DNA of 64,000 bases. It comes from an uncultured bacterium. Its GTDB lineage: Bacteria > Chloroflexota > UBA5177 > JANWHV01. The notes beneath the pieces are model-generated. The model was given only the letters and a program-made list of their open reading frames with translations, did no database searches and was not told the DNA's origin. Made by a program: the position numbers and the translations under genes. Within the stretch, counting starts at the first letter, position 1. Each line of letters begins with the position of its first letter. Shown one piece after another: positions 1 through 64,000 of this stretch. Where the stretch lies: contig CAVSOU010000011.1 in NCBI GenBank assembly GCA_963729625.1, positions 32,001-96,000 of the forward strand, in the 5' to 3' direction.

Positions 1-249
1 CGACCGCTCCGCTGCGCGCGTCGAGCCGCCGGGCTGCCGCCGTCAACCGCGCTCGTTCCTCATCGGGCAGGGCGAGCGCGTCCGTCAGCAGGCGAGGGTC
101 TCGCCCTGCGGCGTCTGCCGGACCCCGCGCTCCAGGGCGCTGATCGCCGTGGCGCTCAGCCCGGCACGTTCGGCCAATGCCTCCTGGGTCAGGCCGGCCG
201 CCACGCGGGCACGTCGCAGCAGTTCCCCAAACGACGGCGCTTGGACCAT
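1..249 (-). CDS. XRE-family HTH protein, N-terminal part; runs off the left edge, frameshift near 88
   Basis: MVQAPSFGELLRRARVAAGLTQEALAERAGLSATAISALERG is an HTH_XRE motif. After a 1-nt shift it reads LTDALALPDEERARLTAAARR to the window edge. Confidence 0.85.
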
Positions 250-376
250 GGCAGGCACCCGAGTCCCTTCCCCCGGGCACGCCCCAGCACGTCGCCACGG
301 ACCGGCTGGTCCGTGCGCGAGGTGACCCATACCAGTCTACCAGACTTGCTGGGGCTCCGCCAGCGCGATCAGCCCG

Positions 377-436
377 CTGTACGGCTTGTTGTACGGCCAG
401 TTGTGCGGCTAGTTGAGCGCCTTGTGCGTGGCCTGC
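377..436. repeat. Degenerate 12-bp tandem repeat (about 5 units) between divergent genes
   Basis: ctgtacggcttg/ttgtacggccag/ttgtgcggctag/ttgagcgccttg/tgcgtggcctgc. Confidence 0.6.
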
Positions 437-551
437 CACAGCAGCGGCGACCAAGCTAGAGGCGTTCGCAGATCACAGTCCGCTGGACCAAGAGAGGAGG
501 CCTGCCAGACACGCGCTGACCCGCCGCACACAGCCGTCTGGCGAATCTTCG

Positions 552-1849
552 ATGAACGCACATCGCACCGCGCACCGCAGCCTGTTCCGAGCGCTCTCCC
601 TCCTGCTGGCAGGAGCAGGACTTTTCGCTTTGCTCCCCCAAGGCATCGCCTTGCTGCGCACGGGCAGCTTCGCGGCGCGAGCCGCGCTGCCCGCCTGGTC
701 CGCGCCAACCACGCTGCATCGGGGTCTGCACCTCTTGCCCGGCACCCGCCGCGTGGACTATGGGCCGCTGCCACCCCTCACCCTGCTCGGTGAGACGACG
801 AGGTTCCCGGCCAGCGTCGATCTCAGCCGCTACGCGCCGCCCGTGGGCGACCAGGGCTGGGTGAGCGACTGCGTGGCCTGGGCCGCCGTCTACACGCTCG
901 CCGGCTGGTACGTCAACGAGCAGCATGCCGCCACCGGCTACTTCGCGCCGCTCTACACCTACAGCCAGATCGACGGCCATCAGGATAAAGGCAGCTGGGA
1001 GTCACAGGTCCTCGCGGCCGCGCAGCAGGGCATGCTGCCGCTGGCCGACTATCCCCAGGGCAACTACGCCTGGCGCAGCCGGCCCACGCCTGCCCAGCGC
1101 GTCCTGGCCCGGCATTTCACCCTCACCGGCGTCACGTACTACCCCGGGCAGGCGGCCCGCATCGGCGACCCGCGCGACTGGGACACCAACCCTAACCGGG
1201 TGCGCACCTCCATCGAGACCGCGCTCGCCGCCGGCCACCCGGCGCTGATCGGCATCGCCGTCTATCCCAACCTCTACAACGCCACCGCCACAAGCGCCTG
1301 GGTCGCGCCGGTGCCGGCGGATCCATCCGGCTCATTGGGCGGCCACGAGCTCGTCGTGATGGGGTACGACAACGCCGGCGCCTGGGTCGAGAACTCCTGG
1401 GGCACAAGCTGGGGTCTTGACGGCTACGCCGAGATCTCCTGGCCCTACCTGGAGGCCAATACCTCTGCCATCATCACGGCCGACGCCCTCCGCGTCACTG
1501 CTGCCTCCGCGACGCATCCGGCACGAGCGGAGCAGCCGACCATCACCATACTGCGACCGTGCTGCGCGACGGCGCGTCGCAGCCGCGCGCAGTAATCCTG
1601 GCCAACGGCGAAGAAGTCGCCTTGACCGGCACCGGCTTCAAGCCCAATGAGACGGTCTCCCTGTACTGGGACGGCCGCTATCACGGCTACGTCACCGCGC
1701 TCCCGGACGGCACCTGGAGCGTGGAGTGGTACGACCACCAGCAGGTCCCGGCCAGCGCCCACAACATTCGGCCCGCCTCTGGTAAGCATGTCCTCGAAGC
1801 TCGTGGCAATCAGGGCACTGACGCGAGCATGGCGCTGACGGCTGCCTGA
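552..1849 (+). CDS. Secreted papain-like C1 cysteine peptidase with small C-terminal beta-rich domain (frameshift near 1550)
   Basis: Signal-like N-terminus; DQGWVSDCVAWA (Gln/Cys), GGHELVVMGYD (His), ENSWGTSWGLDGY (Asn). ORF 1559..1849 (EVALTGTGFKPNETVSLYWDG) looks like its continuation. Confidence 0.85.
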
Positions 1850-1890
1850 CCGTGCCTTCAGTTGATGTTCGGTGCGGTATCTATAGTTAG

Positions 1891-2049
1891 TGCTCACCAC
1901 CGATAGCGAGCTCAGGTATTTACAGCATCGAGCATCGCCACGACGTTCTCCGGCGGCACGTCCGCGAGGACGTTGTGCACCTGCTGGAACACGAATCCGC
2001 CCCCAGGACGCATGATCTCAACCTGCCGCTTGACATGCTCGCGAATCTC
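1891..2049. repeat. Direct repeat copy 1 (about 159 bp): duplicated 3' end of the URO-D-like gene ending at 8331
   Basis: Aligns without gaps to 8310..8468, 13 mismatches by hand count. Encodes EIREHVKRQVEIMRPGGGFVFQQVHNVLADVPPENVVAMLDAVNT on the minus strand. Confidence 0.95.
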
Positions 2050-2248
2050 CAAGGGTACTCGCGCTTCCGTTTCGCTGACGGTCGTGTGACCCGCGCTCGT
2101 TGCACGTCGGTAGGAGTGGCCGGCTAACCCTGGAAGCGCAATGATTCTGTCAATTCTCGCCTGGCAGACGGAATGTCGGCGATCCATGGCGAGCGGTCTT
2201 CCTGGTCAAGGAAAAGATGCTCGAAGAAGCCCGCGCTTCATGCACCAC

Positions 2249-4308
2249 TCACAATCCTCCCAGCTCCAGCGTCTGCGCGGCGCCGGCCTCCAGTGCGACG
2301 CTCGTCCGTCTGTCACCCAGAGATACGTGCGCTACGCGCGTGCGGTCGGTTGTGTTGCGGATGGTCACGGTCGCCTCGCCGTTCCGATAGCGCGCCGTTA
2401 ACGCGAACCCGTTTGCTAGCAAGTCGCGGAACGCGCAGTCCGTCCATCCCGCCGGCAGCGCCGGAAACAGGCGCAGCTCTCGCCCTCAGCCTGCAAGAGC
2501 AGGGCGTGCAGCGCGCTGCAGAGCGCCGCCTGCGCCGTGCTGAAGTACTGGAAATTCCACGTGCCGTCGGGCTTCACGTATTCCGCGCATCCGCCTTGTG
2601 CGCACAACGCGGGACGGGTGAGTTCCAGTTGCTCCCACGCTGCCTCCGGTTTTCCCTGGTACGCAAGGATACGGGCTACGACCCCGGCCGCCCAGGGAAA
2701 GCCCAGCTCATTGTTCCCATGGCCGACCATGCGGCCGGCGTACAGCGCCCGATAGGCGTCGACCGTCGCTCGGGCGCGCGGATCGCGCGCTGGCAGCACG
2801 CTGGCAGGATAGATGGGTGCAAGCGAGCTGCTGTTGAGGCGGTCCTCGTCGCGAGAAGCCTGGAAGTACCGGCCATTGAACAGCGAATGGAGCGTCGGGC
2901 GCAGCAGGTGAGCGGCAGCGGCGCACCGCCGCCCAATGGCATCGTTACGTCCGAGCAAGCGTGCCGCGACCGCGACGTCTTCGAGGAGGCGAAGCGCGGC
3001 GGCTACCGTGGCGCCATCGTTCACGACAAGCGTCGTGCCCTCGTGGGAGCCCACCAGTGGCTGGGTCACGAGCACTCCGCGCTCCTCCACGAGTACCGCG
3101 TGCAGCAGGAACTCGGCCGCTCCGGCCATCAGGTCATAGCCTTCCGCCAGTGCCGCGCGGTCACGCGTGGCCCGGAAGTCGGACATCACCATGTGCGCCA
3201 GAATAGGCGTGTTGTGAACCTGGAGGCGCTGCGCCACCCACGGCGTGTAGGCGCTGTCTCCCTGATGCGTGGTCTCCCAGTTCCAGTGCAGTCCGGGCGC
3301 GCCGAACGTGTCCCGCGCGTTCTCCGCCGCCTTGCTCCGGGTCCGGGCCAGGAAACGCCAGGCTTCGCGTGCCGGCAACACGTAACCCGCCTCGAGCAAT
3401 GCCCGCTGCACGAAGGCGCCGTCCCAGAAGATGTGCGAGTTGTACGCCCGGCGCAGGTTGTTGACCGGCAGCCCGCCCGACTCGCGGTGCTGCATGGCCG
3501 AGAACATGTACATGCTGAACTTGTGGAGTCGCTGGTAATCGGCATCGGGTATCTGAATCGTCCCCCGCGCCGGGTCAGGCCTGCGCTGCCCGGGCGACTG
3601 GGGGAGCCGCTGCCAGGCCTGGTGCTCCGCTGGATACCGCGTACATTCGAGCACCGCCCACCAGGCCAGGCGGCGACCGCGCAGACGCACCCACGCTCCT
3701 CGGGTGTCTCTGCCGGCGCCCTCGCCAATGCCCGCAGCCGGCAAGAGGCGCAGCGCGCACTGGTGCGTGCCTACCCGATACTGCCAGCCCGGCAACTCCT
3801 CGTCCAGCGGCGCGTGCTCGCTGGTGGACTGGACCCACTCCCTATCCTCGGGCCAAGTCCCCGGTGCCACGAACGCGACAAGCGAGATTTCCTCGCTCGC
3901 CTCCACGGAAAAGTGCAGCGCCGGTAGATCGGCGGCAAGGCTGGTTTCGATGGCCAGTGTTACCCCGCCGTCGAGCAGCACCGTCGTTCGCAGTACTCCT
4001 GTTTCCGCATCGACCCGCTGATCGGCTCCATGCGGATGCAGCACGGCGCCGCGCTCATCGACCAGCTCGTACCAGGCGCGGCGAGCGGCGCAAGCTGAAA
4101 CACGGTCCCGCCGGGCGGCAGGGAATGGAAAGCCACGGGATCGTCGCCTTCCTTGAACTGGCGATCGTCGGCGTAGTAGGTGTCCGCCTTGTACCAGTAA
4201 CAGCGATCGAGACCCTGCGCGGCCTCGGTTGACACGCAGCCCAGGGGGCCGAGCAGCACTGCGTCTATCCCGTTCCCCAGAAACGTGGTAGCTGCGCAGC
4301 TCGCTCAC
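2249..4308 (-). CDS. GH65/GH95-like (alpha/alpha)6-barrel glycoside hydrolase (frameshifts near 4290, 4090, 2480)
   Basis: N-terminal TTFLGNGIDAVLLG, YNSHIFWDG, QYFSTAQAAL, and shifted C-terminus ELRLFPALPAGWTDCAFRDL ending at TGA 2249. Confidence 0.7.
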
Positions 4309-4587
4309 CGCCGCTCCAGAGGCGCGGTCGATCGTCGGACGATCGGGCTCTGGTAGACCACGCGACGCGGCGGACAGGCACGCTCCACCAGCGGCTCGAC
4401 GGGCAGCTCCACCACGTTCACGCCGATCGCGTGGTTATCCTGCCGGATGCTGGTCAGCGGCGGCTCGGCATGCTGGGTGACCAGCGTGTCGTCAAACACT
4501 GCGAGCGACATCGTAACCGTTGAGCGCTCGGGAGGTGGTGGTGACCGAGAGATTGGCGGCCCTGGCGACATCTTTGATCGTCGGCAT
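4305..4587 (-). pseudogene. LacI-family regulator with large internal deletion
   Basis: HTH MPTIKDVARAANLSVTTTSRALNGYD is joined out of frame directly to the C-terminal SLAVFDD...PPLTSIRQD...IVRRST. Confidence 0.85.
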
Positions 4588-4599
4588 ACCTATCCACCC

Positions 4600-4609
4600 A
4601 AAACGTTTT
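4600..4609. promoter_or_regulatory. LacI-type operator palindrome
   Basis: AAAACGTTTT just upstream of the LacI remnant start. Confidence 0.55.
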
Positions 4610-4757
4610 CAGTCCTGCTTGAAATCATAGGCTCCGGCAAACGCGCCGTCAACGTCCTCGCCGCTCTAACGCAACCCACCTGGTTGCCCGGTGATCTTGC
4701 CCGTCCCACGCTGAATCGGCGTTCTGCAGCACGTGCTGACCTATCGGGGTGCTGGGC

Positions 4758-4812
4758 TTGACAAATGTCCGCTGGTGGCCGATTATCAGTACGAGCATTA
4801 CAGAAACGTTTC
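4758..4812 (+). promoter_or_regulatory. Candidate sigma70 promoter plus LacI-type operator for the sugar ABC operon
   Basis: TTGACA at 4758, 17 nt spacer, weak GATTAT; palindrome GAAACGTTTC at 4803-4812. Confidence 0.5.
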
Positions 4813-4961
4813 GGATAGAATCGAGGCACCGGCTCAGCTCTGCCGGCAGGCGAAGGGGGGTGGTTGCGCATCGCCGGCACGCCGCCAAACAGACCAGCGG
4901 TATACACAGTCATACTGTTCAATATGGTTCGGCGTTTGCATCTGCAATTGGAGGACATGCA

Positions 4962-6331
4962 ATGAACCTTGCCACACGGGTGCTCGCAATAAGCACCCTG
5001 GTAGCAATCGCCCTGCCCCTGAGCTCACCGGCACGGTCCACTATCACCCATGCGGCTTCGACTTGCACGGGAGCAGGGTTGGCCTCAACGTCGCCGGCTG
5101 GGCCAGCGCGAACTCCGAGGCCGACATCGTTCGCCACGAGCTCGACCTCTTCTCTCAGGCGAACCCCTGCATCTCGGTCTACTACCATCCTATCCTCGGC
5201 AACTTCCAGCAGAAGATTCAGACCGAATTCGCCAGCGGCGATGAGCCCGACGTGTTCTACGTCAGTCCCGACATGATTTACAACGAGAGCAAAGCCGGCA
5301 AACTGCTCGATTCGACGCCCTACCTGTCGAAGGACGGCTTCAATCTGGGCGCCGAAATCCCCGCGTTGCTCAAGACGTTCCAGCTCAACGGAAAAACCTA
5401 TGGCCTGCCGAAGGACTGGGCCACGCTCGGCGTCTTCTACAACAAGGGCATCTTCGACGCCAAGAAGGTGCCCTATCCCACCAACAACATGACCTACGAT
5501 GATCTGCGCGTGCTGGCGGAGAAGGTTTACACCGCAGGCTCGACTTCCGCGACGACGACCTACGGCATCATGATGCCGTCAGACCTCGGTCGCTTCAACG
5601 CCTTCATGTATGGCTTCGGTTCCAATGTCTTTGACCCTGTCACGAACAAGATCCTCTTCAACAACGCCAAGGCCGTCGCCGCGCTGAACTACTACACCAG
5701 CTTCCAACTGACGGACAAGTCCGGTACCATCCCCGGCACCGTCGGTGATGCTGGTAGGCGATCCTTGGCAAGGGCAAGGTTGCCATGGTGATCGAGGGCA
5801 ACTGGCTGACCCCTAGCTGAAACCCAGATCCGAGGAAAGTATGGCATGGCCGATATTCCGACGGCCGCTGGCCGCGCTGACCCCGTCTACACGAATGCCT
5901 GGGGTGCCTCTGTCGACACGGTCAAGGCCGGAACCGCTGCCGCTGCCGCCAAATTGATCGAGTTCCTCAGCGGACCGGTCGTCCAGAAGTACCAGACCGA
6001 CATCGGCTTCTCGCTGCCGACCCTCACCGCGCTGCTGAGAGATCCCTACCTCAAGGCGCATCCCGAATCCGGCAACCTCGCCGCCTCCTACTCGGTCGGT
6101 CAACTCGGCAGCTACGGTGCGTACAACAGTCAGGTGAACACGGTCCTGAATAACGCTATTACCAAGGTTCTGCTGGGCAAGATGACGCCCGCTCAGGCCA
6201 TTGCGGACGCCGCAAAGACCCTCGAGAGCCGAGATCACAGCGGTACCGTAAGCCAGCCAGTGACTCTTGCTCTGGGCGCGGTCGAATGCTACGTTCGTGC
6301 CACGCCCAGCACAAACCACCAGGTCGCGTGA
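4962..6331 (+). CDS. Sugar ABC transporter substrate-binding protein (CUT1); several frameshifts, 3' end uncertain
   Basis: GGAGG RBS, signal peptide MNLATRVLAISTLVAIALPL, EPDVFYV, GKTYGLPKD, VFYNKGIFD; pieces in ORFs 4749, 4733 and 5846. Confidence 0.85.
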
Positions 6332-6398
6332 CAGGTAACACCGCGGATCGCCGGGGACCATGGTTCCCGGCGATCCGCGGCAGTGGAGGACAGGCTGG

Positions 6399-7354
6399 AT
6401 GGACGTGCCCGCGTCGAACAGGACCGTGACGCCGCATCTCACGTTCCCGCGCCGCCGGGCGCTGCGCAAGGCGCTGCGCCGTAACGGCACCGCATATCTC
6501 TTCCTCCTGCCCTATCTCTTCATCCTCCTTACTTTTACGCTCGGGGCCGCCGTGTTTGGGCTGGCCCTCAGCCTCTACCATGTGAACTACGGCATCGACA
6601 CCCCGCGTTACATCGGCCTCGACAACTTCCGCTATCTCTGGGATCAGTTCCTCCATAATCGTGACAACTTCGAGTTTGCCATCAGCCTCAGAAACATCCT
6701 CCAGTACGCCGTCGTCGTGATCATCGGACAGACGGCGCTGGCTCTCTGCTACGCCCTGCTCCTCAATCGGCCGGTCAAGGGCCGCTCCTTCCTGCGCACC
6801 GCGATCTACCTGCCGTCGGTCACGTCGTCCGTGGCCATCACACTGATCTTTCTTTACCTGCTCAGCAACGGCGGCGCGCTGAACGCCTTCCTGTCCATCT
6901 TCCATATCCAGGGACCGAACTGGTAAACGACCTGGCAACTGCCCTCTGGGCGATCATGATCCAGAACATCTATACCACGGCGCCGACGTTCATGATTCTG
7001 TTCCTGGCCGCGCTCCAGGGTTTGCCGGCCCCGCTATACGAGGCGGCCAAAGTGGATGGCGCCGGCACCTTGGCCCTGTTCCGCTGGGTCACCCTGCCAC
7101 TCCTCCGCCCGACCATGTTCCTGGTTGTCGCCCTGGGCACCATCGGCTCGTTGCAGACCTTCGATCAGATTGCCATCGCCACGAAGGGCGGCCCGCTGAA
7201 CGCCACGGTCACGCCGGTCTGGACGATCTACGACACCGCGTTCCTTCAATACCACTTCGGTTTGGGCGCTTCGATGGCCGCCGTGCTCTTCGCCATCATC
7301 TTCGTCATTACGATGGTCCAGCGGCGTTTCATCGACGCCAGTATCGAATACTAG
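6399..7354 (+). CDS. Sugar ABC permease, MalF-like (frameshift near 6926)
   Basis: YLFLLPYL, FLRTAIYLPSV, EAA loop LYEAAKVDGA. Confidence 0.9.
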
Positions 7355-7363
7355 GAGTGCCGG

Positions 7364-8264
7364 ATGGCGACAGTCGCCTCGCGCAGGACCACGGGCGTCA
7401 CCGCGCGTGCGCCAAGAACGCCGCGATGGCTCATCGCCATGGTCATCGTTTATGCGCTGCTTCTCGTCTTCTCGTTCATTGCCCTGTCCCCGTTTGTCTT
7501 CGCCGTGCTGTCGGCTTTCAAGACGGCCGACAAGGTGCTCGAGTAACGCCGCGCCTGATCCCCAATCCCTGGACGCTCTCGAACTTCTCTGACCTGCTCA
7601 ACAATCACAGCACCGACGTGCAGTTCACCCGCTGGTTGGTGAACAGCCTGTTCTACGCCGTGTCCATCGCCGGCCTGAACCTTCTCTTCAGCTCAATGGC
7701 GGCCTTCGCCCTCGCGCGCCTGCAGTTCATAGGCAAGACGTTCTGGTTCTGGATCACGCTTGCCGTGATGATGATCCGGGCGAGATCAACTGGATGAGCG
7801 TCTACATCATCCTGAACCATTTCGGCCCGTTCAACCTGATCGACACATATTGGGCCGTGATTCTCCCCGCTGCGGCGCAGCCGTTCTCGGTCTTCCTGAT
7901 CACCCAGTTCCTGAAAAGCCTGCCCGTCGAGGTCGAGGAGGCGGCAACGATCGACGGCGCCTCGAAGTTCCGCACGTACTGGCAGGTCATCCTCCCGATG
8001 GCCCGGCCCGCTCTGGTCGCGGCGGGCATCTTGAGCTTCCAGGGCGCCTGGAACTCCTTCGTTGCCCCGCTCCTCTATCTCGATTCCTCTTCCAAGTTCC
8101 CTCTCACCGTGGGCCTGAACTTCTTCAATGGCACCTATAGCGCCCAGACCAACCTGATTCTCGCCGGCGCCATGTTCAACACACTCCCCATGGTGATCAT
8201 CTTCTTCGTCTTCCAGCGCTACTTCATCCAGGGAGCCGCCACCAGCGGCCTGGCCGGACGTTAG
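7364..8264 (+). CDS. Sugar ABC permease, MalG-like (frameshifts near 7545 and 7780)
   Basis: LIPNPWTLSNF, NSLFYA, EEAATIDGAS, WNSF, FQRYFIQG. Confidence 0.9.
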
Positions 8265-8309
8265 TCGACGACAGCATCCGCGCTCGTCGAGGAAAACCGA
8301 CAAACCTGG

Positions 8310-8468
8310 TGCTCATCACCGATAGCGATCTCAGGTATTGACAGCGTCGAGCATCGCCACGACATTTTGCGGCGGTACGTCCGCGAGGACGTTGTGCACC
8401 TGCTGGAACACGAATCCACCGCCGGGACGCATGATCTCAACTTGCCGCGTGACATGCTCGCGAATCTC
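8310..8468. repeat. Direct repeat copy 2
   Basis: Matches 1891..2049. Confidence 0.95.
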
Positions 8469-9555
8469 TGTCGGGCGTGCCGTGCGACAACAGCCACTGC
8501 GTATCGCAGCCGCCACCCCAGAACGTGATGTCCTTGCCGAAGTCGCGCTTGAGCCCGGCCGCATCCATGCCTGCGCAGCTGATCTGCACCGGGTTGATCG
8601 CATCCAGCCCGGCATCGATGAGATCGGGCAGCAGTGGGCGCACGCCGCCGCAGCAGTGCAGCATGACCTTCACGTCAGCCAGTTCCTTTGCGCGTCTCCA
8701 CAATCTGCTGTGACGGGGCTTGAAGAACTCGCGATACATTTTCGGCGAGATCTGTGGCCCCGTCTGCATACCCAGGTCGTCGCCGAAGCCGATCACGTCG
8801 ATGGAGGGACCTACCAGGCCCAGGTACTTCTCGAGATCGACCAGATGCAGCTCCATCAAGCGATCGAGCAGATCGTGAGCGCGATCGGGCTCGCCGGCGA
8901 GCAACATCAGGAAATTGTCGTTCCGGTAGAGGAATTGTCCCCACTCCAGCAGGTTGCCCCCGAACAAACCCACAATCGCGCGATCGGTCAGCGCCTGCAG
9001 GCGCTGTGCGCCCGCGGTGAACAGCGCGTCGCCGTCTGGCCCTTCGACGAGCGGCCCGGGAGGGCTCGCGGTCGACCACATGCATTCCGCCATCACCTCG
9101 CGCAGCGCCTCATGCCGGGGCTCATCCACCGCGAACGGGTAGTAGGCGGTCTCAAAGTACAGCGCCCCATCCGGCATCTGGGCAGAGACTCTACCCGTCC
9201 TGGAGCGCAATACCCACCTCTGCTGCTCACGCTCCGGCAGGCACCAAACTGGAACCTGGCAGGGCGTGCCGTCTGGCAATGTCCAATTCGCCCAGTCTTC
9301 GTCGCGCAGAGAGAATCCCCGTCCCAGCTCGATCGTGTCGATGCCGAACCGATCGAGGACGTCGTCGTCGACGACTGCCAGTTGCTGCACGATGTCGTAG
9401 ACGCGAACCGGCTTGTTGGGCATGCCCAGGTGGTCGCGGAGTCTGCGATAGGCGATTGCGGAAATCCCCGACGAGCGGTGTCCCGAGAAGTCGATTGGCA
9501 CCTTGTCGGATTCTTGATGGCGCAGGGCGGTGAGCACGCGATCGCGTGAATTCAT
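8331..9555 (-). CDS. Uroporphyrinogen decarboxylase / MtaA-CmuA methyltransferase-fold protein (frameshift near 8470)
   Basis: MNSRDRVLTALRHQESDKVPID, GDDLGMQTGPQISP, HCCGG, NPVQ, FWGGGCDTQ, GGGFVFQQVHN. Confidence 0.85.
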
Positions 9556-9588
9556 GGCGATCTCCCTTCGCAAGCACGGCGGGTCATC

Positions 9589-10938
9589 CTACCTCTGTGG
9601 CGCCCCGGGTGCCAGGCCGAGCAGCAACCGGGGGCTTTCGTAAAGCACCGCACGAGCGACCTCGAGTGCGCTCTCCACGCTGTGCTGTCCCTGCGCGACC
9701 TGCTCGGCAAGCACGTGGGCGAGCTGCTTGCGCACCATCACAGCCTTTGCGTAGGCCCACTCGACCACGTAGGCGTCTGAGAAGAACCCTATCTGTTTGC
9801 TCCACGGCAGCATGTCCAGGCGCTCGGCGATTACCGCGCGGATCACGGAAGGGAAGAAGTTGTGCCACCAGTAGCCGGCCAGGCTCAGGTTGGGTAGTTC
9901 ACGCGCAAGCGTGCAGAGCGACTGATTGCCGTGTTGGCTGGCCAGGAAGCACTGGAACCGGATACGCGGGTGCCGGCCGACGATCTCCGCCAGCTGCGTG
10001 ATCGTTCGTTGTGGCAGGAGACTCGCCGTTTCGTACGGCATGGGCTCCGCGCCCAGCGAGAACTGGAAGACAAGGCTGTCTGCAAGCGGCTCAAACGCCG
10101 TCAGGAACGCTTCGTTGATATATGATGCGTAGACGTCGCGCTCTCTCGGACCGGCTTTCTCGCGGCGCGCCAGCGCTGCTGCCAGGTCCGCGTCACCGGG
10201 CACGGAATAGTCAATATTCGTCGACAGGTGAGTGGCCGTGGCGACGATCCGATCGCTGGGAATGTTGGCCACGTAGTGACTGACAGCAGCATGTACGTCG
10301 TCAAGCGTGCGTATCCGTCGATCGGTAGGAGGGCGCGCGCCCGATCCTATCGGTGTCGACGCCTCAGGCTGGCGGCCCCAGCAGCGCTCAAGCTCGTACA
10401 GCGCGGTATCATGTTCGCCCCACTGGCAGCGCGTGAAGAACCCCCATTCCAGCGCGTACTGGAAACGGGCATCGTCCACGCCGTCTCCGCGCCGCACGAC
10501 TTCAGTCACCGATCGCGTGATACCGGCCCGGTCCAGAATACTGTACGACCACTGGCGATCGCGAGATCTCTCCCGAATGATGTCGTCGAGACGGCGCCAG
10601 TTGTCGGCGGTGATCGGCTGATGCCAATCGTAGAGGTCGGCAAGGATCACGCGCAGGCACCATGCCGAGCTCGTGTTCTGAATGTGCGGAAGGAAGGGAA
10701 TCGCCTCCTCAATGCGAGCGCGCGCTTCCGCATCGCTCGGCCACGAGGGGAAAGCAGTGAGGCGGGCCCCGCTCGGGCACCCGGCCGCGTAGAGATCGCT
10801 AATCACCATGTGGTACAGCAGCACGTCGTGGAGACCCTGTGCGCCCAGGCTGCCGCAGGTGAGATGCGTGTGGGCGTCGAGCAGTGGCATCGTGGCGAGG
10901 GCCTGCTCGATCTCGCCGGCTGTTGCTGTCGCGTTCAT
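9589..10938 (-). CDS. Amidohydrolase-fold protein, uronate isomerase-like
   Basis: DAHTHL metal motif, HDVLLYH, LAGYWWH, FFSDAY. Confidence 0.7.
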   Translation of the reverse strand: MNATATAGEIEQALATMPLLDAHTHLTCGSLGAQGLHDVLLYHMVISDLYAAGCPSGARLTAFPSWPSDAEARARIEEAIPFLPHIQNTSSAWCLRVILADLYDWHQPITADNWRRLDDIIRERSRDRQWSYSILDRAGITRSVTEVVRRGDGVDDARFQYALEWGFFTRCQWGEHDTALYELERCWGRQPEASTPIGSGARPPTDRRIRTLDDVHAAVSHYVANIPSDRIVATATHLSTNIDYSVPGDADLAAALARREKAGPRERDVYASYINEAFLTAFEPLADSLVFQFSLGAEPMPYETASLLPQRTITQLAEIVGRHPRIRFQCFLASQHGNQSLCTLARELPNLSLAGYWWHNFFPSVIRAVIAERLDMLPWSKQIGFFSDAYVVEWAYAKAVMVRKQLAHVLAEQVAQGQHSVESALEVARAVLYESPRLLLGLAPGAPQR

Positions 10939-10976
10939 AGTGAATGCTCCTTCACCAATGCCCCGATGCTGACCGA

Positions 10977-11618
10977 CTAGAGCGAAGCCAGCCACTCGCG
11001 GATTTCCTTGGGGTTTTCACGAAACATGAGCGATCCCGGCACGATCCAGTCGGCGCCGGCCGCCTTGAGCACCGGAACCGTCTCGCGGCGAATGCCGCCA
11101 TCCGCTTCGATCTCGGTCGTCAGGTGCCGGCTCCTCACGATCTCCTTCGCCGCGCCTATCTTCCCCGGCACTCTGGGGTCCATCGTCGCTCCCTTGATGC
11201 CCATCGCCGTGCCGCACACGGCCACGATGTCCAGGTCAGGCCAGTAAGGTTCAAGGACCGTAACAGGCTCCTGCACGAGGAGCGACACGCCCGCCCTCAG
11301 TCCGAATGACTTGATGACCTTGATCACGGTCCCCGGCTCGTCGGTGGCGTCGAAGCAAAATATCAGCGCATTCGCTCCCGCCTCCGCGAAGGGCGCGATC
11401 CACGCCAGCGGATCTGTGACCATAATGTGGACCTCGAACGGGAGCGTTGTATGTGCCCGCAATGCGCGAACGAGATCCGGAAAGAAGAGCAAACTGTTCA
11501 CGTAGTGACCATCGGCAACGTCAAAGTGGAAGCTGTCAGTATATGGTTCTACGCGTCTGATTTCATCGCCAAGCCTTGAGAGATCGGCGGACCAAAGGGA
11601 TGCAGCGCATTTCAGCAT
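10977..11618 (-). CDS. Ribulose-phosphate 3-epimerase family (Rpe/AlsE-like)
   Basis: ASLWSAD, HFDVADGHYV, EVHIMV, IEADGGI, VPGS. Confidence 0.9.
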   Translation of the reverse strand: MLKCAASLWSADLSRLGDEIRRVEPYTDSFHFDVADGHYVNSLLFFPDLVRALRAHTTLPFEVHIMVTDPLAWIAPFAEAGANALIFCFDATDEPGTVIKVIKSFGLRAGVSLLVQEPVTVLEPYWPDLDIVAVCGTAMGIKGATMDPRVPGKIGAAKEIVRSRHLTTEIEADGGIRRETVPVLKAAGADWIVPGSLMFRENPKEIREWLASL

Positions 11619-11664
11619 CGATTACTCCTCAGCTCGGACGCGCGTCCGACAGGAACATGAGCCA

Positions 11665-12490
11665 TTACCAAACGGCCTCCTCGACGGGAATGAGCGGCCG
11701 GACAAACTCATCGAGGAATCTCTGAACTTCCGCCACGTGGCGTTCTCTGCTTACCGCTTTCGGCGTCAATTCGCGAAAGGTCGCGAGCGGGATCGCGCGC
11801 GCAAGTGCCTCTCCGTACTCGAACGGATGAACGGGATCCTGCCGGCTGGCGAGCACGAGCGTTGGGACGTCGATGACAGCCAGGTCGGCAAGGCTACTGC
11901 ACGGCGCGTCCGCGGGCAATCGCTCAAGCTTGGACACCGTCTCGCTTGCTCTGGGGTGTGTGAATTGCCCAACCAAAGACGCACCGGCATCAGCGGAGAT
12001 TGCCTGCGTCTGCACATAGAGGTCCGATTGCCTGAAAAGCTCGAGCCCGTGCTCCGCGCCGTGGCGGCGAATCAGGGCAGCAATGGCGCCGTAGATCTGC
12101 GACGTTGTGCGTATTGGGACCGTCGAGCCACGCCGGGCGCGAGAGGACGAGGGCGATGACGCGATTGGGGTAGCGGAGCGCCAGGCTCAGCGCGACCGCG
12201 GCCCCTAACGACACGCCGCCGACGATCGCGCGTGGGAGGGACAGCGTATCCATCAGCGCGATCACGTCGTCGGCAAAGCACGCGATACTGAGTTTCCCGC
12301 TGTCTCCCAGCGGGCGGGTTTCGCCATGAGCGCGGAAGTCCATGGCCAGGAAGCGACACCCCGGAGGAGGCTGAAACAGTCCAAACGGCTGGCCAACGTC
12401 GCCGCCAAGCCCGTGCTGGAAAACGAACGGCAGTCCGGCGCCCTCGTCGCGGTAATGGAACGTGATGCCGTCTCGCTCGAGGAATGGCAT
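11665..12490 (-). CDS. Alpha/beta hydrolase (frameshifted near 12100)
   Basis: MPFLERDGITFHYRDEGAG, QHGLGG, DFRAHG, GVSLG nucleophile, PTLVLASRQDPVHP. Confidence 0.8.
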
Positions 12491-13365
12491 CAGCCTGTAT
12501 CCTGGCTTCTCTGTGGCGCCGGGCTGTCGAGAGACTGCGCAAGCTTCGTTCGCAGAAACGCAACGCTCTCGTCGACGTCGGCCTCTGTAAGGCCGTGCAG
12601 AATCAAGGGTCCCGAGAATCCGGTCTGGTGGAGGAGCGACAGGTAGCGGTCGTAATCGAGCAGACCGCGACCGGCCGGCTCCTGACCCGACTCGCCGTCG
12701 CGGCTCAGGTCCTTGGCATGGGCGACGACGATCTCGGCGCCAAGCAGCTCGAACGCTTCGTCCAGCACGGCCGTCATGCGCGGCAGCTCGCCGTGGTGGA
12801 AGAGGTTGGCGGGATCCATCACCACCTTGAGAAGCGGTGAACGGAGTTCGTCGAGGAGGCGCCGCGCCTTGACCGCCGAGTCGACCACATTTGTCACCTC
12901 CGGTTCGAAAGCCAGCGTGACGGAGAAGTCTTCCGCGATGCGCAGCGCCTGCTGCATCGAGTCGAGCAGATCTTGCCAGGCCTGAGGAGTATCGCTGTCC
13001 ACGTGTTTGCGCCACATGTTGTCCGGGTCGCGCGTGCCCGTGCACAGCGTGATCACGTTGGTGCCGATGCTCCGGCATGACTGCGCAATCACACGCAGCC
13101 GGGCGAGGCCGGTTTGCCGATGGCTTGCGACCGGATGGATCATGTTGAACGTGCCGGACACGGCTGCCATGCGTAGCGATCGGCGACCGACCTGAGCACC
13201 GATTTGCTCGCATGTAGCAGGTTCAAGAGAGTCGGGCATGCTGGGCATGCCGGCGCATGCGAAGTTGAACTGGATCGTGTCCAGCCCGTGCGCGACGACG
13301 GCGTCCAGCGTCGCTTCGAGACTGGGGCGCACGAAGGTCTTGGCAAAGATGCCGAGCGAATTCAT
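12490..13365 (-). CDS. Sugar phosphate isomerase/epimerase (xylose-isomerase-like TIM barrel)
   Basis: LAFEPE, VMDPAN, AHAKD, GRGLLDY. Confidence 0.9.
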   Translation of the reverse strand: MNSLGIFAKTFVRPSLEATLDAVVAHGLDTIQFNFACAGMPSMPDSLEPATCEQIGAQVGRRSLRMAAVSGTFNMIHPVASHRQTGLARLRVIAQSCRSIGTNVITLCTGTRDPDNMWRKHVDSDTPQAWQDLLDSMQQALRIAEDFSVTLAFEPEVTNVVDSAVKARRLLDELRSPLLKVVMDPANLFHHGELPRMTAVLDEAFELLGAEIVVAHAKDLSRDGESGQEPAGRGLLDYDRYLSLLHQTGFSGPLILHGLTEADVDESVAFLRTKLAQSLDSPAPQRSQDTG

Positions 13366-14438
13366 ACGCTGCCTCCTACATCGGCCAGTGAAACCGTCTT
13401 GCCGGATCTCACGGACTGGCGTATGGCAACCAGGGCCTGCATGGCCGCGACGCCATCGTCGACGGTCGCGCCGCGCTGATCCGCGCCCTGGAGTATGGCG
13501 TCGGCAAAGCCCTCAATCTGGAGCTTGTAGGTATAGGCGTCTTCCCCGAGCGGCCTGTGGAACTGCCCGTCCTTGGCGGAGAAACATTCCACGTCGCTGG
13601 CCTTGTGGAACCACGGTAAGTACGTGGTGCCGGCAACGCTGCCAAGCTCGCCGTATGCCCGGAACCCTTCCGAGAAGTCACCGCGAATGGGGATGGTCAG
13701 GTCGAGGTGGCCGAGCGCGCCGTTGCGATAATCGACGTCGATGAACCAGCAGTAGGCGCCGGACTTTAGCGCCAGGCGCGCAGATACCGCGAGGATCTCG
13801 CCGCCCAGGTATCTTGCCGTATCCACCAGATGGCTGCCATGGGTCAACAAGAAATAGCGCTCCTTGTCGGCCTTTGGATCGCCGGGAGGCCGTGTCGCAT
13901 GACTGCTCTTCTCGGGGATTGGTTGCAGGTTATCGGTCATGGCGTACCGATAGGTGGAGTCGCAATACCAGGCCTTGAGAGCCAGAAGCTCCCCCATATC
14001 CTCGGCCATGAATTGCTGCGCAAAGGCGATTCCGGGATCGAAGCGCTTGTTGTTGGCCACTTGAAACACCAGGCGCGTGTCGCGAAGCTCCGCGCGAAGG
14101 GCTTCACAGTCGTCCAGATCGACGCCCAACGGCTTCTCGACCAGCACATGCTTGCCCGCGGCGATTGCCTTACGTGCAAGTGGAACGTGGAATTGGTCGG
14201 CTGTCGCTATGATCACCGCCTCCACCTGGGGGTCGGCCAGCATCGCGTCGTACGTGCCGTACGTGACCCGTGGGTGATGAACGGCGGCCATTTGAGCTAG
14301 CAGGTCGCTCGCGGTATCACACATTGCATAGAGCTCAGCATTATGTGCCTTGCGACACGCGTCGAAATGGGCGAACTGGGCGATTGGTCCGCACCCGAGC
14401 ACGCCAATACGAAGCAGGCGATCGTCCTTTCTCATCAT
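13362..14438 (-). CDS. Gfo/Idh/MocA NAD(P)-dependent oxidoreductase
   Basis: IGVLGCGPIA, GKHVLVEKP, THGSHLVD. Confidence 0.92.
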   Translation of the reverse strand: MMRKDDRLLRIGVLGCGPIAQFAHFDACRKAHNAELYAMCDTASDLLAQMAAVHHPRVTYGTYDAMLADPQVEAVIIATADQFHVPLARKAIAAGKHVLVEKPLGVDLDDCEALRAELRDTRLVFQVANNKRFDPGIAFAQQFMAEDMGELLALKAWYCDSTYRYAMTDNLQPIPEKSSHATRPPGDPKADKERYFLLTHGSHLVDTARYLGGEILAVSARLALKSGAYCWFIDVDYRNGALGHLDLTIPIRGDFSEGFRAYGELGSVAGTTYLPWFHKASDVECFSAKDGQFHRPLGEDAYTYKLQIEGFADAILQGADQRGATVDDGVAAMQALVAIRQSVRSGKTVSLADVGGSV

Positions 14439-14535
14439 TGCCCTTTCAAATAGCGCAGGCGATGCGGACCTGCGAGCACCTGCACACCACTATGGCGCAC
14501 TGAATTGTGGTGGTCCTGCCTGACCACCACGTCGT

Positions 14536-15324
14536 TCATTGCAGGATTTCGCGGGCACTCCTCCCATCATGGATCACCGCTTTGAAGGCGCGAATCGTCT
14601 CGCCGATCCGATCGGATCCCCAGATGTTCCTGCCAATCGTGGCGCCGCGCGCTCCACACTGCACGACGGCTGCCATCATGTTCAGCGCTTCCTCGAGCGT
14701 TGGCGTGGCGGGACCGCCCGCGGCGACGAGTGGTACCGGGCAGTCGGCGACGATCTGCGCATACGCCACTGCATCGCCGCAGTAGGGCGTCTTCACGATG
14801 TCGGCGCCCGCTTCTACCGCGCAGCGCACGGCCCACGCGGTGTCTTCGGGCTCGAAGGACACGGTCGGGGTCCCGCGCATATCGCGCGCATAGATGTGGC
14901 AGATCACCGGCAAATCGAAGCGCTCGGCTGCGCGCACGCAGTCGGCCACCACGCGCAGGTGCGCGGCTTCCGTGTCGCCACGAATGAACGCGGCCACGGC
15001 CACGGCGTCCGCGGCCAGGCGCACCGCGTCTTCGGGTGTCGCGAGCTGTTCACATGCCGTGTCGTCGGCGCGTGCCGCTGTCGTCTGCAGGATCAGCGGG
15101 ATGTGCCCGGCATAGGGCAGCCAGGCCGACTTCGCAATGCCTTTGTGCATGGTGACGGCATCCGGCCGCGCTTCGACAATGGCGTCGAGCGTCCGCATGA
15201 TCTGCCGGAGACCTTTCGGCAGTCCCTCGCCATAGCCGATGAAATGGTCCACGGCAACCGAGCAGAATCGCCCCGAAGGGTGCGAGAACAGCCGGCGTAA
15301 CCGCGCTTGCTTTCCAGTCGTCAT
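14536..15324 (-). CDS. Class I aldolase, DhnA/LsrF family
   Basis: VAVDH, GADIVKTPY Schiff-base Lys, AAGG, IGRNIW. Confidence 0.9.
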   Translation of the reverse strand: MTTGKQARLRRLFSHPSGRFCSVAVDHFIGYGEGLPKGLRQIMRTLDAIVEARPDAVTMHKGIAKSAWLPYAGHIPLILQTTAARADDTACEQLATPEDAVRLAADAVAVAAFIRGDTEAAHLRVVADCVRAAERFDLPVICHIYARDMRGTPTVSFEPEDTAWAVRCAVEAGADIVKTPYCGDAVAYAQIVADCPVPLVAAGGPATPTLEEALNMMAAVVQCGARGATIGRNIWGSDRIGETIRAFKAVIHDGRSAREILQ

Positions 15325-15534
15325 ATCTCTACTCCTGCGCTGTCGCGCAACTGATGCCCGCCAACCATGCTGCGCTCTGCCGGCGGGCGTATCACAGCGC
15401 GGTTCTCGACCCGGTACGATGCCACCAACCGGTCACGCCTCGGACAAAGCGACACCCCGGCACGCGCGACCTGCCGTGTCGGGAGCCGCGCCTGTCCGAG
15501 TACGGGCATGGCGCCGCATGCAGCAATTGCCAGC

Positions 15535-15563
15535 ACAGTAACAGAAGGTACTGAAAGTGTCAA
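15535..15563 (-). promoter_or_regulatory. Sigma70 promoter for the leftward catabolic operon
   Basis: Minus strand TTGACA-17 nt-TACTGT. Confidence 0.7.
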
Positions 15564-15913
15564 GAACGGATTAGGGTGGAGAAAGAAAGGATCACGCTTG
15601 CCTTAATTTTCTGTATACGCGTTACGGTTATTCGGGCGTGACCACGCCAAATTGCTGCTTTAGGCGCGGACAAGGTACGCTGTTTGCTGGTGCCCAAACC
15701 ACGCGACGGTCTTTGATTTGCTGTGTCTCCCCGCCCGGCCGCAGCCGGCGGGCCCACGCCGAAGGTGGGGATCCTCCTTCCTGCCGCAGCAGGAGACGCC
15801 GTGCCATCAATCAAAGTCGGCGGAGGCAAGCACTGGGCTGCGCGGCGCGCCCCGCACGAAGCCGGTCCGTAACCGAAAGCCTCCGAACACGTTACGCCCA
15901 TGAAGCGAAGGTC

Positions 15914-15942
15914 TTGACAAATGCATCGCAAGCCTTTACAGT
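15914..15942 (+). promoter_or_regulatory. Sigma70 promoter for URO-D-like gene and DeoR
   Basis: TTGACA-17 nt-TACAGT, then AAGGAG RBS. Confidence 0.75.
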
Positions 15943-15973
15943 TGCGGCGTGTTAGGGCAAGGAGTCTTGCGAA

Positions 15974-17248
15974 ATGCTGACGTCACGTGAACGTGTCCAG
16001 CTTGCACTGGCGCATCAGGAGCCCGACCTGGTACCGCTCGACCTTGGCGGCACCACCTCGACCGGCATGCTGGTCAATACCGTCTACCTGCTCCGGCAAG
16101 CCCTCAAACTCGATCCCCCCGGGACACCGGTCAAGGTGACTGACACCTATCATATGTTGGGGGAAATCAAGCCGGACTTGCAGGCGGTGCTTGGCGCCGA
16201 CGTGGTGGAGCTGAGCGTGCCGGCAACGCGCTTCGGCGACACGAGCACTGGTTGGAAGGAGTGGACCGCGTTCGACGGCACTCCCACGCTCGTCCCTGCC
16301 GGCTTCAACACCAAGCGTGAGGCGGACGGCAGCATTCTCATGTACCCCGGGGGGGACCCGTCGGTCCAGCCGTCGGCGCGTATGCCGCAGGGAGGCTGGT
16401 ACTTCGACGCCATTGAGCGACAGCAGCCCATCGACGAGGAGCACCTCAGCGTCGACGACAATCTGGAAGAATACACGCTCATCTCGCAGCAAGATCTCGA
16501 CTATCTCGGCCGCGAAGCCGAGCGTTTGTCCCACACCGGCAAGGCCGTCATGGGCGCGTTCGGCGGCACAAGCTTTGGCAATGTCGTCCGTGTCGTGGGC
16601 ATGGGACTCAAGCAGCCCAAAGGCATCCGCAGCGTTGCGGAGTGGTACATCAGTCTGAGCGGGCGGCGCGAGTTTGTCTACGAGCTCTTCGACCGCCAGT
16701 GCGCGCTGTCCCTGCGGAACCTGGAGCGGATCCACCAGGCGGTGGGTGAGCGTATCGATCTCGTCTTTCTCACGGGCACCGATTTCGGGGCGCAGAACGG
16801 CCCGCTCGTGTCGCCGCGAACGTACCATGACCTGTTCCTGCCGTTTCACGCGCGGCTGAATGCATGGGTGCACGCGCATACGACGTGGAAGACGTTCATG
16901 CACTCCTGCGGCTCCGTCTGGCGCTTGCTCGACGACATTGTCGACGCCGGATTCGACGCGATCAATCCGATCCAGACTTCGGCGGCAGGCATGGATCCGG
17001 GCGCGATCAAGGCCAGGTACGGCAGCCGCGTGACCCTCTGGGGCGGTGGCGTCGATACGCAGCACACGCTGCCGTTTGGCACGCCCGAGGACATACGGGC
17101 GATGGTAAAAGAACGCATGCAGGTTTTTGGTCCTGGCGGCGGCTACGTGTTCAGCACGATTCACAACGTGCAGGCAGGCATCCCAGTCGAGAACGTGCTG
17201 GCATTGTATCGCGCGGTCAATGACTGTCGGAGATATCCGCTGGCGTAG
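15974..17248 (+). CDS. Second URO-D/MtaA-fold protein
   Basis: TSRERVQLALAHQEPDLVPLD, GTDFGAQNGP, HSCGS, LWGGGVDTQ, GGGYVFSTIHN. Confidence 0.88.
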   Translation: MLTSRERVQLALAHQEPDLVPLDLGGTTSTGMLVNTVYLLRQALKLDPPGTPVKVTDTYHMLGEIKPDLQAVLGADVVELSVPATRFGDTSTGWKEWTAFDGTPTLVPAGFNTKREADGSILMYPGGDPSVQPSARMPQGGWYFDAIERQQPIDEEHLSVDDNLEEYTLISQQDLDYLGREAERLSHTGKAVMGAFGGTSFGNVVRVVGMGLKQPKGIRSVAEWYISLSGRREFVYELFDRQCALSLRNLERIHQAVGERIDLVFLTGTDFGAQNGPLVSPRTYHDLFLPFHARLNAWVHAHTTWKTFMHSCGSVWRLLDDIVDAGFDAINPIQTSAAGMDPGAIKARYGSRVTLWGGGVDTQHTLPFGTPEDIRAMVKERMQVFGPGGGYVFSTIHNVQAGIPVENVLALYRAVNDCRRYPLA

Positions 17249-17263
17249 TGGGGGCTCAGAACG

Positions 17264-18052
17264 ATGACCACACCAGAGGCCGTCAGACCGCTCCTGACGA
17301 CGGAGCGGCGAGAGCGAATCAGCGCTCTCGTGCAACAGCGCGGCGTGGTGCGCGTGAGAGAGCTGAGCGACCTCTTCCACGTGTCCGAAGTGACGATTCG
17401 CAACGACCTCGACGCCATGGCCAACGAAGGGCGGCTGCAGCGCAACCGGGGCGGGGCCGTGGCTGTTGCCTCGCCCAGCCTGATCGTCGCGTTCGAACAG
17501 CGCGCCGGCGTGAACCTCGAAGCGAAACGCCGCATTGGCCGGGCCGCCGCCGCCCTGGTGCGGCCACACGATCGCATCATTCTGGATTCCGGCACGACAG
17601 TCATGGAGATGGCGAAGTGCCTCTACGACCACGGTCCGATCACGGTGGTCACGAATGCGCTGAACGTCGCCACGCAGGTCGGGGTTGGCCTGGACGTCGA
17701 CGTGGTGGTCGCGGGCGGGTCCCTGCACCGGGGCAACATCTGCACGTTTGGCCCGCAGGCAGAGCGCGGGCTGGCCGATGTGGTGGTGAACAAGGCCTTC
17801 CTGGGCACCTACGCACTGGACCCCGATGTGGGCCTCACCGATCTGTCCATCGAGCTTGCATCGGTCAAGCAGGCCATGACCCGCGCCGCACGTCAGGTGA
17901 TCCTGCTGGCCGACTCCAGCAAGTGGGGCACGGTCGGTTTTGCAAAGGTCCTCCCTCTCTCCGGGGTGCACACGTTCGTATCGGATACGAACCTGCCTAC
18001 CTCGGCGCGCGCCGCAATGGAACGCCTCGGCATCGAAGTGCTGCTGGTCTAG
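17264..18052 (+). CDS. DeoR/GlpR transcriptional regulator
   Basis: VSEVTIRNDL, ILDSGTT, VVTNAL, LADSSK. Confidence 0.95.
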   Translation: MTTPEAVRPLLTTERRERISALVQQRGVVRVRELSDLFHVSEVTIRNDLDAMANEGRLQRNRGGAVAVASPSLIVAFEQRAGVNLEAKRRIGRAAAALVRPHDRIILDSGTTVMEMAKCLYDHGPITVVTNALNVATQVGVGLDVDVVVAGGSLHRGNICTFGPQAERGLADVVVNKAFLGTYALDPDVGLTDLSIELASVKQAMTRAARQVILLADSSKWGTVGFAKVLPLSGVHTFVSDTNLPTSARAAMERLGIEVLLV

Positions 18053-18436
18053 TGCGCCGAGCCACGTCAGTGGGTCAAGTGCGTTGCTCATGGCCGTTGC
18101 CGTATCTGAGACTCCGGCCTATCAGGCCTCAACGTTGCCCACAAATCGCCTGCTGGAGAACGAGGCCGTAACACTTCCTCGGCGGCGCCCACAGACGCGC
18201 GAAGCAGGGCCATGCTACAATTCGGGAGCGCGCCCAAGGCTGAGCGCCGCCTCCGTGCGTCGCATGGGGGCTACGGCTAGTATTAGGGCCTGTGGGTAGG
18301 TACAAGTCTCGTGTGCCTCCGCCCGACAAGATAGGCATCGCTGATGCAGCCCACCGGTCTCTACCTGACCGGTGCGTCGTTGTACCCATGAAGTTGTTGC
18401 AAGCAGGCCCGACTTGGGACTGGGGAGGTGCCGTGT

Positions 18437-19435
18437 ATGGACAGCAGGTCGCGATCACATGGCCCTACGATGAAGTGTCAAGAGGACAATTCAGCGGGCG
18501 TGCGGGAGTTTGTGCGGCGCTCTCTTTGTCCCGCCTGTGAGTCGGATGGCGCGAAGATCCTCTATCAGTCCTCGTACGACCATGGACCCGTTTTCGACAT
18601 GCTCTCGAAATACTACTCGAGGCCATGGGAACCACAGTACCTGCGTGGGGCGACCTACTGCCTGGCGCGGTGCCGCTCCTGCCGGCTGGTGTATCAGGTT
18701 GATGTGCCGTCCGACGAGTTGTTAAGCAGAATCTATGAGCACTGGATCTCAGACGATCCGGTGAGAGATGTACGTCTCCGGTGGAGCGGTGGCGAGAATA
18801 GCTATGCGTATGACTTCCAGGAGATAACCGCCGCCATCAGCGTCCTGGGTGGGAGACCCTGGGAGATGAAATTCCTCGATTTTGGCATGGGTTGGGGTGA
18901 GTGGTGTCATCTTGCTCTCAGTTGTGGGGTTGAGGCGTTCGGATCAGAGCTGTCTTGTGCACGAATCATGCACGCCCAGCGAAAGGGAATCTGTACCGTC
19001 ACCTGGGACGAGATTCCCAGTCACGAGTTTGACATGATTAACTCCGAACAGGTATTTGAACACCTCGTGGAACCGCTCCTCGTCCTCCGTCACTTGGCCC
19101 TAGCGCTGAAGCCACACGGGCTCCTCAGGATAGCAGTACCGAATGGCGAGGATGTCGAGCGCCGACTACGCGTGGGGAACTGGACCGCGGCGCGAGGCAG
19201 TAGAAACAGCCTGCACTGCGTGCACCCGCTCGAGCACATCAACTGCTTCAGCCGACATTCACTTGTTCGGATGGCAGCGTTAGCTGGCCTGAAGCCGTTT
19301 GCCATTCCACTCAACGTTCAGTATTTCAGGAGTATGGCGTGGACATCTGGAAAGCGCATGGTTCGGAACCTTGCTCGCCCGCTGTACCGTAGCTTGCTGC
19401 ACCGGGGCACCTGCGTGTTCTTCGTGCGGTCCTAG
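18437..19435 (+). CDS. Class I SAM-dependent methyltransferase with N-terminal Zn ribbon
   Basis: CPAC...CRSC, LDFGMGWG, QVFEHL, LKPHG, HINCFS; GGAGG RBS. Confidence 0.85.
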   Translation: MDSRSRSHGPTMKCQEDNSAGVREFVRRSLCPACESDGAKILYQSSYDHGPVFDMLSKYYSRPWEPQYLRGATYCLARCRSCRLVYQVDVPSDELLSRIYEHWISDDPVRDVRLRWSGGENSYAYDFQEITAAISVLGGRPWEMKFLDFGMGWGEWCHLALSCGVEAFGSELSCARIMHAQRKGICTVTWDEIPSHEFDMINSEQVFEHLVEPLLVLRHLALALKPHGLLRIAVPNGEDVERRLRVGNWTAARGSRNSLHCVHPLEHINCFSRHSLVRMAALAGLKPFAIPLNVQYFRSMAWTSGKRMVRNLARPLYRSLLHRGTCVFFVRS

Positions 19436-19874
19436 CTCGCGGAAAGCTTGTCGTCCTTGCGCTATATGTTCACATCACCAGCGCGTCGTCCTGCAGGTGT
19501 ACCCCGTCGATACTCCGCCGGCCGTGTCCACCTGCAGCATGCTCGGTGTAAGGGAAAGGGCTGAAGCCCGGGGCGTCGTCACCAAGCGCCGGTCATCACG
19601 ACCCAGGCTCGCAGTTCACCGTTCTGGCTGCATCCGCAGCTCGTGGCGAAACGTGGGTAAAGATAAGGCCTTCAGGCCCGGGTACCCGCTCGCTCTCAAG
19701 GGTCGGTATCGCATCGGAATGGGTGGATCCTCTGGGAAACCTACCCCTGTGAGGTACCCGCTCGGGGGTGCGGAGCACACGGGAGCGGGTCGTACCCTCA
19801 CCTGCTCGCCCCGGGGCACCTGCGTGCGCGTCGTCGGTCGCGCCTCCAGGCTGCCCCTGGTGGCAACCTCTCGG

Positions 19875-20663
19875 CTATTCGACGCCGCGCAGGACGGCAG
19901 CAGGGTCGATGCCGCGCAGCATCATGCCCTGGCCGCGTGACAAATGTGTCTGTATCGTGGGCGGATCGAGCGGGTCGCGCATCTGAACCAGCACGGTGGT
20001 TCGCGCCTCGGAGCTGACGTTGATGCCGGAACCGTGAATGGTAAGGTAGCTGAAGAACAGCACGTCGCCTGCCTTCGCCGGGCAAGGGACCGCCAGGGTC
20101 AGTGGGTACCTATCCAGCGGCAGGTGCCAGTTTCCCTCCGGAATGTGCTCCAGTGGCCCCAGCTTATGACTGCCCGGCACCATGCACACGCAGCCCTTCT
20201 CCACCGGCGCATCGTCGAAATGGACTATCGCCGCGATCATGCTGTGTCGCTCGTGCGGGAAGAAGGGGTGGTCCTGATGCAGCGGAAAGGGTGACCCCTT
20301 TTCGGGTGGCTTGATGAACATCTTGGTGTGGTGCAGTTGCACGTTCGGACTGCCGATCAGCGCCGCGGCGACGCCGGTCAGCCGCTCGTCTACGATCAGC
20401 CGGCTGAACGCGGCCGAGTAGAACTGCACATTATGGCAGCCGAGCAGCATCGTGGTGCCCTGGCCGCCGCCTGCTGCTTGAGCGCTTTGCCAGGTACTCT
20501 CCAGCGACGCATTTGCCGAGAGTCGCCGTGCCAGGTCGTGGCACTCCCCGCGATACGTCTCGGCTTCCCCACGTGTGAGGAGTCCCTCCACCAGCACGTA
20601 GCCGTTCTCGCGATAGAACGTGCTCTGGTCCGTGCTCAGGGCAGACTGTGCCGTCATCACCAT
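19875..20663 (-). CDS. Phytanoyl-CoA dioxygenase (PhyH) family Fe(II)/2OG enzyme
   Basis: FYRENGY, KPP, HQD, VPGSHK, AGDVLFF, IHGS, R. Confidence 0.92.
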   Translation of the reverse strand: MVMTAQSALSTDQSTFYRENGYVLVEGLLTRGEAETYRGECHDLARRLSANASLESTWQSAQAAGGGQGTTMLLGCHNVQFYSAAFSRLIVDERLTGVAAALIGSPNVQLHHTKMFIKPPEKGSPFPLHQDHPFFPHERHSMIAAIVHFDDAPVEKGCVCMVPGSHKLGPLEHIPEGNWHLPLDRYPLTLAVPCPAKAGDVLFFSYLTIHGSGINVSSEARTTVLVQMRDPLDPPTIQTHLSRGQGMMLRGIDPAAVLRGVE

Positions 20664-21014
20664 CGGTCGCTCCTTCACTCCAAGGCATGTAGGTACTCTG
20701 CGTTCGCAGCCGCTATCTCATTTATACGTTACTCACGAATATTCTGAAGACCGCGGCTTGGCGATGTAGTGAGCCCCCCTCTCCGCCGTACAGGCCAAGC
20801 CCGCAGCACCGCCTCCGACAAGGTGCGTTGACCGTATCACATTGCCGGAATTCGGTTGTGATACGCGGTCGACAAACCCGGCGTTCACTTCGATACGGGC
20901 GAGAGACGCCATGGCTTGTCTTTGCACGGAAGGCAAACGCCTGGTTTGAGCGCACAGGAAGGAAATGGAAAGCAATCGCAATCCAGAAGATGATATTTCG
21001 GCAGTCTCAGATAG

Positions 21015-21043
21015 TTGACTCCTTCAAATACTTGTGTTATTGT
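21015..21043 (+). promoter_or_regulatory. Candidate sigma70 promoter with extended -10
   Basis: TTGACT-17 nt-TATTGT preceded by TGn. Confidence 0.55.
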
Positions 21044-21334
21044 TCCGCCATCAGGTGCTGCTGAGGAGCAAACCCTGTGGGAGTAGAGACTGCATCGCGA
21101 CCCGATCTGTGGTTGGAAAGGAGGTAGTGGTTCCTCGCCCGGCGGCTCGGATGCACCATTGCCGTGCGCAGCGGACCTTGACCGTCGGGCGCCTTAACGC
21201 ACTATGCGGGGTAGGGGTGACCGGTTACGGGTGCCTGGGTTGATGGGGCGGACGAGGCGGATACTGACACAGCGCGGCGCTGCGCGGCTGCGAATTCATC
21301 AAAGAGCATGACACTCTGTGTGAAGGAGTTGGCC

Positions 21335-22351
21335 ATGAAATTCGCTATCTCGAATGTGATGAAAATCCGAAAGCGTGGGGCGTTCAGGGGCCTGCTCCTG
21401 GCCTCCCTGATCGTCGTGCCGTCGGTAGTAACGAGCTCGACTGCCCCGACAGCGACTCACGCGGCGGGCAAGATCAAGATCGTGTACGTGAATCCGCTGC
21501 CCTCCACGCCTGACTGGGGACGGTCCGGCCGCTACTTCCAGCAAGCCGCGGCGAAGCTCGGGTACCAGGCGACCGTCGTCGGCCCCAACACGTTCGACAT
21601 TCCGGCCATGATCACGGATATTCAGGATGCGATTGCCGCGAAGGCCGACGTTATTATGACATGCGCCTGCACGGGCGGCGCGTTCGACGCCGTTCTTAAG
21701 AAGGCGCGCGCGGCCGGAATCGTCACGGTCACGATTGCCGCCGATAGCGGTCCGAACACCCGCGACGTGTTCCTGGGCACCAATTACCCGAAGCTCGCTC
21801 GCGATGCGGCCATGGCGTTCGTAAAGAAGATGAACGGTAAGGCGAACATCGGGCTTGTACAAACGGACGGCACGACGCCGAATCAGGTTGCTGAGGTCAG
21901 TGCCTTCAAGGCGGCGCTGAAGCCCTATCCGAATATGAAGGTCGTGGCCGCCGTCTACGACAACAGCGACGCAGCTATAGCGGCGCCCAAGATGTCGCAG
22001 ATGCTCATTGCCCATCCTGAAATCAACGCCATCTGGACGGTCGAAGGCGCGGCGCCCGGCGTGGCGGAAAGCGTGCTCAAGCAGGCTGGAAAGAAGCCCG
22101 GTGATGTAGCGGTCCTGGGCATCGACCTCCAGGTGCCGGTCAAGATTGCGATTCAGCAGGGCTGGATCTGGGCCACGCAGTATCAGCAATTCTTTGATGC
22201 TACGCCCCTGGCCGCCAAGTGCGCGATCGACATCAAGGAAGGCAAGAAGATAAAGAGCAGCGTGATCGATACCGGCTCGCTCTTCATTACCAAGAACAAC
22301 ATTCCAGCCAATCTTCCGCCCAAGGACGAGGTCTTGCCGAACGCATGCTAG
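21335..22351 (+). CDS. Monosaccharide ABC transporter substrate-binding protein (RbsB-like)
   Basis: Signal peptide, AIAAKADVI, AAGIVTVTI, AHPEINAIW, IDTG; adjacent ATPase and permease. Confidence 0.88.
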   Translation: MKFAISNVMKIRKRGAFRGLLLASLIVVPSVVTSSTAPTATHAAGKIKIVYVNPLPSTPDWGRSGRYFQQAAAKLGYQATVVGPNTFDIPAMITDIQDAIAAKADVIMTCACTGGAFDAVLKKARAAGIVTVTIAADSGPNTRDVFLGTNYPKLARDAAMAFVKKMNGKANIGLVQTDGTTPNQVAEVSAFKAALKPYPNMKVVAAVYDNSDAAIAAPKMSQMLIAHPEINAIWTVEGAAPGVAESVLKQAGKKPGDVAVLGIDLQVPVKIAIQQGWIWATQYQQFFDATPLAAKCAIDIKEGKKIKSSVIDTGSLFITKNNIPANLPPKDEVLPNAC

Positions 22352-22494
22352 TCACGCGATCTAGAGGTACACTCCGGTCAATGCAGTGACCTGAACCGGA
22401 TTTCTCGGTAGGTACGTGGAGTGCGGGAGCACAACCCGCACTCCACGCCTGCCGTAAGTGGTTGGATGAGTTTAGCAGCACAGGGACTTGATGC

Positions 22495-23244
22495 ATGACG
22501 CCGCCAGGCGATCTTGTCTTGCGCACGACGGGTATATCGAAATCCTTCGGACCGGTGGTCGCGCTCCGTGATGTAGACCTGGAGGCGTACTACGGTGAGA
22601 TCCTTGCCCTCGTGGGCGACAACGGAGCGGGCAAATCGACGCTCGTGAAGGTGCTCGCCGGTATTCACAAGCAGGATGCAGGAGAGCTTCGCATCGATGG
22701 CAAGGTTGTGAACTTCAGCGATCCAATTGCCGCGCGCGCGGCTGGAATTGCCACGGTGTTTCAGAACCTTGCGCTTGTCGAATGCCTCGACGTTGCCCGC
22801 AACGTGTATCTGGGGCGCGAGCCTACTGTAGGGCCGTTTGTGCAGCAGCGACTGATGGTCCGCGAGGCAGCCGAGAGCTTGCGCAGGCTGAAGATCAATG
22901 TGCCCTCGGTCCGTACGACGGTGGGCTTGCTGTCCGGCGGCCAGCGGCAGGGCGTTGCCATCGCTCGAGCCGTGGCGCAGGGGGGCAGGATCATCATCAT
23001 GGACGAGCCGACGGCGGCGCTCGGGGTGCAGGAGACCCATCGCGTCGAGGAGATCATTCGAGAGCTGCGGGATCAGGGGCACGCGGTGATCGTCGTCAGT
23101 CACGACCTGGAACTTGTGTTCCGCATCTCCGACCGCATTCAGGTCCTGCGCTTGGGCCGGCGTGCGGGCGTGGTAATGACGCGAGAGACGACCCGCGCCC
23201 AGGTGGTAGAGCTGATCACCGGCGTTAGAGCGGAGGCATCCTGA
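22495..23244 (+). CDS. Sugar ABC ATP-binding protein (single domain)
   Basis: GDNGAGKST, LSGGQRQ, IIMDEPT, SH. Confidence 0.95.
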   Translation: MTPPGDLVLRTTGISKSFGPVVALRDVDLEAYYGEILALVGDNGAGKSTLVKVLAGIHKQDAGELRIDGKVVNFSDPIAARAAGIATVFQNLALVECLDVARNVYLGREPTVGPFVQQRLMVREAAESLRRLKINVPSVRTTVGLLSGGQRQGVAIARAVAQGGRIIIMDEPTAALGVQETHRVEEIIRELRDQGHAVIVVSHDLELVFRISDRIQVLRLGRRAGVVMTRETTRAQVVELITGVRAEAS

Positions 23245-24350
23245 TGCCGCCCGACGATGTGCCGGGAGCCGCCGTACTGCCCCCCACTGATTCAGACCCC
23301 GCGCCGTACACGGACGGAATCGTGCCGCGGAGCCTGACCCACGTTGCTTCAATCACGCCGGCCGGCAGCCGGTGGCAGACCTTCGTGCGGACATCGCCTG
23401 AACGAATACTTCAGAATCCCCAATCCGGCATGGTGCTGGCTCTGATTGTCTTCTCGGCTATCATCGCGTCGCGGAACTCGCTGTTCCTGTCTCACGCCAA
23501 TATCATCGAGATCCTCCGTTCGTCGGTGTACATCTTCATCATCGGTGTGGCCGCAACCTTCGTCTTCGTCTCCGGTGGGCTGGATCTATCGGTCGGCTCG
23601 GTCTTCGCCGTCGGGTCGATCGGCACAGGGTACATGCTCGTGCACGGCGTGCCTGCCGTGTTGGCGATCCTGATCGGCATAGGCTTCGGTGCGCTCACCG
23701 GCGTGATCAACGGCGTCATCATCGTCTATTTCGGCATTCCGCCTCTGATTACCACCCTCGGAATGCTCTACGTGGCCAGAGGCGTGATCACGGTGGTCAC
23801 CGGCGGCGTGCCTCTGTACCCGTTCCCGGACCAGTTCAACCAGATTGGCGAAGGCGATCTCTGGGGCATCCCGTACCTGGTGATCTATGCCGTGGTCATC
23901 GGCATTCTTGGTCATGTGATTCTGGAGTACACGCGTTTTGGCTTCGACGTGCGCGCGACGGGCGGCAACCACGAAGCAGCGCGGTCGACCGGCATCAGGG
24001 TGAACCGCGTCTCGATGACGGTCTATATCGCGAGCGGCATTTCCGCCAGCTTCGCGGGCATGCTTCTGGCAAGCCAGCTTGGTTCCGGACAGCCAAGTGT
24101 CGGTCAGGGCATGGAATTGCAGGTCATTGCCGGCGTGATCATCGGAGGTACAAGCCTCTTTGGCGGCATAGGCAGCATTATCGGGACCGCCCTCGGCGCC
24201 CTGCTTCTGGCCGTGATCACCGACGGGCTGGTCATGCTGAGCCTTGACCCCTCGTACCAGAACATCGTCGTCGGCGTGGTTATCGTGATCGCCGTGGGTC
24301 TGGACCGTTTGCGGCGGCTTCGGATGTGGAAGCGTGGAGTCACGCAGTAG
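23244..24350 (+). CDS. Monosaccharide ABC permease (RbsC-like)
   Basis: GGLDLSVG, IPPLITTLG, GGNHEAARSTGI, IIGGTSLFGG. Confidence 0.93.
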   Translation: MPPDDVPGAAVLPPTDSDPAPYTDGIVPRSLTHVASITPAGSRWQTFVRTSPERILQNPQSGMVLALIVFSAIIASRNSLFLSHANIIEILRSSVYIFIIGVAATFVFVSGGLDLSVGSVFAVGSIGTGYMLVHGVPAVLAILIGIGFGALTGVINGVIIVYFGIPPLITTLGMLYVARGVITVVTGGVPLYPFPDQFNQIGEGDLWGIPYLVIYAVVIGILGHVILEYTRFGFDVRATGGNHEAARSTGIRVNRVSMTVYIASGISASFAGMLLASQLGSGQPSVGQGMELQVIAGVIIGGTSLFGGIGSIIGTALGALLLAVITDGLVMLSLDPSYQNIVVGVVIVIAVGLDRLRRLRMWKRGVTQ

Positions 24351-25513
24351 CCTGGGCCTCACTGCCGCGGAGCACGCGGATTTCCAGCGACTGTTCTCGG
24401 CGCGCCTGGATCGGGTAAAGGCGACGACCGCTGATATGTTCGCCTTCAGGCAGCTCGATCGGCCGCCTTTCTGCGTGAACGGCGCCTGGTACTCGCTCTT
24501 CGGCCAGGATAGCCATACTGTCCCCGAAGCACTATTTCGAAGACCCTGCCGTCATGACGAGCTTCCAGGAGCGCTCGTACTACGAACAGGTCCGGGACGT
24601 GGCCGACGATTTTGTGCCGTATCTGGTGCCGTGGCTTGGCACTGCCGTGGTTGCATCGGCATTTGGCGGTCGTGTCGAGTTTCTGCCCAGGCAGGATCCT
24701 GCCACCGACCCGCGCTCCTACCCGGTCGCGACGCCGGAGGATGTCCGGCGGCTGCGAATTCCCGATCCCGAGATGGACGGCTTGATGCCGCGGGTGCTTC
24801 GCCTGCAACGCTACATGGTGGAGAACAGTTTCCTTCCGGTCGGCATAACCGATCTGCAAGGCCCGCTGACGACGGCGAATCAGCTCATGGGCTATGACCG
24901 TCTCATCTACCTGATGGCGGACGAGCCCCTCGCGGCGCATGAGCTCCTGGAGAAGATCACGGAGGCGCTCATACGCTGGGTAAAAGCGCAGAAGGCTGTC
25001 ATCGGCGAAACACTCACCGAGTGCATTGGCGATCAACTCGTCTATACGGGAAGTAACGCGGGCGTGTGGCTCGCCGACGACGACGCCGTGATCATGTCCC
25101 CGAAATACTATCGCGAGTTCGTCGTTCCTTATAACTCGCGATTGCTGCGGGAGTTCGGCGGCGGCTGCTTGCACTTCTGTGGCGCTGCGTGCCACCAGAC
25201 CGACAACTTCCTGGCCACCGATGGTCTTCGAGCGATCAACGTCTACACTTTGCACAATGCTCGCGCGTTTCGAGAGCTCAAGGAGAGGCTTGAGGGCCGG
25301 ATCGTGCTATTTGCCTGCGACTATGCGCCGCTTGAGCACCGGAGCTACTTCCGCGATCTGCTCGACGATCTCTCGCTCAGAGGCCTGGCAATTAACCTCC
25401 ACTATTCCCCCATTGTCGCCCTGTTGCCCGGTGGCAGATACGAAGCCGTGCAACGAGATATGCGTTCGGGTCGAGATGCGGTGTACACGTATTTGCATCG
25501 GCGCTTCGGCTGA
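24334..25513 (+). CDS. Third, divergent URO-D/MtaA-fold protein (frameshift near 24530)
   Basis: TDLQGPLTTANQLMG, WLADDDAVIMSPKYYREFVVPY, LHFCG. Confidence 0.7.
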
Positions 25514-25514
25514 G

Positions 25515-26093
25515 CTACCCGGAACCGTCTCCCCTTTCCGACGCGCCGGCGCAGCGAAGTGCCCGCCGAACGCGCGCGCCGACCTCGTACAGGGCGTCTC
25601 TTGCTCGGTCCACCGAATCGGCGTAGTGCAGGAAGCCATGGATCATCCCCTCGTAGCGGATGAGCTGCACAGGCACGCCCGCATCGAGCAGTCGGTGCGC
25701 GTAGAGCTCTCCCTCATCGCGCAATGGGTCGAATTCGGACAAATTGCCGCCCGCACTGTCGCCGCCCACTGCGATGCAGCCGGCGTCTCCGCCCAACTCC
25801 GCGGCGTGCTGAGCGATCCATGTGGCAGCGGCGAAGCAATCGTTCACAGCCGCTGGAAACGGATTCTCCGGCGCCAGTCGATAGTCAACCGACACCGTGA
25901 GGCACCTAGCGCCGTTAGTCAGCGCGCGGCAGATGGCATCGTGCGTGTCCAGGTTGTTGAGTACCCAGCCACTTCCGTGGAAATACAGGAGCACGGGGAA
26001 GGGCGCGGTCCCATCCGGCGCATAGAGTCGGACCGGGATCGCCCCGGCAGGGCCCGGAATAGTGCTATTCTCGACACGCGCGACGCGCTCCAT
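25515..26093 (-). pseudogene. HSL-family esterase/lipase with in-frame internal deletion
   Basis: HGSGW, DYRLAPENPFPA; GDSAGGNL fused directly to EFDPLRDEG...GMIHGF, so the usual intervening segment is missing. Confidence 0.75.
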
Positions 26094-26455
26094 TTCCTGC
26101 CTTCCTTTCCAACATGCTGCCCACGGGCAACTCGCGGCTAAGGCCCGCTGGCCTCCCTCGCGATGCTGCCATATATAGCGTAGCGAGGCGGTTGCCGTAT
26201 CGTGCCGGCGAAGATGCACCCCTGCGGCAGGTGCGCCTTCCCGGCCGCGGCGGCCGTATCCCACCGCACGTCCAGGCCCATAAGGCCACCCCGGCCGCGC
26301 ATCCGAAAAGGGTTAGCCGGCAGCGGCCGGATGGGCGCGGCAGCTTCACGCTACGCGATTGTCCCACCCGGGTGTCGATGCAGGATCTCTGGGTCGTACA
26401 TGGAGCGCACGTGTCGTCGAAACAGGGTGACACGAGCTAACCGGGGGCGTGGCCG

Positions 26456-29275
26456 CTAGCCCACGCTGTGCTGTTGTGCCAGGCTCGGCACAAGGCTTAG
26501 GAGCGTGCCCTGTTGGTCGACCAGCTGATCGGCAATGCAGCGCAGGAGCGCATCGACTACCTGAGGGTCCCATTGTAGCCCGCGGCCCTGGCGCAGGATA
26601 CCCGCCGCCTTGGCGACAGACATGCCGGGGCGATACGGTCGGTCGCTGGTCATCGCGTCGAAGCCGTCCGCTACCGCGAGCACCCGCGCCCCGAAGGGGA
26701 TGGCCAGCCCCTTGAGCCCATCCGGGTACCCCCTGCCATCCCATGCTTCGTGGTGGTGCCGCACAATCGTAATGCCGCGCGTGAAGTCCTGATACCCTGC
26801 CAACACCTCGGTTCCCCTCACCGGATGCGTCTTCATGAGCGCAAACTCGGCGGCGGTCAGCGCTCCGGGCTTGTTCAGAATCGCGTCAGGAATGGCGATC
26901 TTGCCGATGTCATGCACGCGCGCGGCCGAGAGAATCAACTCACAGTCGGGACCACTGAGCTTCATCTCCCGCAGGATTTGGCCACAGTACTCTTCAACGC
27001 GCCGCGAGTGGCCGCCGGTGCAGGGATCGCGCAGATCTACCGTCTCGGCCATACTCTCTAGCAGCCGGTGGGTGGAGTCCTGCACGTCGTGCAAGTGCTT
27101 CGCTGCCTTGTAGACCAATGCCCCGGGTACCACAAGAAGCACCAATGCCCATTCCGCGCGCTGGGAGACCAGTACCCCAAGGAAACCGACCAGGTACTGT
27201 ATGCCGTCGGGCACGGCGGTGTCGCCGGCAAGTGCACGCAGCACGCGCAGCGGCCGCTCCCCCGTCATGGGAGCCACAATCAGCGGTAGGGTGACGAAAT
27301 CGCCGGCCCACAGCACCAGGGCCGATGCTGCAAGCATGAGTAGCGCGGCGTCTCCCGGAGCGGGTACGTGGGCCACCAGATTGCCCAAGAGCACGACGAG
27401 CACCCACCGGGCGACAGCCGTGGCAATATCACTCGGATAGAGCTTGCGCTGCTCGCGCACCGATACTTCCCCGAGCAAGGTGCCGAACCCGGCTGCAACC
27501 AGAGCAAGCGGCAGGGGCAGTAACGCGGCGATTAGGAAGTACGCCATCGTTGAGAGTTGCACCTTGACGTGGAGACGAATGTGGATAGGGTACTGGTAGG
27601 CCACGACGACCGCGGCGGCGAGTGCCATCGCTTCCAACGTCACGCCCAGCGGTGCCGATCCAAGCTGGACCGCCGGCGACTGTAGCGCCGCGACCGTTGC
27701 CGCCACGGCCAGGAGCATAGTGGCGAGCGCCATCCCAGGCTGGGGCAACAGAGGCGACAACCGCTCCCAAATGGGCACTGCCCTCGCGCGGCCTGCTGGT
27801 CGTTTGTGGCCAGTGTCGCCGGCCAGACTCGCGGGCGCCTGATCACCGCCTTCTGCCTGTAGTTGCCGTGCGGCTGCCGACGTCGGAGTCGCTATCGCTG
27901 CGAATGCGGCAGCGCCCGCGGGTATTGCCAGCGGGGCGCGATCATGCACCTCGCCGTGCGCCTCAGCTGGGACCGGCATCGGCATCGTCGCGGGCCCGGC
28001 GTGCTGTGCCGGCTCCTCCTGCCTGCCCTCGTCCGTTGTCGCCGCGACCGCCTTTCCCGCCGGCTGCGGGATCCGGCGGTCCCACGAGAGATCAGATGCG
28101 CGCACCACGGTATTGCGTCCGCGGGTCTTGGCCTCGTAGACCGCCATATCGGCGGCAAAGATCAGCTCCTCCGAGGTGCTCCCGTCCTGCGGATAGCAGG
28201 CCACACCCAGGCTCATGGTCACCCTGATCGGTTCGGCAGACGTCGCGACCGGAAAGCGCGCGTCGGCGACGGCCCGCCTCAGGCGCTCGGCCAGAGTCTC
28301 GGCCACATAGGGATCGGCCTCAGGCGTGACCAAGAGGAACTCCTCACCGCCGAAGCGGCCGCCGATGTCGTACTCACGCATAGTCTGGCGGATGACCTGG
28401 CCGATGCCGGCCAGGACCGCATCGCCGGCAAGGTGCCCATAGCAGTTGTTGACATTGCGCAGCAGGTCGAGGTCGGCCATGATCACGGCGAGAGGCCGCT
28501 CAAAGCGGCTGGCGCGGTTGAGCTCCGCGCTGAACAGGGTTTTGAAGTGCCCAGCGTTGGCCAGTCCGGTCTTGCTGTCGATGGCGGCCAGGTGCTGGAG
28601 CTGCGGGATCATCAATGCCCGGTACATCAGCACGAGCGGGGTGAGGGCAGGCACGATGAAGATTGGATGGAGCTGCCAGAGCGTGGCAACCACCAAGCCC
28701 AGGCAGGCCAGGACCAGGTCGGTCAACGTACTCGAAAAGTCGAGCATCTCGGAGTCGTGCCAGCTCACGCCGCGGGCCAGGACCAGGGCAAGACCCAGAA
28801 GAACCCGGTTGAGGAGCACGTAGCTGAGCGCCGCTACCAGCCCCCTGATTGCCGGTGCGGCCGCGGAATCCGAACCACCTAAGGCGGTTAGCGCCACATA
28901 CAGCCAGTAGGCGCTCAAGCCGGTGAAACCGGTCATGGCGATGTTGAAGGGCTGGAGGTACCAGGCGCGCAGGTGCGGGCTGCGCTGCCAGCGCTCCTTG
29001 CCCCACTCGATCAGATGGGGAATTGCCACCAACAGCACAATCAGGAAAGGAGGCAGGAGCAGCACGCCGGCGAAGAAGAAGATTGGGCTGGTGTAGAACA
29101 GGACGTGGTTGGGCGCTTCCGCCTTGAATAGCTGCGCGAGCGTCGCCAGCACGGTCAGCGCCGCGAACGTACCCCAGGCCGCTGGAGTCGGGGCGAAGCG
29201 CAGCACGGCAAGGGTACTGAGCAGCAGGCCGGAGCCGAGTACGCCGCCCACGTAGGCGCGGGCGCCAATCGACAT
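26456..29275 (-). CDS. Membrane c-di-GMP enzyme: TM sensor-GGDEF-linker-TM sensor-HD-GYP
   Basis: Two multi-TM blocks; DSKTGLAN, RxxD (REYD) I-site, GGEEF; HSRRV, HDIGK, HHEAWDGRGYP. Confidence 0.93.
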   Translation of the reverse strand: MSIGARAYVGGVLGSGLLLSTLAVLRFAPTPAAWGTFAALTVLATLAQLFKAEAPNHVLFYTSPIFFFAGVLLLPPFLIVLLVAIPHLIEWGKERWQRSPHLRAWYLQPFNIAMTGFTGLSAYWLYVALTALGGSDSAAAPAIRGLVAALSYVLLNRVLLGLALVLARGVSWHDSEMLDFSSTLTDLVLACLGLVVATLWQLHPIFIVPALTPLVLMYRALMIPQLQHLAAIDSKTGLANAGHFKTLFSAELNRASRFERPLAVIMADLDLLRNVNNCYGHLAGDAVLAGIGQVIRQTMREYDIGGRFGGEEFLLVTPEADPYVAETLAERLRRAVADARFPVATSAEPIRVTMSLGVACYPQDGSTSEELIFAADMAVYEAKTRGRNTVVRASDLSWDRRIPQPAGKAVAATTDEGRQEEPAQHAGPATMPMPVPAEAHGEVHDRAPLAIPAGAAAFAAIATPTSAAARQLQAEGGDQAPASLAGDTGHKRPAGRARAVPIWERLSPLLPQPGMALATMLLAVAATVAALQSPAVQLGSAPLGVTLEAMALAAAVVVAYQYPIHIRLHVKVQLSTMAYFLIAALLPLPLALVAAGFGTLLGEVSVREQRKLYPSDIATAVARWVLVVLLGNLVAHVPAPGDAALLMLAASALVLWAGDFVTLPLIVAPMTGERPLRVLRALAGDTAVPDGIQYLVGFLGVLVSQRAEWALVLLVVPGALVYKAAKHLHDVQDSTHRLLESMAETVDLRDPCTGGHSRRVEEYCGQILREMKLSGPDCELILSAARVHDIGKIAIPDAILNKPGALTAAEFALMKTHPVRGTEVLAGYQDFTRGITIVRHHHEAWDGRGYPDGLKGLAIPFGARVLAVADGFDAMTSDRPYRPGMSVAKAAGILRQGRGLQWDPQVVDALLRCIADQLVDQQGTLLSLVPSLAQQHSVG

Positions 29276-29321
29276 CGCTGCCCGCCCTTCACTCGCCAAG
29301 CGGCGCCCTCTGCGCCGCGCT

Positions 29322-29350
29322 CAGCACTTGCTAGTAGACTAGCATTGCTG
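29322..29350. promoter_or_regulatory. Inverted repeat upstream of the GGDEF/HD-GYP gene
   Basis: CAGCA-ct-TGCTAGT-ag-ACTAGCA-t-TGCTG. Confidence 0.5.
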
Positions 29351-29480
29351 CACGCGGGAGTCGCTCCCCCAGTTGGGAGGTGTCCCGCGGCCAAATCTGC
29401 CGTTAGCCACTCGCTGACTGGTCGGACCGTCGCCGATCACTCAGAGCTGGATGCCCTGCGACGCGAGGAAGATCGAGGGC

Positions 29481-29505
29481 GGGCACGACCCTGACACCCG
29501 TGCCC
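29481..29505 (-). terminator. Stem-loop just after the S8 stop codon (no U tract)
   Basis: GGGCACG-11 nt-CGTGCCC. Confidence 0.35.
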
Positions 29506-29509
29506 ACGG

Positions 29510-31044
29510 TCAGCTGCCCCAGTAGTCGCTGCCCCAGTTCACCGAGCCCCAATTGACGCTGCCCCAGTTCACCGAGCCCCAGTTGACACTGCCCCAGTTC
29601 ACCGAACCCCAGTTCACGCTGCCCCAGGTGACAGGCTGGCTGCCGGTCCACAGCAGCTGGCTGGCAGCTATCCCGGTGTTTGATGTGGCAGTCGCTGTGC
29701 CGTGCACCGCGGCGTAAGCATCCACCTCGCCCGCACCCGTGCCCGCGCCCACATAGTGAGCCGTAGCCTTCAGGCGATATTTGACTTGGTCGGGATTGAG
29801 TGCCGGGTTGGACTGCAGCAAGAGCGCCACCACGCCGGACACCACGGGAGCCGCCATGGACGTGCCCGACATCCGCAGGTAGATGCTGCCGCTAGGCCCA
29901 TTGACCACGTTGGCCGGGTGCGCAACACAGATGACGCAGTTCACATTCCCGGACAAGCTCACCAGGTTGCTTCCAGGCGCCACCACATCCGGCTTGCTGA
30001 ATCCGTCTGTGGTGGTCCCGTACATGGAGTACGTGGCCAGCGTATGGTTGGCCAGATTGGTCGAACCGTGATCGTCCACCGCGCCCACGGTGATCACGAA
30101 GGGATCGTTAGCAGGCGCGTAGACGCCCCCGCTGTTCCCCGCGGAGACCACGACGACGATGCCGTTGAACCAGAGTATCTCGACGGCAGCGTCGATCGGG
30201 TCCACGTTGTAGGAATCCGGAGCTGTGCTGTTGAGCGAGAGGTTCACGACGCGGATATTGTAGGTCTGCTTGTGGGCGAGCACCCACTGCAAGCCCTGGA
30301 CGACGTTCGACGCGGTGCTCGCGCCCTGGTCGTCGCTGACCTTCACATTGATGATGTTGGCGCTCGGCGCTATCCCGACATAGGCGCCGTTTGATCGACT
30401 CGCCGTTGCCGGCAATGATGCCGGCGACGTGGTCGCCGTGGCCATACATGTCCGTGACCGACGTGTTGGGGCCGCTGTTGAACGCGACGTTGGCCACCAA
30501 CCGGCTGACACCCAACGGCGTGTACAGGTCTTGCGTCGGATTGACGCCGCTGTCGACGACCGCGACGCCGACGCCCTGCCCCTGCAGATACGCAGGCCCT
30601 TCATTCCAGACCCGTGAGGCGCCCACATCCTGAGGATTCGAGACTCAGCAGATTCGCGGTGTTGATGCACTGCGTACAGGAGCTGGCATGCACGACCGGT
30701 GCGTCGGTCGAGACCCACCGTACCGATGCTGCGCCCGCCAGCTTGGGCAGCATTCGTGCCCGTATGGTCGCGCTGAAGCCGTTGATGATCGGCAGCAGTA
30801 CTCCGACCTTGCCGCCTAGCGCGTGCACCAGCTCTTGTGCGCTGGTCGTTGAGCCCGTCGCCTGCACGATGACTGTCACCGTGGCCCCAGGCCGGGCCGC
30901 AGCTAGTTGCAGCAGGACAGGCTGCGCCTTGAGCGACTGAGCACGCGCTACGGTCGCGCTCGCCGGTGGTACCGCGAGGATCGCGACGAGCGCCAGGGCA
31001 GGCAGCCAGCGCCACTTGTTGGACCAGTGACGCGTCGTCTCCAT
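29510..31044 (-). CDS. Secreted S8 subtilisin-like serine protease (AprX-like) with Trp-rich repeat tail (frameshifts near 30630 and 30395)
   Basis: GGAGG RBS, signal peptide, propeptide; VAVVDSG (Asp), YGHGDHVAGII (His), SAGN, SGTSMAAP (Ser). Confidence 0.92.
29513..29626 (-). repeat. Coding 15-bp tandem repeat: (WGSVN)6-WGSDY-WGS
   Basis: Six 15-nt units with synonymous codon variation at the protease C-terminus. Confidence 0.95.
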
Positions 31045-31187
31045 GATAGTAATCCCTCCAAATTTCACGATAACCTTACCGGCTCTGCCGGAATCAGTGC
31101 ACCAGGACCGGCGACTCTGTCGACGCGCCTCCAAATGGGTGCATCCGCAGCTTGCATGACCGGTCTCCGTCCTCCGCCACGCCACGC

Positions 31188-31700
31188 CTACGATCCCCAG
31201 CTCACGTTTGGCTTGACGGTCGAGGCGCTGCCGATAACGGTGAGAATGGGCTGGTTGCTCATTCCTGCCACCTGGACTTGCGTGCTGCCGAGCCAGGCAT
31301 TGCCGGATTCGTGGACGGTCACCGGCACACTGCCACCCGTCGTGGTGACCGTGGTGATGGTTGACACAGTCTGGTCCGTGCGGTCGGCGGTGTAGGAGTA
31401 CGTTTCTTTCCCCTGCAGCGCGCCGCCGGTAGCGACATATGTCGTCACCACGGTGCCCACGGGGCCGTGGACAGCATAAGAGATACTCTGAACTTGCGTG
31501 CTGCTTGCGCTCACGTCGACGCCCACATTGATCTGCGAGGTCGCGCCCGCTCCTGAGGCGTCCGCGATCCAGATGATCGGTCCGGCGCGACTTCCTACGG
31601 CGGCGCGCACTTCCGGCGCGTGTGCCCAGCCGCCGGCCAGAACTCCGGCTAGCACCGTCACGCCCATCAGGGCACGAACCCCACGTACAACCTTCGTCAT
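31188..31700 (-). CDS. Secreted Thr/Val/Ser-rich hypothetical protein (170 aa) ending in NVSWGS
   Basis: AGGGAG RBS, MTKVVRGVRALMGVTVLAGVLAGGWAHA signal-like peptide, beta-strand-like composition. Confidence 0.75.
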   Translation of the reverse strand: MTKVVRGVRALMGVTVLAGVLAGGWAHAPEVRAAVGSRAGPIIWIADASGAGATSQINVGVDVSASSTQVQSISYAVHGPVGTVVTTYVATGGALQGKETYSYTADRTDQTVSTITTVTTTGGSVPVTVHESGNAWLGSTQVQVAGMSNQPILTVIGSASTVKPNVSWGS

Positions 31701-32425
31701 AGTTTTCTCCCTTTGTATGGCGATGCCAACCCGTCGAACGCTGCCGCACACGCGTGCCCATCGGCGGCCGGTCACACTCGCTATCGTATGAGAAAGACGC
31801 GGCCTGCGCATCACCTGTGTAGGCATCACTCCATCAGGTACTGGTTCTGGCTTTATGGCACTGTTTGCTTCCATTTCGCCCCAAGAGGTCGTTGCCGAGC
31901 ATGCATTGGCCCCAGCCCATCCGAGCCGGGACGACACTTGTGCCTTACCGGAGGCGATCGCCTGATTGAGGCCTGGTCATAACGTTGAGGACATGGCTGT
32001 GTCGTGGGTCAGGCAGCAAGGACGGAAGATATCAAGCCCACGCTGAGGTCGCGCTCGACGCGATGGTGCTGGCAGACAGTGAGCTGGTAGAGCAGCACAG
32101 CGGTCAAGGCGAGGCGGTTGCCATATCGCGCCGGCGATGATGCACTTCTGCGGCAGGAGCGCCTTCACGGCCGCGACAGCCGTATCCCAACTCGCGTCCA
32201 GGCCCTCTTGGCCGCCCCAGCCGTACATCCGAAACCTGACCGCAACTGATCGCGACCCCGGCGTTGCCGTACGAAAGCGATAGGCGAGGCCGATTGCAGC
32301 AGCCCCAGCAGCACGGATTTCTGGCATGATGAATCCGGCTACCGTCTGCCTGGCCGACAGAGAGTCCGAGCCGAATGATTCGCAAGTCTCTGCGTGATCC
32401 AGTGCGAAAAAGGATGTGAGTTAGG

Positions 32426-34501
32426 GTGTTGACGAGGTTGCTGATGCTCCCGGCCGGTCGCCGGGCGAAATGGATTGTGCTGGCGCTCTGGCTTCTCCCG
32501 CTCATCGCCTTGGGAAGCTACGCCGGGAAGTTCAACAACGCGCAGAAGAACGACCCAAGCAACTTCACGCCCAAAGGCGCTGAATCGACGCAGGTCGATG
32601 ACCTGCAGCGGACTGAATTCCCGGGCGGGAAACAGGCTTCGGCGATCGTAGTCTTCCATCGCGCTTCGGGACTGACGACTCAAGACATGGCCCGGTTTCG
32701 TGCCGATCTCGCCTACTTCAGCGGCCCGAAGCGTCCGGCAGTCGCCTTGCCCCCTGTTCCTGGTAGTGTGTCCGCGGACGGCAAGGTCGTCACGTTCACC
32801 ATGTCGATCGCCAGCAATGACGCTCTGGAAATCCAGAGGACCGTAGACGATATCCGGCTCTACCTTGGAAAAGGCACGAATGGTCTTGATATCCGCCTGA
32901 CCGGTCCCGCCGGCATCCTGGTAGATGCGGTGAAAGTCTTCGGCTCGATAAGCGGCGTTGTGTTGGCTGCCACGCTCGTGCTGGTGTTGGTGTTGCTCCT
33001 TCTCATCTACCGTTCCCCGATTATCGCGTTCATCCCGCTCTTCACCGTCGGCGCTGCCTACAGTATCGCGGCGGCGATTCTCTACTTTATGGCGACTGAT
33101 GCGGGCCTCACCGTCAACGGCCAGTCAGGCGGTATTCTCCCTGTTCTGATGTTTGGCGCCGGCACCGACTACGCGCTCCTGCTTATCGCGCGCTACCGTG
33201 AAGAGCTCTGTAAGCATCAGGATCGCCATGAAGCCATGGCGGTTGCCCTTCGGGGGGTCAGCCCGGCAATTCTCTCGAGCGGGACCACGGTTGTCGCCGC
33301 TATGCTCGTGCTCCTGCTGGCCACGCTCCGGTCCACCCAGAATCTGGGGCCGGTGCTGGCTATCGGCGTTGGCGCGGCACTGCTTGCAGGGCTCACACTG
33401 CTGCCTGCGGTCCTGCAAGTTGTTGGACGCAGGGCCTTCTGGCCTTTCGTGCCACGGCAGGCTGACGTGCCGGCACATGAACGGGGCATCTGGAACGCGG
33501 TGGGACGGGTTGTGGCGAGGCGACCTGGATTGGTCTCCACCGTCGCGATCGTCATGTTGCTGGGTCTGGCCTTCGGCGCAACCTCAGTGCGTGAGAATCT
33601 GAATCTGATCAATGGCTTCGTCGGATCGACGCAAAGCGCGGAAGGCTTTCAGTATTTGCAGGCGTCGGAGCCGGCCGGGGTGCTGTCCCCGACGAACATC
33701 GTGGTGCGTCCCGCGTCCGCCCTGCCGGCGGTGCTGCGTGCGGCGCATGCCGTGCCCGGCGTCGTGCCCGCTGCGTTCCCCTCCCTCAATGGTAGAGATG
33801 GCTATGTGCAAGCATCGGTGATCTTCAAGGACGATCCGTACGGTGCGGCGGCACTCGATCGTCTCGTCGCGCTCCGGCACGCTGTTCATGCCGCCGCCCC
33901 GGCGGGCGCGACTGTCCTGGTGGGCGGTGAAACCGCAATCACGCGGGACACGCAAGACGCGGCGAACAATGATATACACGTCATCGCGCCGGTCATCCTG
34001 ATCGTGATTCTGACGATCCTGTGCCTGCTGCTGCGTGCCGTGATTGCTCCCTTGTACCTTATTGCTACGGTAGTGCTGTCGTTCTTCGCCAGCTTTGGCA
34101 TAAGCGTGTACTGCTTCAACCACTTCTTCCACTTTGAGGGTATCGACGCGGGATTCCCCACCCTGCTGTTCTTGTTTCTCGTCGCGCTCGGCGTCGACTA
34201 CAACATCTTCCTGGTCACCAGGATTCGAGAGGAGTCGGCGCGCTTCGGCACCCGTGAGGGCGCCGTGCGCGGACTTGCGGCGACAGGCGGCATCATCACG
34301 TCTGCCGGACTGATACTGGCGGGCACGTTTGCCGTCTTGATATCGCTGCCCCTCAAGCAGCTCGTGGAGTTTGGTTTTGCAGTGGCGCTCGGAGTGCTGC
34401 TCGACACAGTCCTGGTGCGCGCCATTCTCGTTCCGGCGCTCGTGCTGAAAGTTGGTAGCGTGAGCTGGTGGCCCAGCGCGCTGCATCGAGCGACGTCTTA
34501 A
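32426..34501 (+). CDS. MMPL family (RND) transporter
   Basis: LTGPAG, FGAGTDY, RYREEL, VGGETA, LGVDYNIFL, RIREE. Confidence 0.95.
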   Translation: MLTRLLMLPAGRRAKWIVLALWLLPLIALGSYAGKFNNAQKNDPSNFTPKGAESTQVDDLQRTEFPGGKQASAIVVFHRASGLTTQDMARFRADLAYFSGPKRPAVALPPVPGSVSADGKVVTFTMSIASNDALEIQRTVDDIRLYLGKGTNGLDIRLTGPAGILVDAVKVFGSISGVVLAATLVLVLVLLLLIYRSPIIAFIPLFTVGAAYSIAAAILYFMATDAGLTVNGQSGGILPVLMFGAGTDYALLLIARYREELCKHQDRHEAMAVALRGVSPAILSSGTTVVAAMLVLLLATLRSTQNLGPVLAIGVGAALLAGLTLLPAVLQVVGRRAFWPFVPRQADVPAHERGIWNAVGRVVARRPGLVSTVAIVMLLGLAFGATSVRENLNLINGFVGSTQSAEGFQYLQASEPAGVLSPTNIVVRPASALPAVLRAAHAVPGVVPAAFPSLNGRDGYVQASVIFKDDPYGAAALDRLVALRHAVHAAAPAGATVLVGGETAITRDTQDAANNDIHVIAPVILIVILTILCLLLRAVIAPLYLIATVVLSFFASFGISVYCFNHFFHFEGIDAGFPTLLFLFLVALGVDYNIFLVTRIREESARFGTREGAVRGLAATGGIITSAGLILAGTFAVLISLPLKQLVEFGFAVALGVLLDTVLVRAILVPALVLKVGSVSWWPSALHRATS

Positions 34502-34852
34502 GAAGCGTGACCGCTTCCTTCCGGTTAACCCTGGAAACATGGCGACCGCCTGCACGTTGGGCGCCTGCGGCCTGTGGCCTGATGGCTTTGCCGGCTGGGG
34601 CGCTTTGATGCCCGCGCAGCAGCGGAAGGGCTGGCGTATCGACCGCGGCGTGACAACAGGCAGAGAGCGAAAGGCAATAAGTGGTGAAGCACAGGATGGT
34701 CCAGACGTCGTTGGCATCGCTATCCTGAAAGCGTGGTGGACTCTGCAATGGATCTGGTGGAAAGCATGGTCACCACGGCGGTTGCGTTCGCTCTCGACGA
34801 TCCTCGTGCATGAGGGCGCTGCATGGAGTGATGCTCTCAAGGAGATTGATGC

Positions 34853-36859
34853 ATGATGCCGGATCTGGACAAGCAGGCCGCGGTGTCCCTGGCTCGCCTG
34901 ACAAGGCGCTTCTCTGTGCGGTTCGCGCCCGCCGCGAACACGGCCGCCTGGCAGGCCTTTGCCGCGCGACTCGATCGTCATTTCGCCTCGCTCTTCCAGC
35001 CGCTCCTCGATCTGTATGGCAGCCGCTATGACTTCTTCTATCACCTGGAAGAGATCCTCGCGGCAGCGGCCGAGTCGTGGCTCGCGCGGCCCCCGGAGCT
35101 TCAGAATCTGGACGCCGCGCGCGAGAAGGACCCCGACTGGTTCCAGGCACAGGAGATGATGGGCGCGGTCTGCTACGTCGACCTGTTCGCCGGCACTCTC
35201 GACGGTCTGGCGAGCAAGATTCCCTATCTGCGCGAGCTCGGTATCACGTACCTGCACCTGATGCCGCTATTTCGGTCACCCGACGGGAATAGCGACGGGG
35301 GCTACGCGGTCAGCAGCTATCGAGAGGTCAATCCGGAGATCGGCACGATGGCGGACCTGGAGCGCCTCGCCGCCGCTCTCCGCGCGAACGGGATCAGCCT
35401 GGTGCTCGATTTCATCTTCAATCACACCTCCGATGAGCACGACTGGGCTGTGCGGGCACTTGCTGGCGACGAGGACTACCAGGACTACTACTATATGTTC
35501 GCCGATCGCTCGGTGCCGGATGCCTATCAGCGTCACCTGCGCGACATATTCCCGGACCAACGGGCAGGCAGCTTCACCTACCGTCCCGAGATAGATAAGT
35601 GGGTGTGGACCACATTTCATAGCTTCCAATGGGACTTGAATTACGCCAATCCCGCCGTCTTCCGGCGCATGGGCGAGGAGATGCTGTTCCTTGCCAACCA
35701 CGGCGCGGAGGTGCTGCGGCTGGACGCCGTCGCCTTCGCCTGGAAGGAGATGGGTACGCCCTGTGAGAGCCTGCCGCAGGTTCACACGCTGGTGCGGGCC
35801 TTCAATGCGTTAGCGCGCATTGCCGCGCCCTGTCTGCTGTTCAAGTCCGAGGCCATAGTTCACCCGGACGAAGTCGCGCGCTACATCACGCCACAACAAT
35901 GCCAGATTTCCTACAATCCACTCCTGATGGCCCTGTTATGGGAGTCGCTTGCCACCCGTGAAGTGCGGTTGCTGCAACTGTCGATGCAGGAGCGTTTCCA
36001 GATAGACCCCGGTTGCGCCTGGGTCAATTACGTGCGATCGCACGACGACATCGGCTGGACCTTCGCCGATACGGATGCCTGGCGATTGGGTATCGACAGC
36101 GTGGGCCATCGTCGATTCCTCAACGATTTCTACACCGGCCGCTACCCCGGCAGCTTTGCAAAAGGGCTTCCGTTCCAGGAAAACCCGCGTACGGGAGATG
36201 CCCGTATCTCGGGTACCTGCGCGTCTCTCGCCGGACTTGAGCGCGCGGTCGAGCAGGGGAGCCCGGATCAGGTTGACCTGGCGGTACGCCGCATACTGCT
36301 GCTGTACGGCGTGGTGCTGTCCGTCGGCGGCATTCCATTGCTGTATCTGGGCGATGAACTGGGCACGCTCAACGATGGCGCCTATGCCGACGATCCGGCA
36401 AAGCGTGAAGACAGCCGCTGGATCCACCGATCCAGGTTCAACGAGCAGGCTGCCCTTCGCAGGCACGACGCGAAGACTGTCGAAGGGCGTATCTTCCAGG
36501 GGCTCGCGCGCCTCATCGACATGCGCAAACGGACACGCGCGCTGGCGGGCGGCCGCATGGAGATTGTCTACATCGGCAACGGCAGCGTCATGACCTATGT
36601 GCGGCAATGCGGCCCGGATCGGCTGCTGGTGCTCGCAAACTTCTCGGAGTATGACCAGCCGATCGACGCTGGGGCGGTGCGCTGGCACGGGCACGCCTCA
36701 AGCTTCACCGATCTCGTCGGCGGGTGCGCGGTGTCTCCGGCCGACAAGATTGTTCTTGCTCCCTACAGCCTGCAATGGTTGGCGCCGATACCTGAACCCA
36801 GGGACGGTCCGGCGGACGCCGGCGAGCAAGATAAGAACGCTCACGGTACGTACTCGTGA
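34853..36859 (+). CDS. Amylosucrase-like GH13 glycosidase
   Basis: [49 protein letters not shown]. Confidence 0.92.
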
Positions 36860-37167
36860 GTGGTGCTGTACGTAGCTCCGATTGGAGAAATGCCCCCGAC
36901 GTCCGTAGCATTCGCCTCCAGCCTGGTGCGTAGCACATCGCAGCGGGTCGCGGATCAGGCCACCCACTCTCACGAGATGAGCGGCGCGCCGGCCGCGGAC
37001 GGATGTGGCGACCGGCTTTCCATCCGACCGCTCGTCGCACCAAGCACGCTGCCGCGCAATGGTACCTTGTACTTGGGATCGCCTGGAGCTCGCGCCAACC
37101 GCGTGGCGTCGCACGTGGTTGAGTGAAGCGCTGAGCAGCGCGACAGAGATCAAGAGGGGGAGCATCG

Positions 37168-39664
37168 ATGAAAGCAGTGGTGATGGCTGGTGGGGAGGGC
37201 TCACGCCTGCGTCCCCTTACGGTGCGTCGACCAAAGCCGATGGTGCCGATCGTCAATCGCCCCGTGATGGAGCACATCCTCCTGTTGCTCAAGCGGCACG
37301 GCATCACCGAGGTAGTGCTCACGGTGCAGTACCTGGCGCGCATCATACAGGATTACTTCGGCGACGGTTCAGCGCTGGGCATGCGCCTGCACTACAGCGT
37401 CGAGGATGTCCCCCTCGGCACGGCCGGCTCGGTCAAACTGGCCGAGCATCTGCTGGATGAGACCTTCCTTGTGATCAGCGGCGATGCGCTGACCGACTTC
37501 GACCTGACCAAGATCGTCGAGTACCATCGTGCCAAACACGCAGTAGCCACGTTGACCCTCAAGTCCGTGCCGGACCCTCTCGAGTATGGCGTGGTGGTCA
37601 CGGACGCCACAGGACACATCCAGCGCTTCCTGGAGAAGCCATCCTGGAGCGAGGTGATCAGCGACACCATCAACACGGGTATCTACGTGCTCGAGCCCGA
37701 GGTGCTGCAGCGCTGTCCCACCGGCCAGTCGTTCGACTTCGGTCAGGATGTGTTCCCGGCGTTGCTGGCCGACGGCAAGCCGATCTACGGTTGCGTCATG
37801 GAGACGGGCTACTGGACCGACGTGGGCACCATTCAGGAGTACTCTCGAGCCTGCTTCGATGTGCTGGAAGGAAAAGTGCAGGTCGAGCTGCCCGAGCAGA
37901 GCGAGCGGCCCGGCATCTGGTGCGGCCCGGGCGTGGAGATCGCCGCGAACGCCCGGCTGACAGGCCCCGGTCTTTCTCGGCCACGACGTGCAAATTGGAC
38001 CGGGTAGCGTGATCGAGGGACCGGCGGTGATCGGCGACAACTCCATCGTGGCGGCGCACGCCGACGTAGCACGGAGCATCGTCGGACGGAGCTGCTACGT
38101 CGGGGATCGTGCCGAGATGCGCGGGGCCATCGTCGGTGAGCATTGCAGCCTCAAGACCAACACCGTGCTGTTCGAGGGTGCAGTCGTGGGCGACGGCAGC
38201 ACCGTGGAGGATGGCGCCATCATCCATGCCAACATCAAGATCTGGCCTGACAAGCAGATCGAGGCGGGGGCTTCGGTCAAGAGCTCCATCGTCTGGGGCC
38301 GCCAGGGTCAGCGCATGCTCTTCCGCCGTCATACGGTTTCGGGACTGATCAACGTCGACATGACACCGGAGTTTGCCGCCAAGATTGGCGCGGCATACGG
38401 CGCCACGCTGCCGCTGGGTAGCACGGTGGTCATCAACCGTGACCTCTATCGCATCTCGCGCATGATCAAACGGGCCATCATCTCCGGCCTGCCGTCGGCC
38501 GGCATCAATGTTGCTGATTGTTCGTCCTTGCCGCTGCCGGTAGTGCGGTACTACCTGCGCACCAGTAAGGAGCTGAGCGGTGGAGTCCATGTGCGGCTCA
38601 ATCCGCTCGACGGCCGACTGGTGGAGGCGCGCCTCCTCGATAGGAACGGCCAGGACATGGGAAAGAACACCGAGCGCAAGATCGAGGCGCTGTTCTTCCG
38701 TGAGGACTTCCGGCGTGCCAAGCCGGAGGACATCGGCTCGATGATGGACGCGCCGGAGGCCCGGTCGCGGTACAGCGCCGCGTTCCTGGAGCAAGTAGAC
38801 CATGCGCGTTTGGAGCAGGCGCATTTCCGCATCGTGCTGGATTGCTGCCACGGACCGGCCGCAGAGGTGCTGCCCGCGCTGCTTGAGCGACTGGGATGCG
38901 AGGTGCTGGGGATCAACACCACGGTGCAGGACAACCTGCCGGGTATGCCGGCAGGCGAGAGCCTGCAGGAGAACTTGCGGCGCGTCGGCGCCATTACCGC
39001 GGCGTTAGGGATGGATCTGGGCGCGGTGATCGATCCGGGTGGCGAGATCCTGCTTGTCACGGACGAACAGGGCCACGCGATCCCGCCCATGGCAACCCTT
39101 GCGGTCATGGCGGCGCTGGCCTTCCAGGCGCAGGACGGAAGCGCCGTGGCAGTGCCGGTCACCGCGTCGACCGTGCTGGAGAAGATCGCGAGCGCCAAAG
39201 GCGGGCGTATCGTGCGCACAAAGGCCGATCCACAGGCACTGATCGCCACGCGCGAGTCGGTCAAGTTCGTTGGAGATGGCGACGGCGGCTTCAGCATCCC
39301 GCGATTCCAACCGGCCTTTGATGCGATGTTGGGCTTGGTCACGCTGCTGGAACTGCTGGCGGGCTCGGGCGCCACGCTGGCCAAGGCCGTGCGAGCTTTG
39401 CCGGCCTATTTCACGGATACGACGGACGTACCCTGTGCCTGGGAGCAGAAAGGCAAGGTGATGCGCGTGCTCAACGAGCACTACGGCAACAGCAAGACGG
39501 CCGCGATCGACGGTATCCGGGTCGATCTGGGCGAGGAGTGGGTATTGGTACTTCCCGACGCGGACCGCCCGCTCTTCCACATCGTGGCAGAAGGTCACAC
39601 GCAGCGATCCGCCAAATCGCTGGCGGAGAAATATGCCGCGATCGTCAATGGCCTGCAGCGCTAG
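37168..39664 (+). CDS. Mannose-1-phosphate guanylyltransferase / phosphomannomutase fusion (frameshift near 37975)
   Basis: [13 protein letters not shown]...PKPM, hexapeptide LbH repeats, then a phosphohexomutase-like domain. Confidence 0.9.
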
Positions 39665-39759
39665 CCAGTTGACTCATTCGAGCTCGGGGCGCTAAAAAGA
39701 CACAACCACGAAACCTACATGCAACACGTGTGGAGCGGGACGCTCTGATGCCCCGCGCT

Positions 39760-39850
39760 ACAGATGATTTTGAGTATATTCACCGCTGGACCCTATGGCT
39801 TGATGTGGTGGTCGCGGCGAGGACACTTGCGGTAATTGCCAAGGATAGCT
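39760..39850 (+). pseudogene. C-terminal remnant of a bacterial sugar (polyprenyl-phosphate glycosyl-1-P) transferase
   Basis: DDFEYIHRWTLWLDVVVAARTL resembles the DLxYIxxWSLxLD terminal motif; no upstream body. Confidence 0.5.
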
Positions 39851-39989
39851 ACGAAGCGGTATCTGGAACGAGGGTTCTGGGTGCGCGGTGTTGCGTACAC
39901 GAATATTACCACCAAATGCCCACACATTAGAACACCGCTGTGCCCCCGGGTCACGGTCTGAAAAAAGTCCCGCGCGGGCGAGAAGAAAC

Positions 39990-40577
39990 GAACTCTCCCC
40001 AATTGCGGATGCGTGGTGGCACATCCACTATGCGGTTGGCTTCGTGCTGATTCCCGTAGTTGCGCTAAAGCTGTCCAGTACGGGCTACAGGATGATGCGG
40101 TACTACTTGGGCGAACCGACGTACCGGGCTGCCGGACCGCCCGGACTGGTGCCCCGGCTTATCGCGCCACTGTTAGTCGTGTCCGTCGTTACCGCGCTAG
40201 CCACCGGCGTGGCGCTCTACTCCGAGCACAGCCGGAGGGGGCTGCTCAGTACGCTGCACACCGATGCCGCAGTGGCGAGCGCGCTGCTCCTCGGCGTTCA
40301 CCTGCTCACGTACGTCCCGGACGCGCTGGCGACTGTCGGGCGCGAACTGCGACAGCTGCCGCGAGTGCGCACGGCCTCTATCCGGCTGGCCGGCGTCGTG
40401 GCCGCGCTGGCCTTTGGGATCGTTCTGGCTACCGTCACGTACAGTGGCGGCGTGTGGCCGGCGCGGCCCCATAATCGCCGGCTCGGCGTCGGCGTCTCCC
40501 AGAGTGCGCCCGCTGACTCCGCCAGTCGAACCGGTCGGTGCAACGGAAATCGGGGTCTTCGTGCCCCAAGCGCCTGA
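39990..40577 (+). CDS. Hypothetical membrane protein with His in TM helices (cytochrome b-like?); 5' end unclear
   Basis: IHYAVGFVLIPVVALKLSSTGYR, GPP, LHTDAA, GVHLLTY; four hydrophobic segments. Confidence 0.55.
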   Translation, partial: ELSPIADAWWHIHYAVGFVLIPVVALKLSSTGYRMMRYYLGEPTYRAAGPPGLVPRLIAPLLVVSVVTALATGVALYSEHSRRGLLSTLHTDAAVASALLLGVHLLTYVPDALATVGRELRQLPRVRTASIRLAGVVAALAFGIVLATVTYSGGVWPARPHNRRLGVGVSQSAPADSASRTGRCNGNRGLRAPSA

Positions 40578-40903
40578 CGCTGCGTAGGGCGGCAAGGCCA
40601 CGCTGCCGACAGGCGCCCCGCGCGAGGCCCTGAAACTGGTGATGCTATTTCCCAGAGTGCATCTCTCGGTATCGTTGGGCGACCAGGGCTTTACCGGGTA
40701 GAGCGGCCACGCCGGAGTCTGACGTTCGGTAGCCATGCTGGTGCCTCCTCGAGCTACTGTACACCACGAGATCTATGCCGGGCGGACACGGATAGTGTGC
40801 ATGGCGAGAACCGCCCGGCACCGAAGCTTGTGCCGACCGGCGTTTGGTGGGAGTATTGAAGAGTGAGCACGTATAGAGCGGGCCATGATAGCTTCAGGTC
40901 CAG

Positions 40904-42162
40904 ATGAACAGCCGACCGCGTGATACTCCCGGTGGAATAGCGCTCATTGGGTCGGGTGAGCTGGCTGATGCGTCGGCGGAGACGCACCGCTCGGTGATGG
41001 CGCATGTGGGCGAGCCGATTCGACCGCTGTTTCTCGATACCCTGGCCGGCTTTGAGTCGAACATCGACGCCATCGACCGCAAGGCGTCCGAATACTTTAA
41101 CGCAACTTTGGCCTCGATCTGGCGCTCGCCCGATTCCGCACCGGGCGCGAGAGCGCGGACGAGGTGGCGGCGGCGGTCAGCGCGATCGGCCAGGCCAACT
41201 ATATCCTTGCCGGCCCGGGAAGTCCCAGCTACGGTGTGAGGGTGCTGCGTGACAGCCCGGTCTGGCAGGCCGTGACGGCACGATGGCGCGCCGGCGCGCT
41301 GATAGTGCTCGCGAGCGCGGCAGCAGTCATCGCCGGGTCTCGGGCCATTCCGGTGTACGAGATCTACAAGGCCGGCGTCGACCCGGCGTGGATCTCCGGG
41401 CTGGATCTGCTGGGTGCAATCGGACTTCGCGCCACAGTCGTGCCGCACTGGAATAACACGAGCGGCGACGGCTACGACACACGCTACTGCTATATGGGCG
41501 GTTCGCGGTTCGCCGTCCTCGAACGGGAACTGGACGCCGGCGAGATGGTACTCGGTCTCGACGAGTACAGTGGACTGTACATACGCCACGATCTGGCTGC
41601 CGACGTCCTGGGCGTCGGCCGGGTTACTATCCGCCTGGCCGGTCGGGAGGCGGTTTACGCTCGCGGCGACCACATTACTCTGGACAACCTTGTGCCGGGA
41701 AGCGTCGTAGCTTCATCCGGCACTGCGAACGGAGTCGAATTGGCGCCGGCGCAGGGCGCGCCCACGCACGACGCCGACATTCGCGCGCTGCGCGAACGAG
41801 TTGAGGATGCGCTGGCCCAGGGCAACGCCGGCACGGCGGTAGAGGGCCTTGCGGCGTTGAGCCTCGTGGCGGGCGCCAGCCTGGACCAATCGCTGCCCGG
41901 CCGGGCCGAGCTCGCGGTGCAGGCGCTTCAGGCGACACTGCCACGGCTTGCGCGCGCAGCTCGGGCGGTCGAGGCGCTCCGGCAGGAATCGCGCGTGCTG
42001 GTCGATGCCCTGGTTGACGCCCGACTCGCCCTTCGCAAGGACCATCAATTTGCAGCCGCGGATCAGCTGCGAGACACATTGTCCGAGCTTGGCTATGTCA
42101 TTGCAGATACACCGGACGGAACAACATGGTCGCGTCAGGACAACACACGCCGGCGTCTCTAG
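40904..42162 (+). CDS. Peptidase S51/cyanophycinase-like domain fused to a CysRS-like C-terminal helical domain (frameshift near 41120)
   Basis: IALIGSGE, AGPGSPSY, ASAAA, VVPHWNN, LGLDE; C-terminal RKDHQFAAADQLRDTLSELGYVIADTPDGTTW. Confidence 0.75.
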
Positions 42163-42239
42163 CGGAGGCCGCGGATTGTCGCCGGGTCGAGCGGAAGCCC
42201 CCTCTTGCGCTGCTTGGATTCTATGACTGATTGCATTCT

Positions 42240-42410
42240 GGGGGCGTGGACATCATGTCCGCCATCATCGGACGCCTGCGCGAAGGCTCGGCGCCTACAG
42301 CTGCGCCTGCGCCTTCGAGTCTTCTGACACGCGCACGCCGCCGTCGCGGCGGCCCTGGCTCGCGGCACGCTGCTCCCTCGAAACTGGGCGGACGACATGT
42401 CCAGGCCCCC
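42240..42410. other. About 170-bp element bounded by 24-bp imperfect inverted repeats
   Basis: 42240-42263 versus reverse complement of 42387-42410 match at 20/24; internal hairpins. Confidence 0.5.
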
Positions 42411-42522
42411 ATGCGTGGAGACTTCACGATCGAGTCTGGGCCCAGCACAGTAGGTCAATCTGGTATAAACTAAGCTATTCGACCGGAATTATGTGGTATT
42501 TTTGCGAGAGGGGTGAAACACC

Positions 42523-44172
42523 ATGAACAGGGCTCGCTCGGTCGCTATCGCGGCCCTCATGCTCGTGCTTCCGCTTGGCGGAAGCTTGTCGGCGCACGGC
42601 TCCGTCCATGTCCGCGCGTCCGTGGACGCCGCGGCTCCGGTACGGGGCGGCACGGTCATCGACGGTCTGTACGAAGAGCCCACGTCGCTGATGCCGAACA
42701 CAGGCGTGACAGCCTTCAGTATCGGCGTGCAGGAGACGCTGTTCTCGCCGCTTTTCTATACCGACGGCGCCGGCAAGCTGCACCCTGGGCTTGCGGCAAC
42801 CATTCCGACATTGGCTAACGGCGGTATCTCGAAGGACGGCCTGACCTACACATTTGCGCTGCGATCGGGCCTGAAGTGGTCGGACGGGCAGCCGCTCGAC
42901 GCACGTGATGTGGATTTCTCGTGGCGAATGTGGACCTCCGCCGACGTGCTGGTCAATAGCCGTGTGGGCTTCGACGACATCAAGAGCGCAGACGTCTCGG
43001 CCGACAATCTGACGATCGCTTTCCATCTCAAGCGTGTCTACGTGCCTTTCCTCTCGATCTGGGTTGACCAGGTCATGCCGGTGCCGGAGCACGTGCTCAA
43101 AGGCCTTTCCGGGAAGCAAATCAACACGAGCAAGTTCCTCTACCAGCCGACCGTTGGCAGCGGACCGTTCGTTATTGCATCGCGCCACGCCGGCGCGGAT
43201 ATCGTCGAGAAACGCAATCCACATTTCTATATCGCCGGACGCCCATACCTGGACCAGCTGATCTTCCGTATCATCCCCGAGCAGACGGCGATTACCAACG
43301 CGCTCAGCGCCCACGAGATCGATGCCGCCTGGTTCCTCGACATCTCACAGGTGAGCACGCTGAAGAGCATCAGCGGCTACACGTTCCTTGCCGCCCCGGC
43401 GCCAAACTATGAGCAGGCAGTCGTCAACTTTGAGAATCCGACCCTGCAGGATGTTCGGGTACGCCAGGCGCTGGAATACGGGCTGGATCGTCCGGCCATG
43501 GTGAAAGATGTCTGGCACGGAGCGGCGCAGCTGATAGCCTCCGATCAGGTGTCTGCCTCGTTCTCCTACGATCCGGCCATCCAGCCGTATCCATACGATC
43601 CGGCCAGGGCTGCCAGGCTCCTCGACGAAGCAGGATGGAAGCTTGGCTCGGACGGTTATCGCCACAAGAACGGGAAGACGTTGAGCCTGCGCTGGTCGAC
43701 CACCGCGCACAATCAGTGGCGCGCGCAGGATGAAGCCATTGCTCAGCAGAGCTACAAGCAGATCGGCATTCAGCTGACGCTCGTCAATTACCCGGGCTCG
43801 ACACTCTTCGGCAGCATATTCCCGAACGGCAAGTTCGACCTCGGCGAGTGGGAGAACGGCATGGTGTACGACCCGGACAACACCATCGCCCCCTACTTCG
43901 GCAGCAGTCAGTTCGGGCCCAAGGGCAATAACTTCGGCCATTACGCCAACGCTGCGTACGACAAGCTGATCGCCGCGGAGGAGTCCACGTTGGATCCGGC
44001 AAAACGGAAGGTCATCTTCAGCCAGATGCAGCGCGTCATGAATCAAGATCTGCCGGCGCTTTGGCTCTATGGTCAGAACACGCCTGCAGAGCACCGGAAC
44101 ACGCTGCATAATTACGCGCCGGGGCCGTTCAGCTATGAGCTGTGGAACACGTGGGATTGGTGGAAGGGATAG
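42523..44172 (+). CDS. Peptide/oligopeptide ABC substrate-binding protein (family 5)
   Basis: Signal peptide, DGLTYTFALRSGLKWSDGQPL, VGSGPF, DVRVRQAL, LLDEAGW. Confidence 0.93.
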   Translation: MNRARSVAIAALMLVLPLGGSLSAHGSVHVRASVDAAAPVRGGTVIDGLYEEPTSLMPNTGVTAFSIGVQETLFSPLFYTDGAGKLHPGLAATIPTLANGGISKDGLTYTFALRSGLKWSDGQPLDARDVDFSWRMWTSADVLVNSRVGFDDIKSADVSADNLTIAFHLKRVYVPFLSIWVDQVMPVPEHVLKGLSGKQINTSKFLYQPTVGSGPFVIASRHAGADIVEKRNPHFYIAGRPYLDQLIFRIIPEQTAITNALSAHEIDAAWFLDISQVSTLKSISGYTFLAAPAPNYEQAVVNFENPTLQDVRVRQALEYGLDRPAMVKDVWHGAAQLIASDQVSASFSYDPAIQPYPYDPARAARLLDEAGWKLGSDGYRHKNGKTLSLRWSTTAHNQWRAQDEAIAQQSYKQIGIQLTLVNYPGSTLFGSIFPNGKFDLGEWENGMVYDPDNTIAPYFGSSQFGPKGNNFGHYANAAYDKLIAAEESTLDPAKRKVIFSQMQRVMNQDLPALWLYGQNTPAEHRNTLHNYAPGPFSYELWNTWDWWKG

Positions 44173-44318
44173 TTCCGGTCTGGCTGGGCCGTACAGGCTC
44201 CCCCGTTGGTAGCGGGTAAGTCTCGTCATTGAGTTCGGCGTCCCACAAGGGGACAATGGTGGCGCGGTGGCACGCGCCGGCAAACCCGCACGCTCGTCGC
44301 CACCTTCCGTAATTCCCG

Positions 44319-46108
44319 ATGAGGCAGGAGGTCGGAAACGTGCGTCGGTGGCTCGCATTGAGCGCGGCATGCGCGTTGGTCATCGCCGGCCTGGTTACCG
44401 GCGCGCGCGCCCGGGAGGCGCTGCGCACGACTGCCAATGCGCCGGTCGCCGGCGCCCCCGGTTGCCCGATCTTTCCCGCGAACAACGTCTGGAATGCGGA
44501 CGTGTCGGCGCTCCCGACGGCGACCAATTCCACGGCGATGATCGATTCAATCGGCGCTTCGACCGGGTTGCATCCCGACTTCGGCTCCGACCTCAGTTAC
44601 GGGATCCCATACAACGTGGTCAGCGGCACCCAGGCCAGGGTTCCAGTGACCTTCGACTACGCTGGCGAATCCGATCCGGGCCCGTATCCAATCCCTGCGA
44701 ATCCACAGATAGAGGCCGGCAGCGATGCTCACCTCCTGATCGTGGACAAAGACGCCTGCTATCTCTACGAGTTGTGGGACACCAGGCAGGTCGGCGGCCA
44801 GTGGCTCGCCGGATCCGGCGCCATCTGGAATCTTCAGTCAAACGCGCTGCGACCCGACGGCTGGACGAGCGCCGACGCCGCCGGCCTGCCGATCCTACCG
44901 GGCCTTGCTCGCTACGAGGAGGTAACCGCCGGCGTGATCGACCATGCGCTGCGATTTACCGCGAGTAACACGCGCAACATGCACATCTATCCTGCTCGCC
45001 ACGACGCCGGATCGAACAACGCGGCGTACCCGCCTATGGGCCTTCGCGTGCGGCTCAAGGCGTCAGTTTCAATCAGCGGCTTCACGCCGGATGTGCAGGT
45101 TGTGCTGACGGCGCTGAAGAAGTTCGGGATGATTCTGGCCGACAATGGCTCTAACTGGTACATATCCGGCGTATCCAATGCAGGTTGGAACGACAGCAAT
45201 CTCCACCACCTCAATCAAATTGTCGGATCGGATTTCGAGGTCGTGGACACAAGCGCGCTTGTCAACGGCCCGGATCCGGCCACGGCCACGCCGGTGGGCG
45301 GAGGCGGCCCGACCCTGACCTGGACGCCCACGCCCACACGGACACCAGTCCCGCCAACGTCGAGCCCATCACGCACCCCATCGTCGACTTCGACTGCTAC
45401 GCTCACGCCGGCAGCGTCGCCTACAGGCCCGCCCGCAACCTCGACCATGACCCCTCCAGCTCCCACCACGACATCAGTCTGCTACCGAAACGCGGACAGC
45501 CGTACCGGTTCCCAGCGCCACGCCGACGTCGACGCCTGCGATCACGACACTGACGGTGCCGATCGCGGCCGGATGGAATCTGATCACGATGCCCCTATCT
45601 CCTACCGTGGCGCTCTCGGCCGACGCTCTGCTGTCCGGCGTGCTGAATAGATCCGGCGGCAACTTCGCGGAGATCGCCGGATATCGCGGCGGGCAATGGA
45701 CCGCCCACCGTTACGACGACCGATCAGAAGGCCTCGGCTTCGGCGGTTCGGATGACTTTGCGCTGGGACTGGCCACGGGTTACGCGCTGTACAGCGACGA
45801 GGCGGCGAGCTTCGTCTTCAGCGGGCTGCCGGCAGGCTCCACGGCTGTGCCGCTTACCCCGGGATGGAACCTTGTCGGCTGCCCCGACGCTCTTGCTGGC
45901 AGTGTCCAGGCGTATGGCATCCTGTCCAGCTCTGGTCGCCCAGACCGGTGGCTATGCGGAGATCGATGGTCTGGCCGGTAGCGCATGGCGGCCGAGCGCC
46001 TACGACGATACTGTCGACGGTCGTAGCGACGGCCAGGCCAACTTCGCCGTTCTGCCGGGCGAGGGCTACGCGCTCTTTTCGACGGCTAGCGCGACACAAC
46101 CGTTGTAG
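44319..46108 (+). CDS. Secreted hypothetical protein: conserved-looking N-terminal domain, Pro/Thr linker, two GWNL repeats (frameshifts near 45480 and 45930)
   Basis: FPANNVWNADVS, RPDGWTSADAAGLP, IDHALRF; PT-rich linker; AGWNLITMP and PGWNLVGCP repeats. Confidence 0.7.
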
Positions 46109-47555
46109 GACGGCGCTCGTAAAGGACGATGTCGTCGTCCTGGGCGATGAGCTTCCACGCCGGATCGTGCTCTATGGCAGTGACGGCGCTTAAGCGCTTG
46201 GCCTCCGTCGCCGAACGCTCGTGCAGGTCGAAGAGCAAGACCTGGGCTTGCTCATACCCGGTGAAGAAGTGGGTGACCCAGCGGCGCTCTGTCAGGTGCG
46301 CGCCCATCTGATTGTCGACTGCCAGTGCCACGTCTGGAGGAACCATGGAGACGAGATGCTCCATGGCTCTTTCGCGCGGCCCCATGCTGAAGTTCCCGGC
46401 CACGAAGCCCTGCTGGCCCGGTAATGGCCCGATCAGCAGTCCCTCGATCACTACCGCGATCAACAGCATTGCCGAGGCGCCGAGCCGGTAGCCGGCGGGC
46501 AGCCGGCAGAGGCCGTTGACGGCGGTGGCGAAGAGCAGCGGGATCAGCGGGGCGGCGTAGTGGTAGTGAATGTCATACTGCAAGGGATAGGTGCTGAGCA
46601 ATGTATAGCCGATTGTCGGGACGATCAGCACGATCGACCGGCCGCCGAGAAGCGGGAGGAACAGGAGAGGAGCGAACAGAAGCGCGAGGTAGCCAAGCTT
46701 GTCCCCATTGAGAAATCGCGTCAGGTAGCTCAGGTCCACCGATCCATGTCGGAGCAGCCCGCCCTGATAGCGTCCCTCGAACAGGTAGGGGCCGCCCCGT
46801 ATGTGCGGGACGGCCCAGTATACTACACCGGCTGTCCAACCCAGGCCCAGCGCGACGAGAACGAGACCGGCGGCCCGGTAGCGCTTCTCGAGGAAAGCAT
46901 AGGTGCCGAACCCGGCAGTGATCAGCCCGACTTCTTCTTTGAACAGAAGGGCGATACAGAGCAGGACCACGGCGTGCCATGTCCGGCCGGCATCGAGACG
47001 CTCGATGGCCCAGGCGAGAAACGGCACCGCGAGGGCGATTTCGTGGAAGTCGAACAGGTTTGCGAATGCGAGCGACGGGTAGAGGAGATACGCGATTGCC
47101 AGGAGGACGGCAATGCGCTCGTCATCGGCTCGCCTTCCCGCAAGCAGATAGATGGGAACAGCGCCCGCAGCCAGGAACAGTGTCTGCAGAACGAGAAGGG
47201 TGTAGACAGACGGAAAGAGCAAGTCCGGCACGGCAAGCACGACGATACCGGGGCTGAAGTGCTGGCCAAGGAACACGTGATTTGCCTGGACGTATGGGTC
47301 CAGCGTATCCCAGAACCAGCGGCCATGCGCCGTGTTCCAGATCACTTGGTCGAAGATGCCGAGGTCGATGAGCGACGAGTGGTATGTAGCATGTTTGAGA
47401 CAACTCAGGACGGTCAGCGCCACACAGTAGACAAGCAGAGCAACGCACAGTAGCAGGCGAGGTTGTGTGCAGCGGGCTTTCAGTGACGTGCTCCTGCCGA
47501 CTCGGCATGCGGACCGAATCCAGTTGCAGATGATAGCCCCGTAGCGTCGATGCAA
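46086..47555 (-). CDS. DUF2079-like polytopic membrane protein; start uncertain
   Basis: DLGIFDQVIWN, HFSP, FDFHE, KEE, HYHYAAP. Confidence 0.8.
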   Translation of the reverse strand: MHRRYGAIICNWIRSACRVGRSTSLKARCTQPRLLLCVALLVYCVALTVLSCLKHATYHSSLIDLGIFDQVIWNTAHGRWFWDTLDPYVQANHVFLGQHFSPGIVVLAVPDLLFPSVYTLLVLQTLFLAAGAVPIYLLAGRRADDERIAVLLAIAYLLYPSLAFANLFDFHEIALAVPFLAWAIERLDAGRTWHAVVLLCIALLFKEEVGLITAGFGTYAFLEKRYRAAGLVLVALGLGWTAGVVYWAVPHIRGGPYLFEGRYQGGLLRHGSVDLSYLTRFLNGDKLGYLALLFAPLLFLPLLGGRSIVLIVPTIGYTLLSTYPLQYDIHYHYAAPLIPLLFATAVNGLCRLPAGYRLGASAMLLIAVVIEGLLIGPLPGQQGFVAGNFSMGPRERAMEHLVSMVPPDVALAVDNQMGAHLTERRWVTHFFTGYEQAQVLLFDLHERSATEAKRLSAVTAIEHDPAWKLIAQDDDIVLYERRPTTVVSR

Positions 47556-47571
47556 GCAAGGAGCAGAAGCA

Positions 47572-47892
47572 ATGCGTGCGATTCTCTACTACGTCGACGG
47601 CCCACGACCGTTGGAGCTGGCTGGCCTGGAGCGGCTGGTGTTCGAAGACCTGACCCTGGAGGATGCGCGGACACTGATGACAATTCCGGCTGCACGCGCA
47701 CCCGGCCTGCCGCTGGAGCCGGCGACCGTGCGCGGCCGGAGCTTCAATCGCCACGAGGACAACCGCGTCCTGATCCGCAATTCATGGGGCATCACCGACG
47801 TACATGTCGCAGCCAGGCAGCACGTTGTGACCATGTTGCTCCCGGCCGACGACCTGGAGACGCTCGAGCGGAGAGATCGGGAGCATGCCTGA
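47572..47892 (+). CDS. Hypothetical protein coupled to mutM
   Basis: AAGGAG RBS, 106 aa, stop overlaps the mutM start. Confidence 0.6.
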   Translation: MRAILYYVDGPRPLELAGLERLVFEDLTLEDARTLMTIPAARAPGLPLEPATVRGRSFNRHEDNRVLIRNSWGITDVHVAARQHVVTMLLPADDLETLERRDREHA

Positions 47893-48712
47893 GCTCCCGG
47901 AAGTTCAGACAGTAGTCGACCAGTTGCGAGTACGGCTCGATGGCAGCCGCTTCATTCCCGGTGGCACGTTTCTCTGGTCGGGCGCGGCGGGTTATCCGGA
48001 CGCCGATGAGCTGATCGCGCGCGTGACGGGCCGGAAAGTCGCGAGCGTCAGGCGTCGCGCAAAATACATCCTCATAGATCTTCATGACGACGTGCTGTTC
48101 GTCGTCCACCTGCGGATGACGGGCAATCTTCACTTCGCGGCTCCCGGCGATCCGGCCCACCGGTATTTGCGGGCGCGCTTTCCGCTGGACACTGGTGAGG
48201 AGCTGCGCTTTGCCGATATGCGGAAGTTCGGACGCCTCTACATCGGCAGTCTCGCCGAGCTTGACACGGCGATTCCCCTGGCACGGCTGGGTCCCGAGCC
48301 TCTTGACGATCGGTTCACGGCAGGAGTGCTCGGCGAGAGGCTGGCCGGAAGACGCGGGGCAATCAAGTCCGCTCTGCTCGACCAGGGGGTACTGGCTGGT
48401 CTCGGCAATATCTACGCCGACGAAGCCCTGTTCCGTGCTGCGATCAGCCCCTTGCGGCCGGCAGGCTCGCTTTCGGCCGGCGAGCTGGAGGCGCTTCATG
48501 CTGGTATCTGCGCGGCGCTCCGGGAAGCCCTTGCCAACCGAGGCACCAGCTTTCGAGACTATCTCAGCCTATCGGGCGAGCCGGGCGACAACGAGCCGTA
48601 CCTGCTCGTCTTTCGCCGGGCGGGCCACCCCTGCGCACGATGCGGGCAGCCCCTGACGCGCATCGTCGTGGGCGGCCGAGGCACACACTACTGTCCAAAT
48701 TGCCAGCTGTAG
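47885..48712 (+). CDS. mutM: Formamidopyrimidine-DNA glycosylase
   Basis: MPELPEV, HLRMTG, DMRKFG, GLGNIYADE, C-terminal CxxC...CxxC finger. Confidence 0.97.
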   Translation: MPELPEVQTVVDQLRVRLDGSRFIPGGTFLWSGAAGYPDADELIARVTGRKVASVRRRAKYILIDLHDDVLFVVHLRMTGNLHFAAPGDPAHRYLRARFPLDTGEELRFADMRKFGRLYIGSLAELDTAIPLARLGPEPLDDRFTAGVLGERLAGRRGAIKSALLDQGVLAGLGNIYADEALFRAAISPLRPAGSLSAGELEALHAGICAALREALANRGTSFRDYLSLSGEPGDNEPYLLVFRRAGHPCARCGQPLTRIVVGGRGTHYCPNCQL

Positions 48713-48954
48713 CGAGCTCATCCTTCGACCATCTCGTGCTTCTTGCCGGTGTGCGAGGCAGTGCTCGCCAGCCTCGCGTAGGGTGACGGGCCTCAGATTA
48801 CTCATTTAGCGTGACCGCGCCCGGCGGGGGCCGGTGACCTGCCCTGAATCCAGATTGGTAAGGGAAGCCGCAGCCGTGCACTGCTATACTGGCGCTGACT
48901 CCAGGAATCAAGTGAGTTTCTCCCCACCAGGACGCGGACCCCTCATGCTTCCGT

Positions 48955-49293
48955 CTAGCGGTAGCGGATTTCCAGCATGGTCACGCCTTGTTCGGTCCGC
49001 CACGGCCCGTGCCGCATCCCCGGGGGGCGGCACGCATACATGCCCGCGGTGAAGGTGGCGCCCAGGTTGAGGTCGGTGAGATCTCCGTCCAGAATGTAGA
49101 CTTCTTCCCAGTAGTCGTGGAAACGGACGCCCAGCGGGCTGCTGTCCGCGCCGGGCTCGTAGCGCTGCAGACCAGTGTAGGCGCCGCTGTCTGCGTCCTC
49201 CGCGAGAACCTGTGCCCAGATGCCGGGCACAACATCACTTGCCGCAACCCAGTCTCCAGACGGTCGATGAAACTCCAACTCAGGTTTTTCCAT
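48955..49293 (-). CDS. Cupin-domain protein (ChrR-like)
   Basis: HDYWEEVYILDG, YACRPPGMRHGP. Confidence 0.85.
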   Translation of the reverse strand: MEKPELEFHRPSGDWVAASDVVPGIWAQVLAEDADSGAYTGLQRYEPGADSSPLGVRFHDYWEEVYILDGDLTDLNLGATFTAGMYACRPPGMRHGPWRTEQGVTMLEIRYR

Positions 49294-50020
49294 CTATCCC
49301 TTTCCAATCCTCCGTGCCTTGCGGGTCGACGGTATTCGGGCGAGGACGCCACGCATTGTGTAGCTGGAACCGCGCAACGCACGGTGTCCTCGCCGGCCCG
49401 AGTCACGCACTGAATTGCACGAGCCTCTCAGTTCGATGCCCCACTCGACACCGCTCCAAACGGGTCCCCCTCCGGTGGGAACCGCTGCAGATTGGTCCAA
49501 AACGGCCCGGTAATTTACAGAACGTTAACAATTGAGGCATAGCGTGATAACATACTGGAGTTATACTAGCAGTACGTGGTGAGTGAATCACCATCAAACA
49601 CGGACCATATCCCCCGGTTCTGGCAGCGAATCGCTGCCAGTACTTATCTTCTCCGCGCCGTCTCTGCGCGCACCAGAGACGGCGCAACTGTGTCCGGTAC
49701 TTGCATCGCTCACTGACCCAGAAACCCCATCACCACCATGCCACTATTGCCTAAAGGACATGAAGTGTGGCAGACTGCACTGTGCATAGGTAGGTCTATC
49801 GGGTAGGTGTGCGAGGCTGGCAGGCGCCTCAAGGGCATTCCGCGTCTTTAAGGCAGGAATCCGCGAGGATTCCCCGATCGCCATCGAAGGGCGCGCTGGG
49901 CCGTTGTATACTGATCGGTGGTTGAAAGCTGGCCAGAGTTGCGGCTGTGACGTGCACAGCACAACATGGTGCGGTTTTGGCCGTAACACTGCTGAGTCTG
50001 GTTGATCGCTCGACGATACG

Positions 50021-51925
50021 ATGCAAGATTGCCAACGTGTTCCGTTAATCGATGATCGCGGCGAGCGGTCTGGGAAGGACTCGCCCGATCGCACGTCTGG
50101 CTCCAGTGTGGCTCAGACCGTCGACGTGAAGCGGCGAGCCGATCGCTTCTTGTTGTTGAGCACTGCAGTACAAGAACTGACAGCACTGCGCACGGTCCCG
50201 GAAGTGTGCGAGGTCCTGTACGCTCAGACGAAGCGCCTGACAAACTGCACGGTCTTCTATGTCGGTCTCTATTCGTATGAACGGCAAGAGGTCGAGATCG
50301 TGCTGAAGATGGAGCCCGGCGTGGCGTACCCACTCAGCTCCGTCCGGGCCGTGGAAACACTCATTGGCAAGGCGATTACGTCGAGGCAGGCATTTGTGCG
50401 CCACGCCGGCTCCCCGGTCGACCCGGAGCTGCGGCTTGCGCAGGACGCCATCGGCCCTCAGTCCGCCCTCTTCGTGCCCATGCTAGCCGGGGACCGCATC
50501 GTGGGAGCGATGTCGCCGCACAGCTACAAGGATCGCGCGTACGATGAGGACGACATCGCGATCGTGCAGGCACTCGCGAACCAGGCAGCTCAGGCGATTG
50601 AGAATGCGCGGCTCTTCGAGCAAACTCGCGCCTGGGCGTCTAAACTGGAAACGGCAGAGCGGCTCGGGGCCGACCTGCATCGACCGACCTCCGCCGGCGA
50701 GGTGGGCAAGACCATGGGCGAGGCTCTGAAGAACCTGTTGCCTCTGGACACCTTCCGGGTCATGTTGGTTGAAGACGATACGCAGGATCTGGTCGCATTC
50801 GAATACGGCGTGGCATCCGGCGGGTCGTGTGGCTTGCAGTCCACCGATCTGCGCGTGCACAAAGGGCAGGGCCCCGTCGGTCGGTGTGCCCGCGACGGCG
50901 AGACGGTGCTTGTCACCGTTGATGCAGATGGCGAACGACGCACCAGCTCTCAGCTTGGTCCTGCGTCCGAAGTGACATCGCTGGCGGCGCCGATGTGGCA
51001 CGAGAAGTCCCTGATTGGCGTGCTTGCGTTGACGAAGGAGGGCCGGGACCAGTACGACGCCGACCATGTCCGACTGCTGGAGCGTTTCGCCGACCACGCG
51101 GCGCTGGCATTAGCCAATACGCTAATCCTGGACAGGACGAACCAGCGTTTGGCCAAGCTCAACGAGCTCGATCAGTTGCGCAAGGAGTTCCTCTCGACCA
51201 TACGGCACGAGCTGCGCACGCCGCTGACCAGCATTGTCGGCTTCACTGAAACGCTCCTGCACTTCTGGGACAGGCTGACGATCCTTCGCCAGAAGGAAAT
51301 GGTCTATAAGATTCAGACGTCTTCTGCCCGCTTGCAGCGCCTGGTTGAGGATCTGCTGTCCAATTCGCGCATGGATGGCGCCACGCTGTCGCTAACGCTT
51401 GAGTCGGTCGACTTGGCATCGCAAATACGCCAATCGATAGTCGAAGTGACGACAAAGTATCGCGGCCAGATGGTGATTCAGGAAGCCCCCAAGGACGTCG
51501 TGTCGGTCTGCGCCGACGCGCATCGCGTGCAGCAAGTGGTCGTCAATCTGCTGGATAATGCCGCGAAGTACAGTCCGGAAGGGCGCCCGATCAACGTTCG
51601 CTGGAGCGTGATCGATGACTTTGCGCAGGTGTCCATTCAGGACTTCGGGCCGGGCATCGCTGAGAAGGACATGGGCGTCCTGTTCACGCGGTTCGGGAAG
51701 ATTGCACAGCCGATGCGTTCGGGCCAGTCGGGCACCGGCCTCGGCCTCTTCATCTCGCGCCAGCTCATCGAGGCTATGGGCGGCACTATTTGGGTGGACA
51801 CAGAGGAAAGTCGCGGCAGCACCTTTTCCTTTCGCTTGCCGCTCGTGCCCCATGCCGTGCAACGTGACGACGGTGACGGAGTGACCAGGTCCTCGGTACG
51901 GCTCGATCAGCGGAGTGCCGGCTGA
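50021..51925 (+). CDS. Cytoplasmic GAF-GAF sensor histidine kinase
   Basis: Two GAF domains, HELRTPLTSI, NLLDNAAKY, DFGPGI, GTGLGL. Confidence 0.93.
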   Translation: MQDCQRVPLIDDRGERSGKDSPDRTSGSSVAQTVDVKRRADRFLLLSTAVQELTALRTVPEVCEVLYAQTKRLTNCTVFYVGLYSYERQEVEIVLKMEPGVAYPLSSVRAVETLIGKAITSRQAFVRHAGSPVDPELRLAQDAIGPQSALFVPMLAGDRIVGAMSPHSYKDRAYDEDDIAIVQALANQAAQAIENARLFEQTRAWASKLETAERLGADLHRPTSAGEVGKTMGEALKNLLPLDTFRVMLVEDDTQDLVAFEYGVASGGSCGLQSTDLRVHKGQGPVGRCARDGETVLVTVDADGERRTSSQLGPASEVTSLAAPMWHEKSLIGVLALTKEGRDQYDADHVRLLERFADHAALALANTLILDRTNQRLAKLNELDQLRKEFLSTIRHELRTPLTSIVGFTETLLHFWDRLTILRQKEMVYKIQTSSARLQRLVEDLLSNSRMDGATLSLTLESVDLASQIRQSIVEVTTKYRGQMVIQEAPKDVVSVCADAHRVQQVVVNLLDNAAKYSPEGRPINVRWSVIDDFAQVSIQDFGPGIAEKDMGVLFTRFGKIAQPMRSGQSGTGLGLFISRQLIEAMGGTIWVDTEESRGSTFSFRLPLVPHAVQRDDGDGVTRSSVRLDQRSAG

Positions 51926-52255
51926 TACGCTGCCTCCTGCACGGCGTCGTAGGTGACACCGTCAACACAGATGAGCGTGCTTGGCCGCCGCAGCCGTCCG
52001 TGACCGCACGTCATGCCAGTGACATGTGTGCTCATCCATGACCGACTTGCCACCAACCTGACGGTCGGTTATGAACGTAGAGTTGCGCTCACGGGACCGC
52101 AGTCAGGCACCCACCGCGGTGGGTGGGGCTTCCCTGCTGCCGCGGCTTCAGGCTTGGGTCGTGTCGCAACCACTGCACGTCGACAGACCAGCAGTCCGAC
52201 ACTGCCGGCATGTACTGTCCCGCCGGTGCGGCCGGCACAGCAGAGGAACCGGCGA

Positions 52256-52987
52256 TCAGTGGCCGCAACTCCCTACGCACGTGTGCATGTTCTCCACCAC
52301 CTTGACGATGGCCGGCGTGACGAACAGCGCAGGGAGAAAGTTGCCGATCCGGAGTTGAACGATCTTCAGCAATTTGAAGCCAATGGCAATGATGATCAGA
52401 CCGCCAACCGCCGACATCTCGGTGACCATCGATGTGTCGACCACGTGTTCGAGCAGCCCCGCACCCAGACTCAACGCTCCCTGGAAGATGCCAATGGTGA
52501 CAACGGACAGCAGTACGCCCCAGCCCAACACACTGCTGAACGCGAAGGACGAAAATCCGTCGAGCGTGGCCTTGAACACGAGGCTTTGATTGTCGCCGGT
52601 CAGGCCGTTCTGAATCGAGCCGAGAATAGCGAGCGGGCCAACGCAGAACAGCAGGCTGCTCGTGACGAATGCTTCGCTCAGGCTGCTGCCGTCGCTGCCG
52701 AAACGCCTCTGGATGCGGTCGCCGAAGCGCTGCAACCCGCCGTCAATGTCCAGTGCCTCGCCGATAAGCGATCCCACGAGAATGCCGCCGAGGACGTAGA
52801 GCGCGTTCTTGGTCTGCTGGCCATTGAGGATGCCCAGCATCAGCGCTGCAAGTCCGAGCGCTTGAAGTATCACCTCCTGAAAGCGCTGTGGCATGCGCGC
52901 CCCGACCAAGCGGCCGAGCACGGTGCCAACCGTAACGGTGGCCATGTTGATCAGCGTGCCGCTGGTCGCGTCGAGTGGGCTTATCAT
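52256..52987 (-). CDS. DUF554 (YqgA-like) membrane protein
   Basis: GTLIN, LLFCVGPLAILG, KATLDG, GNFLPAL. Confidence 0.9.
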   Translation of the reverse strand: MISPLDATSGTLINMATVTVGTVLGRLVGARMPQRFQEVILQALGLAALMLGILNGQQTKNALYVLGGILVGSLIGEALDIDGGLQRFGDRIQRRFGSDGSSLSEAFVTSSLLFCVGPLAILGSIQNGLTGDNQSLVFKATLDGFSSFAFSSVLGWGVLLSVVTIGIFQGALSLGAGLLEHVVDTSMVTEMSAVGGLIIIAIGFKLLKIVQLRIGNFLPALFVTPAIVKVVENMHTCVGSCGH

Positions 52988-53070
52988 ATTGCCCAAGCAT
53001 AGCAGAGGGAGAATGCCCTCTGGCGACCACCTGGAGCGCCGGTGAGCCCAGTAGCCTTCGCCGATCCGAT

Positions 53071-53817
53071 CTATTCGGCGCGTGCCCCGCTTGATCGTGC
53101 CGGCTTCAACGACGCAAGCCAGAAGCCTGCGTAGGCCAGGAGCTCGTGTGACGCGTAATTTGACGCGTGCGCCGTGGTTTGGCGACGCTCGATAGCCAGC
53201 CGGAGGTCGGCCGCGGTCGAGCCCGGGAATCGCGTATAGCTCTTACCAATAGCTTCCACGATGTGCGCGTCAGAGCAGCCCACCACAGGCAGTCTCCCGG
53301 TCTGGCGATTGTGTCTCTTGGCCCGGAAATTCGCTACGTACATGAATGGCGTGGAATTCTCCACTTCGACTGCGTCGAATGGCAGCTCGGCGAAGCGGCG
53401 GCCGACACCCTGGATCTCCTGGCCGAAGGCCGTGATAAAGGGATGTGCCGCGATGGCCAATCCCCCTTGCTCATGGATGGCGGCGATGGTGTCTTCCGGG
53501 CTCATCATCGGCCTGACGCGCTCGCGGATAAAGAGGGCCAGGACGTGGCCCTCCCGAGACGTGACTTCTTCGCCAAGTACCACCTGAAAGCGATAGCGAA
53601 GCTGCAGCTCCTGCGCTCGCAGTGCCCCTTCGATTGTGTCGTGGTCGGTAATGGCAATCACCTGCATCCGCGTTCGCGTGGCCACGTGGTCGAGCACGGC
53701 CTGCACAGTCGGACGACCATCGGAATGGCAGGTGTGAACATGGAGGTCGGCCCGACCACGATGACCCCTGAGGTGCAAATGCGCCAGGCCGGCGCCTCGT
53801 GAAACATGCGTCGTCAT
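53071..53817 (-). CDS. PHP-domain phosphoesterase
   Basis: DLHVHT..SDG, AITDHD, GEEV, AHP, SDAH. Confidence 0.92.
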   Translation of the reverse strand: MTTHVSRGAGLAHLHLRGHRGRADLHVHTCHSDGRPTVQAVLDHVATRTRMQVIAITDHDTIEGALRAQELQLRYRFQVVLGEEVTSREGHVLALFIRERVRPMMSPEDTIAAIHEQGGLAIAAHPFITAFGQEIQGVGRRFAELPFDAVEVENSTPFMYVANFRAKRHNRQTGRLPVVGCSDAHIVEAIGKSYTRFPGSTAADLRLAIERRQTTAHASNYASHELLAYAGFWLASLKPARSSGARAE

Positions 53818-53869
53818 GCTTGCCCCAGACCGGTAACTGCAAGATTCGAGAAACCTGCTTCGAGCGTAA

Positions 53870-54180
53870 CATACCTGGCCGTCGATGACCCTGATCTGCT
53901 CGCCCTGGCCACCCGGGTGGTCTGGTGGAAGCCATCGGAGGAGACGCTCGGTGATCCCATCTTCTTCCTTGCACACGTGATGACCTACGGGACTGCGGAC
54001 GATGTGGCGATAGCACGCGAGCACTTTGGCGACGGCGCTTTTGGCGCGGCGCTCGACCAAGCACCGGCCGGGGTGTTCGACGCACGCAGCTGGGCTTATT
54101 GGCAGGCGGTCCGCTGGCGCATTCCCCCTCCGCCTCTCCCTACCCGCCTGATCCCGGATCGTTCGTCGGCACTCAGTTAA
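53870..54180 (+). CDS. Small hypothetical protein resembling partners of AbiEii-type nucleotidyltransferases; start uncertain
   Basis: RVVWWKP...FLAHVMTYGT..D...APAGVFDARSWAYW. Confidence 0.55.
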
Positions 54181-54222
54181 CCGCGCCAGACGGCCCTCGC
54201 ACGGTCGGGCACACGCGCTTGG

Positions 54223-54753
54223 CTACTCGCGTGCTTGCTCCTGTTGCGTGAGACGTTGCAGCTCGGGATAGCTCCGCTGTTCGCGCGGGTCAGCCTCGAT
54301 CTGAAGTTTGTGCATGACATCCTGGATCGCGCCGGCTTCGCCCTCGATCTCCACGAAATCCCCGAACTCGAGGCTGTCGAGCGCAATCTCAGCGCCGTGC
54401 CAGCGCCACGTTTCTCGGTCCTTGACATAACGGATAGCCTCGACGTAGCCAAGCTTCGACAACATGGCGAGAAGCTCCTCAGTGCCGTTCGCCGAAAATT
54501 CGACTTCGAGCTCTTCACGCGTCTTGTGCTGGAAGGGATCCAGGTCCGCGGCGGGACCCTTCCAGGTGATGGTGCTTTTTCCGGCGCTGCGCACCCGCAG
54601 AACCTCATGCCGGCGCTGAAGGACGGCGTCGGCAGTATCCAGGATTCGATTGACCTCGTGCTCGATGCCTTCGCGGCTAGCACCAAGCGTCTCGAGACGT
54701 TGGCGTATCGTCGCCAAGTCCGTCACCCGGATCTTGACCTCTCGTTCAATCAT
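54223..54753 (-). CDS. CYTH-domain protein (class IV adenylate cyclase-like)
   Basis: EREVK (ExExK), LRVR, TWKGP, REELE, FVEIE. Confidence 0.9.
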   Translation of the reverse strand: MIEREVKIRVTDLATIRQRLETLGASREGIEHEVNRILDTADAVLQRRHEVLRVRSAGKSTITWKGPAADLDPFQHKTREELEVEFSANGTEELLAMLSKLGYVEAIRYVKDRETWRWHGAEIALDSLEFGDFVEIEGEAGAIQDVMHKLQIEADPREQRSYPELQRLTQQEQARE

Positions 54754-54930
54754 TAACGTCTCCGTTTTGTCCCCTGGACGACCGCTGCTTCAGCCGTCCC
54801 GGCTCTGGCCCCCGATCCTGTCCGACCGCAAAGTATGTGAACGACTATCCACGTCGCAGGCATGCCCCTCGTCAGATGGTTCCTGGATCTTGCACGGCTT
54901 GGTCCTTCACGCCGCGGCTTCGAAAGGCCG

Positions 54931-56553
54931 CTATCCCAGGCTTCTGGTGCCGTAGATGATGCGTTTCATGTTACCTGCTTGAGCCTGACCCTGCCGCTCA
55001 ACCCGATCGGCCTCAGCCAGGGCAAGCTTCGCCAGCTCCGGCGAGCCAGCGGCTTCGAGGTGCTTGGCAGCGGTGCGAAGACTGGCAGTGCCCTTCTGTG
55101 TCTGACCTTCCTGGATCGCCTGCAAGGCCTGTTCCTGCAGCCGATGGGCCGTTATCTTGCGGAGAGCGTCGTGTACGCGAAGATGGACGGGCGGCTCATT
55201 GTCCCATTGCTCGACAAAGGCTGCCGCAATCTGGCAGGTGGACGTCTGGTTCTCAAGCCCAAGCGCCGGCACATCGTAGAAGAACTCCAGGTCGGCGACG
55301 CGTACCATTCCGGGCTTGCGCGAGGCTATGACGAATTCCAGGAGCAGCCTGTATTCGCGATCGGTGCTCACCCTGCCAAGATCCAGTTGTACGGCTTGCG
55401 CGGCGGCAGGCCCGTCGGTCGGCACCGGGAGCGTCTTGATCCCGGGCGCCACCCAGGTTGCTCGCAGCACTCGACTGGAGGCATCCGGCGTGATTTCGAC
55501 GCGCAAGTTGCGAAGAGCCGTCAATTGCAGCGTGCGAAGCTGATCCTCAAAGACTCCACGCAACTGCTCGGCGCTTTGCACGTAATCCGAGTGCCCGCCG
55601 GTGCGCGTCGCAAGCTCGTCAAGCAACACACTGTTCCAGTCATCGCCCAGGCCAAGCGCGGTGATCTGCACCTGCCGTTCACCGGCCAGGGTCGCGAGCT
55701 CAACACAGGTATCCTCGTCACCATAGGTCTGTCCATCTGTCAGCACGATCATCTGGGAAATGAGGCTTGTGGCATGCGTTTGCAGCTCCTGCAAACCCGC
55801 GCGCAGTCCTGTCGAAATCTCCGTGCCTCCTCGGCAGCGAATGGCGTCGAGAGCTTCCTTTGCGGCTCGCTTGGTGCCGAGTGGGCCGCAGGGCAACAGC
55901 ACCGTGGCCCGGTCACCAAAGGTGACAATGGACAGAAAGTCGCGAGGACTCATCATATCGACGATTCGCGCCACGGCTTCCTTGAGCCGTTGTAGCTTGT
56001 CGTCCCGTTGCATCGAGCTACTGTGGTCAAGCACAAGACAGAGGTTCAGCGGTTGGCTACTGCTGCTGATTTCGTCGCTGAGCTTGAGATCGAGCAGGAC
56101 ATAGAGCATTTGCGCGCGCGGTTGAATCAGCAGCCTGTCGCGCCCCAGTGTCGCGGAGACCTCGAGAACCGGACTGGTCAGAGTCGCGCTCGGCGGGGAT
56201 TCTGCCGTCGAGAATCCAGCATCGCTGTAGGAGACATGCGGAGGAGCTTGCGTCGGGCGTTGCGTTACCTTGGGTCGCTCGAGCGATCGTTCAGTGAACG
56301 ACGGTGGCGTGGCCGAAGCTGCCCTTTGACCTGCCACATTCGGCTCGCCCGCTGGCTTCTCTGTCTGGTGGGCACGGATGCTCTCGAACGCACTCTGCAC
56401 AGCATCGAAGCGGTCGCGCGCGCCGGGGTTCACATCGGGGTGCAGTTCCCGTACGAGGCGACGATGAGCGGCACGCACCTCACTGAAGGGCGCACTCGGT
56501 AGCACGCCGAGCACATCGTACGGATCGGCGTTTGGAGCTGGCGGGCTGCTCAT
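54931..56553 (-). CDS. J-domain plus VWA-domain protein
   Basis: DPYDVLG...LHPD J-domain; linker; LVLDHSSSM MIDAS, GGT, LTDG. Confidence 0.88.
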   Translation of the reverse strand: MSSPPAPNADPYDVLGVLPSAPFSEVRAAHRRLVRELHPDVNPGARDRFDAVQSAFESIRAHQTEKPAGEPNVAGQRAASATPPSFTERSLERPKVTQRPTQAPPHVSYSDAGFSTAESPPSATLTSPVLEVSATLGRDRLLIQPRAQMLYVLLDLKLSDEISSSSQPLNLCLVLDHSSSMQRDDKLQRLKEAVARIVDMMSPRDFLSIVTFGDRATVLLPCGPLGTKRAAKEALDAIRCRGGTEISTGLRAGLQELQTHATSLISQMIVLTDGQTYGDEDTCVELATLAGERQVQITALGLGDDWNSVLLDELATRTGGHSDYVQSAEQLRGVFEDQLRTLQLTALRNLRVEITPDASSRVLRATWVAPGIKTLPVPTDGPAAAQAVQLDLGRVSTDREYRLLLEFVIASRKPGMVRVADLEFFYDVPALGLENQTSTCQIAAAFVEQWDNEPPVHLRVHDALRKITAHRLQEQALQAIQEGQTQKGTASLRTAAKHLEAAGSPELAKLALAEADRVERQGQAQAGNMKRIIYGTRSLG

Positions 56554-56899
56554 CGTCTCCCTGCCGGTAGTCTTTCGCCCCTTCTGTCCCTCATCGCGGA
56601 CAGTTTGAGAGGTTCCTGACGCCTCCAACACAGTGCGCTGCGGCACCCACGGCGACACTGGTGTACCGCCAGTATAGGCAAGCGAGTCAGGCCAAGGCAA
56701 TAGCACAGTGTGGGAAGCCAATGTTCCACAATGCCATGGTATGGTAGTCTGCCACGGGCGCGTTGCAGAACAAGGCTTTGCAGAAGGCCGGAAAATACCA
56801 GATCATACATATGTGGCAAGCATGGCAGCCAGACTGGCGTAGATTCCAGGCGCTCCGGTTTGGAGCTGTTCCTGCCGGATGGGCGAGCGCGGGGGGGTG

Positions 56900-58147
56900 A
56901 TGGCTGTCGATCGTTCAGTCACTATCGGAACTGTCCTGAGTGGACGGTATCGCCTTGTGTCCCTCTTGGGACAGGGCGGCGGTGGCGCGGTATACCTCGC
57001 GGAGGACATTGAGCTGTTTGGCCGCCCGGTAGCGGTCAAGGAGCTGGTCGACCAATTTGCCGATCAAGCCGACCGCGACGCTGCTGTGGCGCGCTTCACG
57101 CAGGAAGCAAAGATGCTCGTCACGCTCGACCACCCCAACCTTCCCGACCTGCGGTCGTACTTCACGGAAGGCGGCCGTCACTACCTGGTGATGGAATTCG
57201 TGGAAGGTACGACGTTGCTGGCGCAGCTGGAGCGGGCAAAAGGAGTGCTCTCGCCGCTGGTGGTGGCCGAATGGGGACGGCAGATTTGCGACGTGCTCAC
57301 CTACTTGCACAGTCGTACGCCCCCAGTGATCTTCCGCGATCTCAAGCCGTCCAACATCATGATCGACCGCAACGGCCAGATCAAGCTTATCGACTTCGGC
57401 ACTGCCCGGCACTTCGATCTGACGAAGAATACGGACACTTTGAAGATGGGAAGCATCGGCTATGCGGCGCCGGAGCAATATCAGGGCCAGGGCCAGACCA
57501 GCCCAAGGTCCGATGTCTACGCGCTCGGCGTGACGCTTCACCAGCTGCTGACCAACGCCGATCCGAGTGCGCGTCCATTTGTGTTCACGCCCCCGTCCAT
57601 GCTCCGGCCCGACATACCCGAAAGCCTGAGCCGCACCGTGATGCGCGCGGTGAACCTCGATCCTGCCCAGCGGTTTCCTTCGGCCCTGGAACTCCGTCAC
57701 GCGCTCAATACGGGCCTCACAGACGGCACCACCACCTTGCTGAAAGTGACAGCCGAGCCCGAGCCCAACCCGTGGCTGGTGGCCGCTCTTGGCGTCGTGG
57801 GAGCGGCCCTGCTTGAAGCGGTGGCGTTGATTCCCGAGTTTCCCAATCTTGGCAAGGGCACCGCCAGCGCCGATTGGGCAGTCGACTACGGGTTGTTGGC
57901 AGGCGCGGCGCTGGGTGCAGCCATCGGAGGCGCGCTTGCGCCGGGTTGGCAGCGGCGACGCCTGCCAGCCACAGTTGCGGCGTTCGTGGGAGCTGCCGTA
58001 TTCTGCGCCTGCGTCGGCCTCGCGGTTGTCGCTGGGATTGGTCACGGAGACCCGCGGCACTTTTCATTGCGCCTGCTCGCCGGCCTGGCCCTCCCGGCCG
58101 CTGCCGCTGGTGCTGCGCTCGTGCGCGGTTTCCGCGTCGGCGAATAG
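56900..58147 (+). CDS. Hanks-type Ser/Thr protein kinase with C-terminal TM segments
   Basis: GQGGGGAV, VAVKE, FRDLKPSN, DFG, APE, SDVY. Confidence 0.95.
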   Translation: MAVDRSVTIGTVLSGRYRLVSLLGQGGGGAVYLAEDIELFGRPVAVKELVDQFADQADRDAAVARFTQEAKMLVTLDHPNLPDLRSYFTEGGRHYLVMEFVEGTTLLAQLERAKGVLSPLVVAEWGRQICDVLTYLHSRTPPVIFRDLKPSNIMIDRNGQIKLIDFGTARHFDLTKNTDTLKMGSIGYAAPEQYQGQGQTSPRSDVYALGVTLHQLLTNADPSARPFVFTPPSMLRPDIPESLSRTVMRAVNLDPAQRFPSALELRHALNTGLTDGTTTLLKVTAEPEPNPWLVAALGVVGAALLEAVALIPEFPNLGKGTASADWAVDYGLLAGAALGAAIGGALAPGWQRRRLPATVAAFVGAAVFCACVGLAVVAGIGHGDPRHFSLRLLAGLALPAAAAGAALVRGFRVGE

Positions 58148-58149
58148 CC

Positions 58150-58875
58150 GTGATCGATATCGTCTTTGAGGATCGCTTCCTGATGGTCGTGATAAAGCCG
58201 GCCGGCATGGTAACGCACCCTGCCTATCGCCACCCGGACGGCACGCTCTGGAATCTGCTGGCTGACCTATTCGCGGAGCGCGGAATTCCGGAGCGTCCTC
58301 ATCTGCTGCACCGCCTGGATCGCGCCACGTCCGGGCTGGTGTGCGTTCCCAAGCGTCTGCCCGCGCACCGATCTCTCGAGCGGATGCTGCGAGAGGGGCG
58401 CTTCGAGAAATCCTACCTGGCTCTGGTGGAGGGAGTTCCGCCCCCTCGCGGAACGATCGCGGCGCCACTGGGGCGAGATCCCGTCGATCGGCGGCGAGTC
58501 TGCGTGCGGGCCGACGGCCAGGGAGCGGTAACGCACTTCTCCGCCTTACGCCGTTTTCAGCATTGCACGCTGCTTCGTGTTGTGCTGGAAACGGGTCGCA
58601 TGCATCAGATTCGCGCGCATCTCGCGCACATAGGTCACCCGGTGATGGGCGATATCGCCTATGGTGGGATCGCCGTCGAGAGCGACAGGATTTTCCTCCA
58701 CGCCGATCGCCTGGCGTTTCCGCATCCGATCACGCGGCAGCGAATCGACTGCCGCGCTCCCCTTCCTCCGGACATGCGGCTGGCTTTGCACCGATCTCAC
58801 CAGGCGACGCGAGGCAATCCTGCCTCGTTCGGGCCTGGTCTTGAAGAGCCGCTTCTGTTGCCTCGCGCCATGTGA
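58150..58875 (+). CDS. RluA-family pseudouridine synthase (no S4 domain)
   Basis: KPAG, HRLDRATSG, TGRMHQIRAH, GDIAYG. Confidence 0.93.
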   Translation: MIDIVFEDRFLMVVIKPAGMVTHPAYRHPDGTLWNLLADLFAERGIPERPHLLHRLDRATSGLVCVPKRLPAHRSLERMLREGRFEKSYLALVEGVPPPRGTIAAPLGRDPVDRRRVCVRADGQGAVTHFSALRRFQHCTLLRVVLETGRMHQIRAHLAHIGHPVMGDIAYGGIAVESDRIFLHADRLAFPHPITRQRIDCRAPLPPDMRLALHRSHQATRGNPASFGPGLEEPLLLPRAM

Positions 58876-59000
58876 GATCGGCGGGCGCAGCCTCGCGACG
58901 ACTGCGCAGGGTCTCCTCGCAGGCGATGAGAAACCGCACTGCTTCGCAGTAGGGCCCGCCAACGTCGGGGTTGGCAGCGGCTTTCTTCATGCTCCCTGCA

Positions 59001-59029
59001 CTGACCCTTGCCAGGGCCGCGTCTATAAT
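59001..59029 (+). promoter_or_regulatory. Sigma70 promoter of murA
   Basis: CTGACC-17 nt-TATAAT; GAGGAG RBS downstream. Confidence 0.65.
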
Positions 59030-59079
59030 AGGGAAGGGCCATCGGGCAGTTGGCCGAGCCCTGAACTCGAGGAGTAAGC

Positions 59080-60336
59080 ATGTCCCGCTACGTAGTCAAG
59101 GGTGGCGTCCCCTTGCAAGGCGCCGTGGAGGCGTCGGCGAACAAGAATGCCGTTCTGCCGATCATGGCTGCGTCACTTCTGACTGACGATGAATGTGTTC
59201 TGACGAACGTACCGCAGATCACCGACGTGGTGGTAATGGGGAACCTGCTTCGCGAGCTCGGTGCGCGCGTGGACGGCCTTGGCAGCAAGGAAATCCGTAT
59301 CTGCTGCGCTCCCGTCCGAGCGTCGGACCTGAATCCTCATCTGGTCAAGAAGCTCCGAGCATCGGTCACCTTGCTTGCTCCATTGCTGGTCAGGCAGGGC
59401 CACGTGCGGACGTATCATCCCGGTGGCTGCGTGATTGGCCGGCGCGACATCGGCACGCACCTGGATGCGCTGACCGCGATGGGCGCGCGCGTGGGTGAGC
59501 TCGAGGATGGCTACGACATCACCGCCGACCGGCTCACCGGTTCGAGTATCTTCCTGGACGAAGCGTCGGTTACCGCTACCGAAAATACTGTGATGGCCGC
59601 GTGCCTCGCGTCTGGCCGCACCGTGATCAAGCACGCCGCCTGTGAACCCCACGTGGAGGACTTCTGCACGTTCCTGCTTCAAATGGGCGCGCGCATCGCT
59701 GGTGTCGGCAGCAACATCATTACGGTAGATGGCGTCTCGGAGTTGCACGGCACGTCGTTCCGTATCAGCACCGATCATGTCGACGTCGGTACGTTCGCGG
59801 TCGCCGCCGCGCTCACGCATGGCGACGTCGTGATCAAGAACTTTGTTCCGGCGGATTTCGAGCTTATCGGCCTCGTGCTCCGGCGTATGGGCGTGAAGAT
59901 GGAGATCGGCGAAGGCACGCTGCATATCTTGCCTTCCAATCTGGAGGCGACGCGTAAGATTGCCACCGATCCCTGGCCCGGCTTTCCAACCGATCTCGCC
60001 TCGGCCATGATTGTGCTTGCTACACAGGCGGCTGGTACAACGCTCGTTCACGACTGGATGTATGAAGGACGTATGTTCTTCATCGATAAACTTGTCTCCA
60101 TGGGCGCGAACATCATTTTGTGCGACCCGCACCGCTGCGTGGTGACTGGCCCCTCGCCCCTCCGGCGTGGCACGGTGTTCAGTCCCGATCTTCGCGCCGG
60201 CGCCGCGCTCGTCCTGGCGGGGCTGGTCGCGAGCGGCACCAGCGAGATCCACGACGTGGAGTTAGTGGAACGAGGTTATGAGAACTTCGTGGATCGCCTC
60301 AGCGCGCTTGGCGCTCGCATCGAGAAGGTAGACTAG
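59080..60336 (+). CDS. murA: UDP-N-acetylglucosamine 1-carboxyvinyltransferase
   Basis: KNAVLPI, PGGCVIGRR, SVTATEN, PGFPTD, DLRAG. Confidence 0.97.
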   Translation: MSRYVVKGGVPLQGAVEASANKNAVLPIMAASLLTDDECVLTNVPQITDVVVMGNLLRELGARVDGLGSKEIRICCAPVRASDLNPHLVKKLRASVTLLAPLLVRQGHVRTYHPGGCVIGRRDIGTHLDALTAMGARVGELEDGYDITADRLTGSSIFLDEASVTATENTVMAACLASGRTVIKHAACEPHVEDFCTFLLQMGARIAGVGSNIITVDGVSELHGTSFRISTDHVDVGTFAVAAALTHGDVVIKNFVPADFELIGLVLRRMGVKMEIGEGTLHILPSNLEATRKIATDPWPGFPTDLASAMIVLATQAAGTTLVHDWMYEGRMFFIDKLVSMGANIILCDPHRCVVTGPSPLRRGTVFSPDLRAGAALVLAGLVASGTSEIHDVELVERGYENFVDRLSALGARIEKVD

Positions 60337-60340
60337 GCAC

Positions 60341-61108
60341 GTGCTCGCGCTGTTGGCTGCCTGCCCCGCGCTGCCAGACTGGCTGAACAAGCTGCACGTG
60401 CTCGGCGTGAACATCAGCATCGCGCACATCCTGGATACGTACGGCTACGTGATGGTGGCGATCTTCATTGGTATCGAGAGCACGGGCATTCCATTTCCCG
60501 GAGAGACCATGCTGCTATCGGCGTCCGTCTATGCCGCGCAGGGGTGTGGGATGCGCGAACAGTGGGTGATCGTCGCCTGCATCATCGGTGCTACCACCGG
60601 CGACAACATGGGCTTTTGGGTAGGCCGCACAGGTGGCAGAGCGCTGATCAAGAAGATCCCGTTTGTCAAAGAATCGCACCTCGCGCCGGCCGAAAGGTAT
60701 TTCCAGAAATATGGCGGCGCGACGGTCTTCTTCGGTCGCTTCCTCGCCGTGTTGCGCGCGTGGGCGGCGTTCTTGGCCGGGGTCAATCGGATGCGGCCGT
60801 TGAAGTTCTTCCTCTACAACCTGAGCGGCGCGGCGATATGGAGTACCACGTTCGGCTTGCTCGGCTACGAGCTGGGCAGGAACCTCGATAAGCTGAAGAG
60901 CATCGTGTCCGCGCTCGGCGTATTCGGCGCCATCGTCTTCTTCGTGATCGTGGGTATCGCCGCAGGTGTCTACGTTGCTCGACGGCGGTCCTCTCGGCAT
61001 GACAAACTGCCTGCCCCGCCAGAACATGTTGAGACAACCTCGGTACAGCCTCAAGCGACGAATCGTCGTCAAGTGAGCCCCGGTGTCGAGGTGCGGCCGG
61101 GAGAATAG
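60341..61108 (+). CDS. DedA family membrane protein
   Basis: ESTGIPFPGE, GDNMGFWVGR, FFGRF, AGVNRM. Confidence 0.93.
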   Translation: MLALLAACPALPDWLNKLHVLGVNISIAHILDTYGYVMVAIFIGIESTGIPFPGETMLLSASVYAAQGCGMREQWVIVACIIGATTGDNMGFWVGRTGGRALIKKIPFVKESHLAPAERYFQKYGGATVFFGRFLAVLRAWAAFLAGVNRMRPLKFFLYNLSGAAIWSTTFGLLGYELGRNLDKLKSIVSALGVFGAIVFFVIVGIAAGVYVARRRSSRHDKLPAPPEHVETTSVQPQATNRRQVSPGVEVRPGE

Positions 61109-61209
61109 CATTCCTCTCGCGAAAATTCCCGAAGACGGCGGTAGCCTTTTCACCATCCTGCTCCCGCGCGGTGTGCCTCGTGAGATAGAATAGCGCCAAG
61201 GGAGATGTG

Positions 61210-61569
61210 ATGGCGCGCATATTGGTTGTCGACGACGACGTGATGATTCGTAACTATATTGATATGGCGCTCAAGGAGGAAGGACATGAAGTCCTGGCCG
61301 CTGAACACGGCGCCGCGGCACTGCTCGTGCTTGATGCCGTGATTCCCGATGTAATCCTGCTCGATATGCGCATGCCAACCATGGACGGTTGGGAGTTCGC
61401 GCGTCAGTACCATGCCCGGCCGGGGCAGAAGGTGCCGATTGTCGTCATGACGGCAGCGCAGGATGCCTCTCAGCGGGCCGCGCAGATCGGCGCGGATGAC
61501 TACCTGGCGAAGCCGTTTGACCTGGATGACCTCTACGGGTGCGTCTCCCGCCTCACCAGCTCCTCCTGA
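61210..61569 (+). CDS. Single-domain response regulator (CheY-like)
   Basis: ILVVDDD, LLDMRMP, MTA, KPF. Confidence 0.93.
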   Translation: MARILVVDDDVMIRNYIDMALKEEGHEVLAAEHGAAALLVLDAVIPDVILLDMRMPTMDGWEFARQYHARPGQKVPIVVMTAAQDASQRAAQIGADDYLAKPFDLDDLYGCVSRLTSSS

Positions 61570-61756
61570 ACAGCCCACACTCGATACACACCCGGAGGAC
61601 GGCGCCGATTGGACGCGCGTGCGAAAGCACGTTACGCTCACGCGTAAACAGTAGTCGCGGCCACGGGCTGGGCGGGCGACCTGGACCACAGGCGTTGCAT
61701 CGAGCACCGGTGGTGAACTCTTGTTCTTCCCTCGAGGATTCGAACAGGAGGCGGAC

Positions 61757-63619
61757 ATGATTTTTTGGCCATTTCACAGGGCGTCTGCGTGGACGCGCCA
61801 CGTCGTGCGCACGCTGCTGCTGCTCGGCGCCCTCGTGCTGCCGGGTGGGGTTGCCGTGCAGGCAGCGCCATCGCGTGCTGCCGCGGCAAGCGCTCGTGCC
61901 CCAACCGCCTCCACGGTCGCCAGCTCAACGGCAGCGGCCGGGCAGCATGCGGCCACGGATGCCGGCACCTGGGTCTGGCGCCATCCATTGCCACAAGGCA
62001 ATTCGCTTGCGGGCGTTGCCTGCCCGAGCAGCACGCTCTGCCTGGCCGTAGGGGACTACGGCACCGTCCTGACCAGCGTGGATGGCGGCGCCACCTGGCG
62101 ACGCCGTGCTGTCGGCACCACGGACGTGCTCATCGCGGTGGCCTGTCCGAGCAGCACCCTCTGCCTGGGCGTGAGCAACGGCGCCTTACTGAGGAGCACG
62201 GACAGCGGCGCCAGCTGGAGCAGAGGGGCGGGAGCGTACACGTTTGGGGGTGTCACCTGCGCTACCGGCGGGTTCTGTTTGGCGCTGGATTCACACGGCG
62301 CCATGCTGGTCAGCACGGATGGCGGTGCCACCTGGCGCAGACCGGCGACCGGTCCCGGCGCCGGAAGCCTTAGCATCGCCTGCTGGAGCCCGCGCTCCTG
62401 CGTGGCCGTGGGAGGCCGTGCGATCCAGACCAGCGCGGACGCCGGTCGCACGTGGCGCAGCCCCTCCCTCCCTGGCGTCAACTGGTCACTGGTCAGCGTG
62501 GCGTGCTCGACCGGCGGCGCCTGCCTGGCCGTGGGCGACCACGGCGTGATTGTGGCCAGTGCCGACGGCGGGGCTACCTGGACCGTCCAGTCTTCCGGCA
62601 CCGACAACCCACTCAACGGCATCGCCTGCCCGAGCGCCGGAAGGTGCCTGGCGGTCGGTCTCTTTGGCACGATCCTGGCGGGCGGCCCGGCGCACGCGAT
62701 GTGGCCGGTGGGAACACCATCGCCGGCGCCATCGCCAACACGCATCCCGGGGCCGGCTCCGGCGACGCATTGGCGCCCGCGCCAGTCGGGCGCCATAGAC
62801 GACCTCTACGCGGTCACCTGCCCGAGCAGCAGCATGTGCCTGGCAGGCGGAGGCAGCTTCAGGAACGTCCTGGTCAGCACCGACGGCGGAGCCAGCTGGC
62901 ACGCCAGCCCCATCACCTCGAGCGTGGCCGGGCTCGCCTTTCCCGCCCAGAATTTCTGCCTGGCGGTGGGTGAGGACAGCCTGGATCAGGTGATTCCACC
63001 TGGCGGAGCCGGCCTAAGCAATCCTTTCATCTACCTGTCGAGCATCGCCTGCCCCAGCAGCAGCACCTGCGTGGTGGTGGGCGAGCGTGGCAGCATCGTG
63101 GCCACCGCGGACGGCTGGAATTCGTGGACCAGACGACCCTCCGGCACCGCCGTCGATCTCTTCAGCATCGCCTGCCCTAGCAGCAGACTCTGCCTGGCGG
63201 TGGGCCAGGGGGGTACGATCCTCGGCAGCGTGGATGGCGGCGTCACCTGGATCGCACGCCCCTCCGGCACGCGTGACTTCTTGCTCGGCATCGCCCGCGC
63301 GAGCGCGAGCGCCTGCGTGGCCGTGGGATCGCGCGGCACCGTCCTGACCACCGCGGACAGCGGCGCCACCTGGCGCAGCCGCGCCTCCGGCACGACGAAT
63401 GCCCTGGCCGCCGTCACCTGCCCGACCGCCGGTGCCTGCCTGGCCGTGGGCGAGGCCGGCACCATCCTGGCCAGCGGCGACGGCGGGGCCACCTGGACCG
63501 CGCGTCCCTCGGGCACCACCGCCTTCTTGAACGCCGTCACCTGCCCGAGCGCGACGGCGTGTCTGGCCGTGGGCCAGAGCGGCACCATCCTGGCCAGCAC
63601 CGACGGCGTCGCGGGATGA
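61757..63619 (+). CDS. Secreted YCF48/BNR-like beta-propeller protein with Cys-paired repeats
   Basis: AGGAGG RBS, signal peptide, many L.AVACPS...CLAVG..GT.L.S.DGG.TW units. Confidence 0.85.
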   Translation: MIFWPFHRASAWTRHVVRTLLLLGALVLPGGVAVQAAPSRAAAASARAPTASTVASSTAAAGQHAATDAGTWVWRHPLPQGNSLAGVACPSSTLCLAVGDYGTVLTSVDGGATWRRRAVGTTDVLIAVACPSSTLCLGVSNGALLRSTDSGASWSRGAGAYTFGGVTCATGGFCLALDSHGAMLVSTDGGATWRRPATGPGAGSLSIACWSPRSCVAVGGRAIQTSADAGRTWRSPSLPGVNWSLVSVACSTGGACLAVGDHGVIVASADGGATWTVQSSGTDNPLNGIACPSAGRCLAVGLFGTILAGGPAHAMWPVGTPSPAPSPTRIPGPAPATHWRPRQSGAIDDLYAVTCPSSSMCLAGGGSFRNVLVSTDGGASWHASPITSSVAGLAFPAQNFCLAVGEDSLDQVIPPGGAGLSNPFIYLSSIACPSSSTCVVVGERGSIVATADGWNSWTRRPSGTAVDLFSIACPSSRLCLAVGQGGTILGSVDGGVTWIARPSGTRDFLLGIARASASACVAVGSRGTVLTTADSGATWRSRASGTTNALAAVTCPTAGACLAVGEAGTILASGDGGATWTARPSGTTAFLNAVTCPSATACLAVGQSGTILASTDGVAG

Positions 63620-63677
63620 CCTGACCGTCCACGATGCTGTGGCAAAAAGAGTTCATAACCGGTGTCAAGTCGTGCTC

Positions 63678-63707
63678 GGCGCCGTTCTGGGCCGGCCAGA
63701 GGCGCCG
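63678..63707. terminator. Hairpin between convergent genes
   Basis: GGCGCC..TCTGG-loop-CCAGA GGCGCC. Confidence 0.35.
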
Positions 63708-63708
63708 G

Positions 63709-63999
63709 TCAGTCAACCTCGTTTTCGAGCGTGAGGAGTTGCGCGCGCGCCTGCATGTGCATGACGCGGCCCCGAAGGCGCAAGAACACTTCATCGCCTC
63801 CCCCCTGTCCGTCGCGAGCCATTTCGAGTTCATAGGCCTCCTCCAGGTCCTGGCTGAAGCTGAGCACGTCCGCGCTCAGCGCCCAGTATTCCTTCAGATA
63901 GTCAGGACCGGCATGGATTGCATCAAGCAGCACTTCGAGCAGATGAAGGTCGTCGTGAAGAGCAACCCAGCGGGTCTGCCATGGAGCCAGGGCCCGTTT
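63709..63999 (-). CDS. Hypothetical protein, C-terminal part (open to the right edge)
   Basis: Frame open from the edge: KRALAPWQTRWVALHDDLHLLEVLLDAIHAG...ENEVD. Confidence 0.5.
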   Translation of the reverse strand, partial: KRALAPWQTRWVALHDDLHLLEVLLDAIHAGPDYLKEYWALSADVLSFSQDLEEAYELEMARDGQGGGDEVFLRLRGRVMHMQARAQLLTLENEVD

Positions 64000-64000
64000 G

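Follow-up and report, generated by a model that had tools for sequence, protein, structure and literature searches.

We have identified a gene pair, composed of a secreted S8 protease with a Trp-containing repeat tail and a membrane-bound c-di-GMP sensor, that looks like an undescribed envelope signalling module recurring across Chloroflexota. The module formed by the Trp-tailed S8 protease and the sensor carrying TM1, an N-terminal multi-helix domain, is real, conserved and undescribed; a literature search for the pairing of a Trp-tailed S8 with a TM1 c-di-GMP sensor found no paper. The module is observed in its genes, domains, motifs, linkage and fold, and in selection acting on its repeat units.

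The window locus and its interrupted protease gene

The window is the whole 64,000-nucleotide stretch of DNA that was analysed, and the locus occupies 26456..31700 of it (Table 1). As the preliminary description had it, the three genes share one orientation, all lying on the minus strand. The first encodes a small secreted protein that, on the evidence of its ORF and translation, has the 170 aa and the NVSWGS-stop C-terminus originally attributed to it. The protein begins with a basic, hydrophobic leader and also has a beta-rich domain and a C-terminal extension whose last residues are KPNVSWGS-stop. The AF2 model of this protein is all-beta (pLDDT 79), and it matched nothing in Pfam or NCBIfam.

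Table 1. Positions of the features of the locus within the window.
Feature	Position	Strand	Basis
Small secreted protein	31188..31700	-	ORF and translation, alignment A4, AF2
S8 piece 1, signal peptide and propeptide region, first frame	30646..31044	-	Translation, tblastn
Frameshift site 1, one base more than in the paralogue's reading	30636..30650	-	Frame-0 stop and frame change
S8 piece 2, catalytic Asp and His, second frame	30401..30635	-	Pfam, translation
Frameshift site 2, one extra base (~30400)	30385..30401	-	Frame change, public contig
S8 piece 3, rest of catalytic domain with Ser, third frame	29627..30399	-	Pfam, paralogue
Trp pentapeptide array and stop codon	29510..29626	-	Translation, codon table, Pfam, A6
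TM1, residues 1-235 of 947-aa protein	28595..29299	-	Alignments A2 and A5, AF2, VIA, Foldseek, HMM
GGDEF domain	28112..28588	-	Pfam PF00990, motifs
TM2, residues about 516-745	27065..27754	-	Alignment A3
HD-GYP domain	26558..27052	-	Pfam HD_5, motifs

The second gene had been taken for a single ORF, which proved incorrect: the protease is spread over three frames, separated by two +1 shifts in the assembly, and its pieces line up in order with a 526-aa paralogue that is intact and lies at another site of the genome (L007:5281-6858). Piece 1 aligns with residues 23-148 of this paralogue in tblastn. Membership in Peptidase S8 (PF00082) is evident across pieces 2 and 3, where the catalytic Asp, His and Ser occur in order; piece 2 matches profile positions 1-70 (E 2.1e-07) with VAVVDSG (Asp) and HGDHVAG (His), and piece 3 matches positions 75-276 (E 1.7e-35) with SGTSMAAP (Ser) and is 57% identical to the paralogue. 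The best-scoring NCBIfam model, mycosin, reached 132.8 bits where its cut-off demands 278.75.

The two surplus bases fall at about 30636-30645 and at about 30400. When one base is skipped at the first site, the reading becomes NLLSSNPQDVGASRVW, equal in length to the paralogue's TLNDVYPQSIGAGSLW; this site is covered by no public contig. The second site is spanned by a 248-nt contig of run X3 (30271-30519, 3 other letters, depth 2.41), which lacks one base at about 30400 and thereby restores GNGGRSNGAY. The window's S8 either became a pseudogene recently, an intact paralogous cassette remaining on another contig, or owes its shifts to a local consensus error.

That the cassette of the window is decaying, with the S8 a true pseudogene and the locus devoid of a working protease arm, is in our judgement evenly balanced; the most the locus could then draw on would be the small protein or the paralogous S8, which is intact. 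Two +1 shifts fall within 1.5 kb, while rpoC, rpoB and dnaE of the same assembly have stop-free open frames of 1659, 1188 and 1053 aa, which makes random assembly error a weaker excuse for the disrupted S8. The genome holds three paralogous cassettes against about 21 GGDEF genes in total. Decay is favoured by a transposase fragment within the second cassette, by the third retaining only a remnant of the tail, and by a genome of the same genus (G004) in which the small gene immediately precedes the sensor and an S8 is absent. Against this, the catalytic motifs and the tail are all intact in their frames, and the near-identical public contig, albeit a single one at the low depth given above, does not carry the extra base at site 2. 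Furthermore, another signalling gene of this genome looks split, and a related long-contig genome is split in the same genes, hinting at local consensus errors.

The Trp tail and its linkage to TM1

Three-frame translation and a codon table upheld the repeat tail of the protease as first reported, namely (WGSVN)6-WGSDY-WGS-stop. Its six WGSVN units have the same residues in 5 DNA versions, with the Ser codon alternating between AGC/AGT and TCG, which indicates that the units are held by protein-level selection rather than produced by recent slippage. Across 26 tails (alignment A6), W and S are invariant. The copy number ranges from 4 to 14. In tandem S8 pairs the second tail retains SVNWG units between variable, often Arg-ended spacers, which fits unit-wise recognition or cutting. 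A fixed four-units-per-turn solenoid (Rfr-type beta-helix) is not suggested by this copy number and by the spacer-split units. Pfam Pentapeptide_2 (PF01469) matched residues 257-288 of the last S8 piece at 35.2 bits (cut-off 26.4), a match that may be compositional.

The Trp tail is specific to this S8 protease family. ORFs with at least 3 WGxxx units number only 3 in the 5.4-Mb genome, all of them S8 tails or a remnant thereof, and the six protein-like ORFs of the genome that end in WGS all lie within four loci adjoining c-di-GMP genes. A dedicated short precursor gene is absent from 25.5-32.5 kb of the window, where only two ORF ends match W[GN]S?.

The S8/sensor adjacency proved to be conserved from both sides, so the conserved-neighbourhood check set out in the preliminary description came out in its favour. 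A search with TM1 only returned 33 genome loci, all labelled as Chloroflexota lineages, Kouleothrix aurantiaca COM-B (L073) among them, and a Trp-tailed S8 lies upstream on the same strand at 21 of these, with an HD-GYP gene in between at two. Starting from the repeat, a DNA pattern retrieved 77 metagenome loci, 45 of which, on 40 contigs, hold a tailed S8. Fourteen of the 40 contigs have less than 900 bp downstream and were excluded from the linkage count; TM1 occurs within 3 kb downstream of the tailed S8 on 19 of the remaining 26 (within 400 bp on 15 of the 19) and is lacking downstream on 7. These loci are related, and some contigs may come from the same organism, so the linkage counts overstate independence. 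One further case of a tailed S8 with TM1 (L171) was dropped by the filter. In the same-genus genomes G001-G004 there was no tailed S8, the best matches being 36-42% identical.

The Trp motif follows TM1 even without the protease. At one S8-less locus (L081) a 92-aa secreted protein with LVNWGSR and a terminal DVNWGS-stop is encoded just upstream of TM1, and at another (L077) the same position is held by a 135-aa secreted protein with two AVNWGSR units. Small secreted proteins sharing VNWGS near the sensor, as anticipated in the preliminary description, occur in the window's genus and at these two unrelated loci. An upstream S8 is missing from 12 of the 33 TM1 loci, and the scan found no motif-bearing ORF at 9 of those 12, so TM1 can work without a neighbouring motif gene.

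In the small-protein family (alignment A4, n=16 sequences), the four members that adjoin TM1-containing sensors, 3 from this genome and 1 from another genome of the genus, terminate in NWGS or similar; none of the other 12 aligned members has such an end, and six of those 12 adjoin TM2-only sensors. Among close metagenomic relatives of the small protein, 8 of 9 end in (V/A)NWG[S/L]. The family is otherwise tied to TM2, and outside the window's genus it lacks WGS.

The membrane protein and the fold of TM1

The third gene (26456-29299) encodes a 947-aa membrane protein for which Pfam and translation confirmed two multi-helix modules (residues 1-235 and about 516-745) with intact GGEEF and HD..GYP motifs. 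The GGDEF domain (residues 238-396; PF00990, 1.2e-40, 139.4 bits, cut-off 23.8) has the GGEEF active site and an REYD I-site, and the HD-GYP domain (HD_5, residues 750-914; 1.2e-37, 129.7 bits, cut-off 27.2) has VHDIGK (HD) and HHHEAWDGRGYP.

The AF2 model of TM1 has eight helices (pLDDT 93, pTM 0.90; H3 = 71-81). When the model was compared with 48,161 chains using VIA, the top 15 all belonged to the ECF S-component group (Z 14.6 to 9.0), led by RibU (5kbw_A; Z 14.6, rmsd 2.7 over 159/170 residues), and the next unrelated chain scored Z 7.6. Foldseek matches to ECF S-components had a probability of 1.00, and by both programs the AF2 model contains the six-helix ECF S-component fold. No Pfam ECF family was over its cut-off for TM1. 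The N-in topology of S-components, with L1/L3/L5 outside, was not found, the K+R bias placing these loops inside.

Pfam MASE9 (PF20972) gave no match to TM1 or TM2 of the window, even at E<=10, and neither of the two paralogous TM1 modules matched. Second modules from relatives score above the MASE9 cut-off (26.1-33.2 bits, cut-off 24.3), and an HMM of eight second modules from relatives, 6 of which were scanned with 2 over the MASE9 cut-off, matches the window's TM1 at 4.6e-19. One first module of relatives reached 21.3 bits, below the cut-off. Judged by its modelled structure and these profile matches, TM1 is probably MASE9-like, though divergent, and its fold resembles that of ECF S-components.

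The outer loops of TM1 span 2-7 residues and show low conservation (0.19-0.22). In the conserved loops K+R averages 8.1, versus 0.78 for the opposite face, and modules of the TM1 type that lie internally in a protein sit between two cytoplasmic domains. Together these features indicate that the conserved face of TM1 is probably cytoplasmic, with the S-component-like core inverted in the membrane. TM1 is a large, promiscuous sensor family, with 3800 representatives at E<=1e-3 and fusions to GGDEF+HD-GYP, GGDEF+EAL or HD-GYP alone. The TM2 family is confined to the window's class in our data (alignment A3) and adjoins HD-GYP or GGDEF in 7 loci of other genomes. Comparison of TM1 with TM2 by hhalign gave a probability of just 3-5%, and TM2 has a weak Pfam match to ECF-ribofla_trS (E 0.023).

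Proposed function and relation to known systems

We tentatively favor the reading, for which we put the chances slightly short of even, that the window locus represents a single instance of an envelope-signalling cassette conserved in Chloroflexota, in which the Trp unit links extracytoplasmic proteins to TM1. For such a cassette we infer binding, cleavage and the direction of signalling. Its core would comprise a secreted subtilase ending in a Trp pentapeptide array W-[G/N/T/D]-S-x-x (here WGSVN) and a polytopic membrane protein whose N-terminal TM1, as a divergent MASE9-type domain, would drive GGDEF; in most cases a second membrane module and then HD-GYP or EAL come after GGDEF. The Trp unit would most likely be a signal or handle connecting extracytoplasmic proteins with TM1. 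Units borne on the protease or on small secreted carriers, or locally cut off, would reach TM1 from the outer leaflet and there shift the balance of c-di-GMP synthesis versus hydrolysis. In the window's genus a second conserved pair, the small beta-rich secreted protein and a TM2-HD-GYP protein, appears to have been fused into the cassette, the small protein gaining a terminal NWGS unit in the process. The frameshifted S8, the TM2-tied small-protein family and the minimal outer loops weigh against a simple peptide-sensing picture.

It is rather unlikely that the Trp unit (SVNWG/VNWGS) is, phylum-wide, an encoded extracellular word, released by the protease or presented, that is read by TM1 and sets c-di-GMP. 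The word would appear many times along the subtilase tail, or as a single closing unit of small secreted proteins, and a MASE9-type reader with a transporter-derived (ECF S-component) fold would read it inside the membrane. Such a circuit, if real, would be the first to run from a peptide to c-di-GMP, and the Trp unit the first class of ligand assigned to a MASE domain.

The original proposal, that the protease cuts its own tail and the end of the small protein to free Trp peptides that build up outside the cells as a quorum-sensing-like autoinducer, to be detected by the membrane modules, appears unlikely. Identical multi-copy units under protein-level selection speak for it, as do, where S8 genes occur in tandem, the often Arg-ended spacers before the SVNWG units of the second one, the Arg that follows VNWGS in the small proteins of L077 and L081, the free C-terminal VNWGS of the L081 protein and of the genus's small proteins, and a copy number range expected of a dosage device rather than a fixed fold. 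However, the cassette lacks an exporter or importer, contiguous arrays are unspaced and show no obvious cut site, the outer face of the sensor is minimal and poorly conserved, and the S8 of the window is frameshifted.

To a similar degree we doubt that the tail is a mere anchor or localisation device, in which interfacial Trp holds the protease on the membrane, wall or sheath while TM1 senses something else (membrane state or protease products) and the linkage reflects co-regulation, for example c-di-GMP control of an extracellular protease. Short Trp-rich repeats suit the membrane interface, mycosins, the nearest NCBIfam model albeit below cut-off, are membrane-anchored, the S8 is absent from the 12 TM1 loci noted above, and the Pentapeptide_2 match suggests a structural repeat. 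Yet a general anchor would be expected on other exported proteins, and in this genome the tail is confined to the S8 family; single VNWGS ends on unrelated small secreted proteins adjoining TM1, and the units retained between variable spacers, would also be left unexplained. Inside-out control in the manner of LapD/LapG, in which the c-di-GMP state would alter TM1 and hold or release the protease through its membrane-inserted tail, thereby controlling surface protease activity, accords with the probably cytoplasmic conserved face of TM1 beside the catalytic domains, with an I-site that could read c-di-GMP and with the protease gene immediately preceding the sensor gene, but is very unlikely given that the sensor has no extracytoplasmic domain for holding a protease, it has the unbroken GGEEF and HD-GYP motifs of an enzyme, not of a receptor, and no adhesin-like substrate is conserved in the neighbourhood of the loci examined.

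The cassette preferred here shares features with several known systems. MASE9 enzymes, in the passages devoted to them by Galperin and Chou (bioRxiv 10.1101/2021.11.05.467447), have a membrane sensor of ~8 helices with a short helix pair, in which the outer loops are short with little conservation; HD-GYP, GGDEF or GGDEF-EAL is fused to it. TM1 is similar in its eight modelled helices with a putative short pair, its short outer loops and its c-di-GMP domain fusions, and differs in that neither TM1 nor TM2 of the window matches Pfam MASE9. Those same passages (10.1101/2021.11.05.467447) name no ligand, partner protease or relation to the ECF S-component fold. ECF S-components (RibU, ThiT, BioY, FolT, NikM/CbiM, BtuM) have their fold in common with TM1, which in contrast lies outside their sequence families and has two extra helices, a fusion to signalling domains and, as indicated by its loop charges and the internal module copies, the opposite membrane orientation.

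In LapD/LapG a periplasmic partner protein is coupled to a membrane c-di-GMP protein, LapG being a cysteine protease and LapD a degenerate GGDEF-EAL receptor with a periplasmic domain; YfiBNR reportedly also couples a periplasmic partner protein to a c-di-GMP protein. The likeness is that an extracytoplasmic protein and a membrane c-di-GMP protein are encoded together. Membership in the LapD/LapG system was rejected on the basis of an S8 protease, outer sensor loops of 2-7 residues and an intact GGEEF.

Fungal alpha-factor and ustiloxin-type precursors carry tandem identical short units processed by Kex2, a subtilisin-family protease. Tandem units, a subtilisin-family protease and, in some tails, basic-ended spacers before the units are found here as well, whereas the repeats of the cassette belong to the protease itself, most arrays are spacer-free and the system is bacterial. 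In AgrD/AgrB/AgrC and ComC/ComD, a short secreted peptide is encoded beside a membrane-embedded receptor with almost no extracytoplasmic domain. The motif-bearing secreted proteins encoded beside TM1 resemble these systems in logic only: the cassette has no dedicated peptide exporter, its motif is repeated along a subtilase tail or terminates folded secreted proteins, and its output is c-di-GMP turnover rather than a histidine kinase.

Association of Trp-tailed S8 proteases with the TM1 sensor module

Proteins bearing a short Trp pentapeptide unit are strongly linked, by gene neighborhood, to TM1, the first membrane module of the 947-aa c-di-GMP protein. A scan with the TM1 alignment, limited to one genome per species, yielded 33 loci, all titled as Chloroflexota lineages (Chloroflexia, Anaerolineae, Ardenticatenaceae, Herpetosiphonaceae, Roseiflexaceae and Kouleothrix). 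A same-strand S8 gene lies upstream of TM1 in 21 of them and is absent in 12; among the 21, an HD-GYP gene intervenes in two and the contig starts inside the tail in one. All 21 of these S8 proteins carry a Trp-repeat tail, with units of WGSVN, WGSAS, WGSIN, WGAAN, WGSVD, WDSLN, WNSVN, WTSVN, WTSVS or a WTSRx form. Unit types track sensor subfamilies, with few independent changes at hand. One pair occurs in the cultured Kouleothrix aurantiaca COM-B (locus L073).

In the opposite direction, metagenome contigs were searched with nothing but the DNA pattern for WGS[VA][NS]WGS[VA][NS]WG. Of the 77 loci returned, 32 were dropped, mostly unrelated 15-bp repeats (e.g. WGWAS, WGCAS) and also L171, where a genuine tail lies at the start of the contig and TM1 follows. 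An S8 with a tail was found in the other 45 loci, on 40 contigs, 14 of which were not assessable, with less than 900 bp downstream. A same-strand TM1 follows the tailed S8 at no more than 3 kb in 19 of 26 assessable contigs, and within 400 bp in 15 of these 19. Downstream of the seven exceptions lie two other membrane HD-GYP genes, one further large protein, one transposase and one PAS sensor; the last two are a fragment and an unassignable case. The conserved adjacency of tailed S8 genes to TM-GGDEF/HD-GYP genes that the preliminary description had called for is therefore present, although the counts of 21/33 and 19/26 overstate independence because some contigs duplicate known genomes (the tail of L170 is that of L066). 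A looser pattern, WGxxxWGxxxWG, proved too unspecific for a phylum-wide search over 401 genomes, with matches mostly to other repeats, and only its WGSVN-type matches in genomes G342 and G361 were used, as extra occurrences. No claim is based on the unpublished genomes G271, G343 and G055. A literature search turned up no description of Trp-tailed S8 proteases paired with c-di-GMP sensors, and as far as that search goes the linkage is undescribed.

The window cassette, its paralogs and the frameshifts

Features of the window cassette and of two small Trp-unit proteins from other loci
Feature	Location	Strand	Description
Small protein	31188-31700	-	170 aa; basic and hydrophobic leader, beta-rich body, C-terminus KPNVSWGS
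S8 subtilase	second gene	-	signal peptide, propeptide region, motifs VAVVDSG, HGDHVAG, SGTSMAAP
Membrane c-di-GMP protein	26456-29299	-	947 aa
TM1	residues 1-235 of the 947-aa protein		membrane module
GGDEF domain	residues 238-396 of the 947-aa protein		GGEEF and REYD I-site
Low-complexity linker	between GGDEF and TM2 of the 947-aa protein
TM2	residues about 516-745 of the 947-aa protein		second membrane module
HD-GYP domain	residues 750-914 of the 947-aa protein		HD and GYP both present
L081 small protein	just upstream of TM1		...SLVNWGSRPKP...FDVNWGS-stop
L077 small protein	just upstream of TM1		...AVNWGSRIV...AVNWGSRTIVPLSITS-stop

The three window genes are co-oriented on the minus strand, as the preliminary description had them, and no terminator-like site was found between them on that strand. 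The S8 tail reads exactly as reported, (WGSVN)6-WGSDY-WGS-stop, and the GGEEF, HD and GYP motifs agree with the intact GGDEF and HD-GYP domains claimed for the membrane protein. The S8 gene is not the single ORF it had been taken for, its coding sequence being spread over three frames: S8 profile positions 1-70 fall in one and 75-276 in another (Pfam), with the leader and propeptide in the third. An intact 526-aa tailed paralog on another contig of the same genome (L007) aligns collinearly across all three frames in tblastn and thereby locates two extra bases, the first at about 30636-30645 and the second at about 30400.

Whether these frameshifts mark a pseudogene or an assembly artifact is about an even choice. 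Assembly or consensus error, or very recent damage, would fit the catalytic motifs and tail, each intact within its own frame, and the six tail units, which encode the same protein in five DNA versions with Ser codons alternating between AGY and TCG. A 248-nt public contig lacks one base at about 30400, restoring GNGGRSNGAY at the length of the paralog's GNGANSAGAY, but this is weak support from a single contig with three substitutions and a depth of 2.41. Random assembly error is made less likely by the open, stop-free frames of rpoC, rpoB and dnaE in this genome (1659, 1188 and 1053 aa). Site 1 was covered in no public sequencing run; matches were confined to three DNA runs with small shares of 0.06-0.12, and no RNA run was listed. 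Local decay of the window copy stands as a rival reading of the cassette, at about even odds.

Split signaling genes were also observed elsewhere. On L008, another contig of the same genome, membrane-GAF and GGDEF-EAL parts (7857-9662 and 9517-11241, plus strand) overlap by ~145 nt in different frames and look like one gene cut by a frameshift, an observation relevant to assembly quality or to signaling-gene decay. In L065 (G010:C2:848000-867000), from a related long-contig genome, the tailed S8 and the next TM1-GGDEF gene both seem to be two-frame splits.

Only three ORFs with at least three WGxxx units exist genome-wide, namely the window S8, the intact paralog and a tail remnant. The paralog's tail is WGSAS x10-WGSDYWG, and its cassette runs from a small protein (36% identical to that of the window, C-terminus NANWGS) through a transposase fragment and the S8 to a TM1-GGDEF-...-GGDEF-EAL protein, the first 438 residues of which are 59% identical to the window's. 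The fragment is of DDE type (L007:6858-7349, minus strand; PF01609, E 3.8e-07). The third cassette, on L009, consists of the tail remnant, two successive proteins with an AGWGS end (a small protein, then a 69-aa CxxCH mini-protein) and a 935-aa TM1-GGDEF-TM2-HD-GYP protein. Given about 21 GGDEF genes in the genome, these adjacencies are not due to chance, although the cassettes are in part copies of each other.

Several details of these contigs were recorded. The remnant (L009:3175-3387, plus strand) reads ANWGSANWGSVNWGSDY-stop without a protease body. Near-identical mini-proteins of 66-69 aa (L009:3979-4188 and L008:7089-7289, both plus strand) have a leader, a CxxCH heme-type motif and the end PSAGWGS, with weak matches only, to NrfH (E 0.041) and CCP_MauG (E 0.033). 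Each lies just 5' of a membrane c-di-GMP gene, which for the L008 copy is a membrane GGDEF-EAL gene. Stretches common to both contigs in translation (L009:2994-3227 and L008:6868-7068, e.g. TPTIGLERGRIAKEV) suggest that the DNA surrounding the mini-protein gene was duplicated. Directly 3' of the third cassette, L009:7653-9689 (plus strand) encodes a 678-aa protein that by eye has a GspE/MshE-like N-terminal domain, the remainder resembling a family-2 glycosyltransferase with membrane helices; it is possibly a c-di-GMP-controlled polysaccharide synthase.

Small proteins and other carriers of the Trp unit

The small-protein family is present in 11 of 21 genomes of the window's class in the genome collection, and has no family match in Pfam or NCBIfam. 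A Foldseek search gave nothing at E<=0.001, and the best VIA match (Z 5.3) is within noise. Among 15 loci from other genomes, seven have the small gene immediately 5' of a gene that includes a TM2-type module, without an intervening S8 (five TM2 with HD-GYP, one TM2 with GGDEF and one TM1-GGDEF-TM2-HD-GYP in the same-genus genome G004); it is solitary in the remaining eight. W-repeat S8 genes also lie immediately 5' of TM1 genes in two further genera of the class (L065, L066), where no small protein is nearby. No tailed S8 was found in the same-genus genomes G001-G004, where the best matches are 36-42% identical. An HMM of the family alignment had no hits in 110 loci (L067-L099 and L130-L206), which places the family outside the wider S8-TM1 module. 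As judged from these neighborhoods, the window cassette appears to fuse two conserved pairs, small protein with TM2 and tailed S8 with TM1.

The preliminary description had also expected small secreted ORFs that share the tail motif. This holds for the window genus and for L077 and L081, and fails for family members outside the genus, whose C-termini are F, W, V or similar residues instead of WGS. Of the aligned family members, four are neighbors of TM1-containing sensors and terminate in NVSWGS, NANWGS, NAGWGS and NAVWGS; the 12 others, six of them beside TM2-only sensors, lack such an end, a contrast of one genus with the rest. A (V/A)NWG[S/L] end is found in eight of nine close metagenomic relatives. 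Two of the 12 S8-less loci (L081, L077) have the exact unit in small leader-bearing proteins just upstream of TM1. Only these exact double VNWGS proteins were counted because a relaxed scan of the 12 loci was unspecific, passing two ORFs in real sequences and two in reversed controls. In L071, also S8-less, an ORF ending in WTAANWTAANWTGIVRNN (WTAANWTAANWTG) is a possible carrier. TM1 thus appears to be accompanied by the motif and not by the protease alone.

The best explanation would be that the Trp unit, tethered or released, links the secreted proteins to the sensor. The quorum-sensing version of the preliminary description would be a possible sub-case. One rival reading takes the tail as an anchor, with co-regulation, and another supposes inside-out control. 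The make-up of the tails bears on how the unit is used. Copy number varies from 4 to 14, and W and S are invariant over 26 tails. Tandem tailed S8 pairs 5' of one TM1 gene were observed in four metagenome loci (L133, L151, L173, L204). Their first S8 ends (WGSVN)n-WGY and their second has the tail ...SVNWG-RKPRIPN-SVNWG-WMPPR-SVNWG-WAPTG-SVNWG..., in which SVNWG is constant and the Pro-/Arg-rich spacers are variable and often end in Arg. A constant unit between variable spacers speaks for recognition or cleavage of individual units rather than for a fixed solenoid.

A short-protein search with the tail returned only C-terminal fragments of S8 proteases. Short ORFs with three or four WGSVN units occur in metagenome loci L180 (2133-2255) and L190 (3946-4077) without a surrounding S8 domain and may be either gene remnants or free-standing genes for the unit. 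Another lineage of tailed S8 proteases is probably represented by P0121, P0124, P0126, P0129 and L202, in which a long ASWG[S/D/T] array precedes a conserved ...LLDP.QE...ELG[IL]TI..DGS... segment.

TM1 as a candidate sensor

Neither TM1 nor TM2 matches a Pfam family at E<=0.01, and no MASE family is among the weak matches at E<=10. Relatives carry a second TM1-like copy as the module that separates GGDEF from HD-GYP, and several of these copies exceed the Pfam MASE9 cut-off (26-33 bits against 24.3). An HMM of eight second copies matched the window TM1 at 4.6e-19, so that TM1 is best named a putative, divergent MASE9-type domain; TM2 was not matched, and a TM1-TM2 relation is unsupported (hhalign probability 3-5%). 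The family numbers 3800 representatives at E<=1e-3, falling to 1213 at E<=1e-10 and to 290 at E<=1e-30. Passages on MASE9 in Galperin and Chou (bioRxiv 10.1101/2021.11.05.467447) describe eight predicted segments, a short hairpin, short and poorly conserved outer loops and presumed in-membrane ligand binding, and name no ligand.

The TM1 model from a 53-sequence alignment (pLDDT 93, pTM 0.90) has eight helices, with a short H3 (71-81). Against 48,161 solved chains, its top 15 matches are all ECF-transporter S-components or NikM, CbiM and BtuM kin, led by RibU (Z 14.6, rmsd 2.7 over 159/170 residues) and NikM (Z 14.3 over model residues 9-213), and the next unrelated chain scores Z 7.6. Foldseek concurs (probability 1.00, E from 3e-3). 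The conserved loops average 8.1 Lys+Arg against 0.78 on the opposite face, and internal copies span profile positions 6-224 of 233 between two cytoplasmic domains, which requires an even number of membrane passes; together these suggest that the conserved face is probably cytoplasmic. The fold match therefore yields no outward-facing peptide pocket. The outer loops have 2-7 residues and are poorly conserved. Trp units, if they reach TM1, would most likely do so within the outer leaflet. Complex prediction with the TM1 and tail alignments scored 0.00, which gives no verdict and is evidence neither way.

Few input domains are commoner in c-di-GMP enzymes than the membrane-embedded sensors of MASE type. 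Here a putative MASE9-type sensor has conserved genetic neighbors, namely small proteins and a protease tail that share a short invariant Trp motif, and this motif is a concrete, synthesizable candidate ligand for which K. aurantiaca COM-B is a cultured test organism. Were the link functional, it would tie extracellular proteolysis or peptide display to the control of biofilm and motility in filamentous Chloroflexota, bacteria that abound in soils, mats and activated sludge. The transporter S-component fold of the modeled sensor may also suggest a route by which such sensors originated. Loops L1, L3 and L5 of S-components lie on the outside and build the substrate site, whereas their equivalents in TM1 are the conserved loops and probably lie inside the cell.

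Follow-up and report, generated by a model that had tools for sequence, protein, structure and literature searches.

An exported beta-sandwich protein encoded beside a subtilase and a membrane c-di-GMP enzyme carries a conserved WGS ending, a candidate docking tag

RESULTS

Three minus-strand genes in an operon-like layout

The window, that is, the whole 64,000-nt stretch of DNA analysed here, carries three successive genes whose layout appears operon-like. The first, the P0001 ORF (31188..31700), translates into an exported protein of 170 aa, an S-type member (see below) of an uncatalogued beta-sandwich family. A gene for an S8 (subtilase) protease (29510..31044) lies 144 nt downstream on the same strand, and the third gene encodes a membrane c-di-GMP enzyme of 947 residues (26456..29299), referred to here as the receptor. 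All three genes and the features within them are on the minus strand. A GGGAG ribosome-binding site can be read about 7 nt 5′ of the P0001 ATG. No terminator-like site was found on the minus strand between the P0001, S8 and receptor genes, and one was found just upstream of P0001. A search of positions 25000-34000 against Rfam matched zero families.

P0001 starts with a signal peptide (residues 1-33; 31602..31700) whose predicted signal peptidase I site, VRA/AV, was read from the sequence. In the AF2 model, built on a 20-row alignment, a folded beta-sandwich core of nine strands (residues 42-156; 31233..31577) has a pLDDT of about 78-92, residues 1-37 are below 50, and residues 161-170 are disordered with a pLDDT of 42. 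The AxA-type cleavage site and the predicted nine-strand fold agree with a sequence-only reading of this DNA, which had taken the product to be beta-rich and secreted. The alignment and the model together delimit a C-terminal extension (residues 157-170; 31191..31232), made up of a linker and a tag that ends in KPNVSWGS, the tag proper being NVSWGS (31191-31208). The chain stops right after WGS (stop codon 31188-31190) and has no hydrophobic segment of the kind found in LPXTG, PEP-CTERM or GlyGly-CTERM-like sorting signals. P0001 gave zero matches to Pfam and NCBIfam at E<=0.1, inhibitor and propeptide families included. Foldseek comparison of its model with the PDB gave nothing at E<=0.001, the ESM Atlas held no usable match, and the best VIA-align superposition (Z 5.3, rmsd 3.3, 94 aligned residues, with dehydrogenase C-terminal domains) was within noise.

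The S8 gene, recognized by Pfam Peptidase_S8 matches on two frames, encodes a signal peptide, a propeptide, a catalytic domain and a tail of Trp-containing pentapeptides. According to translation, this tail reads VTWGS(VNWGS)x6-DYWGS and runs to the C-terminus (29513..29632; DNA pattern match C11:61504-61626). Comparison with an intact paralogue by tblastn showed that the gene in the window occupies three reading frames: the frame changes near 30640 and again near 30401, and neither site is a homopolymer run. The sequence-only reading had not noticed this break. Public contigs match the window perfectly at 29400-29540, 30880-31030, 31455-31751 and 31536-31686, and none spans 30401 or 30640; the frameshifts mark either a pseudogene or an assembly error. 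An AF2 model of the intact paralogous protease (8-row alignment) had a mean pLDDT of 49.7, with about 25 in the tail, and was uninformative on the tail. As the sequence-only reading had pointed out, the translations of P0001 and the protease both end in WGS (KPNVSWGS and DYWGS), and a comparison of the two proteins found no similarity beyond this ending, again as that reading had it.

The receptor consists of a polytopic region TM1 (28595-29299), a GGDEF domain, a second polytopic region TM2 (27065-27799) and an HD-GYP domain, as delimited by Pfam (GGDEF, 1.2e-40; HD_5, 1.2e-37) and domain-wise tblastn. Neither TM1 nor TM2 matched Pfam or NCBIfam, and the loops predicted from the TM1 sequence are all short. 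BLASTP found nothing between TM1 and TM2; hhalign aligned them with a probability of 68% (E 4.9e-5), a value that may reflect membrane composition.

The WGS ending is rare in the genome and conserved among close homologues

The genome assembly to which the window belongs has 21 contigs totalling 5.41 Mb; its completeness is 87% and its contamination 5%. Other proteins with the same ending, which the earlier reading had proposed to look for, do occur in it: six-frame translation of the whole genome gives 51,095 ORFs with a minimum length of 60 aa, and 10 of them end in WGS. P0001, two of its paralogues and the S8 protease account for four of the 10, and a 66-aa ORF present in two copies for two more, all six falling within four paralogous cassettes; the remaining four resemble non-coding frames.

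Thirteen tail-bearing homologues, among which the tail is retained down to 36-46% identity, were aligned. W and G are each present in 13/13 and S in 11/13 (L in 2/13), with [AV] at position -5 in 13/13, N before W in 9/13, and P and N ahead of [AV] in 10/13 each, while the linker columns before the tag vary. Nine metagenome homologues of P0001 share 46-82% identity with it, and eight of them end in NANWGS, NVNWGS, AVNWGS, LVNWGS, NANWGL or SAAWGL. The consensus tail, [AV]NWGS, is the protease's own repeat unit. Close homologues thus retain the ending, and most of them carry the exact protease unit (NVNWGS, AVNWGS, LVNWGS or NANWGS). The earlier reading had asked whether the tail follows the unit of the neighbouring protease; it does not do so letter for letter, since VSWGS stands beside VNWGS and ANWGS beside ASWGS. 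Alignment A1 includes eight distant members, and all of them lack the C-terminal extension. Three paralogues that have diverged within a single genome retain it, as does the family member of another genome, G001. Given the genome-wide rarity of the ending and an invariant W-G behind a variable linker, the match is not a chance one. The ending is a conserved add-on that looks like an address tag rather than a coincidence, and the invariant W-G, with N preferred before it and S after it, suggests specific recognition.

The tag occurs in members of the family that lack an N-terminal cysteine

A family profile search of 1.84 billion representatives returned 696 clusters (defined at 50% identity) at E<=0.001 and 565 at E<=1e-10. 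Nine representatives had no match in Pfam at E<=0.01 or even at E<=1. Family proteins are about 150 aa in size; longer, fused forms were looked for and none was found, which is weak evidence. The family is present in 14 of the 21 genomes of the window's class and, at the same threshold (E<=1e-8), in 0 of 280 other genomes of the phylum (both tallies include genome G018).

We examined 159 family sequences and classed 141 as C-type and 15 as S-type, with 3 having neither motif. In C-type members the motif x-C-[RYQ]-x-[DG]-P places a Cys 3-5 residues past an AxA-like site, and in many of them an AxA site precedes the Cys by a few residues. This Cys is the only one in 136 of the 141. At position -1 relative to it, 90 C-type members have A, G or S and 51 have another residue. 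C-type chains end about 6-10 residues past the last strand. In S-type members the pattern AxA/AV[AG]SR is kept throughout (15/15). P0001 is one of them: where bacterial lipoproteins have the lipobox Cys at +1, it has Ser (AVGSRAGP versus xCRSDP). The ending WG[SL] was found in none of the 141 C-type members and in 12 of the 15 S-type members. Of the three exceptions, P0010 has no tail, and the chains of P0017 and P0103 end differently. The C-type, with a single lipobox-like N-terminal Cys and no tail, is the ancestral form. The restriction of the tag to Cys-less members points to tethering. In the 12 TM2 sequences that we read, no conserved Cys able to pair with the family Cys was evident.

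Two separate modules have come together in the lineage of the window

At 20 loci of distant C-type members, the genes next to the family gene were inspected. In 11 of them a TM2-domain gene abuts the family gene, immediately downstream and co-directional in nine and divergent in two. TM2 in these 11 is fused to HD-GYP, except that one has GGDEF instead and one matched in its TM2 part only. In the other nine, no TM2 gene was found within 5 kb, and neither S8 nor TM1 was found near the family gene at any of the 20 loci. By gene order, the family's older and wider partner is TM2-HD-GYP, not S8.

TM1 is part of a second, independent pair. It was found in 12 of 301 genomes of the phylum, and at 8 of 11 TM1 loci the gene immediately 5′ of TM1-GGDEF encodes an S8 protease with a Trp-pentapeptide tail; two other loci have no S8 gene, and one starts inside TM1. 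No family member was found at these 11 loci. The tail units of these proteases differ between lineages (SWGSA, VSWDS, LNWDS, SSWST), and several tails end exactly at a unit boundary (...AVSWGS, ...AVSWES, ...AVSWSS, ...AVSWGN). Both modules occur unfused in genome G006, where the family members are of the C-type and carry no tag. Genomes G002-G004, of the same genus as the window, gave no match to TM1, and their family members are C-type and tail-less.

In the window's genome (G000) and in G001 the receptor is a TM1-GGDEF-TM2-HD-GYP fusion. Only in this fused lineage, sequence comparison indicates, has the family member exchanged its Cys for Ser and acquired a disordered C-terminal stretch, 12-16 residues long, with [AV]NWGS-COOH at its end.

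The tag follows TM1 more closely than the protease

Two further cassettes lie on contig C7 of the same genome. At locus B, the family member ends in NANWGS and is followed by an extra stretch of about 1 kb, an intact S8 gene (C7 488277-489875) whose product ends in (ASWGS)x10-DYWG, and a receptor of the order TM1-GGDEF-...-GGDEF-EAL, whose region TM3 gave hhalign probabilities of 0.2% against TM2 and 68% against TM1. At locus C, the paralogue ends in NAGWGS, and the sequence just upstream of it, NWGSANWGSVNWGSDY, is what remains of a protease tail. Between this paralogue and a receptor of the order TM1-GGDEF-TM2-HD-GYP there is an ORF of 66 aa with a signal-like helix and some 23 tail residues, the last of which are SAGWGS. 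A second copy of this small ORF lies upstream of a membrane GGDEF-EAL gene without a TM1 match. Among the 21 genomes of the class, the two copies occur in G000 only, and the ORF is best regarded as a putative gene.

The tail remnant at locus C indicates that these cassettes rearrange, and it is the observation that would favour viewing the tag as a functionless by-product of recombination with the 3′ end of the adjacent protease gene. We give this view very little credence: the tail is kept in 13 sequences, in three paralogues and in a second genome, with W-G invariant and the linker variable.

In G001, a member of the same genus with an assembly that is 95% complete in 20 contigs, the tagged family member is located directly upstream of the fused receptor, whose gene starts about 110 nt after it. 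No close S8 homologue and no W-x-S array were found in this genome by a search that returned 14 matches in G000 as positive control. A search for related loci with alignment A2 yielded two short metagenome contigs and nothing among genome contigs. Taken together, six S-type loci have a known context. An S8 gene follows the family member in four of them (the window, with frameshifts; locus B, intact; and the metagenome loci L017 and L018), while locus C has the S8-tail remnant only and G001 has none. The linkage with S8 genes is thus partial. At L018, moreover, the family member P0010 is a complete S-type protein without a tail, its ORF stopping after the last strand, about 38 nt before the S8 gene.

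The link with TM1 is closer. All four tagged loci with a visible receptor, namely the window, loci B and C and G001, carry TM1, although these four come from two genomes of one genus; in three of the four TM1-GGDEF is fused to TM2-HD-GYP, and locus B has TM1 without TM2. Because the tagged loci carry TM1 and G001 keeps the tag without the protease, the tag follows TM1 more closely than it follows the protease. The tag is present without an intact protease in G001 (none found), at locus C (remnant) and in the window (frameshifted).

These loci bear directly on whether the unit is something that the protease recognizes. S8 would then bind or cleave the WGS unit, P0001 would be a substrate or a competitive decoy, and the protease's own tail would be autoprocessed or autoinhibitory. 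The direct succession of the two genes in the window, at locus B, at L017 and at L018, the disordered and accessible tail of P0001, and the occurrence of one unit on both the enzyme and its neighbour, as a substrate mimic would show, are consistent with this. Nevertheless, G001 keeps the tag and no such protease was found there (an absence that a genome 95% complete does not prove), P0010 adjoins the protease and has no tag, P0001 resembles no inhibitor family in Pfam or NCBIfam, and the wider partner of the family is TM2-HD-GYP. We therefore regard recognition by the protease as distinctly unlikely. Judged from gene order, the conserved partner of P0001 is the membrane c-di-GMP enzyme more than the protease, a possibility absent from the sequence-only reading.

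DISCUSSION

In this study, we found that a short Trp-containing ending is common to an exported beta-sandwich protein and to the repeat tail of a neighbouring protease. Our favoured, though tentative, interpretation, to which we give somewhat less than even credence, is that the P0001 tail may serve as a tag for docking or retention, with the TM1 side of the receptor as its target. P0001 would be the exported partner of the receptor, whose gene is the second one downstream, and would have borrowed its WGS ending, a short linear tag, from the protease module. The ancestral Cys may have tethered the protein to the membrane, probably through a lipid anchor; the tag would replace this Cys by docking soluble P0001 at the TM1 sensor or the adjoining membrane surface, where the multivalent tail of the protease could dock as well. 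With a common docking place, the beta-sandwich partner and the protease would act on the same receptor and modulate the balance of c-di-GMP synthesis and breakdown.

This interpretation is drawn from gene order and from the comparison of sequences in related, non-independent genomes, and several observations count against it. The short loops leave TM1 without an obvious docking domain, and as a binding element one NWGS unit is very small. P0010 is encoded beside S8 yet is tail-less, P0017 and P0103 are S-type but end otherwise, nine of the 20 distant loci have no TM2 gene within 5 kb, and one small WGS-ending ORF lies near a receptor without TM1. The 51 C-type members that lack A, G or S at -1, and the many with an AxA site shortly before the Cys, speak against the lipid anchor. 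A complex prediction for TM1, TM2 and mature P0001, run without controls, scored 0.06 against a mark of 0.32 and favours neither side.

Trp favours membrane interfaces. With this preference, the Trp units might be a general surface anchor that sticks to the membrane interface or to a wall polymer and has no specific link with TM1. The occurrence of the tag only where the N-terminal Cys has been lost, and of a WGS-ending small ORF next to a TM1-less receptor, would suit such an anchor. It is markedly improbable in our judgement: a general anchor should be commoner than an ending that is limited genome-wide to cassette proteins, a single unit is not large enough to keep a protein membrane-bound, and the invariant W-G with its preferred N and S flanks suggests specific recognition.

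A different proposal is that P0001 is a precursor of a peptide signal, as in the Rap-Phr systems. The protease would free penta- or hexapeptides of the [AV]NWGS type from its own tail, from P0001 and from the small peptide, and TM1 would sense them and set GGDEF activity. The account of Rap-Phr and other RRNPPA propeptides in PMC11343458 describes pheromones that usually lie at the C-terminal end of an exported propeptide, are freed by extracellular proteases of the subtilisin type, with Vpr, AprE and Epr as examples, and can occur in tandem copies. In the present case, the [AV]NWGS-type motif is at the extreme C-terminus in 11/13 tail-bearing homologues, with WGL in 2/13. The tandem units of the protease run exactly to the C-terminus in several lineages, so a freed unit would end like the native WGS-COOH of P0001 and of the small ORF. 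The 66-aa ORF at locus C, with its signal-like helix and tail ending in AGWGS, and the Trp-tailed S8 gene directly upstream of the TM1 gene at 8/11 TM1 loci also fit a peptide signal. However, Phr precursors are short and unfolded, whereas P0001 is a folded protein of 170 aa, and its domain of about 120 residues would be an odd carrier for one unit. Phr peptides are sensed by cytoplasmic TPR receptors after import by Opp; the receptor here is membrane-bound, and no Opp/RRNPPA-type receptor gene, such as those for Rap, NprR or PlcR, adjoins P0001, whose neighbours are S8 and the membrane GGDEF/HD-GYP enzyme. The tag of P0001 stays where the protease is missing, a remnant or frameshifted. Moreover, its confinement to Cys-less members points to tethering, and the units vary widely across lineages (from SWGSA to SSWST). 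Weighing both sides, we consider a peptide precursor a serious contender that is rather unlikely.

The sequence-only reading had offered a signal precursor, a protease substrate or inhibitor, and a shared sorting or assembly tag as possible functions. The last of these fits best, because the tag appears only in members without the N-terminal Cys; an inhibitor has found no support, and precursor and substrate are still rivals. We also considered a bolder reading, which we think unlikely, in which the free C-terminus [AV]NWGS-COOH is the ligand of the TM1 sensor, the protease tail a multivalent, cleavable store of it, and the partner and the 23-residue peptide each the carrier of one copy. If this were true, exported proteins of three kinds would vie for a single site on the receptor and together set the balance between c-di-GMP synthesis by GGDEF and breakdown by HD-GYP in the fused enzyme. 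The unit would then be a portable 'address label' for extracytoplasmic signalling, transferable between unrelated proteins.

To our knowledge, the inputs that act on the sensor domains of most membrane c-di-GMP enzymes are unknown. The family described here, uncatalogued and comprising about 565 clusters, is tied by gene order to polytopic HD-GYP and GGDEF enzymes. The fused lineage amounts to a natural experiment in which a protease-linked sensor and the family module were joined and the partner lost its Cys and took up one Trp-repeat unit. It provides a six-residue handle for probing how extracytoplasmic proteins talk to such sensors, and the distribution of the tag is a discriminating observation on whether repeat tails serve as anchors or as signals. 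Full-text literature searches, judged from the overview of their results, returned no published work on the motif, the family or the pairing.

Compared by description only, TM1 and TM2 resemble the MASE-type sensors of Galperin and Chou. MASE9 and related sensors are described in the part of that work devoted to them as polytopic N-terminal regions with short loops, fused to HD-GYP, GGDEF or EAL, MASE9 itself having eight TM segments, an intramembrane hairpin and conserved aromatic and Asn/Ser positions (10.1101/2021.11.05.467447). The MASE sections of the same work mention no exported partner protein and no protease.

A second comparison is with YfiR and YfiN of Pseudomonas aeruginosa, where the regulator of a membrane c-di-GMP enzyme is a small exported protein working on the extracytoplasmic side, a role proposed here for P0001. 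The gene yfiR lies directly upstream of yfiN in one operon. Likewise, a small exported protein is encoded beside the membrane enzyme at 11 of the 20 distant loci and in G001, and the two arrangements may thus be analogous. Work on YfiBNR (PMC4887326, PMC4655355 and PMC2837407) describes a small periplasmic protein, YfiR, that controls the membrane diguanylate cyclase YfiN. No similarity of YfiR to P0001 in sequence or fold was found; YfiR is absent among the listed structural matches, the best of which, with a Z of 5.3, was within noise. YfiN has a periplasmic PAS-type sensor, whereas the receptor here is polytopic with short loops. The system of the window also includes an S8 protease and a common C-terminal Trp tag, and no YfiB-like third partner was identified.

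LapD and LapG, an inside-out signalling pair (PMC3032553, PMC3032545), offer a possible analogy of another kind, in that a membrane c-di-GMP protein, an extracytoplasmic protease and a short Trp-centred motif come together. According to the LapD-LapG portion of PMC3032553, a GWxQ loop of LapD with one central Trp holds the periplasmic protease LapG, and the W125E variant does not bind LapG. In that pair, however, it is the receptor that bears the Trp, and the protease is of the Cys type; in the window, the S8 protease and the partner bear the Trp units. Furthermore, LapD combines degenerate GGDEF-EAL domains with a large periplasmic domain, unlike the receptor of the window. P0001 appears to belong to none of YfiR-YfiN, LapD-LapG and Rap-Phr. 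New here are the exported family, its pairing with TM2-HD-GYP and, in the fused lineage, the replacement of the Cys by a tag.

Results and discussion

When compared with the intact paralogue on contig C7 of the same genome (G000), the S8 protease gene of the window (29510-31044) is distributed over three reading frames, with shifts near 30640 and 30401, both of which lie outside homopolymer runs. Either the gene is a pseudogene, or the split frames may stem from misassembly, the genome having been assembled from a metagenome. At locus B, a paralogous cassette on C7, about 1 kb of additional sequence containing an ORF (C7:489854-490880, L013) was found between the paralogue of the exported beta-sandwich protein and the protease gene, whereas only 144 nt separate the two genes in the window.

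Directly upstream of the paralogue at locus C, the other such cassette on C7, a protease-tail remnant ending in NWGSANWGSVNWGSDY and a stop codon was found (C7:500647-500886, L014). The fact that no protease domain precedes this tail suggests that an earlier tandem cassette existed at locus C and that its protease gene has since been deleted. At the same locus, a putative 66-aa ORF (C7:501472-501687, L014) separates the paralogue from the gene of its receptor, the membrane c-di-GMP enzyme. A second copy, 95-98% identical, is present on contig C10 of the same genome (C10:421073-421288; L015:7088-7288), upstream of a membrane GGDEF-EAL gene in which no match to TM1, the first polytopic membrane domain of the receptor, was found. 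The putative product comprises an N-terminal hydrophobic helix followed by about 23 residues, which contain C-A-T-C-H (a CXXCH pattern) and end in SAGWGS. The ORF was not found in 20 other genomes of the class.

Profile comparison aligned TM1 (28595-29299) in register with TM2, the second membrane domain of the receptor (27065-27799), over 177 columns (probability 68%, E 4.9e-5), and BLASTP gave no alignment. The two domains may be distant duplicates, or the profile score may be an effect of membrane composition. In class genome G005, a TM2-HD-GYP gene lies directly downstream of a C-type (N-terminal cysteine) family member (L032:4890-6044) that is extended at its C-terminus by about 200 residues; this extension consists of short repeats rich in Gly/Thr/Val and includes several cysteines.

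The S-type (serine instead of cysteine) members P0008 and P0010, encoded on two contigs of one metagenome (L017 and L018), have almost identical signal peptides, and each is followed by an S8 gene, the starts of which are near-identical. Despite this, their mature domains are strongly divergent, and only P0008 carries a tail (AAWGL). The two may represent alleles, or else paralogues, that are undergoing diversifying change.
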